A DNA stretch of 64,000 bases from an uncultured Candidatus Rokubacteria bacterium (GCA_963762145.1 CAVXJS010000014.1:480001-544000); one strand, 5' to 3'; positions 1 to 64,000 are shown, numbered from the stretch's first letter. Translations and numbers: made by a program. Notes: a model not told the origin generated them from the sequence alone.

Positions 1-2762
1 GACATCGCGAGCAGGGTGAGCAGCGGCAGCATCGCGCCCTCGAGCCGCCCCGCGGCGACGAGCCACGCGCCCACCAGCGCCACCGCGAGGCCGCCGAGGC
101 CGGTGGCCACTTCCTGGAGCGCCGACTGGCGCGCGAGGTCGGCGAGGAAGGGCATGCGCGCGCCCGCGTAGGCCATCGCGCGCGCGGCGAGCGCCTCGCC
201 GCGGTGCGCCTCCTGTTGGAACGCGACGATCTCGCCGAGCCCCTGCACCGAGTCCACCGTGTGCGCGTTCAGCTCGCCCGACGCCTCGCGGGCGCGCGCG
301 CTCAGGCGATCGATGCGCCCGCGCCCGAGCACCGGGCTCAGCGCCGCGTAGGCCAGGAACGGCAGGACGGCCAGCGCCATCGGCCACCCGAAGGTGGCGA
401 GGGTGGCGAGGACCACCGCGGGGACCAGCACCGCGACCAGGCCGGGCGTGATGGTGTGGGCGAAGAAGTACTCGATCAGCTCGATGTCGTGGGTGGCGAC
501 GCCGAGCAGATCGCCGGTCCGCCGCGACGACAGGTAGGCCGGGCCGAGCTCGACGAGCTTGCGGAAGAAGCGCATGCGCATGTCCGCGAGCAGCCGGTAG
601 GCCATGTCGTGGGCGAGCCAGGACTCGAGCCAGTGCAGCACGCCGGCCAGCGGCGCGACGATCAGGAGCGCGGTGAGCCACGCGCCGGTGGGCTCGCCGC
701 GGCTCACCGCGCGGACCACCAGCGCGCTCAGCAGCCCGACGCCGATCAGCGCGGTCACCCGGGCCACCCCGAGCGCGAACGTGACGACGAGCCGGCCGTG
801 GTAGCCCGACGCCATCGCGATCAGGATGCGGCCGACCTCCCACCAGCCCGGTCCCGTCGCGCGGAGGATCGCCGCGGGCTCCGCGGCCGGCGCGCCCACC
901 GGGTCGTCCGGCGCGGGACCGGCCGCGGTCTCGACCACCGTCGCGCCGTCGCCGATCACGCCGTCGGTCTGACCCGCGGCCTGGCCCGCCATGAGGCGGC
1001 GGTACACGCCGTCGCCCGCCATCAGGGCGGCGTGGGTGCCGCTCTCGGCCACGCGGCCCTCGTCGAGCACCAGGATGCGGTCGGCGCCGATGATGCTCGA
1101 GAGCCGATGGGCGAAGATGAGCGTGGTGCGCCCGCGCATCAGCCGGTCGAGCGCGTCCTGGATGGCGGCCTCGCTCTCCGCGTCCACCGAGGAGAGCGCC
1201 TCGTCGAGGATCAGGATGGGCGCGTCGCGGAGCAGCGCGCGGGCGATCGCGATGCGCTGCCGCTGGCCGCCCGACAGCCGCACCCCGCGCTCGCCCACCA
1301 CGGTCTGGTAGCCCTGGGGCAGGGCCACGATGGCGTCGTGCATGTTGGCGTTGCGCGCGGCCGTCTCGAGCTCGGCCTGGCTCGCGTCGGGGCGCCCCAT
1401 GCGCAGGTTCTCCTCGATCGTGCCGTGAAAGAGATAGGTGTCCTGGCTCACCACCGCGATCAGCCGCCGCAGGTCGCGAAGGGAGAGCTCGCGCAGGTCG
1501 CGCCCGCCGATGGTGACGCGGCCGGTGGTCGGATCCGCGAAGCGGAGCAGGAGGCGCGAGATGGTGGACTTGCCCGCGCCGCTCGCGCCCACCACGCCCA
1601 CCCGCTCGCCCGCGGCCACGCTGAACGCGAGCGCCTCGAGCGCGGCTCGGCGCCCGCCCGGATAGCTGAATGTGACGCTCTCGAACGTGATCGAAGGGTC
1701 GATCGGAGAGTTTGCGGTGAAGCGAATGTTCTTATCGGGGGGGAGCGGCGCCGCTCCTCCCCCGAGCCCCCCCAGCGCATCGTTCTGTTGCGCGGCGGCG
1801 TCCGTGACCTGCGGCTTCACCTCGAGGAGGGCCAGGATGGACTGGGCCGCCGAGAGGCCGAGCATGCCCTGGTGCAGCACGGTCCGGAGCTCCCGCAGCG
1901 GGCGGAAGATCTCGACGCCGAGCATCAGCACCACCACGAGGGCGGTGAGCTCCATCTGGCCGCCCTGCACGCGATAGCTGCCGATCGCCAGCGCCACCGC
2001 CGCGCCCAGCGCGATGCACACGTCGCTGATGCCGCGCGCCAGCGTATTGGTGCTGAGCACCCACATGGTGGCCTGGAAGAGGGCGCGGCCGCGCTCCTCC
2101 AGGAGCCGGGCGCGCGCCTGGCTCTGACCGAAGGCGGCCAGGGTGCGCAGCCCCTGGATCGCGTCCAGGAACTCGGCGCCGTAGGCCGCGTAGGTCTTCG
2201 ACCGCGCGAGGCTCCCGCGGCTGTCCCAGCGGTGCCAGAGCGTGGGCATGAGGAAGGTGGCGATCGCGGCGACCAGGAAGACGAAGGCGAGCGGGAGGTC
2301 GATCGCGGCGACCACTGCGAAGATCAGGAACGGGGTGAGCGCGGAGACGAAGAGCTGGGGGAGGAACTGGCCGAAGTACACCTCGAGCTGCTGCACGCCC
2401 TCGACGACGGACAGGATGACGTCGCCGGTGCGCGTCTGGGTGAAGTGGGCCGGACCCAGCGCGGTGATCTGCTCGTATAGCCGCCCGCGCAGCCGGCGCT
2501 GCACGCGCGCCGCCGTGCGGTGGGCCGCCATCGTGCGTCCGTATTCGAGCAGGCCGCGGACCGCGATGAGGGCCGCGACCCCGGCGACCGGCCAGGCCAG
2601 GCGGGCGAGCGAATCGCCGGCGAGCACGCGCCCCAGCACCCAGCCCAGCAGGGCCAGGCGCGCGGTGCCCACGAGCACCGCCAGCAGGCCGGCCAGCGTG
2701 GTGCCCGCGATCCGGAGGCGGACGCCCCGCGTGAAGGCCCAGAGCCGGGGGTTCAGATACAC
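1..2762 (-). CDS. Fused ABC exporter (TMD-NBD-TMD..., CydD/CydC-like); runs off the left edge
   Basis: Missing from the ORF track because it has no stop in the window. Manual translation from GTG at 2762 gives [20 protein letters not shown], a TMD, Walker [10 protein letters not shown], signature LSGGQRQR, Walker [13 protein letters not shown], then a second TMD ([16 protein letters not shown]). Confidence 0.85.
1737..1775. repeat. Palindromic element (GGGGG-hairpin-CCCCC-GAGCCCCCCA type) inside the ABC gene linker
   Basis: GGGGGGGAGCGGCGCCGCTCCTCCCCCGAGCCCCCCCAG has the same architecture as the intergenic element at 32041. Confidence 0.55.
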
Positions 2763-2785
2763 GGCGCAGGATACCTCATCCGGGG

Positions 2786-2837
2786 CCCCTCACCATCAGG
2801 ACCCCTCACCCTGCCCTCTCCCCAGCGGGGAGAGGGT
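2786..2837. repeat. BoxC-like palindromic repeat
   Basis: CCCCTCACCCTGCCCTCTCCCCAGCGGGGAGAGGG (2802-2836), preceded by a partial CCCCTCACCA; near-identical copy at 62315-62364. Confidence 0.85.
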
Positions 2838-2851
2838 GGAAGGAAGGCTCT

Positions 2852-4123
2852 TCATATGCGGCCGGCGACCGCCCGCACCTTGCGGGGAGCCGCGAGCCAG
2901 ATGGCGACCGCGGAGACCACGCTGCAGGCGATGGAGATCCAGAACGCGAGCGTGTAGCTGCCGGTGTGGTCGTGGAGCGCGCCGGTGAGCCACGGCCCGA
3001 CCGCGCCGCCCGCGATCGAGGCCAGCATCAGGGTGCCGAAGATCGAGCCGTAGTGGCGGCCCTGGAAGATCTCGGCCGGGATCGCGCCCACGACCGAGGT
3101 GAGGCCGTAGCCGAGCATGCCCTGGGCGACCACCATCACGTAGAGCAGGGCGGGGGTCGGGGTGACCGCCAGGAGAAGCAGCGCCGCGTAGCAGATCGCG
3201 AACCCCAGCGCGCCCGCGGTCCACACCCACTCGCGCCCGATCCGGTCCGAGAGCCAGCCGAGCGCGATCTGGCCGGGGATGCCGGCCAGGCTCACGAAGC
3301 CGAGCGCCCACGCCGCGTCGCTCGGGCTGAACCCGATCTCGGTCAGGTACTTGGTCTGGTGCACCTGTACCGCGTACCAGGCGAAGAGGCCGGTGAAGTA
3401 CCCGATCGCGATCCACCAGAACCGGGTGGTGCGCGCCGCGCGCGCGAGCGTCCAGTCGACCGCCGCCCACGCCGCGTCCACCACGTTGGACGGGCGCGGC
3501 ACCGCGCCGGGGGCCGCGGCGCGATCCCCGTCGGGCTCGAGCCCCATGTCCTGGGGCCGGCGGCGCAGCAGCAGGTTGAGAGGCACGAGGAGTAGCAGGA
3601 CGAGGAGACCCATCGCCCAGCACGCCGCGCGCCAGCCCGAGCGGTCGATCAGGGTCTGCATCCAGGGCAGCAGGATCATCGAGCCCACGCCCACCCCGGA
3701 AAAGGCGAGGCTCATCGCGAGGCCGCGCCGGCGCACGAACCAGTCGGGGAGGAAGAGCGACTGCCCGGTGTAGCCGAGGCACACGCTGCCGCCGCCCACC
3801 ATCACGCCGAGCGTCGCGTAGAGGTGCCACGGGCGTGTCACCACGGTGGCGAGCAGCAGGCCCGCGCCGATCAGGAGCACGCCCAGCTCGATGACGACGC
3901 GCGGGCCGCGCCGGTCCATCAGGCGGCCGAGCGACGGGCTCAGGGCCGCCGAGACCAGGAAGCCGAACGAGAAGGCGCCCGCGGTCACGCCGCGCTCCCA
4001 GCCGAACTCGTCGAGGATCGGCGGGAACAGCAGCGAGAAGGTGGTGCGCGCGTTGACGCCCACCCCCATGGAGACGAAGACGACGGCCACGATGACCCAG
4101 CCGTAGTAGATCGGCAGGCGCAC
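2852..4123 (-). CDS. MFS transporter (OFA/MCT-like)
   Basis: About 12 hydrophobic segments; motif A GRLMDRRGPR and GWLSDRIGRE. Confidence 0.9.
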   Translation of the reverse strand: MRLPIYYGWVIVAVVFVSMGVGVNARTTFSLLFPPILDEFGWERGVTAGAFSFGFLVSAALSPSLGRLMDRRGPRVVIELGVLLIGAGLLLATVVTRPWHLYATLGVMVGGGSVCLGYTGQSLFLPDWFVRRRGLAMSLAFSGVGVGSMILLPWMQTLIDRSGWRAACWAMGLLVLLLLVPLNLLLRRRPQDMGLEPDGDRAAAPGAVPRPSNVVDAAWAAVDWTLARAARTTRFWWIAIGYFTGLFAWYAVQVHQTKYLTEIGFSPSDAAWALGFVSLAGIPGQIALGWLSDRIGREWVWTAGALGFAICYAALLLLAVTPTPALLYVMVVAQGMLGYGLTSVVGAIPAEIFQGRHYGSIFGTLMLASIAGGAVGPWLTGALHDHTGSYTLAFWISIACSVVSAVAIWLAAPRKVRAVAGRI

Positions 4124-4215
4124 GAGGGGGGATTGTACGCCGTTTGACTCCGCGATGGGGATTTGCCAGGATGTGCCGGCCAGCGGTCGAAGATGCCCAT
4201 CGGGAGGAGCCGACC

Positions 4216-5064
4216 ATGACGACCACGCCCACGGTCCTGGACATCACCGAGAACGACAACATCGCCGCGCGCGGCGGCGACAAGCTGAGGCGTCGCGTGG
4301 CCTTCGTCACCGGCGGCACCCGCGGAATCGGGGCCGCCATCTGCCGCAGCCTGGCCAGCCAGGGCGCGACCCTGGCCGCGGGCTACGCGGGCAACGACGA
4401 CGCGGCCAAGAAGTTCCGAGACGGCTTCGCCACCACCTACGGCACCGAGGTCAGCATCCACAAGGGCAATGTGGGCGAGCCCTCTGACTGCCGGCGCACC
4501 ATCGACGAGGTGATCGCGGCCCACGGCCGGCTCGACATCCTGGTCAACAACGCGGGGATCACCATCGACAAGACGGTGCTCAAGCTCTCCGACGAGGACT
4601 GGTTCAAGGTGCTGAACGTCAATCTGTCCGGCGCCTTCTTCCTCTCCCAGGCCGCGCTGCGGCACATGGCGGAGCGCGGGAGCGGGCGCATCGTGAACGT
4701 GTCGAGCGTCATCGGCGAGATGGGCAATATCGGCCAGGCCAACTACGCGGCGTCCAAGTCGGGGCTCTTCGGCCTCACCAAGACGCTCGCGCGCGAGGCC
4801 GCGTTCCTGCTCGCCAAGGCGGGGCGGCTCCAGGATCCGGACGGGGTCGGGCTCACCGTGAACACGGTGACCCCCGGCTTCATCGCCACCGAGATGCTCG
4901 AGCACGTCCCGGCCAAGCTGCTCGAGAAGATCGTCGGCCAGATCCCGCTCGGCCGCCTCGGCAAGCCCGAAGAGGTCGCGCGCGTCGTGCACTTCCTGGC
5001 CGCCGACGCGTCGAGTTACATCACCGGCCAGGTCTGGGGCGTCAACGGCGGCCTGGACATGTAG
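4216..5064 (+). CDS. SDR, 3-oxoacyl-ACP/acetoacetyl-CoA reductase-like
   Basis: TGGTRGIG, NNAGI and YAASK motifs; RBS GGAGGAG before ATG 4216. Confidence 0.9.
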   Translation: MTTTPTVLDITENDNIAARGGDKLRRRVAFVTGGTRGIGAAICRSLASQGATLAAGYAGNDDAAKKFRDGFATTYGTEVSIHKGNVGEPSDCRRTIDEVIAAHGRLDILVNNAGITIDKTVLKLSDEDWFKVLNVNLSGAFFLSQAALRHMAERGSGRIVNVSSVIGEMGNIGQANYAASKSGLFGLTKTLAREAAFLLAKAGRLQDPDGVGLTVNTVTPGFIATEMLEHVPAKLLEKIVGQIPLGRLGKPEEVARVVHFLAADASSYITGQVWGVNGGLDM

Positions 5065-5092
5065 CGCCTCTCATCCACAGGAGACCTCCATC

Positions 5093-5858
5093 ATGTGCGT
5101 GGACGACGATTCCTTTCCTCCGATCCCTCCGATCTCGGGCGGCGCGGCCGGCTCCCGCGACTTCAAGCTGACGTCGAGCGACGGCACGAGCTTCATGGCC
5201 CACGCGGCCCGCGCGGCCAAGCCCACCGGGGCGGGCATGATCGTGATCCCCGACGTGCGCGGCCTGCATCCGTATTACAAGGAGCTCGCCGATCGCTTCG
5301 CCGAGATCGGGGTGGACGCGGTCGCGATCGACTTCTTCGCGCGCACCGCGCCGTCGGAGGACCGCAGCGAGGCGTTCGACTTCATGTCGCAGGTGCCGCT
5401 GACCAAGCCGGAGACGCTGCAGGCCGACATTGCCGCGGCCGCGGCGTACCTTCGGACCGCCGACGGCGGGCAGGTGAAGTCGCTCTATTCGGTGGGCTTC
5501 TGCTTCGGGGGCGCGCTGTCCTATCTGCAGGCGGCCAGCGGGCTCGGCTACGCGGGGGTCATCGGCTTCTACGGCTGGCCGCTCGGCCTCAAGCGCTGGC
5601 CGGACCGGCCCAAGCCGATCGACGCGGTGCCGCGCTACAAGGCGCCGGTGCATGTCGATCTTCGGCGGCGCCGACGAGGGGATTCCGCCCGCGGACGTCG
5701 AGGCCTTCGACGCGGCGTGCCGCAAGGCCAACGTCAAGCACGACCAGAAGGTGTACCCGGGGGCGCCGCACAGCTTCTTCGACCGGAAGTACACCGAGTT
5801 CGCGGACGCGTCGGCCGACGCGTGGAAGCGCGTGCAGGCCTTCGTCAGCGGAAAGTAG
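5093..5858 (+). CDS. Dienelactone hydrolase family protein (one frameshift near 5650)
   Basis: Nucleophile motif GFCFGG. The C-terminal part (SIFGGADEGIP...YPGAPHSFF) is in another frame (ORF 5652..5858). Confidence 0.8.
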
Positions 5859-6891
5859 GGATCACCTCGCGGGTGAGGATGTCGAGCGTCCGCTTCATCT
5901 GATCGAGGGACAGGAGGCCGCTGGGGTTCAGCTCGGCGACGATGCCGCTGAGCCCCAGGTCCTCCGCGATCTCACCCAGCCGGTCGCGCAGGGCCGCGGC
6001 GGTGCCGAACGCCACGCGGGTCTCGAGCATCTCGTCGTACGGCATCGTGGTGATCCGGTCCGCCATGACCTGCCGCCGGTCCCCCGGGCCGGTGTCGGTG
6101 CGGCCGAGGCCGGACCGGATCAGCTCGATGTGCCGCTGGAAGAAGTAGGTCATCGCCTCCCGCGGCTCCTCGCGCGCGGCGGTGTCGGTCGGCGCCGCGT
6201 ACACCGGGATGCGCAGGTAGACGTCCGGCTCGCCGGCCTGTCCCGATTCCCGCCATGCGTCGCGGTACGTCTTCAGGTGGCCGCGCAGCAGGGGGATGTC
6301 CAGGTCTCGCAGCCCGATGAAGAGCGGGAGACCGAGGCGCGCGACGTGGGGAAAGGTCTCCGGCGAGTTGGCCGCCATGCGCAGCGGCGGATGCGGCACC
6401 TGGTAGGGCGTCGGCGACACCGTCACGTCGCGCACGCGGTAGAACTTGCCGTCATAGCTGAACGGCTTGCCCTTCCAGGCGAGGCGGATGATCTCGAGCG
6501 ATTCGAGGAAGCGCGCCTGGCTCTCGCCGTACGGCACGCCGAGGAGATCGTACGTCCGCGCCGAGCCGCTGCGGCCGACGCCGAAGTCCAGCCGGCCTTC
6601 GCTCAGCTGGTCCACGGTGGCTGCTTCCTCGGCGATGCGCAGCGGGTTGCCGAGCGGGAGCACCTGCACCGCGATCCCCACGCGGAGGCGCCGCGTCCGG
6701 GCCGCGATGAAGCTGGCGAGGGCGAGGGGGGCGGACTGGATCGATCGATTGCCGTTGAAGTGGATCTCGCCGAGCCAGACGCCGTCGAGGCCGCCGACCT
6801 CCGCCGCGTCCGCCAGCTCGATCGTCTCGCGCAGCGTGGCGCCTTCGCTGACGCCGCGGCGCCGCTCTTCCAGGAAGATCCCGAAATGCAT
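5845..6891 (-). CDS. LLM-class flavin-dependent oxidoreductase
   Basis: MHFGIF, VWLGEIHF, NPLRIAEEAATVDQLSEGRLDFGVGR. Confidence 0.9.
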   Translation of the reverse strand: MHFGIFLEERRRGVSEGATLRETIELADAAEVGGLDGVWLGEIHFNGNRSIQSAPLALASFIAARTRRLRVGIAVQVLPLGNPLRIAEEAATVDQLSEGRLDFGVGRSGSARTYDLLGVPYGESQARFLESLEIIRLAWKGKPFSYDGKFYRVRDVTVSPTPYQVPHPPLRMAANSPETFPHVARLGLPLFIGLRDLDIPLLRGHLKTYRDAWRESGQAGEPDVYLRIPVYAAPTDTAAREEPREAMTYFFQRHIELIRSGLGRTDTGPGDRRQVMADRITTMPYDEMLETRVAFGTAAALRDRLGEIAEDLGLSGIVAELNPSGLLSLDQMKRTLDILTREVIPTFR

Positions 6892-6969
6892 GGGGCCGGT
6901 CCCTCCGCCCGCGCATCTTGCGCCGGAGGGCTGCCGTCGTCAAGTCACTCCGGCCCGAGGCCGGCGCGG

Positions 6970-7821
6970 TTAGATCTCCGAGTAACCGCTGCCGCGGGTG
7001 TCCACGCCCCGGCCGCGGCCCGCGTCGATCCAGCCGAACTCGCGGAGGATCTGCTGGCTGTAGGTCACGCGGCCGCTCACGCGCTCGACCGGCTCGGTGG
7101 CCAGCAGCAGCGCGGCCTGCGCCATCAGGAGGGGCGGCTCGCCCCGTGGGTCGTCGAGGCCGCTCACGAGGCGGTGGTACACGGTGCCGGGGGTGGGCAC
7201 GACCTGGGAGGGCGACACCGCGGTCACCGAGATGCGGTGCGGGAACACCTCCGACGCCAGGCCCTGGGTGAAGCGCTCGAGCGCGGCCTTCTCGGCGCCG
7301 TAGCAGGTGCCGCCGCGCGCGCCCACCGCGGGATCGGAATAGGGCCCGCGCCCGGGGCCGATCGCGGAGCCGGAGGAGATGTTGACGATGGCGCCGCTCC
7401 GACGGGTGATCATGTCGCCGAGCACGAGCTGGCTCAGCATGAACGGGGCCTGAAAGTTCACGGCCCACGAGCGCAGCCACTTGCCGACCGGGTAGTCCTT
7501 CACCGGGATGTAGTAGGTCAGCGCCGCGTTGTTGACCAGCACGTCCACCGGGCCGTAGTGCCGCCGGGCCGCCTCGATCAGCCGCTCGCACTCCGCGGGC
7601 TCCGCGATGTTCGCGGCGATCGCGTGCGCGTCGCCGCCCGCCTCGCGGATGCCGGCCACGGTGGTCTCGAGCGAGCCGGCGAGGGGGTGCTGGCCTTCCT
7701 GAAGGGTGCGGGCCGCGCAGACCACGCGGCCGCCCTCGGTTGCGAAGAGCCGGGCGATGTCGGCGCCGATGCCGCGACTCGCCCCGGTGACTACCACGAC
7801 CTTGCCGTCCAGTCGGCCCAT
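6970..7821 (-). CDS. SDR oxidoreductase
   Basis: TGASRGIG, VNNAA, YGAEK; start placed at MGRLDGKV. Confidence 0.88.
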   Translation of the reverse strand: MGRLDGKVVVVTGASRGIGADIARLFATEGGRVVCAARTLQEGQHPLAGSLETTVAGIREAGGDAHAIAANIAEPAECERLIEAARRHYGPVDVLVNNAALTYYIPVKDYPVGKWLRSWAVNFQAPFMLSQLVLGDMITRRSGAIVNISSGSAIGPGRGPYSDPAVGARGGTCYGAEKAALERFTQGLASEVFPHRISVTAVSPSQVVPTPGTVYHRLVSGLDDPRGEPPLLMAQAALLLATEPVERVSGRVTYSQQILREFGWIDAGRGRGVDTRGSGYSEI

Positions 7822-7903
7822 GAGATCCTCCGGGCCGCTATTCTCCACGACGCGCACGCCCGGTCAACCGGCTCGGACCGCCGGCCGACCGGGCGGGCCG
7901 AGG

Positions 7904-9154
7904 CTAGGACGCGCTGACGCGCAGGCGCTCGCCGGGGAAGATGCGGTCCGGCCGGTCGAGGCCGTTCCAGCGCGCGAGCTGCGTGGTGGAGACGCCGTAC
8001 TGCCGGGCGATGCGCCAGACCGATTCGCCCGTCTTGACCACGTGAAGGCCCGCCGACGCGTTCCCGGGGGCGATCCGACGCGGCGCCGTCTCCAGCTGGA
8101 CCGCCGCCTGCATCGCGGCCGCGGTGCCGACCGGGATCTTGAGCTCGTACGGAGCGTCGGGCGGGGTCTGCTTTTGCCAGAGCTCCGGATTGAGCTGCTC
8201 GAGGTCCGCGAGCGCGACCCCCGAGAGCCCGGCCAGTCGCAGGAGGCGGCTGCCCTTGGGCACGGTCACGACCTCGTAACGCACCGGCTCTTCCGGCACC
8301 ACCGTGAAGCCGTACTGCTCGGGCCGGCGGCCGATCAGGGTCGCCGCGTGGATCGCGGGGACGAAGTTCTTCGTCTCCGGGAGCAGGTGCGGGCTGCGAC
8401 GGTGGAGGACCCAGAAGTCGCGCGAGCCCGAGCCCTGGATCGCCTGCTGGACCCGGACCTCGCCCGCGTTGTAGGCGGCCTGGGCCAGGTCCCACGAGCC
8501 GAAGACGGTGTAGAGGTCGCGCAGGTAGTTCGCCGCGGCCACCGTGGACTTCTCCGGGTCGAGGCGCTCGTCCGTCCAGCGGTCCACGCGGAGGCCGTAG
8601 AGGCGCGCGGTCGGGGCCATGAACTGCCACAGCCCCTTGGCGCCGGCGTGGGAGACCGCTACCGGGTTGAAGCCGCTCTCGACCATCGCGGTGAAGACCA
8701 GCTCCTCGGGCAGGCCCTTCTCCTTGAATATGTCAAGGATCATGGGGAGATAGCGGCCAGATCTGGCCAGGCGTGTCTCGGTGATCGCCCGCCGGTACCC
8801 GGTCTGGAACTTATCGAGGAAGTGCCGGACATGCTCGTTGAGCTGGACGCGGTAGGCCGTGGCCGGGGCCGGGCGCACCACCGCCGGGGTCGGCTCGGTC
8901 ACCAGGGCCAGGTTCACCACCGCCGGGGTCACCGGAAGGTCGGGCGCCTCCGCCGGGTATCCGAAGGTCTCGGCCAGGATGTCCTGGGATACGGGCCACG
9001 CTACCTGGACCAGCCCGACGGGCTCCATCGGGGTCGGTTCCGTGGCCATCATGGTTGGAGGGTCGATCTCGGCTCGGGCCGGTCCAGCGAAGGCCAGACA
9101 GCCTGCCAGGAGAAGGGCACTGCCGGTCACCAGGGTCCGCATTGTTCTAGCCAT
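7904..9154 (-). CDS. MltD-like lytic transglycosylase with LysM domains
   Basis: Signal peptide; catalytic VESGFNP; AKGLWQFM; AAYNAGE; C-terminal LysM HVVKTGESVWRIARQYGVS. Confidence 0.9.
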   Translation of the reverse strand: MARTMRTLVTGSALLLAGCLAFAGPARAEIDPPTMMATEPTPMEPVGLVQVAWPVSQDILAETFGYPAEAPDLPVTPAVVNLALVTEPTPAVVRPAPATAYRVQLNEHVRHFLDKFQTGYRRAITETRLARSGRYLPMILDIFKEKGLPEELVFTAMVESGFNPVAVSHAGAKGLWQFMAPTARLYGLRVDRWTDERLDPEKSTVAAANYLRDLYTVFGSWDLAQAAYNAGEVRVQQAIQGSGSRDFWVLHRRSPHLLPETKNFVPAIHAATLIGRRPEQYGFTVVPEEPVRYEVVTVPKGSRLLRLAGLSGVALADLEQLNPELWQKQTPPDAPYELKIPVGTAAAMQAAVQLETAPRRIAPGNASAGLHVVKTGESVWRIARQYGVSTTQLARWNGLDRPDRIFPGERLRVSAS

Positions 9155-9167
9155 AGCGGGCTAGAAC

Positions 9168-9183
9168 AGCAAGCGCCATTCCA
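9168..9183 (-). promoter_or_regulatory. Putative sigma54 promoter of the lytic transglycosylase
   Basis: Minus strand TGGAATGGCGCTTGCT fits GG-N10-GC, with an AT-rich patch upstream. Confidence 0.55.
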
Positions 9184-9361
9184 ATGATAACTCACATGAT
9201 TACATTAATGTTTTCTGGCTGACAGGGGGCCCGGAAATCCCTCTCTGAGTACCTCCCCACCCACGATGGGAGACTTGCACACCACGAATCCTTTGCATGG
9301 TCCGAAGTTTGCTCCCGGCCCTTGACGGCCTGGCTGACCGGCCCCATGCTGAGCGGCACCC

Positions 9362-10613
9362 ATGGCCTCGGAGCCTGCGACCGGAAGCCCGTTCGACGGA
9401 TACGCGCGCCGGGCGACGCCGGCTCCGGACCCCGAGCTGACCCAGGTCGGTCCCGGCACTCCCGGCGGCGAATACCTGCGGCGCTTCTGGCAGCCGGTGG
9501 CGTTCACGCGCGATCTGGACGGACCGCCGCGGCGCGTGCGCATCCTGGGCGAGGACCTCGTGGTCTTTCGCGATCGCGGTGGGCGCGTCGGCGTGCTCCA
9601 CCTGCACTGCGCGCATCGCGGCACGTCGCTCGAGTTCGCCATTCCGCTCGAGCGCGGCCTGCGCTGCTGCTACCACGGCTGGGTGTACGACGTGGACGGG
9701 CGCTGTCTCGAGACGCCGGGCGAGCCCGCGGGCAGCCGCCTGTGCGAGCGCGTGTGGCAGGGCGCGTATCCCACGCACGAGTTCTGCGGGCTCGTCTTCG
9801 CGTACTGGGCCCGCCCGATCGGCGCGCCCGCGTTTCCGCTCTATCGACACGTTCGACGTGCCGGGCCACACCCTCATGCCCGCGGCCGAGTTCACGCTGC
9901 CGTGCAACTGGCTCCAGGTGAAGGACAACAGCATGGACCCGGTGCACACCGCGTTCCTGCACGCGCTCTCGAGCGGCTATCAGTTCACCGAGGCCTTCGG
10001 CGGCGGTGCCCGAGCTCGACTGGCTCACCACCGACGCGGGCATGGTCTACATCGCGACCCGGCGCGTGAATGATCTCGTCTGGGTGCGCGTCTGCGACTT
10101 CATGCCGCCGAACGTGCACCAGTTCACGCGCGAGATCGAGGAGGCCGCCGCGCCCAAGGTCGGCGAGCCGGCCGGTGATCATCCGCTGGGCGGTGCCCAA
10201 CGACGACACCCACACGACGAACTTCGAGCTGGCCCAGGTGGATCCGGCGTGGGGGCTCACGCCCGAGCAGGTCGCGCGGCCCGGCTTCGGCCAGTCGGAG
10301 GACCGCCCCTACGAGGAGCGCCAGCGCTTCCCCGCCGACTACGACGCGCAGTCGAGCCAGCGCCCCGTCGCGGTCCACGCGCTCGAGCACCTCGCCTCGA
10401 CGGACCGCGGCGTGATCATGCTCCGGCAGCATCGTGCGCGACGGCATCCGCGCGGTGGCGGCGGGCCAGGATCCCTGGGGTACGCACTGGCCGGAGGGGA
10501 AGATCATCCCCACCCACACCCAGGATCTCGTCTTGCGGATCCCGCCCGCCGCGACGCCGGAGGCGGACCGCCGTCTCGTGCGCGAGACCGGTCGGCGCGC
10601 GGTCACCGGCTAG
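9362..10613 (+). CDS. Rieske oxygenase alpha subunit (phthalate dioxygenase/LigXa-like), frameshifted
   Basis: Rieske motif CAHRG...CCYHGW; mononuclear Fe motif NSMDPVHTAFLH and EHLASTDRGV lie in different frames. Confidence 0.8.
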
Positions 10614-10624
10614 GGGCGGCGGCC

Positions 10625-13600
10625 GTGTGGATCGTCCGGATCGCGCTGGACCGGCCCTACACCTTCATCGTCCTCGCGCTCCTGATCCTGATCGTGAGCC
10701 CGGTGGTGATCGCGCGCACGCCCACCGACATCTTCCCCAACGTCAACATCCCGGTGATCGCGGTGGCGTGGCAGTACCGCGGGCTCAACGCGGAGGAGCT
10801 GGAGGGCCGCATCACCACGTCCTACGAGCGCGTGCTCACCACCACGGTGGACAACATCGAGCACATCGAGTCCACCACCATCAACGGACAGGCGATCATC
10901 AAGGTCTTCCTGCAGCCGAACGCGAGCCTCGACACCGCCAACGCCCAGATCACCGCGATCTCGCAGACCGTGATCCGGCAGTACCCGCCCGGCATCACCC
11001 CGCCCCTGATCATCAACTTCAGCGCCTCGAGCGTGCCGATCCTCCAGCTCGCGCTGTCGGGGGAGGGTCTCGCCGAGCAGCAGCTCTTCGACCTCGGCGT
11101 CAACTTCCTGCGGCCCCAGCTCGTGACGGTCCGCGGGCGCGGCGATCCCGTATCCCTTCGGCGGCAAGCAGCGCCAGGTCATGGTCGACCTCAACCCGCG
11201 CATGCTCCAGGCCAAGGGGCTCTCGCCCAGCCGACGTGCGTCGACTCGCTGGACCTGCAGAACCTGGTCCTGCCCTCCGGCACCGCCAAGATCGGCGAGT
11301 TCGAGTACGACGTCACGCTCGAACGCGAGCCCGCGGACGGTGGCCGACCTGGACGACATCCCGATCAAGGTGGTGGGCAACTCGACGATCTACCTCCGGG
11401 ACGTCGCCCACGTGCGCGACGGCTTCGGGCCCCAGACCAACATCGTCCGGCGGGACGGCCGGCGCGGCACGCTGGTCACCGTCCTCAAGAGCGGCGACGC
11501 CTCCACCCTCGACGTCGTCGACAACATCCGGGCCGCGCTGCCCGCGGGTGGCCAGCACGCTGCCCCCCGAGCTCAAGGTCGACCTGCTCGCGGACCAGTC
11601 GGTCTTCGTGCGCGGCCGCGGTGAGCGGGCGTGATCCACGAGGCGATCATCGCGGCCTGCCTCACCGCCGCTGATGATCCTGCTCTTCCTGGGGAGCTGG
11701 CGCAGCACCCTCATCATCGCGGTCTCGATCCCGCTGTCGATCCTGACCTCGGTCATCGCGCTGAGCTTCCTGGGCGAGACCATCAACATCATGACCCTGG
11801 GCGGCCTCGCGCTCGCGGTGGGCATCCTGGTGGACGACGCCACCGTCACCATCGAGAACATCGAGCGCAATCTGGAAGAGGGCCAGGACGCTGCGGGGCG
11901 CGATCCTGGACGGGGCGGCCCAGATCGCGGTGCCCGCCCTCGTGTCCACCCTCTGCATCTGCATCGTGTTCCTGCCCATGTTCTTCCTGAGCGGGACCGC
12001 GCGCTACCTCTTCGTGCCGCTGGCGGAGGCGGTGGTCTTCGCGATGCTCGCCTCCTACGTGCTGTCGCGCACGCTCGTGCCCACCCTGGCCATGTACCTG
12101 CTGCGGGCCAAGGCCCACCACGACGCGCCCGTCGCGTAACCCGTTCGTGCGGCTGCAGCGCGGCTTCGAGCGCGGGTTCGAGCGGCTCCGCGCCGCCTAC
12201 CGCGGGCTGCTGGAGCGGCTGCTCTCGCCGGCAGGCCGCGTTCGTGCCCGTGTTCCTCGCGGTCTGCGTGAGCGCCGGGCTCCTGGTGCCCTGGCTCGGG
12301 CGAGAACTTCTTCCCGGTGACCGACAGCGGGCAGTTCATCCTCCACCTGCGCGCCAAGACCGGCACCCGCATCGAGGAGACCGCCCGGCTGGTCGACCTG
12401 GTGGAGACCGCGATCCGCCGGGAGATCCCGGCCGGGGAGCTGGACAAGATCATCGACAACATCGGGCTGCCGTACTAGCACGCATCAACTACATGTACAG
12501 CGCGCTCCGGGGTTCATCGGAGCGGCGGACGCCGACATCCTCGTCACGCTCAAGCCCGGCCACGGGCCCACCGCGGACCACGTGCGGAACCTGCGCGCGC
12601 GTCTGCCCCAGGAGTTTCCCGGCGTGACCTTCTACTTCGTGCCCGCCGACATCGTGACCCAGATCCTCAACTTCGGGCTGCCCGCGCCGATCGACATGCA
12701 GATCGAGGGCAACGACCTCGAGGGCAACCGGCAGGTCGCCAACCAGATGCTGGACGACCTGCGGCGCGTGCCCGGCCTGACCGACCTGCGGATCCAGCAG
12801 AACTTCGACACCCCGAAGTTCCACGTGACGGTGGACCGCACCAAGGCGGCGGGGGCGGCTTCACCCCGCGCGACGTCGCCAGCAGCGTGCTGGTGTCGCT
12901 GAGCGGGAGCTGGCGCCGACCTCGCCGACCACGTTCCTCAACTGGCAGAACGGGGTCAGCTACAACCTGGTCACCCAGGCGCCCCAGTACTCGGATCCAG
13001 TCGCTCCAGGACCTCCAGAACATCCCGATCAGCGCGACGGGGGCGCGGCCCCAGATCCTGGGCGACGTGGCCTCGATCGCGCGGCGCGAGCTCGATGGCG
13101 GTGATCTCGCACTACAACATCCGCCGGGTGGTGGACATCTACGGCTCGGTGCAGGACCGCGACCTCGGCGCGGTGGGCCGCGACATCGCCCGCGATCGTC
13201 GACGCCCATCGCCCGAACCTGCCGCGCGGCAGCTTCGTCACCCTGCGCGGCCAGGTCGAGACCATGCGCGCCTCCTACCTGGGCCTCCTGGGCGGCCTCG
13301 CCTTCGCGATCGTGCTCGTCTACCTGCTGATCGTGGTGAACTTCCAGTCGTGGCTCGATCCGTTCATCATCATCACCGCGCTGCCCGCCGCGCTGGCCGG
13401 GATCATCGTGTTCCTGTTCCTGACCGGCACCACGCTCAGCGTGCCCGCCCTGATGGGCGCGATCATGTGCATGGGCGTCGCGACCGCCAACAGCATCCTC
13501 GTGGTCTCCTTCGCCAAGGAGCGGCTGGGTGAGCACGGCGACGCCCACCTGGCCGCGATCGAGGCGGGGTTCACGCGCTTCCGGCCCGTGCTCATGACCG

Positions 13601-13804
13601 CGCTGGCCATGATCATCGGCATGATGCCGATGGCGCTGGGACTGGGCGAGGGCGGCGAGCAGAACGCGCCGCTCGGGCGCGCGGTGATCGGCGGCCTGCT
13701 GCTGCGCCACCGTCGCGACCCTGGTCTTCGTGCCCGCGGTGTTCAGCCTGCTGCACGGGCGCGGGCGCCGCGCGGGAAGCCCGCTCCCACCGGCGGCGGC
13801 ATGA
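10625..13804 (+). CDS. RND efflux permease (AcrB family), heavily frameshifted
   Basis: Fragments VWIVRIALDRPYTF, GILVDDATVTIENI and RFRPVLMTALAMIIGMMPMAL are spread over many frame switches; the final stop overlaps the next gene's ATG (ATGA). Confidence 0.8.
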
Positions 13805-14955
13805 GCCGCTGGCGCGGGTCCTCCGGCTTCTGGATCGTCCTGGTTGCCGCCCTGGTCCTGGGGGGCGCCATCTACGCCGGGCTCCACGGCCGCCGGGGCG
13901 CGGACGCGGCGCTGAAGCGGGCGACCGAGGAGGCGGCGGTTCCCACCGTCGCGGTGGTGTACCCGGGCGCCTCCGCGCCCACCGACGAGCTGGTGCTGCC
14001 GGGAACCGCCCACGCGTTCACCGACGCGGTGATCTTCGCGCGGGCGAGCGGGTACCTCAAGAAGCGCCACGTGGACATCGGCACGCGCGTGACCGCGGGC
14101 CAGCTCCTGGCCGAGCTCGAGACTCCCGAGCTCGACCAGCAGCTCCACCAGGCCCGCGCGGACCTGGAGAACGCGCGCGCGACCATGGACATGGCCCGGA
14201 CCACGTCCGAGCGCTGGCAGACGCTGCTCAAACGCGACTCAGTGTCGCGCCAGGAGGCGGACGAGAAGGTCAGCGACTACAACGCGCGGCGGGCGATCGT
14301 GGATTCCAATGCCGCCAACGTCAAGCGCCTCGAGGACCTCCAGGCCTTCCAGAAGATCACCGCGCCGTTCGCGGGCATCATCACCGCGCGCAACACCGAC
14401 ATCGGCGCGCTCGTCGACGCGGGCGGGGCCGCGCGCGAGCTCTTCCGCCTCGCCGCCATCGACAAGCTGCGCGTCTTCGTCTCGGTGCCGCAGGCCTACG
14501 CCCAGGCCGCGCAGCCCGGCACCCCGACCACCGTCACCCTCGAGGAGATGCCTGGCCGCGCCTTCCGCGGCACGCTGGCCCGGACCTCCAACGCCCTCGA
14601 TCCGGTCACCCGGACCATGGTGAGCGAGGTGGAGGTGGAGAACGCCACCGGCGAGGTGCTGCCCGGCGCCTACGTGGTGGTGCGGCTGCGGGTCGGTCGC
14701 GAGGCGCGCGGGCTCACGATCCCCGCGAACACCCTGCTCTTCCGCTCGCAGGGACTGCAGGTCGCGGTGGTGCGGAACGGGCGCGCGGAGCTGGTGGGGG
14801 TGACGATCGGGCGCGACTACGGCGGCAGCGTGGAGGTCGTGTCGGGCCTGGGACCGAAGGACGCGGTCATCCTCGATCCGTCCGACTCCCTGGTCAGCGG
14901 CGTCGCGGTCCGCGTGCGCGCGAGCGAGCCCTCGAAGCCGAAGCCGGGCGGGTAG
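13801..14955 (+). CDS. RND periplasmic adaptor (MFP)
   Basis: N-terminal TM, IFARASGYL, helical hairpin, ITAPFAGII, LPGAYV. Confidence 0.9.
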   Translation: MSRWRGSSGFWIVLVAALVLGGAIYAGLHGRRGADAALKRATEEAAVPTVAVVYPGASAPTDELVLPGTAHAFTDAVIFARASGYLKKRHVDIGTRVTAGQLLAELETPELDQQLHQARADLENARATMDMARTTSERWQTLLKRDSVSRQEADEKVSDYNARRAIVDSNAANVKRLEDLQAFQKITAPFAGIITARNTDIGALVDAGGAARELFRLAAIDKLRVFVSVPQAYAQAAQPGTPTTVTLEEMPGRAFRGTLARTSNALDPVTRTMVSEVEVENATGEVLPGAYVVVRLRVGREARGLTIPANTLLFRSQGLQVAVVRNGRAELVGVTIGRDYGGSVEVVSGLGPKDAVILDPSDSLVSGVAVRVRASEPSKPKPGG

Positions 14956-15805
14956 CGGCCGGCCGCCCCTTCGCGGGCGCCGGTCCGCTCGCGTGCCAGC
15001 GCGCCACCTCCTCGCAGGTGGCGAACCACACGCCGCGCGTGCGGCGCATGGTGGTGACCAGGTCCTCCAGCAGGGCGATGCGAGAGGCGCGCCCGCTCAC
15101 GAAGGGGTGGCAGGTCAGCACGAAGCAGCCGTTTTCCGGGTGCATCGCCGCGAACTCCTTGCTCCACATCTGGAGCACGCGGCCCGGGTCGGCGATCGCG
15201 TTGGAGGCGCCGTAGACGTGGCGGAAGAGCGGGGCGTCGTCGAGCAGCCACTGCACCGGCACCTCGGTCAGTGGTCCCTGGGAGGTCGGCACGTCGTACG
15301 GGACGTCGTTGCCCATCAGGGAGCTGTCGTAGAGGAAGCCGTGGCGCTTGAGCAGGTCGGGCGTCCACACGTTCACGTCCCAGGAAGGCGAGCGATACCC
15401 GGCCGGCCGCACGCCCAGGCGGGAGGCCAGGATCTCGAGCTGCTCGCGCATCACGCGCTCCTCCTGCTCCTCGTCGAGGAAGCCGAGCGCCTCGTGCACG
15501 TTGCCGTGGGCCCCGATCTCGTGACCCGCGTCGCGGATCCGCCGGCACGGCTCGAAGTGGTGCTCGACCGTCCAGCCCGGGATGAAGAAGCTGGCGCGCA
15601 GCTTCAGGCGGTCGAGCAGGCGCAGGATCCGATCGACGCCCACGCGGGGCCCGAAGCGGCGCTCCTCCAGGTCGCCCAGGCTGCGCCGGGCCTTCTCGGG
15701 CTCGCGAAACAGGAAGCCGGACTCCGCGTCGAAATCGAACGAGAGGACCGCGGCGGACGTGGTGCCGGAGGGCCACGGGTAGCGCATCGCGCGCCCGCCT
15801 GCCAT
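14894..15805 (-). CDS. Polysaccharide deacetylase/PuuE-like (CE4) hydrolase
   Basis: SFDFDAES, HEIGAHGNVHE, GYRSPSW, TCHPFVSGR; TGATG coupling to the upstream gene (alternative start 15787). Confidence 0.85.
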   Translation of the reverse strand: MAGGRAMRYPWPSGTTSAAVLSFDFDAESGFLFREPEKARRSLGDLEERRFGPRVGVDRILRLLDRLKLRASFFIPGWTVEHHFEPCRRIRDAGHEIGAHGNVHEALGFLDEEQEERVMREQLEILASRLGVRPAGYRSPSWDVNVWTPDLLKRHGFLYDSSLMGNDVPYDVPTSQGPLTEVPVQWLLDDAPLFRHVYGASNAIADPGRVLQMWSKEFAAMHPENGCFVLTCHPFVSGRASRIALLEDLVTTMRRTRGVWFATCEEVARWHASGPAPAKGRPAATRPASASRARSRARGPRRR

Positions 15806-16647
15806 CAGGCGGAGGCCGCCGGCTGCCTGCGGCGCCCGAGCCAGAAGCGGGCCAGGTCGTCGGGACGCGGCCACCACACCCGGCCCTTGCCCAGGATGAG
15901 CTGGATGAGCCGCTCGACCATGCGCAGGCGCGCCGGCCGGCCGATGATCTGGGGATGGGCGAGCCAGTTGAAGAAGCCGCCCTCCGCGTAGAGCCCCTCG
16001 AACTCCTCGGACCAGATCTCCCACACGTCCTGCTGGCTCCAGATGCCGTTGCCGACCGGGGGCACCGCGCTCCACAGGAAGAACGGCGCGTCGTTGTTGC
16101 ACCACGCGGTGGGGAACTCCACCAGCGGGCCGTGCGCGGTCTCGTGGCAGTAGGGCAGGTCGGTGTCGAGCGCGTTGCTGTGGTAGAGGAAGCCGTGCCG
16201 CGCGAGCAGCTCCATGGTGTGCCGGCTCGGGTCGGCGGAAGGCGTGCGCGAGCCGAGCGGAACCACGCCGAGCACCTTCTGGAAGATCTCGAGGCTTCGC
16301 ACGAGCAGCGCTTCCTCTTCCTCGCGGCTCTTCATGAAGAACGGCTTCTCGTGCAGGTAGCCGTGGTGGCCCACCTCGTGGCCGTGCTTCAGGATCTCCT
16401 CGCAGAGCGCGGGGTAGCGCTCCACGATCCAGCCGGGGATGAAGATGCAGGTCTTGATCCCGTAGCGGTCGAGCAGCTCGAGGATGCGCGGCATGCCGGT
16501 CTTGGGGCCGTAGGCGCCCATGGACATGTGCAGCGGCCGCTCGGCCAGCGCGGGGTCGCGGTGGATCCACGGGCTCTCGCCGTCGAGGTCGAACGTCATC
16601 ATGACGGCGCAGCGCGCGCCGTCGGGCCAGGTCACCGTCTCCGCCAT
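15805..16647 (-). CDS. Polysaccharide deacetylase/PuuE-like (CE4) hydrolase
   Basis: TFDLDGES, HEVGHHGYLHE, AHPQIIGRP; RBS GGAGGA. Confidence 0.88.
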   Translation of the reverse strand: MAETVTWPDGARCAVMMTFDLDGESPWIHRDPALAERPLHMSMGAYGPKTGMPRILELLDRYGIKTCIFIPGWIVERYPALCEEILKHGHEVGHHGYLHEKPFFMKSREEEEALLVRSLEIFQKVLGVVPLGSRTPSADPSRHTMELLARHGFLYHSNALDTDLPYCHETAHGPLVEFPTAWCNNDAPFFLWSAVPPVGNGIWSQQDVWEIWSEEFEGLYAEGGFFNWLAHPQIIGRPARLRMVERLIQLILGKGRVWWPRPDDLARFWLGRRRQPAASA

Positions 16648-16885
16648 CGCGTCCTCCGGGCGCGCCCACCAGGTGAGGTGCAGGGGCCCGAGAATAGTCC
16701 AGGCGCGCGGGGCCCCGCAACCCGCCGCGGGCCCCGGGCCTTGACGTGGCGGGGCGGCTCCGCCATCCTTGGGCGCATCGAACGCGCCCGGTATCCTTCC
16801 GATGCCGGCCCGAACAGTGGTGACGGGTCCGCGCTCACGAGGCGGTTCGCAGTGATCACCGGCCAGGCTCATCAGGAGGCAGACC

Positions 16886-18151
16886 ATGCGGAGACGTGAT
16901 GTCGTGAAGCTCATGGGTGTGGGCGCGCTCGCCGCGTCGGCGCCGCGGGCCTGGGCGCAGGGCCGTGAGGTGGTGATCGGCGTGCTCTATCCGCTCAGCG
17001 GGCCGGTGGCGCAGGCGGGGGTGGACGCCAAGGCCGCCGCCGAGACCGCGGTCGAGATCGTGAACACCCGCCAGGACCTGGACCTGCCCCTGGCGCGGAC
17101 CGAGGGCCTCCCCGGGCTCGGCGGGGCGAAGCTCCGGCTGATCTTCGTGGACCACCAGGGCAAGCCGGAGCTGGGCCAGTCGGAGGCCGAGCGGCTGATC
17201 ACGCAGGAGAAGGCGGTGGCGCTGTACGGGGCCTACCACAGCAGCGTGTCGGCCACCGCGAGCGTGGTGTGCGAGCGGCTCGGCGTGCCGTATCTCTCGG
17301 GCGAGTCGTCCTCGCCCACGCTGCACCGGCGCGGGTTCAAGTGGTTCTTCCGGACCAGCCCGCACGACGAGCACTTCTCGATCGCGATGTTCGAGTTCAT
17401 GAAGGAGCTGCAGGCCCGGAGCGGGAAGAAGATCGCCACGCTCGGCATCCTCCACGAGGACACGCTCTTCGGCGCGGACTCGGCGCGGGTCCAGGAGCAG
17501 CTCGCCCAGGCGGGCGGCTACCGGGTGGTGGAGAAGCTCGCGTATCGAGCGCGGACCACCAGCATGCAGACCGAGGTGCAGCGGCTCAAGGCCGCGAACC
17601 CCGACGTCCTGCTGCCGACCTCCTACACCTCCGACGCGATCCTGTTCATCAAGACCGCCCGCGAGCTCGACTACAACCCGCCGATGATCCTGGCCCAGGA
17701 CGCGGGCTACGTGGAGAGCGACTTCGTGGCCGGCGTCGGCAAGGACGCCGACGGCGTGATGTCCCGCTCGGTGTTCTCGATGGACCTGGCCGCGAAGCGG
17801 CCGGTGATCGCCCGGGTCAACGAGATGTACAAGAAGCGCACGGGGAAGGACCTCAACGACAACACCTCGCGCGCCTTCACCGGCATGATCGTCCTCGCGG
17901 AGGCGATCAACCGGGCGGGCTCGACCGATCCGGAGGCGATCCGCAAGGCGCTGGCCGCCACCGATCTCAAGCCGAATCAGCTCATCATGCCGTGGAAGGG
18001 CGTGACCTTCGATCCCAAGACCGGCCAGAACGAGCTGGGCACTCCGCTGATCACCCAGTGGCGCGGCGGAGCGCTCAAGGTCGCCTGGCCCTTCGATCTC
18101 GCCTCCGGCGAGCTGATCTACCCGCTGCCCCGGTGGGCCGATCGCAAGTGA
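16886..18151 (+). CDS. ABC solute-binding protein, branched-chain amino acid type, Tat signal
   Basis: RRRDVVK twin-arginine signal; IGVLYPLSG; GAYHSS. Confidence 0.9.
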   Translation: MRRRDVVKLMGVGALAASAPRAWAQGREVVIGVLYPLSGPVAQAGVDAKAAAETAVEIVNTRQDLDLPLARTEGLPGLGGAKLRLIFVDHQGKPELGQSEAERLITQEKAVALYGAYHSSVSATASVVCERLGVPYLSGESSSPTLHRRGFKWFFRTSPHDEHFSIAMFEFMKELQARSGKKIATLGILHEDTLFGADSARVQEQLAQAGGYRVVEKLAYRARTTSMQTEVQRLKAANPDVLLPTSYTSDAILFIKTARELDYNPPMILAQDAGYVESDFVAGVGKDADGVMSRSVFSMDLAAKRPVIARVNEMYKKRTGKDLNDNTSRAFTGMIVLAEAINRAGSTDPEAIRKALAATDLKPNQLIMPWKGVTFDPKTGQNELGTPLITQWRGGALKVAWPFDLASGELIYPLPRWADRK

Positions 18152-18170
18152 CGCGCGCCTCGATCCGGAC

Positions 18171-20204
18171 GTGAGCCTCCGCGTCGGCGTGGACGTGGGG
18201 GGCACCTTCACCGACGTCGTCTCGGTGGACGACGGGACGGGGGAGGTGCGCTCGTGCAAGGTGCCCACGGTGCCCGACAACCGGGCGCAGGGCGTGCTCG
18301 ACGGCCTGCGCGCGCTGCTCCGGGCGGGAGAGACGTGCGCCTCGCTCGCCCACGGGACCACCACCGTCACCAACGCCATCGTGGAGGGGCGCGTCGCCCC
18401 GGTGGGCCTCGTCACCACGCGCGGCTTCCGCGACGTGCTCGAGATCGCGCGGATGAACCGCGCGCATCTCTATCGTCTCGAGCGGCCCGCCCGGGCGGAG
18501 GCGCTGGTGCCGCGCCGCCGGCGCCTCGAGATCACCGAGCGGGTGGGCGCCGACGGCACCGTGCAGACCCCCCTCGCGCCCGGCGAGCTGGAGGGCCTCG
18601 TCGCCGCCCTCCGGACCGAGGGGGTGGAGGCGGTGGCGGTGTGCCTGCTGCACGCCTATGCGAATCCGGCGCACGAGCAGGCGCTCCGCCGCGCGCTCGA
18701 GCCGCACTTCCGCCACGTCTCGGTGTCGAGCGAGATCAACGCGGAGTTCCGGGAGTACGAGCGCACCTGCACCACCGCGCTGAACGCCAGCGTGATGCCG
18801 CTGGCCGACCGCTACCTGGGCGGGCTCATCGCCGCGCTCGGCGGCGGAGCGGGCGGGCCCGCGCTCCGCCTGCTGCACTCCGCGGGCGGCATGATGTCGG
18901 TGGCGGCCGCGAAGGCGCGGCCGCTCGCGATGGCGCTGTCCGGCCCCGCCGCGGGCGTGGCGGCGGCCGCCCACGTGGCGCGCGCGCTCGGGGTGGATCG
19001 CGCGCTCGCGTTCGACATGGGCGGCACGACCACCGACGTGTGCCTCATCAGCGACGGCGCGGCCGAGACCACCTCGCAGCGCCGGCTGGCCGACTACCCG
19101 GTGCGGCTGCCCATGGTGGCGGTGGAATCCATCGGCGCGGGCGGTGGCTCGCTCGCGCGCGTCGACGAGGTCGGCGCGCTCAAGGTGGGGCCGCAGAGCG
19201 CGGGCGCTCAGCCCGGGCCGGCGTGCTACGGCCAGGGCGGCACGCTCGCCACCGTGACCGACGCCAACCTGGTGCTCGGATACCTGAACCCGGCGCGTCT
19301 CTACGGCGGGAGCATCCGGATCGATCCCGACCGGGCCCGGAGCGCGGTGGAGACCGTCGGCCGGCGGCTCGGGCTCTCCACGCTCGAGGCGGCGCACGGC
19401 ATCGTGGAGGTCGCCAACGCGAGCATGCTGCGCGCGCTGCGCCTGGTCTCGGTGCAGCGCGGCCACGACCTGCGCCGGTTCTCGCTCATCGCGTACGGCG
19501 GCGCGGGCCCGGTGCACGCGGGCGCGCTCGCGCGGACCTGCGGGATCGGGCGCGTGATCGTGCCCGCGCACTCGGGCGCCTTCTCCGCGCTGGGCTGCCT
19601 GGTCTCGCCGCTCCGGTACGACGCGGTGCAGACGCACCGGGCCCGGCTCGACGCCTGGGACGGCAAGCTGATCGAGGACCGCTTCCGCTCGCTCGAGGAG
19701 CAGTGCCTGCGGCCGATCCTGGAGGAGGGCCACCCCGCGTCCGCGGTGGCCGTGGAGCGGAGCCTGGACGTTCGCTACGTGGGACAGAACTACGAGATCG
19801 AGCTGCCGTTCCTGCGCGACCCGGCCGGCCTGCGGGCGGCGTTCGAGGCGCGCCATCGCCGGCTCTATGGCTACGCCACCGGCGAGAGCGTCGAGGTCGT
19901 GAACCTGCGCGTGGTGGCGCGGCTCGGCGACGCCGCCCCTCACCCCGGCCCTCTCCCCAAAGGGGAGAGGGAGACTCCGTTGGGTGAGGGGGCCTCGGTC
20001 GCCGGCTCGCAGCGGGCCTATTTCCCCGAGACCGGCGAGATCACGATGCCGCGCCACGACCGCACCGTCCTCGCCGCCGGCGTCGTCGTGGCCGGGCCCG
20101 CGGTGATCGAGGACGAGTGGTCCACGATCATCGTCTACCCGGGCCAGCGGGCCGCCGCCGACGCGCGCGGCCATCTCATCCTGGACCTGGAGCCCACCTC
20201 GTGA
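18171..20204 (+). CDS. Hydantoinase/oxoprolinase subunit A
   Basis: GVDVGGTFTD, SGPAAG, DMGGTTTD, GAGGGS, GPACYG. Confidence 0.92.
   Translation: MSLRVGVDVGGTFTDVVSVDDGTGEVRSCKVPTVPDNRAQGVLDGLRALLRAGETCASLAHGTTTVTNAIVEGRVAPVGLVTTRGFRDVLEIARMNRAHLYRLERPARAEALVPRRRRLEITERVGADGTVQTPLAPGELEGLVAALRTEGVEAVAVCLLHAYANPAHEQALRRALEPHFRHVSVSSEINAEFREYERTCTTALNASVMPLADRYLGGLIAALGGGAGGPALRLLHSAGGMMSVAAAKARPLAMALSGPAAGVAAAAHVARALGVDRALAFDMGGTTTDVCLISDGAAETTSQRRLADYPVRLPMVAVESIGAGGGSLARVDEVGALKVGPQSAGAQPGPACYGQGGTLATVTDANLVLGYLNPARLYGGSIRIDPDRARSAVETVGRRLGLSTLEAAHGIVEVANASMLRALRLVSVQRGHDLRRFSLIAYGGAGPVHAGALARTCGIGRVIVPAHSGAFSALGCLVSPLRYDAVQTHRARLDAWDGKLIEDRFRSLEEQCLRPILEEGHPASAVAVERSLDVRYVGQNYEIELPFLRDPAGLRAAFEARHRRLYGYATGESVEVVNLRVVARLGDAAPHPGPLPKGERETPLGEGASVAGSQRAYFPETGEITMPRHDRTVLAAGVVVAGPAVIEDEWSTIIVYPGQRAAADARGHLILDLEPTS
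19936..19991. repeat. BoxC-like element in-frame within hydantoinase A
   Basis: CCCCTCACCCCGGCCCTCTCCCCAAAGGGGAGAGGG...GGGTGAGGGG encodes PHPGPLPKGERETPLGEG. Confidence 0.85.
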
Positions 20205-21841
20205 GCCAGCCGGCCGCGCGCGTCAGCCCGATCACCCTCGAAGTCGTCCGCCACGCGCTCTACGCGATCGCCGAGGAGATGAGCGTGATCATCATGCGCT
20301 CGGCCCGCTCGCCGCTCCTCAAGGAAGCGGGCGACCTCTCCTCCGCGCTGACGGATGCGGAGGGCCGGCTCATCGCGCAGGGCCGCGACATCCCGATCCA
20401 CATGGGCGTCATGGGCTTCACGGTGAGGGAGCTCCTCAAGCGCGTCCCGGTCGAGAGCCTGCGCGAGGGCGACGTGTGGTTCCTCAACCTGCCCGAGGTG
20501 GGCGGCAATCACCTGCCGGACGTGAAGGCGGTGCGGCCGGTCTTCCACCAGGGCCGGCTCATCGCGTTCGCGATCAACCTGGCGCACTGGGCCGACATCG
20601 GCGGCGCGGTGCCGGGCAGCTACGTGCCGTGGGCCACCGAGTGCTACCTCGAGGGGCTCCGGATCGCGCCGATCCGGCTCTTCACCGCGGCGGGGCCGGA
20701 GCGCCACAGCATCGACCTCGTGCTGTCGAACGTGCGCGGCCGCGAGGAGCGCGAGGGGGACATGCTGGCCCAGTTCGCGGCCAACGACGTCGCCGCGCGG
20801 CGCCTCGTCGAGCTGGCCGACGGCTACGGGGCCGACACCCTGGCGGCGTGCTTCGCGCGCCTGCACGAAGAGTCCGAGCAGCAGATGCGCGCGGCGATCG
20901 CGGCGCTGCCCGACGGGATCTGGGAGGGCGAGGACCATCTCGACGACGACGGGGTGGATGACCGGCCGATCCGGGTGGCGGTGCGCGTCGAGATCCGGGG
21001 GGACGAAGCCACGTTCGACTTCACCGGCACCGCGCCGCAGGCGCGCGGGCCCGTGAACACCACCTACTTCATCGCCTGCTCGGCGGTGTACTACGCGATG
21101 AAGGCCCTGGTCGCTCCCGAGGTGCCGCCCAACGACGGCTGCTACCGGCCGTTGAAGGTCGTGGTGCCGCCCGGGACCGTGCTGACCGCGGACCCGGACC
21201 GCCCGGTGGTGGGCGGCAATCACGAGACCTCGCAGCGGGCGGTGGACGCCATCTTCCGCGCGCTGGCGCCCGTCCTGGGCCACCGCGTCTCGGCGGGCGG
21301 TCCCACCACCGCCGGGCTCATGATCTTCGGGACCCGCCGGGCGGACGGCGGCTGGGGCATCTTCTACGAGGTGCACGGCGGGGGCGCGGGGGCCACGCGC
21401 GACGCCGACGGCTCCTCCGCGACCCGCGTGCACATGTCGAACGTGATGAACACCCCGGTCGAGGTGATCGAGCACGAGTACCCGATCGTGGTCGAGGAGC
21501 AGGCCCTCCGGGACGGCTCCGGCGGCGACGGGCGTCGCCGCGGCGGGCTCGGCCTGCGCCGCGCGTACCGGGTGACCGCGGACGAGGTCTCGCTCACCAC
21601 CATGCTCGAGCGTCGCGTGATCCCGCCGTGGGGCGTCGCGGGCGGCGCCGACGGCCTGCCGTTCCGGGTGACGCTCAACCCGGGACCGGCCGCGCGCGAC
21701 CTGCGCGGCAAGGAGACGGTGAGGCTCGCCGCGGGAGACCTCGTGGTGATCGAGACCTCGGGCGGCGGCGGCTTCGGCCCGCCCGGCGAGCGGCCGGCCG
21801 CGGCCCGCGAGGCCGATCGGCGCGAGGGCTACGCGCGATGA
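20201..21841 (+). CDS. Hydantoinase B/oxoprolinase subunit
   Basis: GGNHLPD, HWADIGG, NTPVEVIE, GGGGFG; GTGA overlap with subunit A. Confidence 0.92.
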   Translation: MSQPAARVSPITLEVVRHALYAIAEEMSVIIMRSARSPLLKEAGDLSSALTDAEGRLIAQGRDIPIHMGVMGFTVRELLKRVPVESLREGDVWFLNLPEVGGNHLPDVKAVRPVFHQGRLIAFAINLAHWADIGGAVPGSYVPWATECYLEGLRIAPIRLFTAAGPERHSIDLVLSNVRGREEREGDMLAQFAANDVAARRLVELADGYGADTLAACFARLHEESEQQMRAAIAALPDGIWEGEDHLDDDGVDDRPIRVAVRVEIRGDEATFDFTGTAPQARGPVNTTYFIACSAVYYAMKALVAPEVPPNDGCYRPLKVVVPPGTVLTADPDRPVVGGNHETSQRAVDAIFRALAPVLGHRVSAGGPTTAGLMIFGTRRADGGWGIFYEVHGGGAGATRDADGSSATRVHMSNVMNTPVEVIEHEYPIVVEEQALRDGSGGDGRRRGGLGLRRAYRVTADEVSLTTMLERRVIPPWGVAGGADGLPFRVTLNPGPAARDLRGKETVRLAAGDLVVIETSGGGGFGPPGERPAAAREADRREGYAR

Positions 21842-22620
21842 AGCTCGCCGACCGGGTCGCCATCGTCACCGGCGCGGCCAAGGGCATGGGCCGCGACATC
21901 TGCCTCGCGCTGGCCGGCGAGGGCGCGCACGTGGTGCTGGCCGCGCGCGAGGCCGCGCCGCTCGAGGCGGTGGCCCGCGAGGTCGAGGCCGCCGGCCGGC
22001 GCGCCCTGGCGGTGCCCTGCGACGTGGTGGACGAGGCCGCGGTGGAGCGGCTCGTCGCCCGGACCCGCGAGACGTTCGGCGGCCGCGTGGACATCCTGGT
22101 CAACGCGGCGGGGGTGACCGGGCCGGTCGAGACGCCGGTCTGGGAGATCCGGGGGGAGGACTGGGACCAGGTCCTGGGGGTCAACGTGCGCGGCACCTTC
22201 CTGCCGACGAAGCACGTGCTGCCGGTGATGATCGCGCAGCGCTACGGCAAGATCGTCAACATCAGCGGCAGCTCGGGGCTGCGGGGCTACAAGCTGCGGG
22301 CCGCCTACTCCGCTTCCAAGTGGGCGCTGCGCGGGTTCACGCGCACCGTCGCGCTCGAGGCGGGGCCCTACAACATCAACGTCAACGCGCTGCACCCGGG
22401 CATCGTCACCGGCGAGCGCATGGCCCGGCTCTGCCGCGACAAGGCCCGGAAGCGCGGCACCACGCCCGAGGCGATTCACGCCGAGTACGTGGCCGAGATG
22501 GCGCTCCGGCGCGTGACCACTCAGGAAGACATCGCCCGCGCGGTGCTCTTCCTGGTCTCCGAGGACTCGAAGAACATGACCGGCCAGTCCGTCACGGTGG
22601 ACGGCGGCTGGGACGTCTGA
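21838..22620 (+). CDS. SDR oxidoreductase
   Basis: TGAAKGMG, VNAAG, YSASK. Confidence 0.9.
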   Translation: MKLADRVAIVTGAAKGMGRDICLALAGEGAHVVLAAREAAPLEAVAREVEAAGRRALAVPCDVVDEAAVERLVARTRETFGGRVDILVNAAGVTGPVETPVWEIRGEDWDQVLGVNVRGTFLPTKHVLPVMIAQRYGKIVNISGSSGLRGYKLRAAYSASKWALRGFTRTVALEAGPYNINVNALHPGIVTGERMARLCRDKARKRGTTPEAIHAEYVAEMALRRVTTQEDIARAVLFLVSEDSKNMTGQSVTVDGGWDV

Positions 22621-22684
22621 CGCGCCGCGCCGGGCCGGGAACCGCCGGCCCGGCTCCCGCGTTGAAGGCTCGGGAGAGCTTGCC

Positions 22685-23212
22685 ATGCTGACACCGCATC
22701 GTTACATCGCGCTACTCGGCGCCCTGCTGCTCACCCTGCTCACCGTCGGGCTGCCGGTTCCGGCCGGGGCGGCCGGGGGCGGGGGTAGCGAGGGGGCCAG
22801 CAGCCCCGCCAAACCCGAGGATCCGCAGTACACGTCGGCGGTGAAGGCCATCAAGGCCAACGAGTACGCGAAGGCCATCCCGCTGCTCCAGGGCGTGGTC
22901 TCGCGCGACGACAAGAACGCGGACGCCTACAACTGGCTGGCCTACGCCACCCGCAAGACCGGCGACGCGGCCGCCTCGCTGCCGCTCTACGAGAAGGCGC
23001 TGGCCATCGATCCCAAGCACAAGGGCGCGCACGAGTACATCGGCGAGGCCTACCTCATGCTCGACAACCTGCCCAAGGCCAAGGAGCACCTCGCCAAGCT
23101 CAACTCGCTCTGCTTCATCACCTGCGGCGAGTACCGCGATCTCAAGCGCGCGGTGGACGCCTACGAGAAGAGCGGCGGCAAGTCCAAGCCCACCGCCTCC
23201 TCGTCCTGGTAG
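22685..23212 (+). CDS. Secreted TPR protein
   Basis: Signal peptide; TPR repeats ADAYNWLAYA and YEKALAIDPKHKGAHEYIGEAY. Confidence 0.85.
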   Translation: MLTPHRYIALLGALLLTLLTVGLPVPAGAAGGGGSEGASSPAKPEDPQYTSAVKAIKANEYAKAIPLLQGVVSRDDKNADAYNWLAYATRKTGDAAASLPLYEKALAIDPKHKGAHEYIGEAYLMLDNLPKAKEHLAKLNSLCFITCGEYRDLKRAVDAYEKSGGKSKPTASSSW

Positions 23213-23221
23213 CCCCGGCCG

Positions 23222-24415
23222 CTACGTGAAGTTGTAGAGACGGGCCGCGTTGTCGCAGATGATCGCGCGGCGGGTGGCGGCGGGGAGATGGCCCAGCTCG
23301 CGCGCGATGTACTCGCGGGAGTCGGGCCACACGCCGTCGGGATGCGGGAAGTCGGAGCCCCACATGACCTTGTCCACCCCTAGCTCGTCGAGCAGCTTCA
23401 CGCCCACCGGATCGGTCTGGTAGGTCGCCCACACCTGCCGCTTCCAGTACTCGCTCGGCGGCATCGTGAGCGAGAGATCCTTGAACTGATCCTCCCACTC
23501 CCCGTCCATGCGCCAGAGGATGTAGGGGATCCAGCCGATCCCCGCCTCGCCCAGCACCACGCGCAGGCGCGGGAATCGCTCGAGCACGCCGCCGTAGATC
23601 ATGGCCATGAGGATGTTGGCCATGTTGATCTGAAAGCCGGTGATGTGGGTGGCGAACGCGATGCGGGCCTCGCGCTTCTGCGCGTCGGTCACGTCCTTGC
23701 CCGCGCGCGTGAGATCGGAGCCGAGGAAGACGAGCTTCTGCATCTCCTCGGGGAGCCGGCTGCCGATGGTGTGGAAGTGCAGCGGCAGGCCGCTCGCGCT
23801 GATGACCTCCCAGAGCGGGTTCCAGTAGGGGTCCCAGAGGGGCGTCAGGTCCGTGGAGTTGGCGATGTCGAGCCCGCGCACCGCGCCGCGCTTGGCTACG
23901 CGCTCGACCTCCGCGATCGCCGCGTCGATGGGGGTGTTCGGGATCGACGCGAGCCCGGCGAAGCGCTCGGGGTGGCTGGAGCAGAAGTCGGCGAGCCACT
24001 CGTTGTAGACCCGCATGACCTCGACGACCGCTTCCGGGTCGTTCATCCGCCCGGTGGCGCCCAGGATGCCGTAGAGCACCTCGGCCTGCACGCCGTCGAG
24101 ATCCTGGTCCTTCAGCCGCAGCTCCGGCACCGTCAGCCGCCGGATGCCCTTCTTGCCGTCCGAGTAGAGCCCGGTCTCGGCCATGCGGTCGGCGCGATGG
24201 ATGCGCCCGGGCACGTACTCGCGCCCCGCCGAGCCCATGCCGCAGGCGAGCCCGAGGTTGGCGCCCTTCTTGGTGACCCACGTCGGCCCCTTGGGCTGAT
24301 CGATGACGTGGGGCATGCGGTCGCGGAGCGCGTGGCTCGCATTGGCGGTGAAGAGATCCGGTGGCAGCCAGCAGAGGTCGAGGTGGCAGTCGGCGGAGAT
24401 CATCTCGTAGCGCAT
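23222..24415 (-). CDS. Amidohydrolase_2 family protein
   Basis: ISADCH, PLHFH, MWGSDFPHPDG. Confidence 0.9.
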   Translation of the reverse strand: MRYEMISADCHLDLCWLPPDLFTANASHALRDRMPHVIDQPKGPTWVTKKGANLGLACGMGSAGREYVPGRIHRADRMAETGLYSDGKKGIRRLTVPELRLKDQDLDGVQAEVLYGILGATGRMNDPEAVVEVMRVYNEWLADFCSSHPERFAGLASIPNTPIDAAIAEVERVAKRGAVRGLDIANSTDLTPLWDPYWNPLWEVISASGLPLHFHTIGSRLPEEMQKLVFLGSDLTRAGKDVTDAQKREARIAFATHITGFQINMANILMAMIYGGVLERFPRLRVVLGEAGIGWIPYILWRMDGEWEDQFKDLSLTMPPSEYWKRQVWATYQTDPVGVKLLDELGVDKVMWGSDFPHPDGVWPDSREYIARELGHLPAATRRAIICDNAARLYNFT

Positions 24416-24425
24416 GGGGGCCTCC

Positions 24426-25967
24426 TCAGGGCTTGAGCCGGACGTCTTCGTAGGGCGCCGAGTACGGGAACGCGGAGATGAGGCTGAGCGCGGGCTCCTC
24501 CACGCGAGGGCCCACGCCGCGGATGAAGCCGTTCTCCCAGATGGGAGCGAAGATCTTCTTCTCGTGCAGGATGCGCTGGATCTGGTGCAGAAGCTCCTCG
24601 CGCTTCTTGCGGTCGCGCTCGCGCGCCTGCCGCTCGAAGAGGTCCTGCACCTCGGGCAGCACGCCGGCGGTGTAGGGACCGCCCTTGACGGCCAGGATGG
24701 CCAGCCGCGTCGCCGCGTTGCCCGCGGGGCCGAGGCCGCCGAAGACCAGGCCCTTGAGCTTGCCCTGGGGCCAGGACGAGAAGAAGGCGGCGCGCTCCAT
24801 GGTGCGGATCTTCACGCGGATGCCGACCGCGGCGAGGTAGCTGGCGATGGCCTCGCCGGTGCCCTCGTAGGGCGGGGCGATCGTGAAGTCGCCCGCGTCG
24901 AGCCCGCGCGGGAAGCCGGCCTCCGCGAGCAGGCGCTTGGCCCGCGCGGGGTCGTAGGGGTCCCCGTCGATCGGCAGCGCGAACTCGAGCGCGCGCGGCA
25001 CCACGTTGCCGGTGATCCCGCCGAAGCCGAGCTGCTCGGCGTCGTTCATCGCCCGCCGGTCGATCGCGAGGCTCGCCGCCGCGCGCACCCGCGGATCTTG
25101 CCAGGGCGAGCCCGCCTCCCACTGCCCCCGGAAGTCGAGGAAGAAGACCGTGTTGCTGCGCACCGCCATGAGGCGCAGGCCCGGCGTGCGTCGCACCTCC
25201 TCCGCGATCGGCCCGTTGAGGAAGTAGGCCACGTCCACGTCGCCCCGTTTCAGCGCGGCGGCCCGGGTGGTCTCGTCGGGAAGGCTGCGGAAGATCAGCT
25301 TCTTCACGGACGGCGGCTTCCGCCAGTAGCCGTCGAAGGCCTCGAGCTGGAGCTCGACGCCGGGCGTGAAGCTGACCACCTTGTAGGGTCCCGCGCCGAC
25401 CGGGGCCTTCTTGAAGCCATCCTCGCCCACCTGCTCGATGTACTTCTTCGGCACGACCCAGCCCGCGCTGCTCGCGGTGGTGCCGTAGAAGGTGATGAAG
25501 TCCGGCCACGGCTCCTTCAGGTGGAACTGCAGGCGTCGGGCATCGAGCACGCGAACTTCGTGGACGCGCTCCTTGAAGGTGGTCGCGTTGGCCCCGCGGT
25601 AGCGCTCGAAGGAGAACTTCACGTCCTCCGCGGTCACCCGCTCGCCGTTGTGGAAGCGCGCGTTCGCCCGGAGCGTGAAATCGTAGACGAGGCCGTTCGG
25701 CGAGACGGTCCACGACTCGGCGAGGCTGGCCGCGCTGGGTCCCGACGGCATCGGCTTGAGCAGCGCGTCGTGGACCGCGTACAGGGTGAGGAAGGGCGTG
25801 ATCGAGCCCTCGGTCTCCGCCGGGTCGAGCCAGCGCGGAGCGAGGGTGAAGTGGACGGCCCAGATCATCTGGCCCGCGGGCGCGGCGCCCCCGGTCTGCG
25901 CCGAGCCGACCCCGGCCAGGCACGTCACGAGCACGATGACGACGAGGACGCCGGTGAGTCGTCGCAT
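24426..25967 (-). CDS. ABC solute-binding protein family 5 (peptide/nickel type)
   Basis: Signal peptide; LAESW, ARFHNGERVTAEDVKFSF, PVGAGPY. Confidence 0.92.
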   Translation of the reverse strand: MRRLTGVLVVIVLVTCLAGVGSAQTGGAAPAGQMIWAVHFTLAPRWLDPAETEGSITPFLTLYAVHDALLKPMPSGPSAASLAESWTVSPNGLVYDFTLRANARFHNGERVTAEDVKFSFERYRGANATTFKERVHEVRVLDARRLQFHLKEPWPDFITFYGTTASSAGWVVPKKYIEQVGEDGFKKAPVGAGPYKVVSFTPGVELQLEAFDGYWRKPPSVKKLIFRSLPDETTRAAALKRGDVDVAYFLNGPIAEEVRRTPGLRLMAVRSNTVFFLDFRGQWEAGSPWQDPRVRAAASLAIDRRAMNDAEQLGFGGITGNVVPRALEFALPIDGDPYDPARAKRLLAEAGFPRGLDAGDFTIAPPYEGTGEAIASYLAAVGIRVKIRTMERAAFFSSWPQGKLKGLVFGGLGPAGNAATRLAILAVKGGPYTAGVLPEVQDLFERQARERDRKKREELLHQIQRILHEKKIFAPIWENGFIRGVGPRVEEPALSLISAFPYSAPYEDVRLKP

Positions 25968-26036
25968 GGGCAGGCCCTCCGGGCGAGCCGAGGCCCGATG
26001 ATATAAACCTATTCGGGGCGAGTAAAGCGGAGAGTT

Positions 26037-26210
26037 TCAGGTCGGGCGGGAAAACAGCTGGCCGTCGGCTCCGTGCTCCATCTCATCGGCGAGAAGGAGC
26101 TGGTCCTCGTCGGCAACGAGCAGACGAAGCGCTTTCGCTTCGGCCCGGACCCGCTCGAGCTCACTTCGGAGCGCCGCATTCTCCCTGGCCAGGTCGATCA
26201 ACTGGAGCAT
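26037..26210 (-). CDS. Small coiled-coil hypothetical protein (57 aa)
   Basis: RBS AGGAGG and a sigma54 motif upstream; heptad-like LARENAALRSELERVRAEAKAL. Confidence 0.6.
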   Translation of the reverse strand: MLQLIDLARENAALRSELERVRAEAKALRLLVADEDQLLLADEMEHGADGQLFSRPT

Positions 26211-26234
26211 GGGTGTACCTCCTGGATCGTGAGT

Positions 26235-26250
26235 AGCAAGCGGTGCGCCA
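26235..26250 (-). promoter_or_regulatory. Putative sigma54 promoter
   Basis: TGGCGCACCGCTTGCT (GG-N10-GC). Confidence 0.65.
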
Positions 26251-26448
26251 GCAGCTGGAGCCCCCGAGGGCCGGAAAATCCAGCCGATACGAAACACCGG
26301 GCCGGCGCCGGGCGGAATTTTCTACTCGGCTACCTGATAAGAACTTCCTCCCCGCGCGAGAGGAAGGATCGTCGGCTCCGGTAACGCCTACCGGACACCT
26401 TGGTCGGTGGGCCGCGACAGTCGGACGTGTTCCTCGGCGTTTAGGAGT

Positions 26449-26464
26449 CGGCACACGCCTTGCG
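26449..26464 (+). promoter_or_regulatory. Putative sigma54 promoter
   Basis: CGGCACACGCCTTGCG (GG-N10-GC), 25 nt before the ATG at 26490. Confidence 0.65.
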
Positions 26465-26489
26465 ATGAGATATGTCGGGAGGATTCGTC

Positions 26490-26708
26490 ATGATCGAAGC
26501 CATCTCGATGTTCCTGATCGGTCTGGGCGCGGTGCTGGTCTCGCTGGCGTCGACACTTGGTCTCGCATGGCTCGCCGTCCTCATTCCCGTGTCGATCGCC
26601 GCCGCGGCCGCGGTCTGGCTGTTCCGACTGAGCCGGCGCGGACGCCGCCGCGTGCACGCCAACCGGATCATGCGTGCAAAGCGACCCGAGCGTCGGATGG
26701 CGGCATGA
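26490..26708 (+). CDS. Small membrane protein (72 aa, 2 TM, basic tail)
   Basis: RBS GGAGGA; two hydrophobic stretches. Confidence 0.6.
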   Translation: MIEAISMFLIGLGAVLVSLASTLGLAWLAVLIPVSIAAAAAVWLFRLSRRGRRRVHANRIMRAKRPERRMAA

Positions 26709-26737
26709 GCCCGGACGGGAAAGGAGGCCACCGACCA

Positions 26738-27079
26738 ATGAGGATCAAGACGAGGATCAAGACCGCGCTGGTGATCGGCACTCTGGCCGCGCTTGGACTG
26801 GCGAGTCCCTCTTGCTTCGCGGTCGAGCCCGGGCCGACGAACGAGCGAGAGATGGCCCCGCCCGCCAAGAATCTCCGTCATGCGACCGGGACAGTGGTCT
26901 CGGTGAACACGATGGCGCGCATGCTCACGCTCCAGACTCCCGGTGGCGGCACGATGCGGCTGACCGCGGAGGCGGGGCTCACCCCCAAGCTCGGCACCTT
27001 GAAGAAGGGTGAGCGGGTCAAGGTGAGCTACAAGCACAGCCAAGGGGAGAGGATCGCCACCAAGATCATCTTGGTCTGA
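26738..27079 (+). CDS. Exported small OB-fold-like protein (CusF/DUF5666-like)
   Basis: RBS AAGGAGG; signal peptide; GTVVSVN...LKKGERVKVSY pattern. Confidence 0.7.
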   Translation: MRIKTRIKTALVIGTLAALGLASPSCFAVEPGPTNEREMAPPAKNLRHATGTVVSVNTMARMLTLQTPGGGTMRLTAEAGLTPKLGTLKKGERVKVSYKHSQGERIATKIILV

Positions 27080-27162
27080 GCCCGAGTCCGCCGCCTCGCG
27101 GCCGCTCCGCGCGCGCCGGGTGCTATAATCCCGGCGCTCACCCCACAAGGAGCGAGGCCGCC

Positions 27163-27504
27163 ATGAAGACATTCCGGCTCTACACCGGCAAGGACGGGCA
27201 GTCCCACATCGAACCGATCGATCTCGCGCAAACCCCCTCGTGGACCAAGGGGCTCGCGACGACCCAGATCTCCTTCCGCGAGAGCCCGGTCGGCAACTTC
27301 ATCGACTGGCATCCCGCCCCGCGCCGCCAGTTCGTCATCATCCTCTCCGGCCAGCTCGAGATCGGTCTGGGCGACGGCTCCAAGCAGGTCTTCGGCCCCG
27401 GTGACGCGCGGCTGGTGGAGGACACCACCGGGAAGGGTCACACCACGCGGGTACACGGCAGCGTGCCGTGCCTCACCGCCACCATTCCGCTCGAGGAGCA
27501 ATGA
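27163..27504 (+). CDS. Cupin-domain protein
   Basis: WHPAPRRQF, EDTTGKGH; extended -10 TGcTATAAT at 27121-27129. Confidence 0.85.
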   Translation: MKTFRLYTGKDGQSHIEPIDLAQTPSWTKGLATTQISFRESPVGNFIDWHPAPRRQFVIILSGQLEIGLGDGSKQVFGPGDARLVEDTTGKGHTTRVHGSVPCLTATIPLEEQ

Positions 27505-27505
27505 G

Positions 27506-28480
27506 ATGGCCACCAAGATCCTCTTCGCCCCCAAGCAGTCCGACGCGGTCATGGAGATCGCCCGCTCCCTCACCCCCGCCGGCTTCGAGCTGCTGGTCGC
27601 CGAGTTCGGCACGCCCGAGTTCTACGCCGCGGCCGGCCAGGCCGACTACTACCTGGGCCTGGCCCGCCAGATGGGCGGGGAGTTCTTCCGCTCCGCGCCC
27701 AACCTGAAGCTGGTGCAGCTCCTCTCCGCGGGCTACGACCGGGTGGACATCGAGGCGGCCCGCAAGGCGAAGGTCCCGGTCTCGAACAACGGCGGAGCCA
27801 ACGCGATCGCGGTGGCCGAGCACACGATCATGCTGATGCTCGCGGTGCTCAAGCGCGTGGTGAAGTTCCACAACGACGTGGTGGCGGGCAAGTGGCGGGT
27901 GGGCGGCTTCGACGATCAGCGCGTCTACGAGCTCTCGCGCCGGACCCTCGGCATCGTCGGCCTCGGCAACATCGGCAAGAAGGTCGCGCGGCGCGCGGCC
28001 GCCTTCGACATGACCGTGCAGTACTACGACATCGCGCGCCTCACCGAGGCCGAGGAGGACGCGCTCGGCGTCCGCTTCGTGCTGCTCCCCGAGCTGCTGC
28101 GCAGCTCCGACGTGGTGAGCCTGCACGTGCCGCTCGACGACTCGACCCGCCACCTGATGGGCGCGGCCCAGTTCGCCCAGATGAAGCCGGGCGCGATCCT
28201 GATCAACACCTGCCGGGGCCCGGTGGTGGACGAGGCCGCGCTCTACACCGCGCTCACCAAGGACCAGGTCGCGGCGGCCGGGCTCGACGTGCTGGTGGAC
28301 GAGCCGCCCGCCAAGGACCATCCGCTCTTCCACCTGCCGAACGTGACCCTGACCCCGCACTCGGCGGGCCCCACGTGGGAGAACTGGACCGCCCGCTTCC
28401 GCAACGGGTTCGACAACATCCAGCGCGTGGCCGCGGGCCGCGCGCCCAAGTGGGTGATCCCGGAGCTCCAGCAGCCGTGA
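27506..28480 (+). CDS. D-2-hydroxyacid dehydrogenase family
   Basis: GIVGLGNIG, INTCRG, TPHSAG. Confidence 0.9.
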   Translation: MATKILFAPKQSDAVMEIARSLTPAGFELLVAEFGTPEFYAAAGQADYYLGLARQMGGEFFRSAPNLKLVQLLSAGYDRVDIEAARKAKVPVSNNGGANAIAVAEHTIMLMLAVLKRVVKFHNDVVAGKWRVGGFDDQRVYELSRRTLGIVGLGNIGKKVARRAAAFDMTVQYYDIARLTEAEEDALGVRFVLLPELLRSSDVVSLHVPLDDSTRHLMGAAQFAQMKPGAILINTCRGPVVDEAALYTALTKDQVAAAGLDVLVDEPPAKDHPLFHLPNVTLTPHSAGPTWENWTARFRNGFDNIQRVAAGRAPKWVIPELQQP

Positions 28481-29439
28481 AGATCCTCTTCGTCCCGAAC
28501 CTGATCGTCTCCGGCCTCACCGAGGCGGACCGGGCTGGCATCCTGGAGGCGGCGGGCCCCGGCGCGCGCCTCGTGGAGGTCAAGGACAAGGCGGGCCAGC
28601 GGCGCGAGCTGCCGGACACCGACGTCATCTTCGGGCGCGTGAGCCCCGAGCTCTTCTCGCTCGCCACGCGTCTCGTCTACTACCACTCGATCGGCGCCGG
28701 GGTGGACAGCATCCTCACCCCGGAGCTGATCAATCACGACGTGCCGCTGGCCAGCGAGAAGGGCGAGGTCGGCATCCATCTGGCCGAGCACGCTTTCGCC
28801 CTGCTGCTCGCGCTGACCCGCGGGCTGCACACCGCGATCCGCACCCCCGACTACGAGCTGCGCGAGCCCATCCGCGTCCACCAGCGCGAGCTCTACGAGC
28901 AGACGATGGGCATCGTGGGCTTCGGCGGCACCGGCCGCGCGGTGGCCCGCCGCGCGGTGGGCTTCGGCATGCGCGTCCTCGGCGTCGACGTCGAGCGCGT
29001 CGATCCCGAGCCCGGGGTGGAAGCGATCTGGCCCGCCGACCGTCTCGCCGACCTCCTCGCCGCCTCCGACGCGGTGGTGATCGGCCTCCCGCTCACCAAG
29101 GCCACCCACCACCTCTTCACCCGCGAGCGCTTCCTCCAGATGAAGCGCACCGCCATCCTCATCAACGTGACCCGCGGCGAGATCATCCGCGGCGAAGACG
29201 TCCTCGCCGCCCTCGAGGAGAACCTGATCTGGGCCGTCGGCCTCGACGTCACGGACCCCGAGCCCTTGCCGAAGAACCATCCACTCTGGATGCACCCGAG
29301 GGCGATCATCACGCCGCACACCGCGGGCGGCTCCCCCCGCCGCGCCGGTCGCGTGATCGCCACCTTCTGCGAGAACCTCCGCCGCCGCCGCGACGGCCGC
29401 CCCCTCATCGCCCTGATCGACAAGCAGAAGGGCTACTAG
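28477..29439 (+). CDS. D-2-hydroxyacid dehydrogenase family
   Basis: GIVGFGGTG, INVTRG, TPHTAG; GTGA overlap with the previous gene. Confidence 0.9.
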   Translation: MKILFVPNLIVSGLTEADRAGILEAAGPGARLVEVKDKAGQRRELPDTDVIFGRVSPELFSLATRLVYYHSIGAGVDSILTPELINHDVPLASEKGEVGIHLAEHAFALLLALTRGLHTAIRTPDYELREPIRVHQRELYEQTMGIVGFGGTGRAVARRAVGFGMRVLGVDVERVDPEPGVEAIWPADRLADLLAASDAVVIGLPLTKATHHLFTRERFLQMKRTAILINVTRGEIIRGEDVLAALEENLIWAVGLDVTDPEPLPKNHPLWMHPRAIITPHTAGGSPRRAGRVIATFCENLRRRRDGRPLIALIDKQKGY

Positions 29440-29444
29440 CGCGA

Positions 29445-30239
29445 TCAGACGTCGGCGCGAGGCTCCAGCAGCAGCGTCTGGAGCGAGCGCCCGATCGGGC
29501 CGGCGGTGTCCCAGAGTCGCGTGCGCGTCAGGCCGATGCCGGGCGCCTCGCCGGTGGTGGCCGCGTCGAGGCACATCCATTCACCGGTCGGGGCGCGCGG
29601 CAGGGCGATGGTCAGGTCGGCTTTCACGAAGGTGGCGAGGGCCGGGTCCACCGAGACGGCCACACCGCTCGCGGAGTCGGCGCAGGCCACGAGACACTCG
29701 AGCGGCGACGTCGGCGTCTCGCCCGCGACGAGCGGCACGCGAAGCCGGAGCCACGCGGCGACCGGCCCCCGCCCCCACGTTCCGCTCGCGATCCGCCACT
29801 CGACGGCGCGGTGGTAGCCCTCGTCGCCGGACATGAGCGGCAGCTCGAAGGGTGCGCTCCCGGCCGGCGGCGCCGGCGCCGCGGGCGCCTCGAGCGGGAG
29901 CGCGATCAGGTACGGGGTCACGCGCACCACGAGGCACGTCGCTTCGATCACGGCGGTGCCGTCCTCGGCCAGGACCGTGCCGGCGAGGCGCTGGACCTTG
30001 GCGCCGGCGCGGACCACGCGGGTGGCGATCGTCAGCGGTGCCAGCGGCACCGGGCGCAGGAAGTCGAAGGTCAGGCGCGCGATCTGCCCCTCGGCCGCGG
30101 CGTGGCGCGCGAACGCGCGGGCGAGGAGCGCGGCGGGCGGCCCGCCGTGCTGGTGCCGCGCGTTCCACGGGCCGCGGGCCGACGCGGACGGCACGAACCG
30201 ATCGCGGTCGGCGGCGAAGAAGGGCGGGAGCTGGCTCAG
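29445..30239 (-). CDS. TesB-like thioesterase family protein (start uncertain)
   Basis: GPWNARHQHGGPP, FDFLRPVP, ADSASG; no canonical start codon near the expected N-terminus (CTG 30239 or GTG near 30194). Confidence 0.8.
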   Translation of the reverse strand: MSQLPPFFAADRDRFVPSASARGPWNARHQHGGPPAALLARAFARHAAAEGQIARLTFDFLRPVPLAPLTIATRVVRAGAKVQRLAGTVLAEDGTAVIEATCLVVRVTPYLIALPLEAPAAPAPPAGSAPFELPLMSGDEGYHRAVEWRIASGTWGRGPVAAWLRLRVPLVAGETPTSPLECLVACADSASGVAVSVDPALATFVKADLTIALPRAPTGEWMCLDAATTGEAPGIGLTRTRLWDTAGPIGRSLQTLLLEPRADV

Positions 30240-30256
30240 GGCGGGCGCCGCGGGCG

Positions 30257-31510
30257 CTAGATGACGACCGACGCGATGTCGACCGAGGACCGCAGCCCTT
30301 CGACGACCACGATGCCGGATTCGGTCACGTGGTGTCGCCGCTTGTCCAGCTCGAGGTCGTACCCGACCGTCGCCCCCTCGGGAATGCGCACGTTCTTGTC
30401 GAGGATGGCGCGCCGGATCTTCGCCCGCCGGCCGATGTCGCAGTTGTCGAGGATCACCGAGTCCTCGACCACCGCGCCGGTGTGCACCCGCACGTGGCGC
30501 CCCAGCACCGAGTTGCGCACCATGCCGCCCGAGAGGATGCAGCCGCCCGAGACCGTCGAGTCGATGGCCTGGCCGCGGCGCCCGTCGTCGTCGAAGGTGA
30601 ACTTGGCGGGCGGGTCGGCGTAGCTGGCGGTTCGCAGCGGCCACTGGCGGTTGTAGAGGTTCAGCGCCGGGCTCACCGCGCGCAGGTCCATGTGCGCCTC
30701 GTAGTAGGCCTCGAGCGTCCCCACGTCGCGCCAGTAGACCGCCGAGCCCGTGGCCTCGCCGGGGATCTGGTTGGACTGAAAGTCGTAGGCGAACATGTCG
30801 AGGCGGTTCACCAGCGACGGCAGCACGTCCCGTCCGAAGTCGTGGCTGCTGTTCTCGCGGGCCGCGTCCGCGTAGAGCTCGCGCAGGAGGGTCCGGGTCG
30901 AGAAGATGTAGTTGCCCATGGAGGCGAAGACGCGGTCCGGATCCCCCGGGATGGTGGGTGCGTCGGCGCGCTTCTCGTGGAAGCCGATGATGTGGCCGTC
31001 CCGCGCGGTCTCGATCACCCCGAAATCGGCGGCGTAGCGCCGATCCACCGGGATCGCGGCCACCGTGATCTCGGCGCGCTTCTGCTCGTGGAACTCGATC
31101 ATGCTCGAGATGTTCATCCGGTAGATGTGGTCGGCCCCGAAGATGGCGACCAGGTGCGGATCGGACTGCTCGATGAGATTGGCGTTCTGGTAGATCGCGT
31201 CCGCGGTGCCCCGATACCACGATTCTCCCGCCGAGCGCATCTGGGCGGGCACCGGGATGATGAACTGGTCCTTGAGGAGGCCGCCGAACTGCCAGCCGTC
31301 CGAGAGGTGCTGCAGCAGCGACTGGCTCTTGAACTGGGTCAGGACGTAGATCGAATGGATCCCCGAATTGATGAAGTTGCTGAGGACGAAGTCGACGATG
31401 CGGTACTTGCCCCCGAAGGGGACCGCCGGCTTCGCCCGCTCCTTGGTCAGCGGATAGAGACGGGTGCCCTTGCCACCTGCCAGCACGATTCCGAGGACCC
31501 GGAGTCTCAT
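30257..31510 (-). CDS. glgC: Glucose-1-phosphate adenylyltransferase
   Basis: LAGGKGTRLYPLTKERAKPAVPFGGKYR, WYRGTADA, ASMGNY, YWRDVGT. Confidence 0.97.
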   Translation of the reverse strand: MRLRVLGIVLAGGKGTRLYPLTKERAKPAVPFGGKYRIVDFVLSNFINSGIHSIYVLTQFKSQSLLQHLSDGWQFGGLLKDQFIIPVPAQMRSAGESWYRGTADAIYQNANLIEQSDPHLVAIFGADHIYRMNISSMIEFHEQKRAEITVAAIPVDRRYAADFGVIETARDGHIIGFHEKRADAPTIPGDPDRVFASMGNYIFSTRTLLRELYADAARENSSHDFGRDVLPSLVNRLDMFAYDFQSNQIPGEATGSAVYWRDVGTLEAYYEAHMDLRAVSPALNLYNRQWPLRTASYADPPAKFTFDDDGRRGQAIDSTVSGGCILSGGMVRNSVLGRHVRVHTGAVVEDSVILDNCDIGRRAKIRRAILDKNVRIPEGATVGYDLELDKRRHHVTESGIVVVEGLRSSVDIASVVI

Positions 31511-31710
31511 GGGCGTCGCTCTCGCGAGCTAGCCTACCATGCGGCCGGGCCGGGAATAGGGCGACGCCCGCCTCCGCCAGCCTGTATACTGGGGGCCGTC
31601 TGGTCCAGGTAGCGGCTCACCTTCGAGTCCCCCACATCAGGCAGCGTCTCCGGTCCCTTCCGCGCGTCAGAGACGTTCCATCGTGCGGAAGCACCAGTCA
31701 GGAGACCCTC

Positions 31711-32031
31711 ATGTCCCAGAAACTCTACGTCGGCGGTATTGCATTCACGACCACCAGCGAAGGCCTGCGCGCGCACTTCACGCAGTCCGGCACCGTCGTC
31801 TCGGCCGCGGTCGTGACCGATCAGTTCTCCGGCCAGTCCCGCGGCTTCGGCTTCGTCGAGATGTCCACCGCCGACGAGGCGCAGCAGGCGGTCACCCAGC
31901 TCAACGAGCGCCCGCTCGACGGGCGGTCGCTCAAGGTCGAGGTCGCGAAGCCCAAGACCGACAAGCCCCGCAGCAGCGGCGGCGGGTTCGGCGGTCGCAG
32001 CAGCGGCGGTGGCGGCGGTAACTGGCGGTAG
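31711..32031 (+). CDS. RRM RNA-binding protein with Gly-rich tail
   Basis: RNP2 LYVGGI; RNP1 RGFGFVEM. Confidence 0.95.
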   Translation: MSQKLYVGGIAFTTTSEGLRAHFTQSGTVVSAAVVTDQFSGQSRGFGFVEMSTADEAQQAVTQLNERPLDGRSLKVEVAKPKTDKPRSSGGGFGGRSSGGGGGNWR

Positions 32032-32038
32032 ACAATCG

Positions 32039-32110
32039 AAGGGGGCCTCGACGGCCCCCTCCGAGCCTCCCCCAAGGCTGGGATTGCGCCGGCGAAGCCG
32101 GCGCTCGAAC
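32039..32110. repeat. Intergenic palindromic element between convergent genes
   Basis: GGGGGCCTCGACGGCCCCCTCCGAGCCTCCCCCA plus the hairpin GCGCCGGC-GAA-GCCGGCGC. Confidence 0.65.
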
Positions 32111-32129
32111 GAAGCTAAAAACCTAGCTC

Positions 32130-33911
<1,782 letters not shown>

Positions 33912-33956
33912 CTAACTCAGTAGCAGGGCCTCGAAGCGTCTACTCACCTGCGTCAT
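33912..33956 (-). CDS. leuL: leu leader peptide MTQVSRRFEALLLS
   Basis: Tandem CTG CTA CTG Leu codons, then a hairpin and the terminator; promoter TTGACA(33994)-17 nt-CACAAT(33971). Confidence 0.85.
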   Translation of the reverse strand: MTQVSRRFEALLLS

Positions 33957-34014
33957 GTGCCGGGAATTGTGCCCAGACCGGGGTCGATTGTCAAGCTTCC
34001 GGTAGAATGCGGGG

Positions 34015-34761
34015 GTGATCGAGGTCCACGAGGTCACGAAGCGCTTCGGCGCCACCCCGGCCCTCGACGCGGTGTCCCTGGAGGTACGCCCGGGCACTAC
34101 CCACGTCCTGCTGGGGTCCAGCGGGTCCGGCAAGTCCACCGTGCTGCGGCTCATCCTCGGGCTGATCTGGCCGGACGCGGGCTCGGTGCGCGTGGACGGC
34201 ACCCCGGTGGAGCCCGGCACGCGCGACGGCCTCCTGGCCCGGATGGGCTACGTGGTACAGGACGGCGGGCTCTATCCCCACCTGAACGCCTTCGACAACG
34301 TGGCGCTGGCCGCGGAGGCGCAGCGCTGGCCGCGCGCCCGGATCGCGGGGCGGGTGGGGGAGCTGGCCGACCTGGCCGGGCTCGACGGCGACATGCTGCG
34401 ACGCCATCCGCGCGAGCTCAGCGGGGGCCAGCGCCAGCGGGTGGGGCTGATGCGTGCCCTGGTGCTGGACCCGCCGATCCTGCTGCTCGACGAGCCGCTC
34501 GGCGCGCTGGATCCGATCGTCCGGGCGGAGCTGCAGGAGCAGCTCGGCGCACTCTTTGCCCGCCTCGCCAAGACGGTGGTGCTGGTCACCCACGACATCC
34601 GGGAGGCCGCGCGCCTCGGCCACACCATCACCCTGCTCACCGCCGGCCGTGTGGTCCAGCACGGCACCTTCGCGGACCTGGCCGAGCGCCCGGCCAGCCC
34701 GTTCGTCACCCAGTTCCTCACCGCCCAGACCCTGTCCGCGGCCGCGCGGCCGGGCGGCTGA
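34015..34761 (+). CDS. ABC ATPase, osmoprotectant/ergothioneine type (OpuA/EgtV-like)
   Basis: [29 protein letters not shown]. Confidence 0.9.
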   Translation: MIEVHEVTKRFGATPALDAVSLEVRPGTTHVLLGSSGSGKSTVLRLILGLIWPDAGSVRVDGTPVEPGTRDGLLARMGYVVQDGGLYPHLNAFDNVALAAEAQRWPRARIAGRVGELADLAGLDGDMLRRHPRELSGGQRQRVGLMRALVLDPPILLLDEPLGALDPIVRAELQEQLGALFARLAKTVVLVTHDIREAARLGHTITLLTAGRVVQHGTFADLAERPASPFVTQFLTAQTLSAAARPGG

Positions 34762-34764
34762 CGC

Positions 34765-36270
34765 ATGCGCGCGCTCCGACGATCGATGGGGGGCGGGCTG
34801 GCGCTCGCCGCGGTGCTGTCGATCGCGGCGGGCGCGGACGCCGCGCCGGACGGGCTGATCCGCGTGGGCTCGAAGTCCTTCACCGAGAGCTACATCCTGG
34901 CCGAGATCGCGGCCCAGGTCATCGAACAGGTCGGCGAGGCGCGGGTCGAGCGTCGGGTGGGCCTGGGCGGGACCGGCCTCACCTACCGGGCCCTCGAGTC
35001 CGGCGCGATCGACCTCTATCCCGAATACACCGGCACGCTCGCGCGTGTCCTCCTGAAGGACGCCGCGCTCGAGACGCCGGAGGCCATCCGAGGGCGCCTC
35101 GTGCCAATCGGGCTCACGGTCAGCGGCTCCCTCGGCTTCGCCAACACCTACGCGCTCGCGGTCCGCGCCGACATGGCGGAGCGACTCGGGCTCCGGACCA
35201 TCGGCGACCTGGCCCGGCACCCGGAGCTGCGCGCCGCATTCAGCTCGGGCTTTCTCGAGCGCGATGACGGCTGGCCCGGTCTGCGGACGCGCTACGGCCT
35301 GACCCTGGCCCGGACGGAGGTCATGGAGCACGCGCTGACGTATCGCGCGATCGCGAGCGGCCAGGTGGACGTCATGGACGTCTTCTCCACCGACGGGCAG
35401 CTCGAGCGGTTGAAGCTGCGGCTCCTCGACGACGACCGGCGCTTCTTCCCGGACTACTCCGCGGTGCTCCTGGCCCGCCGCGAGATGATCGAGCGCTACC
35501 CGCGCACCTGGGCGCGGCTGCGCGAGGCGCTCGAGGGTCGCCTCGACGGCGCGACGATGGCGCGCCTGAACGCGATGGCGGACCTGGACGGCCGGCGCGT
35601 TTCCGAGGTGGCCGCCGCGTTCCTGGGCGCCGCCGCCCGCGACGGCGCGGGGGGCCACCGGGAGATGCTGGCCGAGCTCGCCGCGCTCACGCTGGATCAT
35701 CTGGTCCTCGTGCTGATCTCGGTGGGCGTGGCGATCGTGCTCGGCATCCCGATGGGCATCGTGGCCGCGCGCCATCGGCGGACCGGCCAGCTCGAGCTCT
35801 CCGCGATCGCGATGCTGCAGACCGTGCCCGCCCTGGCGCTGCTGATGTTCATGATCCCGCTCTTCGGCATCGGCAAGGGCCCCGCGCTCGTCGCGCTCTC
35901 GCTCTACGCGCTGCTGCCGATCGCGCGGAACACCTACGCGGGGCTGATCGCGATCGACCGCACCCTGCTCGAGATCGCGGGCGTGCTGCGGCTCGCCCCC
36001 CTGCGCCGCCTGCTCCGGATCGAGCTCCCGCTCGCCGCGATCCCGATCATGGCCGGCATCAAGACCGCCGCGGTGACCACGGTGGGCACCGCCACCCTGG
36101 CCGCGTTCATCGGCGGCGGCGGCTACGGCGCCCTGATCGTCCGCGGACTGGCGCTGGACGACACCGCCACGATCCTGGCCGGCGCCGCGCCCGCGGCGGC
36201 GATGGCCCTCGTCTTCCACGCGCTCTTCGAGCTGGCCGACCGCGCGGTGGTGCCGCGTGGTTTGCGGTGA
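34765..36270 (+). CDS. Fused solute-binding/permease, OsmF/OpuCC/EgtU-like
   Basis: GSKSFTESYIL, YPEYTGT, FANTYAL, FFPDY, followed by an OpuBB-type TM domain. Confidence 0.88.
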   Translation: MRALRRSMGGGLALAAVLSIAAGADAAPDGLIRVGSKSFTESYILAEIAAQVIEQVGEARVERRVGLGGTGLTYRALESGAIDLYPEYTGTLARVLLKDAALETPEAIRGRLVPIGLTVSGSLGFANTYALAVRADMAERLGLRTIGDLARHPELRAAFSSGFLERDDGWPGLRTRYGLTLARTEVMEHALTYRAIASGQVDVMDVFSTDGQLERLKLRLLDDDRRFFPDYSAVLLARREMIERYPRTWARLREALEGRLDGATMARLNAMADLDGRRVSEVAAAFLGAAARDGAGGHREMLAELAALTLDHLVLVLISVGVAIVLGIPMGIVAARHRRTGQLELSAIAMLQTVPALALLMFMIPLFGIGKGPALVALSLYALLPIARNTYAGLIAIDRTLLEIAGVLRLAPLRRLLRIELPLAAIPIMAGIKTAAVTTVGTATLAAFIGGGGYGALIVRGLALDDTATILAGAAPAAAMALVFHALFELADRAVVPRGLR

Positions 36271-36438
36271 CGGGAGGAGACGGGCGGCCTTCTGGGGGTG
36301 GGTGGAGACGGGTCCCCTTCCGGCTGACACCGGGACTTCTCTTTCTAATTCGCTCGGCTCGCCTTCGGCTCACCTCGCACGGCTTCGGCCCCAGTCAGCC
36401 CGGTCTGCAGTCGACCGTTCCGAGTCGCGCGTGGGCGG

Positions 36439-37249
36439 TCAGGCGCGCGGTGGTTCTATCAGCGCGTTAAGCTGCTGGCACACCGCGAGGATTTCGGCGT
36501 GCGCGCCCGGAAACCACGCGCGGATCCACTCGGGCCGCTCGAAGAACGCGAGAGACGGCTGCCCGGCCCGGCGGATGGCCACGCGCCGCACCAGCCCGCT
36601 CGCGTTGATGAAGCTCACGTCGTCGAGCCGGCGCCCCGGCGCGGCGACGCCCGCGGTGATGGGGCAGAGCGCCGCCGCCACCGCCGCGATGGACTCGGCG
36701 ACGCCCCGCAGGCAGAAGGCGTGAGCGCGCCGGCGCGCCGCCTCGGGGAGCGCCTCGATCAGGGCCCGCATCGTGATGCCGGAGAACACGGTGTCGTCCA
36801 CCACCGCGAGCGTGGCGCAATCGGCGACGCCGTCGAGCTGGGCCGCGAGACCGCCCGCCTCGGTGCTGATCACGCGGTAGCCGCCGCGGCCGTCCTCCTC
36901 GCGGGTGAGGCCGACGCGGCGGATGCGCGGGAACCACCCCGCGCGCGCGTGCAGCGCCGCGGCCACGCGGAGCCCGGCCGTGCCGATCCCGAGGGCCAGC
37001 GCGAACGGCGCGTGGTCGCGCTGGGCCACCACGCATTCGACCTGCTCGCCGAGGGTCAGGATGCGCACGCGCTCCGCGTCGCGGGCGAGCAGCGCGAGCA
37101 GGCTCGCGGACGAGCCCGGCGGCGGGTGAGCTCGCGCCCTCGTGGCGCGCCACCTCGTCGGTCAGATCGTCGTGGACGTAGAGGACGCGCGGGGTGGGCT
37201 GCGCGTACGCGGCGCCGTCCGCGGCGGCGCTCACCGCGGCGGTGCTCAC
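36439..37249 (-). CDS. Phosphoribosyltransferase-fold hypothetical protein (frameshift near 37102)
   Basis: PRPP-loop-like LAVVDDTVFSGIT; GTG start overlaps the egtD stop; the N-terminus (RVLYVHDDLT) is in another frame. Confidence 0.65.
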
Positions 37250-38220
37250 CGCGGTGCGGCGAGCGCCAGGGCGAAGTAGTTCGCGGGATCCACGTGCCAC
37301 TTCTCGAGGGCGAGGGAGGCGCCCGCCAGCATCTCCACCACCCCGTCGCGCGTGAACTTGTAGGAGTTCTCGGTCCAGATGTCCTCGCCGGGCTCGAAGC
37401 GAACGGTGAGCCCGAGGCGCCCGAGCTTCACGGTCTGGGCGCGGTCGGCCACCAGGTGCATCTCGATGCGCGAGGCCTCCTCGTTGTAGAACGCGTGGTG
37501 ACGGAAGGCCTCGGGCTCGAAGTTGCCGTCCACCGCGTGGTTGATCACGTGCAGGATGTTGCGGTTGAAGTCGCGGGTGACGCCGGCCGAGTCGTCGTAG
37601 GCCGCCTCGAGCACCTTGACGTCCTTGACCAGGTCCACGCCGAGCAGCAGCCGGTCGCCGGGGTGGCGCAGAAGCGCGCGCAGGCCGGCGAGCAGGCGCT
37701 GCCGCTCCGGCGCGTCGAGATTGCCGATGGTGCTCCCCAGGAACAGCACGAGGCGCCGTCCGGCGGGCGGCGGCACGTGGGCCAGATCGCGCTCGAAGTC
37801 CCCCACCACCGCGTGAACGGAGAGCGCCGGGTAGTCCCGGGTGAGCCGGGCGGCGGTGGCCTCGAGGGTGAGCCGGTCCACGTCCAGCGGCACGTAGCGG
37901 ATCGCCCGTCCCCGCGCGGTGGCCGCGTCCAGGATCAGGCGGGTCTTCTCGGAGGAGCCGGCCCCGATCTCGACCACGTCATCGGGAAGAATTTCCCCGA
38001 TCAACCCGGGCACTATTTCCCCCAGGAGCGCCGCCTCGGTGCGCGTCGGATAATACTCCGGCAGCTCGGTGATCCGCTCGAACAGGAGCGACCCCGCGCG
38101 GTCGTAAAAGTACTTCGGCGGCAGGGACTTCTGCCACGCGGTGAGGCCCTCGCGCACATCCGCTTCGAGACGCTCCTGGCGCGCCGATTCATCCGTATGA
38201 ATTTCTAGCCGGTAGCGCAT
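37246..38220 (-). CDS. egtD: L-histidine N-alpha-trimethyltransferase
   Basis: KSLPPKYFYD, PEYYPTRTE, EIGAGSSEKT, FLGSTIGN, AYDDSAGVT, TENSYKF. Confidence 0.95.
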   Translation of the reverse strand: MRYRLEIHTDESARQERLEADVREGLTAWQKSLPPKYFYDRAGSLLFERITELPEYYPTRTEAALLGEIVPGLIGEILPDDVVEIGAGSSEKTRLILDAATARGRAIRYVPLDVDRLTLEATAARLTRDYPALSVHAVVGDFERDLAHVPPPAGRRLVLFLGSTIGNLDAPERQRLLAGLRALLRHPGDRLLLGVDLVKDVKVLEAAYDDSAGVTRDFNRNILHVINHAVDGNFEPEAFRHHAFYNEEASRIEMHLVADRAQTVKLGRLGLTVRFEPGEDIWTENSYKFTRDGVVEMLAGASLALEKWHVDPANYFALALAAPR

Positions 38221-38281
38221 GGCATCGTCCTGCTGCAAGCTAGACGCCACGAGCGGCCCCCAGGGGTCCGGAAGGAGTGAC

Positions 38282-39580
38282 ATGGTCGAGACCATAGCAG
38301 ACCGGCTGACCGATGCGTGGGCACGGACCGATCGGATCTTCGAGATCCTGGCGCCTGGAAGCTGGCTCGCCCAGCCGATCGCGCTGCGCCACCCGTTCAT
38401 CTTCTACCTGGGCCACCTGCCGGCCTTCGCCTGGAACCACGTGAGCGGCGGCGTGCTCGAGCGCCCCCCGTTCAACGCGGCCTTCGACGAGCTCTTCTCG
38501 CGCGGGATCGACCCCGACGTGGACGATCCGACCCATTGCCACGACCATCCCGAGGTGCCCGATCGCTGGCCCGCGGTGGAAGAGATCGTCGCGTACCGCG
38601 ATCGCGTCCGCGAGGCCCTGCTCGCGTCGGTGGATGCGGTGGCGGCGCGCGCGGACACGCACCTGATGGCCCGGGAGGGCCGCGTGTTCAGCATGGTGAT
38701 CGAGCACGAGCTCATGCATCAGGAGACTCTGCTGTACATGCTGCAGCGACTGTCCCTCGAGCGCAAGGTCCGTCCGGCCTGGCTGCCGCCGTACGTGCTC
38801 GGGCCCGGCCGCCCCGCCGGCCCCGTCGAGGTTCCGGCGGGCCCGGCCACCATCGGCGCCCGCTTCGACGAGCTGCCCTTCGGGTGGGACAACGAGTTCT
38901 CCACCCTCGAGGTCCACGTGCCCGCCTTCTCCGTGGACGCCACCGCGGTGACCAATCGCCAGTTCCAGGTCTTCGTCGAGGACGGGGGCTACCAGCGCGC
39001 CGACCTGTGGACCGACGAGGACTGGGTGTGGCGCGGCCACGACGCGGTCGAGCATCCGGCAGTGTGGGAGCTGGTGAACGGCGCGTGGGTCTATCGCACG
39101 CTCTTCGATCTCCTCCCGCTCGATCGGGTGGCGGACTGGCCGGTCTACGTGAGCCTCGCGGAGGCGCGGGCCTTCGCGCGCTGGCGCGGTGGCCGCCTGC
39201 CGAGCGAGGCCGAGTTCCATCGCGCGGCGTCCGCCCCCCAGAAGGGGAGCCGGCCGGAAGACGGCAATGTCGGCTTCCGCCACTGGGCTCCAACCCCCGT
39301 CGGCACGCATCCCGAGAGCGCGAGCGCGTGGGGCGTGCAGGACCTGGTCGGCGACGGCTGGGAGTGGACGGGTACCGTCTTCGCGGGCCTGCCCGGCTTT
39401 TCCACGTACATCCCGGGCTACGAAGGCTACTCGGCCGACTTCTTCGACGGCAAGCACTACGTGCTGAAGGGCGGCTCGTGGGCCACCGCCGACGCGCTGG
39501 TGCGCCCCAGCTTCCGCAACTGGTTCCAGGCCCACTACCCCTACGTGTTCGCCAAGTTCCGCTGCGTCACGGATGACTAA
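38282..39580 (+). CDS. egtB: Non-heme iron sulfoxide synthase (EgtB family, fungal Egt1-like)
   Basis: DinB-like domain RHPFIFYLGH...EHELMHQE plus FGE-sulfatase-like domain (GWDNE, RLPSEAE, WEWT, KGGSW). Confidence 0.9.
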   Translation: MVETIADRLTDAWARTDRIFEILAPGSWLAQPIALRHPFIFYLGHLPAFAWNHVSGGVLERPPFNAAFDELFSRGIDPDVDDPTHCHDHPEVPDRWPAVEEIVAYRDRVREALLASVDAVAARADTHLMAREGRVFSMVIEHELMHQETLLYMLQRLSLERKVRPAWLPPYVLGPGRPAGPVEVPAGPATIGARFDELPFGWDNEFSTLEVHVPAFSVDATAVTNRQFQVFVEDGGYQRADLWTDEDWVWRGHDAVEHPAVWELVNGAWVYRTLFDLLPLDRVADWPVYVSLAEARAFARWRGGRLPSEAEFHRAASAPQKGSRPEDGNVGFRHWAPTPVGTHPESASAWGVQDLVGDGWEWTGTVFAGLPGFSTYIPGYEGYSADFFDGKHYVLKGGSWATADALVRPSFRNWFQAHYPYVFAKFRCVTDD

Positions 39581-39602
39581 CCGATCTCGAGGAGAGCGTC
39601 GC

Positions 39603-40007
39603 ATGCGGCCACGGATGTTCCTGATCGCGATCCTGCTGATGGCGGCGGGCACGAGTAGCGGGTGCGCCACCGGCGGCACCTCCACCACGGGCGGCCCCTC
39701 CATGGACTATCCCAGCCGCGGCTACGGAGGCTACTCCGGCTATGGCCTCGGCGGCTACGGGGGCTATTCCGGCTATAGCCTCGGCGGCGCCATCTACGTC
39801 AACGCGTTTCCGTACTTCGCGGACGTGAGCCTGAACGGCAAGCCGATCGGCATCGCCAATGATCTCCAGGCCTCGCTGGTCGACACCCGCGCGGGCGTGC
39901 ACGCGCTGACCGTGACCGCGCCGGGCTACGAGCCGGCGACCGTGTACGTGCGCGTCGTGCGGGACTGGACGACGCGGGTGCGGCTGACCCTGATCCCGGC
40001 GCGCTAG
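39603..40007 (+). CDS. PEGA-like lipoprotein with Gly/Tyr repeat
   Basis: Lipobox-like TSSGC; GVHALTVTAPGYEP PEGA pattern; 33-nt tandem duplication at 39720-39785. Confidence 0.7.
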   Translation: MRPRMFLIAILLMAAGTSSGCATGGTSTTGGPSMDYPSRGYGGYSGYGLGGYGGYSGYSLGGAIYVNAFPYFADVSLNGKPIGIANDLQASLVDTRAGVHALTVTAPGYEPATVYVRVVRDWTTRVRLTLIPAR

Positions 40008-40026
40008 CCGGCGCGGCGCGCCCCGC

Positions 40027-42237
40027 CTATCCGGCGGGCTCCACGTCCACGAAGCAGGAGTTGAACGGCGTAGCCCCCGCGGGTGACGAGCGGTCGTCGG
40101 TCAGGAGGTTCGAGCAGCCGCGCGTGTCCTGCCCGTCCGCGTCGAGGGCGAACCACGCGCCTTCCTTGATGGAGACGGCGCCCGGCGCCACCCGGTCGGT
40201 GACTCGCGCCGGGATCAGGGTGCGGCCGCGCCCGTTGAACACGCGCACGCGCTGCCCGTCCACGATGCCGCGGGCGGCGGCGTCGGCCGGGTGGATCCAC
40301 ACGTCGTCGCGGTCGGCGCGCGAGAGGATCGCCTGGTTGTCGTGGATCGAGTGGGTGCGCGCGCGCGACTTGGGCGTCACGAGCCGCAGGGGGTGGCGCG
40401 GATCCACCACCTCCGGGATCCAGGTTGGGATCGGCGGGATGGAGCCGAGGCCGTAGGGATCCGGCTTGGCGGCCAGGCTCATCGAGTAGATCTCGATCTT
40501 GCCCGACGGGGTCGTGAACCGGTACCGATCCGGGTCGCGGATCTCGTTCGCGAAGGCCACCGCGTCGTCGGGGGCAGGCAGCCGCGCGAGGCCCTTGGCC
40601 CGGAAGGTCTCGTAGTCGTCGATGGTGTCCTTCGTCAGCTCGCGAAGCCACTCGTCTTCCGTCTTGTCGTTGTAGCCCTTGATCCCGAGGCGCTCGGCCA
40701 GGGCCGCGCAGATGTCCAGATCGTTGCGGCACTCGCCCACCGGCTCGATCGCCTGCTGCATGAAGATCGCGTAGTGGCCGGCGCCCGCCCACGGGGTGTG
40801 GACGTCGTTGCGCTCCCAGAAGGTGGTGGCGGGCAGCACGATGTCGGCGTAGCGCGCGGTGGGGGTGATGAAGTGATCCTGGACCACCACGAAGTCGAGC
40901 CGCTCGACCCCGGCGATGATTCGCCGGACGTTCGGGAGCTGGTTGAAGAGATCGCCCGCGCAGGAGTAGATCATCTTCACGTCGGCGGGGTAGCCGCCCG
41001 CCTTGCCGCGCTCCAGCAGATCGGCCAGCAGCGGCGAGGAGACGCGCCCGTCGATCGGGTTCTCGCCGGTGGGGAGCGCCTGGATCCCACCGCGCCCGGT
41101 GGCGCCGTTGCTGGTGCCCGCGTTTCCGCCCGGGATGCCCACGTTGCCGGTCATCGCGCAGAGCGCGTAGGCCGCGCGGTGGAACTGCTCGCCGTGCAGC
41201 GTGCGGCCGGGCGCGTAGCCGGTCTGGAGCGCGGCGGGCTTGGCGGTCGCGTACTCGATCGCGAGGGCGCGCAGGGTCTCCGCGGGCACGCCGGTGATCG
41301 CGGCCGCCCACTCCGGGGTCTTGGGCACGCCGTCGGCCTCGCCGAGGAGATAGCTGCGGTACGAGGCGCCCGCGGGAGCCCCGGGCGGCAGGTGCGCCTC
41401 GTCGACGCCCAGCACGTGCCGGTCGAGATAGGCCTGGTCGTGCAGCCCCTCGGTGAGGATCACGTGGGCCATCGCGATCAAGGCGGCGGTGTCGGTCGCG
41501 GGGTTGATGAAGACGTGCTGGTCCGCGAGCTCCCAGCTCGTTCGGGTGCGCCGCGGGTCCACGCAGATGATCTTCACGCCGCGCTGCTTGGCGCGCTTCA
41601 GGTACTGGAGCGTGCCGGTACCGAAGGTGCCGTCGGCCGGGCTCCAGCCCCACATGACGATGAGCCGCGAGTTCTCGTAGTCGGTGGGCTCGCGGCCCGC
41701 GCTCTTGTAGTCGGCCTTGGCCCCGTAGGTCTGGCGCACCGCGAAGACCTCGGCCTCCGCCGAGATGTTGGTCCACAGCTCGGTGCAGCCCCCGAACATG
41801 TAGAGCAGGCGCTTGACGGTGGAACGGCTGTGCAGCATCGAGAGGCTGCCGGTGCGCGAGCAGTCGAGGATGGCGGCCGGCCCGTGCGCCTCGCGGATGC
41901 GGAGCATCTGCCGCGCCACCTCGTCGAGCGCCTCGTCCCAGCCGATGCGCTCGAACTGTCCGGCGCCGCGCGGGCCCACCCGCCGCATCGGGTGGAGCAG
42001 CCGGTCGGGGTGATTCAGCCGCTCGAGCTGGCCGAAGCCGCGCACGCAGGCGTGGAGCGGCGCCTCCTCCGGGGTCCACTTGCGCGGATCGGTGCTGATC
42101 TTGAAGATCTGCCCGTCGCGCACGTGGGCGTTGACCACGCAGCGGCCGCCGCAGTTGTGGCCGCAGGTGCTCGTGACGATGGTCTCGCCCGGCGCGGCGG
42201 CCGGCCGGGGCGCTTCATAGCGGATGGCTTTGGGCAT
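40027..42237 (-). CDS. Molybdopterin oxidoreductase, DmsA-like catalytic subunit (no Tat signal)
   Basis: CGHNCGGRC...ACVRG Fe-S motif; Ser-ligand region TNISAEA; RTHSIH. Confidence 0.9.
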   Translation of the reverse strand: MPKAIRYEAPRPAAAPGETIVTSTCGHNCGGRCVVNAHVRDGQIFKISTDPRKWTPEEAPLHACVRGFGQLERLNHPDRLLHPMRRVGPRGAGQFERIGWDEALDEVARQMLRIREAHGPAAILDCSRTGSLSMLHSRSTVKRLLYMFGGCTELWTNISAEAEVFAVRQTYGAKADYKSAGREPTDYENSRLIVMWGWSPADGTFGTGTLQYLKRAKQRGVKIICVDPRRTRTSWELADQHVFINPATDTAALIAMAHVILTEGLHDQAYLDRHVLGVDEAHLPPGAPAGASYRSYLLGEADGVPKTPEWAAAITGVPAETLRALAIEYATAKPAALQTGYAPGRTLHGEQFHRAAYALCAMTGNVGIPGGNAGTSNGATGRGGIQALPTGENPIDGRVSSPLLADLLERGKAGGYPADVKMIYSCAGDLFNQLPNVRRIIAGVERLDFVVVQDHFITPTARYADIVLPATTFWERNDVHTPWAGAGHYAIFMQQAIEPVGECRNDLDICAALAERLGIKGYNDKTEDEWLRELTKDTIDDYETFRAKGLARLPAPDDAVAFANEIRDPDRYRFTTPSGKIEIYSMSLAAKPDPYGLGSIPPIPTWIPEVVDPRHPLRLVTPKSRARTHSIHDNQAILSRADRDDVWIHPADAAARGIVDGQRVRVFNGRGRTLIPARVTDRVAPGAVSIKEGAWFALDADGQDTRGCSNLLTDDRSSPAGATPFNSCFVDVEPAG

Positions 42238-42299
42238 GGGGGTTCCCGAGAGATTACCGCCGGGCGGGGCAAAAGGCCAGTCTGCTAGACTCGGGCGCC

Positions 42300-43487
42300 A
42301 TGGCGACCCGGGTCGTGATCGTGGGCGGCGGTCTCATGGGGCTCTCCGCCGCGTTCCACCTGCGGCGCGCCGATCCCGGCGGGCGCGTCACGGTGCTGGA
42401 GCGCGCCCGCGTGGGCGACGCCGCCTCCGGGGCCAGCGCGGCCGGCGTGCGGGCGATGGGACGCGATCCCGCGGAGCGGGCGCTCGCGCTCGCGAGCCTC
42501 GCGCGCTGGCCCGGGCTCGATCGCGAGCTGGAAGCGCCCACGCGATACTGGCGGACCGGCGGCCTGCGCCTGGCGCTCGACGAGGCGAGCTGGCGCGCCG
42601 CTGCGCCGTGGGTGGCCGAGCAGCGCGCGGACGGGGTGCCGGTGGAGCTCGTGGACGCCGCGGCGGCGCGCGCGCTCGCGCCCGGGATCGCGGCGGGTTG
42701 CCTGGGCGGCGTGCACGCGCCGATCGACGGGCAGGCCGAGGCCCGGCCCGCGACCGAGGCCTTCGCCCGCGCCGCGCGGCGGCTCGGCGCGCGCGTCGAG
42801 GAGGGCGTGGATATTGGCGCGCTCCTGGTCGAGGGCGGGCGGGTCGTTGGCGTCGAGCGCCGTGACGGCGCGCGGGAGGTCTGCGACGCGGCGATCGTGG
42901 CCGCGGGCGCGTGGAGCGCGCCGCTCCTCGCGGGCGTCGGCGTGACGCTGCCGATCGAGACGCGCCCGCTCCAGATGCTGCTCACGGAGCCGGGCGCGCC
43001 CGCGCTCCGGCCGGTGCTGGGCGCGTTCGACCGCCGGCTCAGCCTCAAGCAGCTCGACGACGGCGCCTACCTGATCGGCGGGGGCTGGCCCGCGCGCGTC
43101 ACCGATCACGCGGGCAATCGCTACGAGATGCTGGAGGCGAGCGTGACCGCGAGCCTCGAGACGGCGCGCGCGGTGTTTCCTCCCGCCGGCGCGTGCGCGC
43201 TGGCGCGGGGCTGGGCCGGCCTCGAAGCCTTCACGCCGGACGACTTGCCCATCCTGGGCCCGGTCCCCGGCATCGCCGGCCTGCTGGTCGCGGCCGGCTT
43301 CTCGGGCCACGGCTTCGCCCTGAGCCCGATGATCGGCGACATCCTCGCGCGCCTGGCCCTCGGCCAGGACGCGCTGGAGCCCATCTGGACCGGTCTACGC
43401 TTCGATCGGGGTCAGGCTCGAATTACGACATTTCCCGGCCTCGGCGATGAGTCGCCGCCCGCCGCGAATGTCGTAATTAAGACCTGA
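42300..43487 (+). CDS. FAD-dependent oxidoreductase (DAO/sarcosine oxidase beta-like)
   Basis: GGGLMG, ASGASAAG, TPDDLPILG, GFSGHGFALSP; C-terminus runs through a REP element. Confidence 0.9.
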   Translation: MATRVVIVGGGLMGLSAAFHLRRADPGGRVTVLERARVGDAASGASAAGVRAMGRDPAERALALASLARWPGLDRELEAPTRYWRTGGLRLALDEASWRAAAPWVAEQRADGVPVELVDAAAARALAPGIAAGCLGGVHAPIDGQAEARPATEAFARAARRLGARVEEGVDIGALLVEGGRVVGVERRDGAREVCDAAIVAAGAWSAPLLAGVGVTLPIETRPLQMLLTEPGAPALRPVLGAFDRRLSLKQLDDGAYLIGGGWPARVTDHAGNRYEMLEASVTASLETARAVFPPAGACALARGWAGLEAFTPDDLPILGPVPGIAGLLVAAGFSGHGFALSPMIGDILARLALGQDALEPIWTGLRFDRGQARITTFPGLGDESPPAANVVIKT

Positions 43488-43490
43488 CCC
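43408..43490. repeat. REP/REPIN-like inverted pair (GGGGTCAGGTCTT family), degenerate
   Basis: GGGGTCAGGCTCGAATTACGACATT ... AATGTCGTAATTAAGACCTGACCC. Confidence 0.85.
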
Positions 43491-43496
43491 GCAGGC

Positions 43497-44771
43497 TTAG
43501 CGGCCGCGGGTGAGCTGGGCGGGGCGGGCGCCGTGGGCGCTGCGCCGCTCGGCGTTGGCGCGGGCGCGCTGCCGATCCTCCGCCTTGCGGGCGCGGATCT
43601 GCGCGATGCGCTCGGCCAGCGGGATCTCCAGCTTGTCCGCCGGCCGCTTGGTGTAGTCGAAGCCCTGCAGCTGCGTGCGCGGGAAGCGCGAGCCCACCGC
43701 GCGCTCGATGCCGCGCAGGTCGCCCTCCTCGTCCGGCGAGACCAGGGTGAGCGCGTCGCCCACCGCCTCGGCCCGCGCGGTGCGGCCCACCCGGTGGATG
43801 TACTCGTCGGGCATGCCCGGCACGTCGAAGTTGATCACGTGGCTGAGCGCGTCGATGTCGATGCCGCGGGCCGCGATGTCGGTGGCCACCAGCACCTGGA
43901 AGCGGCCGTCCTTGAACCCGGCCAGCGCCTGCGTCCGCTGGGCCTGGCTGCGGTTGCCGTGGATGCGGTCGGCCTTGACCCCGTGGCGGGCCAGGTAATC
44001 GGCCAGCCGGTTGGCCCGGTGCTTGGTGCGCGTGAAGGCGAGCACGCTGCGGGTGCCGGGCTGCTTGAGCAGCTCGACCAGCAGCGCCGACTTCAGCTCC
44101 TGCGGCACCGGGTACACGGTGTGGGTGATGCCGACCGCGGGCGCGGACGGCCGCTCGATCTGGATCGCCACCGGATCGTGGAGGATCTGCTTCGCGAGCG
44201 CCGCGATGGGGCCGGGCATGGTGGCGGAGAGCAGCAGCGTCTGCCGGCGCGCCGGGAGCTGCTTCAGGATCCGCTGGATGTCCGGCAGGAAGCCCATGTC
44301 CAGCATGCGGTCGGCCTCGTCCAGCACCAGCACCTGGAGGCCGTCGAGCTTGGTGTAGGGATAGCGCATGTGGTCGAGCAGCCGGCCCGGCGTGGCGACG
44401 AGGATGTCCACCCCGCGGCGGAGTGCCGACTCCTGCGGGCCCATGCCCACGCCACCGAAGATGGCCGCGCCGCTGACCCGCGTATGGCGGGCGAGCTGGC
44501 CGCGGTGCTCGTCGATCTGGGCCGCGAGCTCCCGGGTGGGGGCGATGATCAGGGCACGCGTGGTGCCTCGGGGAAGCCCGATCAGCTTCTGCAGAATCGG
44601 CAGCAGGAACGCCGCGGTCTTGCCGCTGCCGGTCATGGCGCAGGCGAGCACGTCCCGCCCGGCCATGGCCGGGGGAATGGCGTCACGCTGGATGGGGGTC
44701 GGGGCCTGGAAGCCCAGGGCCTCGACGCCACGGAGCAGATCGGGATGAAGCTGGAATTCGGAGAAAGACAT
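43497..44771 (-). CDS. rhlE: DEAD-box RNA helicase
   Basis: Q motif PTPIQ, TGSGKT, DEADRMLDMGF, SAT, HRVGRTAR. Confidence 0.93.
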   Translation of the reverse strand: MSFSEFQLHPDLLRGVEALGFQAPTPIQRDAIPPAMAGRDVLACAMTGSGKTAAFLLPILQKLIGLPRGTTRALIIAPTRELAAQIDEHRGQLARHTRVSGAAIFGGVGMGPQESALRRGVDILVATPGRLLDHMRYPYTKLDGLQVLVLDEADRMLDMGFLPDIQRILKQLPARRQTLLLSATMPGPIAALAKQILHDPVAIQIERPSAPAVGITHTVYPVPQELKSALLVELLKQPGTRSVLAFTRTKHRANRLADYLARHGVKADRIHGNRSQAQRTQALAGFKDGRFQVLVATDIAARGIDIDALSHVINFDVPGMPDEYIHRVGRTARAEAVGDALTLVSPDEEGDLRGIERAVGSRFPRTQLQGFDYTKRPADKLEIPLAERIAQIRARKAEDRQRARANAERRSAHGARPAQLTRGR

Positions 44772-44935
44772 GGAGCGAGTAACCTCTTGCGGGCACAGCC
44801 GGGCCCGTACAGTCTTCCGCGGATTTCTTGGCGCGCCCCACGATGCGGAAGAGGACGGGAAACGCGGTCTGCGATGTTGCAGTGACTACAGCATACACGC
44901 GGCCGGCGGCCGGCGCGAAGAAATAACGCTGGGCG

Positions 44936-45157
44936 TTACTCCGTGCGCTGGGCCATCCGCTCCGCGATCTCCGCCTCGAAGAGCTGGAGCGTCAGCGGGC
45001 AGGGCGGCTCGTTGGTGTCGATGTGCTGGCACTCGGTCTCGCTGCAGCGGACGAAGAGCTTGCCGTGGCCGCCGAGCGACTGGCGGCGGCGCAGCGAGAT
45101 GGAAACGGTTTCCGAGACGACGCTGCAGTCGTACGACTTCGTGGGAGTCCGGGGCAC
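44936..45157 (-). CDS. Small 4-Cys hypothetical protein (73 aa)
   Basis: RBS GAGGAAAGG before GTG; C...CxxxxC...CP pattern. Confidence 0.65.
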   Translation of the reverse strand: MPRTPTKSYDCSVVSETVSISLRRRQSLGGHGKLFVRCSETECQHIDTNEPPCPLTLQLFEAEIAERMAQRTE

Positions 45158-45303
45158 GGGGGATCCTTTCCTCGCGGTCATTGCGACCGAGGGCCCCAGT
45201 ATACACGTTCTCGACGGGTAAATCAGGCCCCACGGGTAGCCGCGCCCCGCGCGCGGATCGGCCGGACAGCGCCATGTAGCACGCTGAGTTATACTCCACC
45301 GCG

Positions 45304-46281
45304 ATGCGCGCCCTGATCTGTCGTGCGTGGGGACCGGTCGACGACCTGAAGGTGGAGGAGATCGCCCCGCCCGAGCCCGCCGCCGACGAGGTGCTGATCG
45401 ACGTGCGCGCCACCTCGGTGAACTACGCGGACTCCATCATGGTGGCGGGCAAGTACCAGACGCGCCCGCCGTTCCCGTTCAGCCCGGGGCTCGAGACCGC
45501 GGGCGTGGTGGCGCGCTGTGGCGCGGGGGCCACGCGCTTCAAGCCGGGCGACCGGGTGATGGCCACGCTGGCCTGGGGCGGGCTCGCCGAGCAGGCGGTG
45601 GCCAAGGAGTCGGAGACCTTCCCGATCCCCGACGGCATGTCCTTCGACGAGGCGGGCGCCTTCCCCATCGCGTACATCTCGAGCGACGTGGCGATCCGCT
45701 GGCAGGGCCGGCTCGAGGCAGGCGAGACGCTGCTGGTGCTGGGCGCGGCGGGCGGGGTCGGACTCACCGCGGTCGAGATCGGCAAGGCGATGGGCGCGCG
45801 CGTGATCGCGGGGGCGAGCACCCCCGAGAAGCTCGCGGTCGCGCGGGAGCACGGCGCGGACGAGGGGATCAACTACGCGACCGAGAACCTGACCGAGCGG
45901 GTGATGGCCCTCACCGGGGACCGGGGCGCGGACGTCTGCTTCGACCCGATCGGTGGCGAGCTGGCCGACGCCGCGCTGTCCTCGCTCGGGTGGGGCGGCC
46001 GCATGCTGCTGGTGGGCTTCGTGGGCGGCGTGCAGCAGATCCCCGCCAACCGGCTCCTGGTCAAGAACCGCTCGGCGCTCGGCTGCTCGCTGCGGCACTA
46101 CCGCTTCAACGCCCCCGACAAGCTGCGCTCGTCCGTGCAGGCTCTGATCGGCTGGTACGCGGCGGGCAAGCTCAAGCCTCACGTCAGCCACCGGCTGCCC
46201 CTCGACCGCGCGGTGGAGGCGATCCGCCTGCTGACCGACCGCCGAGCTCTCGGCAAGATCGTCGTCACGCTCGGGAGCTGA
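45304..46281 (+). CDS. NADPH:quinone oxidoreductase (MDR) family
   Basis: PFSPGLETAG, GAAGGVG. Confidence 0.9.
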   Translation: MRALICRAWGPVDDLKVEEIAPPEPAADEVLIDVRATSVNYADSIMVAGKYQTRPPFPFSPGLETAGVVARCGAGATRFKPGDRVMATLAWGGLAEQAVAKESETFPIPDGMSFDEAGAFPIAYISSDVAIRWQGRLEAGETLLVLGAAGGVGLTAVEIGKAMGARVIAGASTPEKLAVAREHGADEGINYATENLTERVMALTGDRGADVCFDPIGGELADAALSSLGWGGRMLLVGFVGGVQQIPANRLLVKNRSALGCSLRHYRFNAPDKLRSSVQALIGWYAAGKLKPHVSHRLPLDRAVEAIRLLTDRRALGKIVVTLGS

Positions 46282-46285
46282 GCCG

Positions 46286-47041
46286 GTGGAGATCCGCGTC
46301 GAGGCGCACGGTCCGCACGTCACGGTGGTCACGATCGACAACCAGCCGAAGCTCAACGCGATGCCCCGCGCGATGCTCGCGGACCTGGGCCGGATCTGGG
46401 ACGAGCTCGAGCGCGGGAGCTGCCGCGCCATCGTGCTCACCGGGGCGGGCCCGCGCGCTTTCTGTGCGGGCGCGGACATCAGCGGCGACCTGAGCGCCTC
46501 CGCGGAGACCGCGCGGGTGGTGGGCCACGCGCTGCTCAAGCAGGACGCGTACGCCAAGCCGATCGTGGCCGCGGTCAACGGTGATTGCGTGGGCGGCGGC
46601 GTGGAGCTGCTGCTCTCCACCGACATCCGCGCGGCCGCCCCGCACGCCCGCTTCGGCCTGCCCGAGGTGAAGTGGTCCATCTACCCGTTCGGGGGCGCCA
46701 CCCTCAAGCTCCCGCAGCAGATCGGCCACGTGCACGCGATGGACCTGCTGCTGACCGGGCGGCTGATCGACGCGGCGGAGGCGGCCAGACTGGGCCTCGT
46801 CAATCGGATCGTCCCCGCCGAGGGCCTGATGGCCTGGGCCCTCGAGACCGCGGAGGCGATTGCGGCCAACAGCCCCTCCGCGGTGCAGGCGGTGAAGCGG
46901 CAGATCAGCGCGACCATCGCCGATCACGCGCGCGGCCGCGAAGCGCTGGAGCAGGAGCTGGGCGACCAGGTGCGGGCGAGCGCGCACTTCCGGGAAGGCG
47001 TGGCCGCGTTCCGCGAGAAGCGACGGCCGCGCTACGAATGA
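46286..47041 (+). CDS. Enoyl-CoA hydratase/isomerase
   Basis: AFCAGAD, GGGVE, FGLPEV. Confidence 0.9.
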   Translation: MEIRVEAHGPHVTVVTIDNQPKLNAMPRAMLADLGRIWDELERGSCRAIVLTGAGPRAFCAGADISGDLSASAETARVVGHALLKQDAYAKPIVAAVNGDCVGGGVELLLSTDIRAAAPHARFGLPEVKWSIYPFGGATLKLPQQIGHVHAMDLLLTGRLIDAAEAARLGLVNRIVPAEGLMAWALETAEAIAANSPSAVQAVKRQISATIADHARGREALEQELGDQVRASAHFREGVAAFREKRRPRYE

Positions 47042-47066
47042 TCGAGCGTCGAGAGAGGAGTGTCCG

Positions 47067-48116
47067 ATGACCGCGCCGGTTCGCGTCCACATCCGGGTGC
47101 CGGGCACCGCGCCCATGCCCGAGCTGATGCGCCTGATCCAGTCGATCGAGTCGGCCGGCTTCGACGGGGCCGGCATCCTCGACAGCCAGATGATCTCCCG
47201 CGACACCTTCGTCACCCTCGGCCAGGCCGCGACGCATACCTCGCGGATGCAGCTCTTCCCCGCGGTCACCAACCCGTTCACGCGCCACGCTTCGGTGCTG
47301 GCGGGCGCGATCCAGACCGTGGAAGAGCTGGCCCCGGGCCGGGTGAAGTTCGTGATGGGCACCGGCTACACCTCGGCCACCACCATCGGGCGCAAGGCGG
47401 CCACGCTCGCCGAGATGCGCGAGTCCATCGCCACCATCAAGACGCTGCTCGCGGGCGAGAGCGCGCGGTTCGGCGAGATCGCGGGGCGCCTGGGCTACGC
47501 GGGCGGCCGGCGCATCCCGGTGCTGATGGCCGCGTCGGGGCCCAAGGCCATCGAGGTCGCGGGCGAGGTGGCCGACGGCGTGCTGCTGCTCGTGGGGAGC
47601 AACCGCGGCATCGTGCAGCGCGCGCTCGAGCTGCTCGAGCGCGGGGCCAAGCGTGCGGGGCGCAAGGTCGAGGATCTCGAGGTCATCTGGGCGGTGCGCA
47701 CCGCCGCGCTGCCGACCACCGCGGAGGCGCTGCGCCAGGCGCGGCCCACGTCGGTGCACTGGGGCATCCTGCGCTGGGGCGGCTACTGGCTCGAGCCCGC
47801 GGGCCTGAAGCTGCCGCCGCTCACGATCCCCGACGCGGTGTGGAAGATCTATCCCGATCTCTCCCACGCCCACGACTGGGAGGCGGCCATCGCCGCCACG
47901 TCGTTCGTGCCCGACGAGGTGGTGGCCCAGCTCTGCGAGGCGATGGGCCTGATCGGCACTCCCGACGACTGCGCCACCCGCATCGGTGAGCTGACCAAGC
48001 TCGGCGTGCAGAACCTTTACCTGATGCCGCTCGAGACCTTCACCCCGCCGGTCCGCGAGATCGCGGCCTTCCGCGACACCGTCTTCCCCCGCCTCGCCAC
48101 CGCCGGCCTTCGTTAG
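47067..48116 (+). CDS. LLM-class (Mer-like) oxidoreductase
   Basis: AVTNPFTRH, AASGPKAIEVAGEVADG. Confidence 0.88.
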   Translation: MTAPVRVHIRVPGTAPMPELMRLIQSIESAGFDGAGILDSQMISRDTFVTLGQAATHTSRMQLFPAVTNPFTRHASVLAGAIQTVEELAPGRVKFVMGTGYTSATTIGRKAATLAEMRESIATIKTLLAGESARFGEIAGRLGYAGGRRIPVLMAASGPKAIEVAGEVADGVLLLVGSNRGIVQRALELLERGAKRAGRKVEDLEVIWAVRTAALPTTAEALRQARPTSVHWGILRWGGYWLEPAGLKLPPLTIPDAVWKIYPDLSHAHDWEAAIAATSFVPDEVVAQLCEAMGLIGTPDDCATRIGELTKLGVQNLYLMPLETFTPPVREIAAFRDTVFPRLATAGLR

Positions 48117-48242
48117 GGGTCAGGTCTTACATTCCGACATTGCGCTCGGGGTCAGGTCTTGAAATACGACATCCCGGCGAACGCGGCCGAGATGAGAGCG
48201 ATCTCCCGCGTAGCGGGAATGTCGGAATGTAAGACCTGACCC
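48116..48242. repeat. REP cluster, three units
   Basis: Units at 48116, 48148 and an inverted unit at 48218 that is the exact reverse complement of unit 1 over 25 nt. Confidence 0.92.
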
Positions 48243-48246
48243 TAGC

Positions 48247-49842
48247 CTAGCGCTGGGCGGCGAGGTGCTCGGCTAGCTTGAACTTCTGGACCTTGCCGGT
48301 GCTCGTGAGCGGCAGGTGCTCTCGCGCCATGACGTGGATCTCTTGCGGGACCTTGTAGGCCGCGAGGGCGTCGCGGCAGAGGGCGCGGAGGGCGGCGGGA
48401 TCGGCGGCACGGCCGGGCTTCGCCACCACCACCGCGACCAGGATCTCTTCTTTTCGGGGATCGGGGATTCCCACGACGTAGGCTTGCTCGACGCCCGGGT
48501 CCGACAGCAGCACCTCCTCGACCTCGAGCGGCGCCACGTTGATCCCGCCGGTCTTGACCATCTCCTTGATGCGCCCGCGAAACCGCAGCCGCCCGTCCTC
48601 CCCGATGAACCCGATATCGCCGGTGAGCAGGAAGCCGTCGGCGTCGAAGGACTCGGCGTTCTTCTCGGGATCGCGGTAGTAGCCCGGCGTGAGCAGCCCG
48701 CGCACCAGGATCTCGCCGACCTCGCCCACCGGCAGCGGCTTCCGGCTCTCGCGGTCCACCACGCGCACTTCCTGGCCGGGCAGGGGGAAGCCCACCGTGG
48801 TGAGCCGCACCTCGGGCGAATCGTGCGCGTCGGTCACCGAGCAGTTGCCGTAGCACTCGGTGAGCCCGTAGACGTTGCAGATCTCGCGCGCGCCGAGGTC
48901 CATCACCATCTGCATGGCCGCGGGCGGGCCGATGGCGGCACCGGTGCGGAGCGATGACAGATCGCGCCGCGCCCGGTCGGGATGCTCGGTGAGCGCCAGC
49001 GCGATGTTCGGCGTGCCGTAGTACACCGTGCAGCGCTCGCGCTCGATCAGGGCCAGCGCCTCCCCGGCGTCGAGCTGCTCCTGCAGTACCAGCGTGCCGC
49101 CGTGACTCATCACCGCGACCAGCGCGTTGGCGCCGAAGCTCCAGAAGAGCGAGATGCCCATCCACATGCGGTCGGCCGGGGTCAGATGCTGCCGCTCACC
49201 GATGTTCCACATGTTCTCGAGGAGGCCGCCGTGGCAGAGCTGCACGCCTTTCGGTGTCGAGGTGGTGCCGGAGGTGTAGAGGATGCAGGCCACGTCCGCT
49301 GGCGTCACCCCTCGCTGCGCGGCGTCGATCTCGGCGTCGGGCACGTCGCAACCCATGGCGTCCAGGTCGTCCAGCGCGATCGTCCCCGGCGCGCGCTCGA
49401 CGCCCGCGACCACCACGCGGCGGAGGTCCGGCAGGCGGGCCGAGCCCGGGCCGCCCATCTCGGTCACCGCGTCCGTGAAGCGCTGCGCGCCGAGCCGCGG
49501 GATCGTGATGAGCGTGCTGACGCCGCAGTGGGCCAGCACGTACTCGAGCTCGCGCGGGCGCGACCACGTGCTGATCGGCACCAGCGTCGCCCCCAGCGTG
49601 GTCACCGCGAAATCGATCAGCAGCCACTCCGGCCGGTTGGTCATGATCAGCGCGACTCGATCGCCCGCGACGACGCCGAGCCGCCGCAGCCCCTTGGCGA
49701 GCCGCCGCGCCCGCTCGCGCGTCTCCGCGTAGCTGAGCCGCTCCCCGGCTCCCACGATCAGCTCGTGATCCGGCTGGCGCGCGGCCAGCTCGTCCAGGAG
49801 GTCAGGAAGGGTGCGGCTCCGCGGCCGCGGCGCGCCACTCAC
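48247..49842 (-). CDS. Acyl-CoA synthetase (AMP-binding)
   Basis: YTSGTTSTPKG, YGLTE, TGDIG, TGKVQK. Confidence 0.92.
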   Translation of the reverse strand: MSGAPRPRSRTLPDLLDELAARQPDHELIVGAGERLSYAETRERARRLAKGLRRLGVVAGDRVALIMTNRPEWLLIDFAVTTLGATLVPISTWSRPRELEYVLAHCGVSTLITIPRLGAQRFTDAVTEMGGPGSARLPDLRRVVVAGVERAPGTIALDDLDAMGCDVPDAEIDAAQRGVTPADVACILYTSGTTSTPKGVQLCHGGLLENMWNIGERQHLTPADRMWMGISLFWSFGANALVAVMSHGGTLVLQEQLDAGEALALIERERCTVYYGTPNIALALTEHPDRARRDLSSLRTGAAIGPPAAMQMVMDLGAREICNVYGLTECYGNCSVTDAHDSPEVRLTTVGFPLPGQEVRVVDRESRKPLPVGEVGEILVRGLLTPGYYRDPEKNAESFDADGFLLTGDIGFIGEDGRLRFRGRIKEMVKTGGINVAPLEVEEVLLSDPGVEQAYVVGIPDPRKEEILVAVVVAKPGRAADPAALRALCRDALAAYKVPQEIHVMAREHLPLTSTGKVQKFKLAEHLAAQR

Positions 49843-49856
49843 GATGGAGTCACGAT

Positions 49857-49939
49857 GGGGTCAGGTCTTGAAATACGACATTCGCAGTGTCGCGGGGAGT
49901 GCGCGGCGCCCGAAATGTCGTAATTCAAGACCTGACCCC
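49857..49939. repeat. REP inverted pair
   Basis: GGGGTCAGGTCTTGAAATACGACATT ... AATGTCGTAATTCAAGACCTGACCCC. Confidence 0.92.
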
Positions 49940-49941
49940 GG

Positions 49942-50463
49942 CTAGGAGGCGTAGTGGTCGCGGGCGAGCGGGGGCTTCACGTCCTCGCCGGTGAAGAGCA
50001 CGGTGAGGACGACCTCCACCGAGTGGTTGATGGCGAGCCCCTGGCAGCCGATGGCCGCGCGGGTCGGCTTGCCGCGGTCGCCGTAGAGCTCGACCAGCAG
50101 GTCGGTGGCGCCGTTGATCACGCGCGGCTGCTGGGCGAAGCCGGGCGCGGAGTTCACGAAGCCGATGAGCTGCACCGCCTGCTGCACGCGGTCGAGATCG
50201 CCGAGCGCGTACTTGACCGCGGACAGGCTCGTGATCGCGGCGTAGCGCGCGGCCTCGTAGCCCTGCTCGATCGAGAGGTCCGCGCCGACGATCCCGGGCA
50301 GGTACGGCCGGCCGTCCTTCACCGGCGTGGTGCCGGAGAGGTAGAGCATGTTGCCGACCGCCAGGTGCGAGATGAACCGCGCCCCGGAGGCGTTGCCGCG
50401 GTAGTGCTGATCGAGATCGGGCAGGGTCAGGCCGAGCTGGGCGAGCTTCGCCTCGACGAGCAT
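49942..50463 (-). CDS. RidA/YjgF family protein
   Basis: LYLSG, GFVNSAPGF, INGATDLL, RAAIG. Confidence 0.88.
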   Translation of the reverse strand: MLVEAKLAQLGLTLPDLDQHYRGNASGARFISHLAVGNMLYLSGTTPVKDGRPYLPGIVGADLSIEQGYEAARYAAITSLSAVKYALGDLDRVQQAVQLIGFVNSAPGFAQQPRVINGATDLLVELYGDRGKPTRAAIGCQGLAINHSVEVVLTVLFTGEDVKPPLARDHYAS

Positions 50464-50478
50464 GGCGGCCGGGTCCGG

Positions 50479-51288
50479 TCAGCGGCCCTGGAACTGCGGC
50501 CGGCGCTTCTCCGAGAAGGCCTTCACGCCCTCCTGGTAGTCCTGGCTGTTGAAGCAGTCGGTGATCAGCCGGTCCAGCATGGCCAGGTCGCGGTCGGCCG
50601 ACGGCTTCAGGAGCTGCTCCACCGTGGCCTTGGCCGAGCGCAGGGTGAGCGGGGCGTTGCGCGCCATGGTCAGCGCGTAGTCCCGGGTGAAGCGCTCGAG
50701 GTCCGCCTTCGGCACTACCTGGTTCACCAGCCCCATGCGCAGCGCGTCCTGGGCGCTGAAGTCGGTGCGCGCGGTGAAGAACAGCTCCTTCGTGTACGCG
50801 GGGCCGATCAGGTGCATCAGCTTTTCCATACCCTTGTAGTGATAGCCAAGGCCCAGGCGCGCGGCCGGGATGCCGAAGCGGGCGTCGTCGGCCGCGATGC
50901 GCATGTCGCACGTGATCGCGATGCCGACCCCGCCGCCGATGCAGAAGCCGTGGATCATGGCGAGCAGGGGCTTGCCGAGCGTGGCCAGCGACTCCGATCC
51001 GGCCGCCGAGATGCGCCGGTACTCCTCCTCGTCGGCCGCGTTGCGGCGGCGGTCCTTGAACTGGGAGATGTCGGCCCCGGCGACGAAGGCGGTCTCGCCC
51101 GCCCCGCGCAGGATCACCACCCGGATCGCGGGGTCCCCGGAAAGGTCGCGCACGTACTCGGGCATGCGCTGCCACATCTCCTGGCTCACCGCGTTGCGCT
51201 TGTGCGGCTGATTGAAGGTGATCCAGCCGATCGGCCCGTCCTTCTCCATCAGCAGCGTCTCGGCCTGGCTCGTCACGGTCTCGCTCAT
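50479..51288 (-). CDS. Enoyl-CoA hydratase family
   Basis: AFVAGADISQF, CIGGG, EGVKAFSEKR. Confidence 0.9.
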   Translation of the reverse strand: MSETVTSQAETLLMEKDGPIGWITFNQPHKRNAVSQEMWQRMPEYVRDLSGDPAIRVVILRGAGETAFVAGADISQFKDRRRNAADEEEYRRISAAGSESLATLGKPLLAMIHGFCIGGGVGIAITCDMRIAADDARFGIPAARLGLGYHYKGMEKLMHLIGPAYTKELFFTARTDFSAQDALRMGLVNQVVPKADLERFTRDYALTMARNAPLTLRSAKATVEQLLKPSADRDLAMLDRLITDCFNSQDYQEGVKAFSEKRRPQFQGR

Positions 51289-51385
51289 GGGCGGTCTCTC
51301 CTGGTCTCGGGGTGCCGTTCGCCCACTGGTGTATCCCGTCCGCCGGCTTCGCGCAAGTGCGGTATCCTCGGCCGCACCCCGGACC

Positions 51386-53011
51386 ATGAGCCGCCCGAGC
51401 CATCGCGACGCGTGCCAGGCCTTCCGCTGGGAGGAGAGCGCCCGCGCCATGGGCCTCCCGCCGGGCGCGCCGGTGAATCTCGGCCGGGCGATCGTGGACC
51501 GCCACGCCGCCTCCGGCCGCGTCGCGCTGCGGTGGTTCGGCAAGGGCGGAGAGGCGCGGACCTACACGTTCGACGAGCTCGCGCGGCTGACCGCCCGGTT
51601 CGCGAACGCGCTGCGGGAGCTGGGCGTCGGCCCCGGCGACCGGGTCGCGGGCTTCATGCCGCGCATTCCCGAGATGCTGATCGCCATGATCGGGACGTGG
51701 AAGGTGGGCGCGGTCTACGTGCCGATCTTCACCGGCTTCGGGCCCGACGCGGTCGAGTTCCGGGTGCGCCACAGCGGGGCACGGGTGCTGGTCACGCAGT
51801 GGGAGCAGCGTGGGCGGCTCCCCGCGCCCCTGCCGGACGGGGTCACGGTCGTCACGGTGGCCGGCGGCGCAGCCGGCACCGGAGGCGACGTGGACTTCTG
51901 GCGCGTGATGGACGGGCCGCCCGACGTGGCCCGATCGGTCGACGTCCGTGGAGACGATCCCGCGGTGCTGCTCTACACCTCGGGCTCGACCGGGCCGCCC
52001 AAGGGCGTGAAGATCGCGGCGAACTTCCTCGTGGCGATCCATCCCCACCTCGTCCACGGAGCGGATCTGCTGAGCGACGACGTCTTCTGGCCGACCGGCG
52101 ATCCCGGCTGGGGCTACGGGCTGGTCTGCTACATGGGCGCGCTCGCCCTGGGGGTGCCGGTGCTCTCGCACGAGGCCGCGCCGACGCCCGAGTTCTGCGT
52201 CGCGCGGGTGCGCGAGCTGGGCGTGACCAACCTCGCGACGACGCCGACGCTGCTGCGCGGGGTGATGGCCCTCGGCGCGGTCGCGGCGGGCGGCGGGACG
52301 CTGCGGGTGCGCAGCGCGAGCAGCTGCGGCGAGCCCCTCAACGCGGAGGTGGTCCGCTTCTTCCGGGAGCACTGGGGTGTCACCGTCCGCGACCAGTACG
52401 GCTCGAGCGAGTTCGGCCTGCCGATCGGCAACTTCGCCACCATCGAGATGGCGGTCAAGCCGGGCTCGATGGGGCTGCCGCTGCCGGGCTGCGAGATCGC
52501 GGTGGTCGACGACGCCGGCCGCGAGGTGGGCCCGGACGTGGTCGGCCACGTCGGGATGAAGCCGCACCCGGCGGGCTACTACTCCCTCGGCTACTGGGGC
52601 GACGAGGACCGGGACCGCGCGATGTACCGCGGCGAGTGGATGACCTGCGGGGATCTGGCGCGGCGCGACGGGGAGGGCTACTTCTGGTTCGAGGGCCGCG
52701 CCGACGACGTGATCAAGAGCGCGGGCTACCGCATCGGCCCCTTCGAGGTCGAGAGCGCGATCCTCAAGCACCCGGCGGTGGCCGAGGCCGCGGTGGTGGG
52801 CAAGCCCGACGCGCTGCGGGGCCACATCGTGAAGGCCTACGTCGTCCTCAAGCCGGGCCGCGCGGCGCAGACCGGGCTCGAGGCCGAGATCGTGGACGTG
52901 GTGAAGACGCAGCTGGGCCGGCACCAGTACCCCCGGGAGATCGAGTTCCTCGATCAGCTCCCGAAGACCGAGACCGGCAAGATCCAGCGGTTCCTGCTGC
53001 GGGGGCGATGA
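51386..53011 (+). CDS. Acyl-CoA synthetase (acetate/medium-chain type)
   Basis: YTSGSTGPPKG, GRADDVIKSAGYRIGPFEVE, PKTETGKIQR. Confidence 0.92.
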   Translation: MSRPSHRDACQAFRWEESARAMGLPPGAPVNLGRAIVDRHAASGRVALRWFGKGGEARTYTFDELARLTARFANALRELGVGPGDRVAGFMPRIPEMLIAMIGTWKVGAVYVPIFTGFGPDAVEFRVRHSGARVLVTQWEQRGRLPAPLPDGVTVVTVAGGAAGTGGDVDFWRVMDGPPDVARSVDVRGDDPAVLLYTSGSTGPPKGVKIAANFLVAIHPHLVHGADLLSDDVFWPTGDPGWGYGLVCYMGALALGVPVLSHEAAPTPEFCVARVRELGVTNLATTPTLLRGVMALGAVAAGGGTLRVRSASSCGEPLNAEVVRFFREHWGVTVRDQYGSSEFGLPIGNFATIEMAVKPGSMGLPLPGCEIAVVDDAGREVGPDVVGHVGMKPHPAGYYSLGYWGDEDRDRAMYRGEWMTCGDLARRDGEGYFWFEGRADDVIKSAGYRIGPFEVESAILKHPAVAEAAVVGKPDALRGHIVKAYVVLKPGRAAQTGLEAEIVDVVKTQLGRHQYPREIEFLDQLPKTETGKIQRFLLRGR

Positions 53012-53067
53012 CTACTCATGAGGGTGGGCCCGCGCCCGAGCCCAAGCCCAACTCCGAGGAGAATGCG

Positions 53068-53481
53068 ATGCCAGCCTACGAGGTGATCACCGGGCCGAGC
53101 CCCTGGCCGGCCCGCTACACGTTCTCGCCCGCGGTCCGCGCGGGCAACCTGCTCTTCATCTCGGGCATGACCGCGGGGGACGAGAGCGGCAAGATCGTCG
53201 GGCCCGGCGACATCGCGGCCCAGACGCGCTACATCTTCGAGAAGTTCGCCAGGCTCCTGGCCGCGACAGGCGGCGGCTTCGAGCACATCGTGCAGACCAC
53301 CGAGTACGTCACCACCACCGAGAACTACGGCAAGACCGCCGATGTCCGCCGCGAGTTCTTCAAGGGCCGCTTCCCGACCGCGACCGGCGTCATCGTGGCC
53401 GGCCTCCTGCGCGAGGGCGCGCTCATCGAGATCTCGGCCATCGCCGTCCTGCCCGATCCCAAGGGAGAACCTCATGCCTGA
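53068..53481 (+). CDS. RidA family protein
   Basis: FSPAVRAGNLLFISG, FPTATGV, IEISAIA; RBS GAGGAG. Confidence 0.9.
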   Translation: MPAYEVITGPSPWPARYTFSPAVRAGNLLFISGMTAGDESGKIVGPGDIAAQTRYIFEKFARLLAATGGGFEHIVQTTEYVTTTENYGKTADVRREFFKGRFPTATGVIVAGLLREGALIEISAIAVLPDPKGEPHA

Positions 53482-54196
53482 TACGCGCCTGATCGACCAG
53501 GCCTTCCAGCGCATCATGCGGAGCCTCGTGGACACCGGCCGGGCGCCCCACCACGCGGAGCTGGCGCGCGCCCTCGGCCTGGCCGCCGAGGAGGGCCGGA
53601 GCCTGCTGCGCGACGTCATGCAGGCGTACCCGATCGGCTGGCTCCATCCCGAGACCGACTACATCGCCTCGTTCCCGCCGCTCAACAACCTGCCCACCCA
53701 GTACCGGATCACGGTGCGCGGTGAGCAGCGCTGGTTCGCGCAGTGCGGGTTCGAGGCCACCTCCGCGACGTGGCTGTTCCCCGGCGAGACCGTCCGGGTG
53801 GACGCGCCGTGCCTCGACTGCGGCGATCCGGTCACGGTGGAGATGCGCGGCGGGCGCATCACCTGGGTGGATCCGCCCGAGGTCGTCGGCCATCTCGCCT
53901 TCGGGTTCGGCCCGTCGCGCGGCCGACCGTACTACCTCTGAACCGGCATGAACCTCTTCCGGTCGGAAGAGCACGCGCGCCGCTGGAGCCAGTTCGAGCC
54001 GCGGTCCGAGCAAGGCTTCATCAGCCTGGCCGAGCTGGCCGGGTTCTTCGGCACCGAGAGCCGCCGGCACATGCTGGACGGCGACTATCTCTCGTCGTGG
54101 TATCCCCGCCGCGCCGCCGAGCGGCGCGCGTACCTCGAGCGGATCGGCAAGACCTCGCCGTTCTGGATGGGAACGCCGGACCCGCCGGCGTCCTGA
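53474..54196 (+). CDS. MerB-like (organomercurial lyase family) selenoprotein, Sec at codon 156
   Basis: ORFs 53342..53941 and 53948..54196 are in frame across TGA 53939-53941. WFAQCGFE resembles MerB CxxD; YYL-U-TGMNLFRSEEHARRW resembles the MerB second-Cys region; SECIS follows. Confidence 0.85.
53954..53971 (+). promoter_or_regulatory. Bacterial SECIS element
   Basis: CTCTTCC-GGTC-GGAAGAG, a perfect 7-bp stem with a GGUC loop, starting 12 nt after the UGA. Confidence 0.8.
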
Positions 54197-54230
54197 TGAG
54201 GTAGACTCTGGGGCCGAAAGGAGCCCATCC

Positions 54231-55193
54231 ATGAAAGCGATCCGCGTCTCCGAGTACGGTGGTCCGGCGGTCCTGAAGCTCGAGGAGATTCCCGCGCCCC
54301 AGCCGGGACCCAACCAGGTGCTGGTGCGCAACCACGCCGTCGGCATCAATCCGGTGGACACCTACCTGCGGAGCAACACGGACAACCGCGGACCCAAGCT
54401 GCCCTACACCCCGGGCAGCGACGCGGCGGGCGTCGTCGACGCGGTGGGCTCGGGCGTGACCGCGGTGAAGAAGGGCGACCGCGTCTACGTGGGCGGGACG
54501 GCCACCGGCGCGTACGCCGAGTACGCGGTGTGCGAGCAGACCCAGGTGCACCCGCTCGCCGCCAACGCCACCTTCGCGCAGGGCGCGGCCGTGAACGTGC
54601 CCTACGCGACCGCATACCACGCGCTCTTCAACCGCGCCCACGGCGAGGCGGGCGAGACGGTGCTGGTGCACGGCGCGAGCGGCGGCGTCGGGATCGGCGC
54701 GGTGCAGCTCGCGCGGGCGCGCGGCCTCACCGTCATCGGGACCGCGAGCACCGAGAAGGGGCGGCGCCTGGTCGCCGAGCAGGGCGCGCACCACGTGCTC
54801 GACCACAGCGCGCCGGGCTATCTCGAGGAGTGCGCCAAGCTGACCGGCGGGCGCGGTCCCGACATCATCATGGAGATGCTGGCGAACGTGAATCTCCAGA
54901 AGGATCTGGGCGCCATCGCGCTGCGGGGGCGCATCGTGGTCATCGGCAATCGCGGCAACACCGAGATCAACGCGCGCATCGCCATGAACAAGGACGCGGC
55001 GATCCTCGGCATGGCCCTCAACCACGCCACCCCGGCCCAGCTCGCGGGCATCCACGCCGCGCTCGTGGAGGGGCTCCGCAACGGCTCGCTCCGCCCGGTC
55101 ATCGCCCAGGAGCTGCCGCTCGCGCAGGCCGCGCGCAGCCACGAGGTGGTGATGGAAGCCGGCCACCACGGCAAGGTCGTCCTCGTCCCCTGA
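54231..55193 (+). CDS. NADPH:quinone reductase (zeta-crystallin-like)
   Basis: PYTPGSDAAG, HGASGGVG; RBS AAGGAG. Confidence 0.92.
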   Translation: MKAIRVSEYGGPAVLKLEEIPAPQPGPNQVLVRNHAVGINPVDTYLRSNTDNRGPKLPYTPGSDAAGVVDAVGSGVTAVKKGDRVYVGGTATGAYAEYAVCEQTQVHPLAANATFAQGAAVNVPYATAYHALFNRAHGEAGETVLVHGASGGVGIGAVQLARARGLTVIGTASTEKGRRLVAEQGAHHVLDHSAPGYLEECAKLTGGRGPDIIMEMLANVNLQKDLGAIALRGRIVVIGNRGNTEINARIAMNKDAAILGMALNHATPAQLAGIHAALVEGLRNGSLRPVIAQELPLAQAARSHEVVMEAGHHGKVVLVP

Positions 55194-55194
55194 T

Positions 55195-55340
55195 GGGGTC
55201 AGGTCTTACATTCCGACATTTCTGCGCGCGGCGACTCGGTCGGGTCCCGTAACGGGGTCAGGTCTTGAATTACGACATTTCCTCGCGTGCGGCCTTCTGG
55301 CGCCGCGCGGCGGAAATGTCGTAATTCAAGACCTGACCCC
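55195..55340. repeat. REP cluster, three units
   Basis: Direct units at 55195 and 55254, inverted unit at 55315-55340. Confidence 0.92.
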
Positions 55341-56105
55341 TCAGAACGAGGCGGTGACGGGGCCGAGGGGGGTGAAGGTGGCCGCGATGCGGTCGCCGCG
55401 GGCGATGGGGTACTGGCGGGTGAACGAGCCCGACATCACCTTCATGCCGGCTTCGAGCGCCAGGCCGAGCTCGGCGAGCTTGTTGGCGAGCCACGCGATG
55501 GAAGCCGCGGGCGTGCCCAGCACCTCGGCGCCGGTGGCCCGGTCGGGGGCGCCCCCGTTCACGGACAGCTCCAGCGCCACCGTGGCGAGGTCGAAGCCCG
55601 CGGGCACGGGCACCGCCGCGCCGGTCACGTAGGCGCGCTGCTGGGCGTTGTCGGCCAGGCTCACGTTCAGGTCGGCCGCGAAGTCGCCGCGCTTCTCGAT
55701 GATCTCGAAGGCCGGCGCCATCGCGCTCAGCGCGGCCTGCGCCTGGTCGTCGGTGACGCCGGGCCCGCGCAGGGTGCGGCCCACCGTGAGGCAGAGCTCG
55801 TTCTCGAAGCCGGGATTGATCAGGTCCGCGAACTGAAAGCGCGTGCCGCTCGGCCGCTCGCCGCTGGCGAGCAGGAAGCCCAGTACCGGCTCGTGCACCT
55901 TCTGCTGGATCTGCATCGCCTTCGAGGTGAGGCCGACCTTCCAGCCGGCCTGCCGCTCGCCCGCGGCCACGTGGCGCGCGAGCACGCCGAGCTGCACCCG
56001 ATAGGCCTCCTCGCGGCTCAGCCGGCTCGTCCACTCGGCAGGCGGCGCGGTCCGGCAGCGGGCCGCGGTCCAGAACGCGGCGATGGCTTGCGCGGTGGTG
56101 CTCAC
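55341..56105 (-). CDS. 2-keto-4-pentenoate hydratase (MhpD)/FAH family
   Basis: GWKVGLTS, FENEL, ADNA, MSGSFT; GTGA overlap with the upstream gene. Confidence 0.88.
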   Translation of the reverse strand: MSTTAQAIAAFWTAARCRTAPPAEWTSRLSREEAYRVQLGVLARHVAAGERQAGWKVGLTSKAMQIQQKVHEPVLGFLLASGERPSGTRFQFADLINPGFENELCLTVGRTLRGPGVTDDQAQAALSAMAPAFEIIEKRGDFAADLNVSLADNAQQRAYVTGAAVPVPAGFDLATVALELSVNGGAPDRATGAEVLGTPAASIAWLANKLAELGLALEAGMKVMSGSFTRQYPIARGDRIAATFTPLGPVTASF

Positions 56106-58477
56106 GGCTCTCCCCGGCGGACCTGGCACACGTAGGACCGCAGCGCGACCGTCCCGCTGATCGGATCGGCGGAGTCGGGATCGATCAGGTTGTTGTAGTT
56201 GGCGCTGGCCGCGCCCTCCGCCGGGTAGCCCCCGAGCTGGAGGGGCTCGCACGGCTGCCACCAGCCGAACTGCGCGCAGACCACGTCGGGCGCGAGGCTC
56301 GGATTGAGGCGCGCCCGCGCCCGCATGGTGGCGCGCGGCGTCTCGATCAGCACCCAGTCGTCGCCCGCGATGCCGCGGGCCAGGGCCGCGTCCGGATGCA
56401 GCTCGACCTGCGGGTCGGGGCTGTGCCGCCGCAGGCGCGCCAGGCTCCGGTGCTGGCTGTGGCAGAACTGCACGACCTTGGCGGTGGTGAGCTGCAGCGG
56501 GAACCGGGCGGCGAGGTCGGGGCGGCTGACCGGGCTCGCGGCGGGCTCGACGAACTCGGGCAGCGGCGCCTGGCCGCACTGCTGGAGCTGCGCGGAGAAG
56601 ATCTCCACGCGGCGGCTCGGCGTGGCGAAGCCGACCGGGCCGTTGGCGCCGCGGGCCGCGTAGCGCTTGAAGCGCGGCTCGACGGTGGTGCGCACGCCGC
56701 CTGGGTTGTCGCGGAGCTGCTCGAGAGTGACACCGGTCGGCTCGAGCATGAAGCGGTGGCCCGCGTCCTCGTCGCCCTCCCAGAAGCGCTCGCCCAGGCC
56801 CAGGCGGCGGGCCAGCTCGCAGACGATCCAGATGTCCGAGCGCGCCTCGCCCCTCGGCTCCACCACCGCAGGCCGGAGCTGCACGTGCTGCTCGCCGTCC
56901 TGCGTGGGCCCGAAGCCCACCCGCAGCCCCTCGCGCTCCCACGCGGTGGACACCGGCAGCACCACGTCGGCGAGCGCGGCGGTGGGCGTCAGGAAGAGAT
57001 CGGCGTAGACGAGGAAGTCGAGGCTCGTGAGCGCGGCGCGCGCGGTGGCCGCGCCCGGCGCGGAGAGCAGCAGGTTGGTGCCGAAGCCGACCATCCCGCG
57101 CACCGGGTAGGGCGCGCCGTGGAGCATCGCGCGATAGGTGTCGGCCGAGACGGGCCACCCCTGGCGGGCGGGCCCGAGGGGCCGCCCGGCCAGGCCGAGC
57201 GCCTTCGCGCGCTGCCGCTCCGGAAGCAGCGCGAGCGGGGCCAGGTCGTTGACCGCCGGGCGGCTCGGCCGCACGTTGCCGCCGGGCGCGTCGAAGCACC
57301 CGGTGAGCGCGTAGAGGAGCGAGAGCGCGCGCACGGTCTGGCTCGCGTTGGTGTGCTGCTCGAGCCCCGTCCAGTGGAAGTAGGAGACCGGGCGCCGCTC
57401 CCACAGCAGGCGCGCGGTCTCGACGATCTGGGCCGCCGGGACGCCGGTGATCTGCTCCACGCGCTCGGGCGAGTACTCGCGGCAGAGCGCGGCGTAGGTC
57501 TCGAATGCGGGCACGCACGTGACGGGGCCGGAGCGCGTCATGCACCGCACGGTCCCGTCGAGCTGCGGGTCGCCGATCGGCTCGATGTAGTCGGCGGTGG
57601 CCGGATCGTACGCCACCGGGCGAAGAGCGGCGCGATCCCACGCAACATAGTGTCCGGGGCTGCCCACCGCGGAGAGATCGGCCGCGCTGAGGAGGCGGCC
57701 GTTGTCGGCGCGCACCAGGAACGCTCCGTTCGACCAGTCGCGGATGAAGTCGCGGTCGTACCAGCCCTCCGCGATCATGACCGCGGCCAGCCCCAGCGCG
57801 AGCGCGCCGTCGGTCCCGGGGCGCACGCGCAGCCACTGATCCGCGCGGGCCGCCGCCCCCGCGTGGCGCGGGTCCACCACGATCAGCGCCGCCCCGCGCG
57901 CCGTCATCTCGGAGACGGCGGTGGCCTGGGCCAGATAGGTGGCCGACGGGTTGTGCCCCCAGAGCAGGAGACAGCCGGTGCGATCGAAGTCGGGGGTGCC
58001 GATGTCCACCCCGAACGTGAACGGGGTGACGAAGTCCCGGTGCCAGGCGCACAGCTCCTCGCCCCAGACCAGGTTCGGGCTGCCGAAGGCGCGAATCAGC
58101 CGGAGGATCCAGAGGAAGCCGTCGGAGACCGCGGTTCCCGCCGGGGTCGTGCAGCCGAAGGCCACGCCCTCCGGCCCGTGCCGCCGCGCGACCTCGCGCA
58201 TCTTCGCCGCGGTCCAATCGAGCGCGGCGTCCCAGCTGATGCGCTCCCAGCCCGCGTCCGGGTCCGACTTGGGCCGCGTGCGGCGCATCGGGTAGAGCAG
58301 CCGGTCCTCCGCGTAGACCAGCTCCGGGGCGGCGCGGCCCTTCACGCAGAGGCTGGCGCCGGTGGGGTGCGAGGGATCAGGCTCGACCGCGACGAGCCGC
58401 CCGTCCTCCACCACCGAGACGCAGCCGCACCGGGAGCGGCAGAGCGCGCAGAAGCCCTGGATCCGCCGGGTGGCCAT
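56102..58477 (-). CDS. Molybdopterin oxidoreductase (Cys-ligand, acetylene-hydratase-like clade)
   Basis: CALCRSRC...LCVKG, GEELCAWH, FCHSQH; ATG overlaps the SDR stop (TGATG). Confidence 0.88.
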   Translation of the reverse strand: MATRRIQGFCALCRSRCGCVSVVEDGRLVAVEPDPSHPTGASLCVKGRAAPELVYAEDRLLYPMRRTRPKSDPDAGWERISWDAALDWTAAKMREVARRHGPEGVAFGCTTPAGTAVSDGFLWILRLIRAFGSPNLVWGEELCAWHRDFVTPFTFGVDIGTPDFDRTGCLLLWGHNPSATYLAQATAVSEMTARGAALIVVDPRHAGAAARADQWLRVRPGTDGALALGLAAVMIAEGWYDRDFIRDWSNGAFLVRADNGRLLSAADLSAVGSPGHYVAWDRAALRPVAYDPATADYIEPIGDPQLDGTVRCMTRSGPVTCVPAFETYAALCREYSPERVEQITGVPAAQIVETARLLWERRPVSYFHWTGLEQHTNASQTVRALSLLYALTGCFDAPGGNVRPSRPAVNDLAPLALLPERQRAKALGLAGRPLGPARQGWPVSADTYRAMLHGAPYPVRGMVGFGTNLLLSAPGAATARAALTSLDFLVYADLFLTPTAALADVVLPVSTAWEREGLRVGFGPTQDGEQHVQLRPAVVEPRGEARSDIWIVCELARRLGLGERFWEGDEDAGHRFMLEPTGVTLEQLRDNPGGVRTTVEPRFKRYAARGANGPVGFATPSRRVEIFSAQLQQCGQAPLPEFVEPAASPVSRPDLAARFPLQLTTAKVVQFCHSQHRSLARLRRHSPDPQVELHPDAALARGIAGDDWVLIETPRATMRARARLNPSLAPDVVCAQFGWWQPCEPLQLGGYPAEGAASANYNNLIDPDSADPISGTVALRSYVCQVRRGEP

Positions 58478-59226
58478 CAGACGGCGAGAAAGCCCCCGTC
58501 CACCACCAGCTCGGTCCCGGAGATGTACGAGGCCTCGTCGGAGGCCAGAAACAGGACCGCGTGGGCCACCTCCTCGATCCGGCCCTCGCGCCTCAGGGGG
58601 ACGGCGTCGAGCAGCGGCTTCCGCCAGACCGGGTCGGCCGAGCCCTTGGAGGTCCGCATCGGGGGAAGAAAGCCCGGGTGCACCGAGTTCACCCGGATGC
58701 CGTCCTTCCCGTACTGCACCGCGCCCGACTTGGTCATGATGCGCACCGCGCCCTTGGAGGCGTTGTAGCCCATGTGGATCTTGTCCTGCCCCACGAACCC
58801 GGAGATCGACGAGATGTTCACGATGGACCCGCCGCCGCTCTTCCGCATGACCGGGACCGCGTGCTTCATGCCGAGGAAGACGCCCTTGGCGTTGATGTTC
58901 ATCAGGCGGTCCCACGCGGCGGTGCTCTCGTAGTCGGGATCGTGCGTGCCGCTGATCCCCGCGTTGTTGACGAGGATGTCGAGCCGCCCGTACGCGGCCA
59001 CGGTGGCCTTGATCGCGGCTTCCCAGTCCGCCTCGCTCGCGACGTCGAGTTTCACGAACTGCGCGCGGCCGCCCGCGCCGGTGATGTTCGCCGCGACCTT
59101 CTGCCCGTCGGCGTCCACGTCCGCGACGATGACGCTCGCGCCCTCGCGCGCGAAGATCACCGCCTCGCTCTCGCCCATTCCATGCGCGGCGCCGGTGACG
59201 ATGGCCACTTTGTCCTTGAGTCTCAT
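58477..59226 (-). CDS. SDR oxidoreductase
   Basis: TGAAHGMG, NNAGI, YNASK; RBS AAGGAGGAG. Confidence 0.92.
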   Translation of the reverse strand: MRLKDKVAIVTGAAHGMGESEAVIFAREGASVIVADVDADGQKVAANITGAGGRAQFVKLDVASEADWEAAIKATVAAYGRLDILVNNAGISGTHDPDYESTAAWDRLMNINAKGVFLGMKHAVPVMRKSGGGSIVNISSISGFVGQDKIHMGYNASKGAVRIMTKSGAVQYGKDGIRVNSVHPGFLPPMRTSKGSADPVWRKPLLDAVPLRREGRIEEVAHAVLFLASDEASYISGTELVVDGGFLAV

Positions 59227-59261
59227 CGCGGTCTCCTCCTTGAAGTCAGGATGATAGAGGT

Positions 59262-59280
59262 TTATCCACAGCTATTCACA
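59262..59280 (+). promoter_or_regulatory. Two DnaA boxes upstream of a sigma70 promoter
   Basis: TTATCCACA (perfect) and CTATTCACA; TTGACA at 59301, TAGGCT at 59325. Confidence 0.7.
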
Positions 59281-59338
59281 AAACTTTCTTTGTCATCGTC
59301 TTGACACATCACCACCGACTTCACTAGGCTCCTCATCC

Positions 59339-59581
59339 ATGCAGGCGAGTCGCAAGCCGCTGGCGAAGGTGGAAGGGCGTCGGAAGCTTCGGCTGAGCGG
59401 CCTCACCATCGCGTGGCGCGGCACGCCGGACCTCGATGACTGGGTTGCGTATCTCGCGACCCGCACGAAGTCGAAGAAGCTGATCCTCGCGGACCAGGTG
59501 TCCGAACGAAAGGTCAACGCGCTGCTGTCGCGGCTGTCCAGCCTCTCGCGGCGACAAGTCGAGAAGCTGGCCAAGGGGTAA
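59339..59581 (+). CDS. Small basic hypothetical protein (80 aa), probably leaderless
   Basis: Own promoter ending 8 nt before the ATG; K/R-rich. Confidence 0.75.
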   Translation: MQASRKPLAKVEGRRKLRLSGLTIAWRGTPDLDDWVAYLATRTKSKKLILADQVSERKVNALLSRLSSLSRRQVEKLAKG

Positions 59582-59606
59582 ATCAGGGCCCAAGGTGGGC
59601 ACGCGA

Positions 59607-59638
59607 CTATCCACAGTTGTGGATAGGTCTGTGCATAG
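59607..59638. promoter_or_regulatory. Three DnaA-box-like 9-mers
   Basis: CTATCCACA (59607), inverted TGTGGATAG (59618) and TGTGCATAG (59630). Confidence 0.65.
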
Positions 59639-59684
59639 CTCCACCCATATCTCCCTAACTACCTGTTTCTGTAGGGTAATTCTT

Positions 59685-60551
59685 CTACCCCTTTTCCACG
59701 GTTCGGCGCTCCACGGCGAGCAGTTTCTCGAGGTCGATCACGCCCAGCATCTCGTGCTCGAGCGGGCCCCAGTCGGCCTTCGCCTGGCCCGCCCCGAAGC
59801 CGGCGGCCAGATCCGCGTAGACCTTCTTCCACGCCGCGAACGCGGCGAGCAGCGGCGTGGACGGATCCGCGACGATGCGGAAGCCGAGCGCGCCGAGATC
59901 CGTGAGCGACATGCCGAGGCCGGCGAGACCGCCGCGCCCCGCCAGATACATGAGCGGGCCGCCGAGCCGCTCGCCGATGAGCCGGAGCTGCTCGGACGTG
60001 TTCGCCATCGAGAGTAGCAGCACGTCGGCGCCCGCCTTGCGATAAGCCTCGCCGCGACGGAGCGCGTCGTCCATCGTGCTGGCGCGCACCGCGTTGGTGC
60101 GCCCGATGACGAGGAAGTCCGGGTTGCGCCGCGCCGCCACCGCGGTCGCCACCTTGGCCGCCATCAGCTCCACCGGGATCATGTGCTCGATGCCGATGTG
60201 GTGGTGCGCGCGCTTCGGCACGAGCTGGTCCTCGATCTCGATGCCCGCGAAGCCGGCCGCCTCGCTCATGCCGATGGTGCGGTGCATGTGCATCGGGTCG
60301 CCGTAGCCGCAGGCCCCGTCCAGGATGAGCGGCAGGCGCGAGACCGCGCCGATGTCGAGGGCGGCCTGGCACATCTCGGTGAGGTTGAGATTCGCCTCGA
60401 GGGCCACCTTCTGATACCCGGTGGCGCCCCCGCCCAGGTAGCCGGCGGGAAAGCCGGCCGCCTCGACCATGCGGGCCATCAGCGGGTTCAGCACGAGGGG
60501 CGCGGTGACGGGCAGCGGGCCCTGCATCAGGGCGCGGAGCGGCGTGGGCAT
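59685..60551 (-). CDS. Isocitrate lyase/PEP mutase family protein
   Basis: PLILDGACGYG, IEDQLVPKRAHH, IGRTNA. Confidence 0.9.
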   Translation of the reverse strand: MPTPLRALMQGPLPVTAPLVLNPLMARMVEAAGFPAGYLGGGATGYQKVALEANLNLTEMCQAALDIGAVSRLPLILDGACGYGDPMHMHRTIGMSEAAGFAGIEIEDQLVPKRAHHHIGIEHMIPVELMAAKVATAVAARRNPDFLVIGRTNAVRASTMDDALRRGEAYRKAGADVLLLSMANTSEQLRLIGERLGGPLMYLAGRGGLAGLGMSLTDLGALGFRIVADPSTPLLAAFAAWKKVYADLAAGFGAGQAKADWGPLEHEMLGVIDLEKLLAVERRTVEKG

Positions 60552-60574
60552 GCGTTCTCTCCCGGGCTCGAGGG

Positions 60575-61036
60575 CTAGAGGGGAATCGCGAGCAGCGTGT
60601 CCACGCGGCTGCTATCGCAGACCACGAGCCGCTCGCGGAAGCGCAGGGCCCCGCCCTCGTCCACCATGGTATCCACGTAGCGGCCGGTGGCGAAGAGGGC
60701 CATGCTGCCGTCGCGCATCACGCGCACCACCAGGAACGGTGTCTCCGCGTGGACCGCGCCGCCGGCGCCCGCGCGGATGGCGGGGAGGCCGACCAGGTGC
60801 CGGTAGGCCTGCCGCTCGTAGATGTTGGCCTCGCGCAGGGCGGTGACGCGGTCCTTCAGCATGCCGCGGGAGTCGGCGTAGACGAGGCCGGCGGGCAGGC
60901 CGCGCCGGTAGTTGTCCGCCGAGGTGATCTTGTAGACGCAGGGGTCGGTGAAGAAGTCCGGCCAGCTCTCGAGGCGGTCGTCGTCGATGGCCCGCGCGTA
61001 CTCCGCGTTGAGCTGGGAGACGCGCTCGGCCAGCAT
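60575..61036 (-). CDS. Ring-hydroxylating dioxygenase beta subunit (TphA3/NagH-like)
   Basis: YARAIDDDRLESWPDFF, MLKDRV, DTLLAIPL. Confidence 0.9.
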   Translation of the reverse strand: MLAERVSQLNAEYARAIDDDRLESWPDFFTDPCVYKITSADNYRRGLPAGLVYADSRGMLKDRVTALREANIYERQAYRHLVGLPAIRAGAGGAVHAETPFLVVRVMRDGSMALFATGRYVDTMVDEGGALRFRERLVVCDSSRVDTLLAIPL

Positions 61037-61037
61037 G

Positions 61038-62279
61038 CTAGTCGGCCATGTACCGCCGGTACGCCTTCCAGAAGCCGCGCACCGACGCCTCGGTGGCGCG
61101 CGTCTCCTGCGACTCGGCGCCCTCGCCGCCCATGTTGACGACCGAGACCTCGTCGCCCGCCGCCGCGACCCCGCGCTGCACGAAGCCGCCCACGCAGCCG
61201 TCCTCCATCGAGACGTAGCCCGCGGGCCCGACCAGGTTCGACTGCTTCATGCGGCGGCGCTGCATGTCCGCGTCGTCGTCGGCGAAGCCGAGATAGGTCC
61301 AGTGCAGCTCCATCGCACCCGGCCCGCGGGGCAACACCTGCCGCACCGCGAGGGAGTTGTGGATCTGCTGGAGGACGAAGTTCGGGAAGACGGTCAGGAT
61401 CTGGAGCTGGATGTCGTCGCCGAACTCGTTGACCGCGTCCAGCAGGCTCGGATCGGCCAGGCGGTAGTTCTGGTGCTCGGAGCGGATGCCCTGGTCGCGA
61501 TAGGCGGTGCTGTGGGCGTCGTCCGCGCGCTGGATGGTATAGCTGGCGTGATGGCCGCCGTCGGGGCTCACCAGAATCCCACCACCCTGGGTGAGCCGAG
61601 TGATTCTGAACGTCCCGAAGAAGGTGTGGAGCAGGCTCGCGTGGTAGGTGTCCTTCACGTTCTCCACGTAGAGCTTCCAGTTGTTGGGCAGGGCCTGGGT
61701 GAAGCGACCCATCACCCGCGCTTCCTTGTGCAGCACGCGCTGGAGCCGGCCCAGCACCTCGGCGCCCAGGTACTCCTCGATGGGCGGCGTGTCGGGCGAC
61801 AGCGTCGCGAAGACGAGCCCGGCCAGCACGGTGGTCCGCAGCCGGCGCGGCCCGTGGTCCGCCTTGCAGAAGGACGCGGGCATGCCGCCCTTGCCGTTGC
61901 TGCCCTTCTCGAACGCGATGCCGACCAGGCCGCCGGTGAGATCGTAGGTCCACGCGTGGTACACGCACTGGAAGTGGCTGCCGGTGGAGCCACTGTCGTC
62001 CAGCGCGATCAGCGCGCCGCGGTGGGCGCAGCGGTTCTCGAAGGCGTGGACTTCGCCCTGCGCGCCCCGCACCGCGATGACCGGCATCTCGCCGAGGAAG
62101 CTCGTCCGATAGTCACCCGGCTTCGGGAGGTCGGAGGCGAGGCAGAGGTAGTTCCAGACCGGGCCCTCGAAGATGCGGCGCAGCTCGGCGCGGTAGTTCT
62201 CCTCGTCCTGGTAGACCCAGTACGGCACGCGCGCCAATGACGCGCCCGGCCATTCGTGGCGCGAGCCCCGGTCTGTCAT
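61038..62279 (-). CDS. tphA2: Rieske dioxygenase alpha subunit, terephthalate 1,2-dioxygenase-like
   Basis: [47 protein letters not shown] and [15 protein letters not shown] closely match Comamonas TphA2 as I recall it. Confidence 0.75.
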
Positions 62280-62314
62280 GCGCCGGGGAGGATAGCACAG
62301 GCCCCGGCACCCCG

Positions 62315-62414
62315 CCCCTCACCACTCGACCCCTCACCCTGCCCTCTCCCCAGAGGGGAGAGGGTTCTCTGCCGACTCCCTCTCCCCTCTGGGGAGAGGG
62401 CCGGGGTGAGGGGT
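62315..62414. repeat. Inverted pair of BoxC-like elements
   Basis: CCCCTCACCCTGCCCTCTCCCCAGAGGGGAGAGGG ... CCCTCTCCCCTCTGGGGAGAGGGCCGGGGTGAGGGG. Confidence 0.9.
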
Positions 62415-62420
62415 CCCGCG

Positions 62421-63443
62421 CTACGCGAAGGCGGGCATCACCTCGCCGGCGAAGAGCTCCATGGAGCGCAGCACGCGCGCCTGGTCGAGGTCGCCGAACC
62501 AGAAGCTGCAGTTGAAGTGGGTGATGCCGACGTCCCGGCGCAGGCGCTCGATCTGGCGGATGCAGGTCTCGGGCGTGCCGATGACCAGGTAGCGGTCGAG
62601 CAGATCGTCCACGTCGGGCTCCTTCGGGGCGGGCACCGGGATCGCGCGGCCGTCCTCGACGCGCTCGTAGTGATTCCGGAGGCTGAGCGTCACGCGCATG
62701 TTCCACCGCGCCTCCTCGGCGGCGGCGCGGGCGTCCGATTCGCTCCTCGTCACGTAGACCGCGCGCTGCACGCCCACGTGGAGCGGCTGCGGCGGCTTCA
62801 CCTCGGACACCACGCGGTCGAACAGCTTCCGGAACTCGGCCATGCGCTCGACCGGGACGCCGAACCCGCCGGTGAGCACGTTGAAGCCGCGGCGCACCGC
62901 GCCCTCGACGGAGTCCGGGCTCTGCGCGGTGATCCAGATCGGCGGCCGCGGCCCTTCCATCTGCGGGAAGATCGTGGTCTCGGGAATCCGGTAGAGCTTG
63001 CCCTCGTAGCTGAACCGCCCGCCCGCGAGCGCCTTCAGGATGACGTCCACCGACTCCTCCCACCGGGCGCGCCCGCTCTCGAGCTCGAGCCCGAAGCGCT
63101 CGAACTCGTAGTGCTGGTAGCCGCGGCCGAGGCCGATGTCGAGCCGTCCCGGGGCGAGGAGCGAGAGCGTGGCGATCTCCTCCGCGACCACCAGGGGGTG
63201 GTGGAGCGGCACCACGATGACCGCGGTGCCCACCCGGATGCGGGTGGTGCGTCCCGCCAGGTAGGTGGCGAGCTGCACCGGGCGGGAGAGGTAGCCGTAG
63301 GTCGAGAAGTGGTGCTCGGCGAGCCAGATGTTGTTGAAGTTCAGGCGCTCGGCGGCCAGGGCCATCTCGACCGCGCGCGCGTAGATCTCCTTGGACGACC
63401 GGGCGGACGGCGACTGCATCAGCAGGAAGGTCCCGAAGTTCAT
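62421..63443 (-). CDS. LLM-class flavin-dependent oxidoreductase
   Basis: MNFGTF, WLAEHHF, HPLVVAEE, GLGRGY. Confidence 0.92.
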   Translation of the reverse strand: MNFGTFLLMQSPSARSSKEIYARAVEMALAAERLNFNNIWLAEHHFSTYGYLSRPVQLATYLAGRTTRIRVGTAVIVVPLHHPLVVAEEIATLSLLAPGRLDIGLGRGYQHYEFERFGLELESGRARWEESVDVILKALAGGRFSYEGKLYRIPETTIFPQMEGPRPPIWITAQSPDSVEGAVRRGFNVLTGGFGVPVERMAEFRKLFDRVVSEVKPPQPLHVGVQRAVYVTRSESDARAAAEEARWNMRVTLSLRNHYERVEDGRAIPVPAPKEPDVDDLLDRYLVIGTPETCIRQIERLRRDVGITHFNCSFWFGDLDQARVLRSMELFAGEVMPAFA

Positions 63444-63450
63444 GATGTCC

Positions 63451-64000
63451 TCATGGTAGGGCGAGGAACTGCCGGGCATTGTCCACGGTGAGCCGCTGCC
63501 GCGTGGCCGCGTCGAGCGCGAGCGCGTCCAGCGCGCTCACCGGATCGTCCACGCCCATCTTGAACGGGTAGTCGCTCCCGAGCACGATGCGCTCGGGCCC
63601 GAAGGTGTCGAGCGCGAACGCCAGCACCTTGGGCGAGAGGGTCAGCGAGTCCACCCAGACCCGCCGCGCGTAGGCGCTCGGCGGCTGGCCCAGCGCCTGC
63701 TTCGCGTCGGGGATCGCGCTCCAGCCCTGATCGAGCCGCGGCAGGATGTAGGCGAAGGCGCCGCCGCCGTGGGCGAAGCACCAGCGCACGGTGGGCCAGC
63801 GGTCGAGCACGCCGCCGAAGATCACCCGCGTCATGGCGAGCGCGGTCTCGAGGGGGAAGCCGGCGACCTGCGTCAGGTTGTTCTTGCGGAAGCGCGGATC
63901 GCCCAGGATCGGCGCTTGCGGGTGGACGAAGATCGCGACGCCGAGCGCGGCCGCCGCGTCCCACACCGGGGCCAGGCTCGGGTCGTCGAGATCGTTGCCG
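63451..64000 (-). CDS. Amidohydrolase (ACMSD-like), 5' end outside the window
   Basis: IFVHP, AHGGG, LGSDYPF. Confidence 0.88.
   Translation of the reverse strand, partial: GNDLDDPSLAPVWDAAAALGVAIFVHPQAPILGDPRFRKNNLTQVAGFPLETALAMTRVIFGGVLDRWPTVRWCFAHGGGAFAYILPRLDQGWSAIPDAKQALGQPPSAYARRVWVDSLTLSPKVLAFALDTFGPERIVLGSDYPFKMGVDDPVSALDALALDAATRQRLTVDNARQFLALP

Follow-up and report, generated by a model that had tools for sequence, protein, structure and literature searches.

The question raised by this locus is whether a gene that appears to end at a TGA is instead read through it. In the stretch of DNA analysed here, 64,000 nt in length and referred to as the window, two open reading frames on the plus strand lie in the same frame and are joined by CTC TGA ACC GGC ATG. 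An earlier note on this DNA had proposed that the two are a single gene for a 240-residue, MerB-like protein in which the internal UGA specifies selenocysteine (Sec), helped by a hairpin just downstream. The layout was reproduced when the sequence was read again: from the ATG at 53474 the frame runs through 155 sense codons, an in-frame TGA at 53939-53941 (codon 156) and 84 more sense codons, giving the 240 codons of the proposed read-through product (53474 to 54193), and closes with the TGA ending at 54196. The junction around codon 156 reads ...CTC TGA ACC GGC ATG AAC .... The features needed for the argument are as follows.

51212-53011, plus strand: gene of an AMP-binding enzyme, upstream of the RidA gene (neighbour survey)
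53068..53481, plus strand: RidA/L-PSP family gene, upstream and probably co-transcribed (PF01042, 72.2 bits)
53461..53467, plus strand: Shine-Dalgarno-like AAGGGAG, 6 nt 5' of the ATG at 53474, read by eye; putative ribosome-binding function
53474..54196, plus strand: putative Sec-type MerB-fold gene, 240 codons (ATG 53474 to 54193) and terminal TGA at 54194-54196, with the predicted Sec at residue 156
53744..53755, plus strand: codons C91-G-F-E94, equivalent to Cys96-x-x-Asp99 of MerB (metal-binding Cys and proton donor) in a HMMER alignment to MerB chains
53939..53941, plus strand: UGA codon 156, predicted to be read as Sec from its alignment with the MerB catalytic Cys159, TGA conservation and Cys homologues
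53954-53960 and 53965-53971, plus strand: stem of a SECIS-type hairpin with loop GGUC at 53961-53964 (sequence, RNAfold); putative SelB-binding site
54231..55193, plus strand: zinc-type alcohol dehydrogenase / quinone oxidoreductase family gene (ADH_zinc_N and ADH_N), 35 nt after the stop

The first 8 nt of the gene are also the last 8 nt of the RidA gene (ATGCCTGA). The translated product contains the motifs WFAQCGFE (C91, E94), CLDC (C113, C116) and YYL-U-TGMNLFRSEEHARRW. As the earlier note had remarked of the downstream ATG, no Shine-Dalgarno-like purine-rich stretch was found by eye upstream of the internal ATG at 53948. A scan of 50400-55600 for promoters and terminators found none.

Conservation of the in-frame TGA

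Relatives of the gene were collected in a genome scan with one genome per species, and the best 80 of the 133 confirmed relatives, which span 94% to 45% protein identity, were taken as loci. The codon aligned with codon 156 was found to be TGA in 79 of these best 80, the 80th ending at a contig end. The MAGs that host the loci are labelled mainly as Rokubacteria/Methylomirabilota, and also as Acidimicrobiia, Dehalococcoidia, Nitrospinae, Tectomicrobia and Deltaproteobacteria; these labels were taken from the deposited records, and not all of them are reliable. At their terminal stops these genes differ (59 TGA, 14 TAG and 6 TAA; n = 79), while codon 156 is never TAA or TAG. Were codon 156 a genuine stop, it should have drifted in the way the terminal stops have, and no drift was seen. 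Of 201 genomes sampled from the phylum, 60 gave a match, including 12 of the 13 other genomes of the same genus, and the full-length matches carry the internal TGA. Among the 60 is the unpublished G029, on which none of the statements made here relies.

A search of 1.84 billion representatives returned 531 relatives. All seven aligned uninterrupted homologues (P0127, P0137, P0144, P0219, P0222, P0260 and P0266) have Cys at column 156, so that the column holds either Cys or TGA and nothing else, as would follow if the earlier note had read the codon correctly. Such a Cys/Sec pairing is consistent with what is expected for a selenoprotein. Two more records were set aside. P0005 (241 aa) is a frame-shifted translation and was dropped, and P0002 (217 aa, Cys at the site) is a read-level protein assembly with an internal deletion, which was left uncounted because a true Cys variant and an assembly artefact are indistinguishable in it.

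Substitution rates were compared on both sides of the TGA by the Nei-Gojobori method against 13 relatives. Upstream, dN/dS was 0.10-0.46; downstream (codons 168-238) it was 0.06-0.56 in 12 of the 13 comparisons and 0.89 in the most distant one. On these values the part after the TGA is coding and under purifying selection. A contig from the soil metagenome of another study (X8 record 21) bridges both the TGA and the hairpin with zero differences; contigs of other soil studies carry the TGA too, and no other letter occurs among the rows and bridging records listed. The sequencing runs that contain this sequence are labelled soil. Parts of the gene are also covered by contigs, and contigs only, from metatranscriptome libraries, in which DNA carry-over is possible. 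A pseudogene mutation at this codon, or a mistake of sequencing or assembly in this genome, has nothing in its favour beyond annotation pipelines stopping there. Both are excluded, since the same TGA is kept in 79 of 80 independently assembled loci (best 80 of 133), in the matching genomes of the phylum and in other-study contigs, and the downstream part is under purifying selection.

The hairpin after codon 156 and its decoding

Bacterial SECIS elements are stem-loops just 3' of the UGA whose apical loop begins with G and includes GU; in E. coli fdhF the element lies about 11-12 nt after the UGA and has a GGUC loop. In the window gene, the hairpin CTCTTCC-GGTC-GGAAGAG (53954-53971), a perfect 7-bp stem closed by a 4-nt loop, starts exactly 12 nt after the TGA and falls inside codons 161-166 (L F R S E E). 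It thus shares with the fdhF-type element, as generally described, both the spacing after the UGA and the GGUC loop, but its stem sequence is unrelated and no bulged U is evident in the perfect 7-bp stem.

RNAfold placed the hairpin in the MFE and the centroid structure alike. The folding energy of the 71-nt fold is unremarkable (z = -0.96) for DNA with a G+C content of about 70%: an equally good fold was reached by 36 of 200 shuffled sequences. Some perfect 7-bp hairpin lies 8-20 nt downstream of 15 of the 641 plus-strand TGAs of the window; counting perfect 7-bp stems closed by a loop of 4 nt, the whole 64 kb has just 16. When 53800-54100 was scanned against Rfam at E <= 10, the hits were all in unrelated families and at chance level, and no bacterial SECIS family was among them. 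The hairpin by itself is therefore within chance, and it is the comparative evidence, namely the conservation of the TGA and the synonymous invariance of the codons, that lifts it above.

Codon counts were made on 75 complete genes, that is, the window gene and 74 loci; L063, L066, L070, L071 and L074, which are incomplete or frameshifted, and L077, which ends at a contig end, were left out. Codons 161-165 (CTC TTC CGG TCG GAA) show zero synonymous changes in 75 of 75 genes, and the Ser164 codon is TCG in 71 of 71. These invariant codons include GAA for Glu, despite a DNA of about 70% G+C. Among conserved degenerate codons, the mean entropy is 0.22 bits for codons 159-167 versus 0.96 bits for 80 columns elsewhere, and loop variants in the 75 genes are limited to GGUC, GGGC and GGGG. 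Since the stem sequence is invariant, there are no covarying or compensatory changes to count. The codon pattern points to selection on the hairpin as RNA. The earlier note had called the element a textbook SECIS; the 12-nt spacing, the GGTC loop and the 7-bp stem agree with this description, as does the synonymous invariance, while folding energy alone does not single the hairpin out.

The genome to which the window belongs is 88% complete, and a profile search detected in it selA (500 bits), selB (74.6 bits, over the curated cut-off), tRNA-Sec (69.3 bits against a cut-off of 47) and two selD genes, one of which has an in-frame TGA of its own. selA, selB and tRNA-Sec are clustered on contig C9. 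All four of selA, selB, selC and selD, for which the earlier note had advised looking, are present over their curated cut-offs. We propose that the mRNA hairpin 12 nt downstream would make the ribosome read UGA-156 as Sec. It would be expected to do so by recruiting SelB and Sec-tRNA(Sec), which the selA, selB, selC and selD of the genome could supply.

A different reading takes the TGA as a true stop. The gene would then be split, with a 155-aa product and an 82-aa product reinitiated at the ATG two codons on, and the pieces would assemble. It can draw on the ATG at codon 159, which lies 6 nt after the TGA and is invariant (75 of 75), and on the gene callers of the databases, which predict entries of 155 aa as well as entries of about 80 aa that start at residue 159. 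Against this, codon 156 is never TAA or TAG in the 79 loci while the terminal stops vary, and the codon corresponds to the catalytic Cys of the uninterrupted homologues, four of seven of which keep Met at 159 even so. In addition, ATG-159 lacks a Shine-Dalgarno sequence, the synonymous invariance is what an RNA element spaced like a SECIS would give, and a stop would cost the active site one of its two metal ligands. We consider a split gene very improbable. That 53474-54196 is one gene encoding a 240-residue selenoprotein, with UGA-156 decoded as Sec via the hairpin, is on the comparative evidence close to certain in our estimation.

Fold, active site and possible function

The read-through protein matches PF03243 with 58.5 bits over residues 73-187, a range that spans the TGA (gathering threshold 27), and its first 155 residues alone reach 36.6 bits. 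The genome has no other PF03243 gene. Modelled with AlphaFold2 from an alignment of 23 sequences, the protein has a mean pLDDT of 92.8 and a pTM of 0.88, and is continuous through residue 156. When this model was compared with the PDB using Foldseek, all 11 matches at E <= 0.001 were MerB or MerB2 (best 1e-11, TM 0.56-0.68). The read-through product is accordingly modelled as a single MerB-fold domain. The proposal of a MerB-like protein is well supported in that the PF03243 score rises across the TGA, MerB and MerB2 are the only significant folds in the PDB, and the predicted structure shows no break at 156.

In the HMMER alignment to solved MerB chains, U156 coincides with Cys159, C91 with Cys96, E94 with Asp99 and C113 with the structural Cys117. 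The C-x2-E supplied by WFAQCGFE and the UGA at the second-Cys site therefore lie where the earlier note had placed them. C91 and position 156 are invariant among the 23 aligned sequences, at least 90% of which retain E94. The MerB catalytic set in the window protein is thus Cys91, Glu94 and Sec156, which would make the chemistry similar to that of MerB and not identical with it. Two of the features first described for the protein need to be restated. The 'extra CLDC motif' is extra only in C116, because C113 is MerB's own Cys117. The N-terminal region said to be HTH-like is helical and lies within the MerB alignment, and its HTH likeness amounts to weak Foldseek matches with E about 1.

The position of the gene between a RidA gene and a quinone-reductase-type gene, as originally described, was confirmed by Pfam and the ORFs. 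Outside the closest relatives (L017-L032, L064) the AMP-binding/RidA/reductase arrangement is lost, so that this context says little on function. ORFs of at least 100 aa around the 75 loci were clustered and gave only lineage-specific synteny, with no conserved partner, and when the 109 ORFs flanking 15 diverse loci were scanned with Pfam, neither a mer-type nor a shared partner emerged. Five families (FAA hydrolase, molybdopterin oxidoreductase, cupin, M20 peptidase and enoyl-CoA hydratase) recur in two lineage groups each, a pattern too weak to use. The neighbours of the window gene include none of merA, merR, merT and merP, in line with the original description, which had named the first three, and in the 88%-complete genome no MerA was found over the cut-off (best 392.5 bits against 454.45). 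With no neighbour common to the deeper lineages and no mer gene nearby, the protein seems to work on its own.

Many relatives from the representative search end at residue 90, and their DNA has two in-frame TGAs. In this sister clade the first TGA replaces Cys91 (KWFGQ-U-GFES) in 79 of 80 loci, the 80th also having a stop there and being cut two codons later. The second lies at the Sec site of the window gene and is present in all 65 loci that extend this far. The first UGA is followed, at a spacing of 12 nt, by a further candidate hairpin, GCUGGCA-GUU-UGCUGGC. The sister clade is thus predicted to carry Sec at both metal-binding positions. In a FastTree tree, the Cys forms P0137 and P0144 branch below the clade with Sec at 156, and the two-Sec group is nested inside that clade; P0127, a Cys form, and L075, a one-Sec form, look like reversions. 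This reading of the tree is tentative because its supports are SH-like and its root, placed on distant Cys homologues, is assumed.

By analogy with MerB, the Cys91 thiolate and the Sec156 selenolate would bind the metal(loid) of an organometallic compound, and Glu94 would then protonate the leaving carbon, so that the carbon-metal bond is cleaved. As there is no MerA over the cut-off, no mer or SAO neighbour (see below for the latter) and no constant neighbourhood, the substrate need not be mercury. Since the gene stands alone, release of the product must work without a dedicated MerA partner. The points against a lyase function are the Glu in place of Asp as donor, the lack of a MerA over the cut-off and the lack of a conserved partner gene. 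A selenolate is also expected to hold Hg(II) tighter than a thiolate does, which could hinder turnover. On the MerB analogy we would put protonolysis of a carbon-metal(loid) bond, as the function of this protein, at slightly less than an even chance.

The alternative that survives best keeps the MerB-fold selenoprotein and gives up the lyase. Cys91 and Sec156 would then form the selenenylsulfide redox pair of a thiol/selenol oxidoreductase, or else a high-affinity site for metal binding or delivery. A gene with no mer partners and no conserved neighbours would suit such a role, and Sec at both positions in the sister clade would be in keeping with a diselenide or with a metal site of very high affinity. 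Redox reactions are named in PMC9312934 as the role of most bacterial selenoproteins, and a single residue change makes MerB a copper-binding protein according to Haft & Gwadz (bioRxiv 10.1101/2022.07.06.499078). A simple redox pair would, however, have no need of E94, the proton-donor position of MerB, which at least 90% of the 23 sequences keep, and the whole MerB core is retained, including the region of the substrate pocket. We consider a non-lyase role somewhat unlikely.

Taken as a whole, the locus is best explained as a Sec-recoded MerB-fold gene, with lyase chemistry as the part argued from analogy, and this explanation we regard as very likely. It can be carried further, to a stand-alone, selenium-dependent carbon-metal(loid) lyase of abundant soil bacteria. 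Such an enzyme might act on methylmercury present in traces, at very low concentrations and with no MerA to assist, or its substrate might be an organometal(loid) that contains no mercury. The sister form with two Sec would then have a bis-selenolate catalytic site. This fuller picture is speculative, and we think it somewhat unlikely.

Annotation of the family and comparison with known systems

Public records largely stop at the Sec codon: among the best 120 of 637 homologues, 103 are 155 aa long, and in the nearest public cluster the members that bear a name, almost all of 155 aa, go by 'organomercurial lyase', 'alkylmercury lyase' or 'hypothetical protein'. The comparisons made here argue that the gene belongs to a real, widespread and unannotated MerB-fold selenoprotein family of soil bacteria. 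Surveys of mercury-resistance genes and of selenoproteomes that use the Sec-cut records would misread this family. A corrected annotation adds a widespread selenoprotein family to Methylomirabilota; according to a review (PMC13188914), Deng et al. 2026 predicted many selenoproteins in groundwater MAGs, one Methylomirabilota MAG having 63. A MerB-like enzyme that is independent of MerA could bear on the turnover of methylmercury or other organometals, the runs in question being labelled soil.

Sec at the active site of a MerB-like protein has a precedent in SaoL (NCBIfam NF040728), for which Haft & Gwadz (bioRxiv 10.1101/2022.07.06.499078) use the name 'selenocysteine-assisted organometallic lyase'. 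As described in that preprint, SaoL has a Cys-Sec (CU) dipeptide and is the marker of a nine-gene SAO locus in strictly anaerobic bacteria. In two reviews a single MerB-like selenoprotein is listed, and PMC13188914, the more recent, identifies it with SaoL. The texts searched contained no description of the window subfamily and named SaoL as the only MerB-like selenoprotein; an earlier listing in supplementary tables is possible. In the literature searched, neither the subfamily nor its hosts, neither its occurrence without partner genes nor the sister form with two Sec appears to have been described, and the earlier note's impression of an uncharacterised subfamily and context is upheld to that extent. 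Sec would take the place of a metal-binding Cys of MerB in a second, independent subfamily besides SaoL, and of both Cys in the sister clade. The natural Cys, one-Sec and two-Sec versions make the benefit of selenium to an organometallic lyase testable.

Canonical MerB (PF03243; PDB 3F0O, 3F0P and 1S6L; MerB2 5C17) has the same fold as the window protein and belongs to the same Pfam family. The three active-site positions (Cys, an acidic residue and Cys/Sec) correspond, and the structural Cys117 is kept as C113. The window protein differs in its predicted Sec for Cys159, in Glu for Asp99, in the extra Cys116 and in about 35 extra C-terminal residues, and the two are about 21-23% identical. Membership in MerB proper was considered and rejected on the profiles NCBIfam NF033555 and PRK13239, against which the protein scores 27.9 (cut-off 200) and 30.7 (cut-off 193).

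Identity with SaoL was likewise rejected: the SaoL profile, whose cut-off is 140 bits, gives the window protein 32.8 bits, with a match restricted to residues 57-136. The two share a MerB-family fold and a Sec aligned with MerB Cys159 and paired with the equivalents of Cys96 and Asp99. Their database records alike stop at the UGA, about 50-85 residues being missing, and for both a substrate beyond mercury is suspected. Among the partners of SaoL, the best genome match to SaoP has 127.6 bits against a cut-off of 295 and lies away from the window gene, and SaoB had no match in the genome, a weak result as the control genomes gave none either. The earlier distinction between the window protein and SaoL is borne out by the score far below the cut-off, by the lack of SAO neighbours and by the lack of the CU motif: the window protein has L-U-T instead, and in the translations examined the position preceding Sec is occupied by L, R, A, S, M or I and never by Cys. 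Further differences from SaoL are the greater length of its C-terminal extension and a Glu in the place of Asp. Finally, the hosts of the window family are mainly Rokubacteria/Methylomirabilota MAGs and soil-labelled runs, whereas those of SaoL, as described by Haft & Gwadz, are anaerobes.

Dual use of TGA and the hairpin downstream

Within the MerB-like gene, TGA serves both as the selenocysteine (Sec) codon (window 53939-53941) and as the true stop (54194-54196), and the same dual use was observed in 59 of 79 related genes. The summed depth of soil contigs from three runs was 52-58 over window positions 53929-53965 as compared to about 5-10 nearby, a roughly five-fold peak which sits exactly on the TGA and the hairpin. 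This peak probably reflects contigs of many different strains that are identical only over these two elements. A perfect 7-bp hairpin was also found 8-20 nt after other TGAs in the window, 14 on the + strand and 15 on the - strand, the majority of which are probably chance occurrences or terminators. Those on the + strand are:

7700, 12778, 13595, 14090, 18892, 21669, 22618, 29168, 33725, 36906, 43330, 55834, 63218 and 63561, + strand, TGAs followed by such a hairpin

Sec machinery and a neighbouring gene

The genes for Sec incorporation were located in the same genome, outside the window:

C9, 751780-756726, selB, selA and tRNA-Sec (L001, L002, L010), grouped within about 5 kb
C11, 419505-420437, first of two selD copies (L011)
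C14, 136744-137655, second selD copy (L012)

Since the better-scoring of the two selD genes contains an in-frame TGA, it is probably a selenoprotein gene itself.

Two genes downstream of the MerB-like gene, on the opposite strand, the window carries:

56102-58915, - strand, large molybdopterin oxidoreductase gene with Fe4S4, molybdopterin and dinucleotide-binding domains

Next to the distant locus L078, too, there is a gene of this oxidoreductase family.

Variation within the family

Ten loci (L085, L087-L090 and L092-L096), whose MAGs bear the label Acidimicrobiia, Acidimicrobiales, Microthrixaceae or 'Poriferisodalis', have 193-217 residues beyond the Sec codon as against about 84 in the window, and thus possess an extra C-terminal region.

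Two in-frame TGAs per gene are present in a sister clade within this family (metagenome loci L098-L177; for example, L098 from position 594 onward). In 79 of 80 loci, the remaining one being cut, the first TGA takes the place of the first metal-binding Cys (KWFGQ-U-GFES), and the second coincides with the Sec position of the window in all 65 loci that reach this site. A candidate second SECIS hairpin, GCUGGCA-GUU-UGCUGGC, begins 12 nt past the first UGA. In the FastTree phylogeny, for which the rooting was assumed, P0127, a homologue with Cys at position 156, is nested within the one-Sec clade, and L075, a one-Sec gene, within the two-Sec clade. These placements suggest that Sec may have reverted to Cys now and then.
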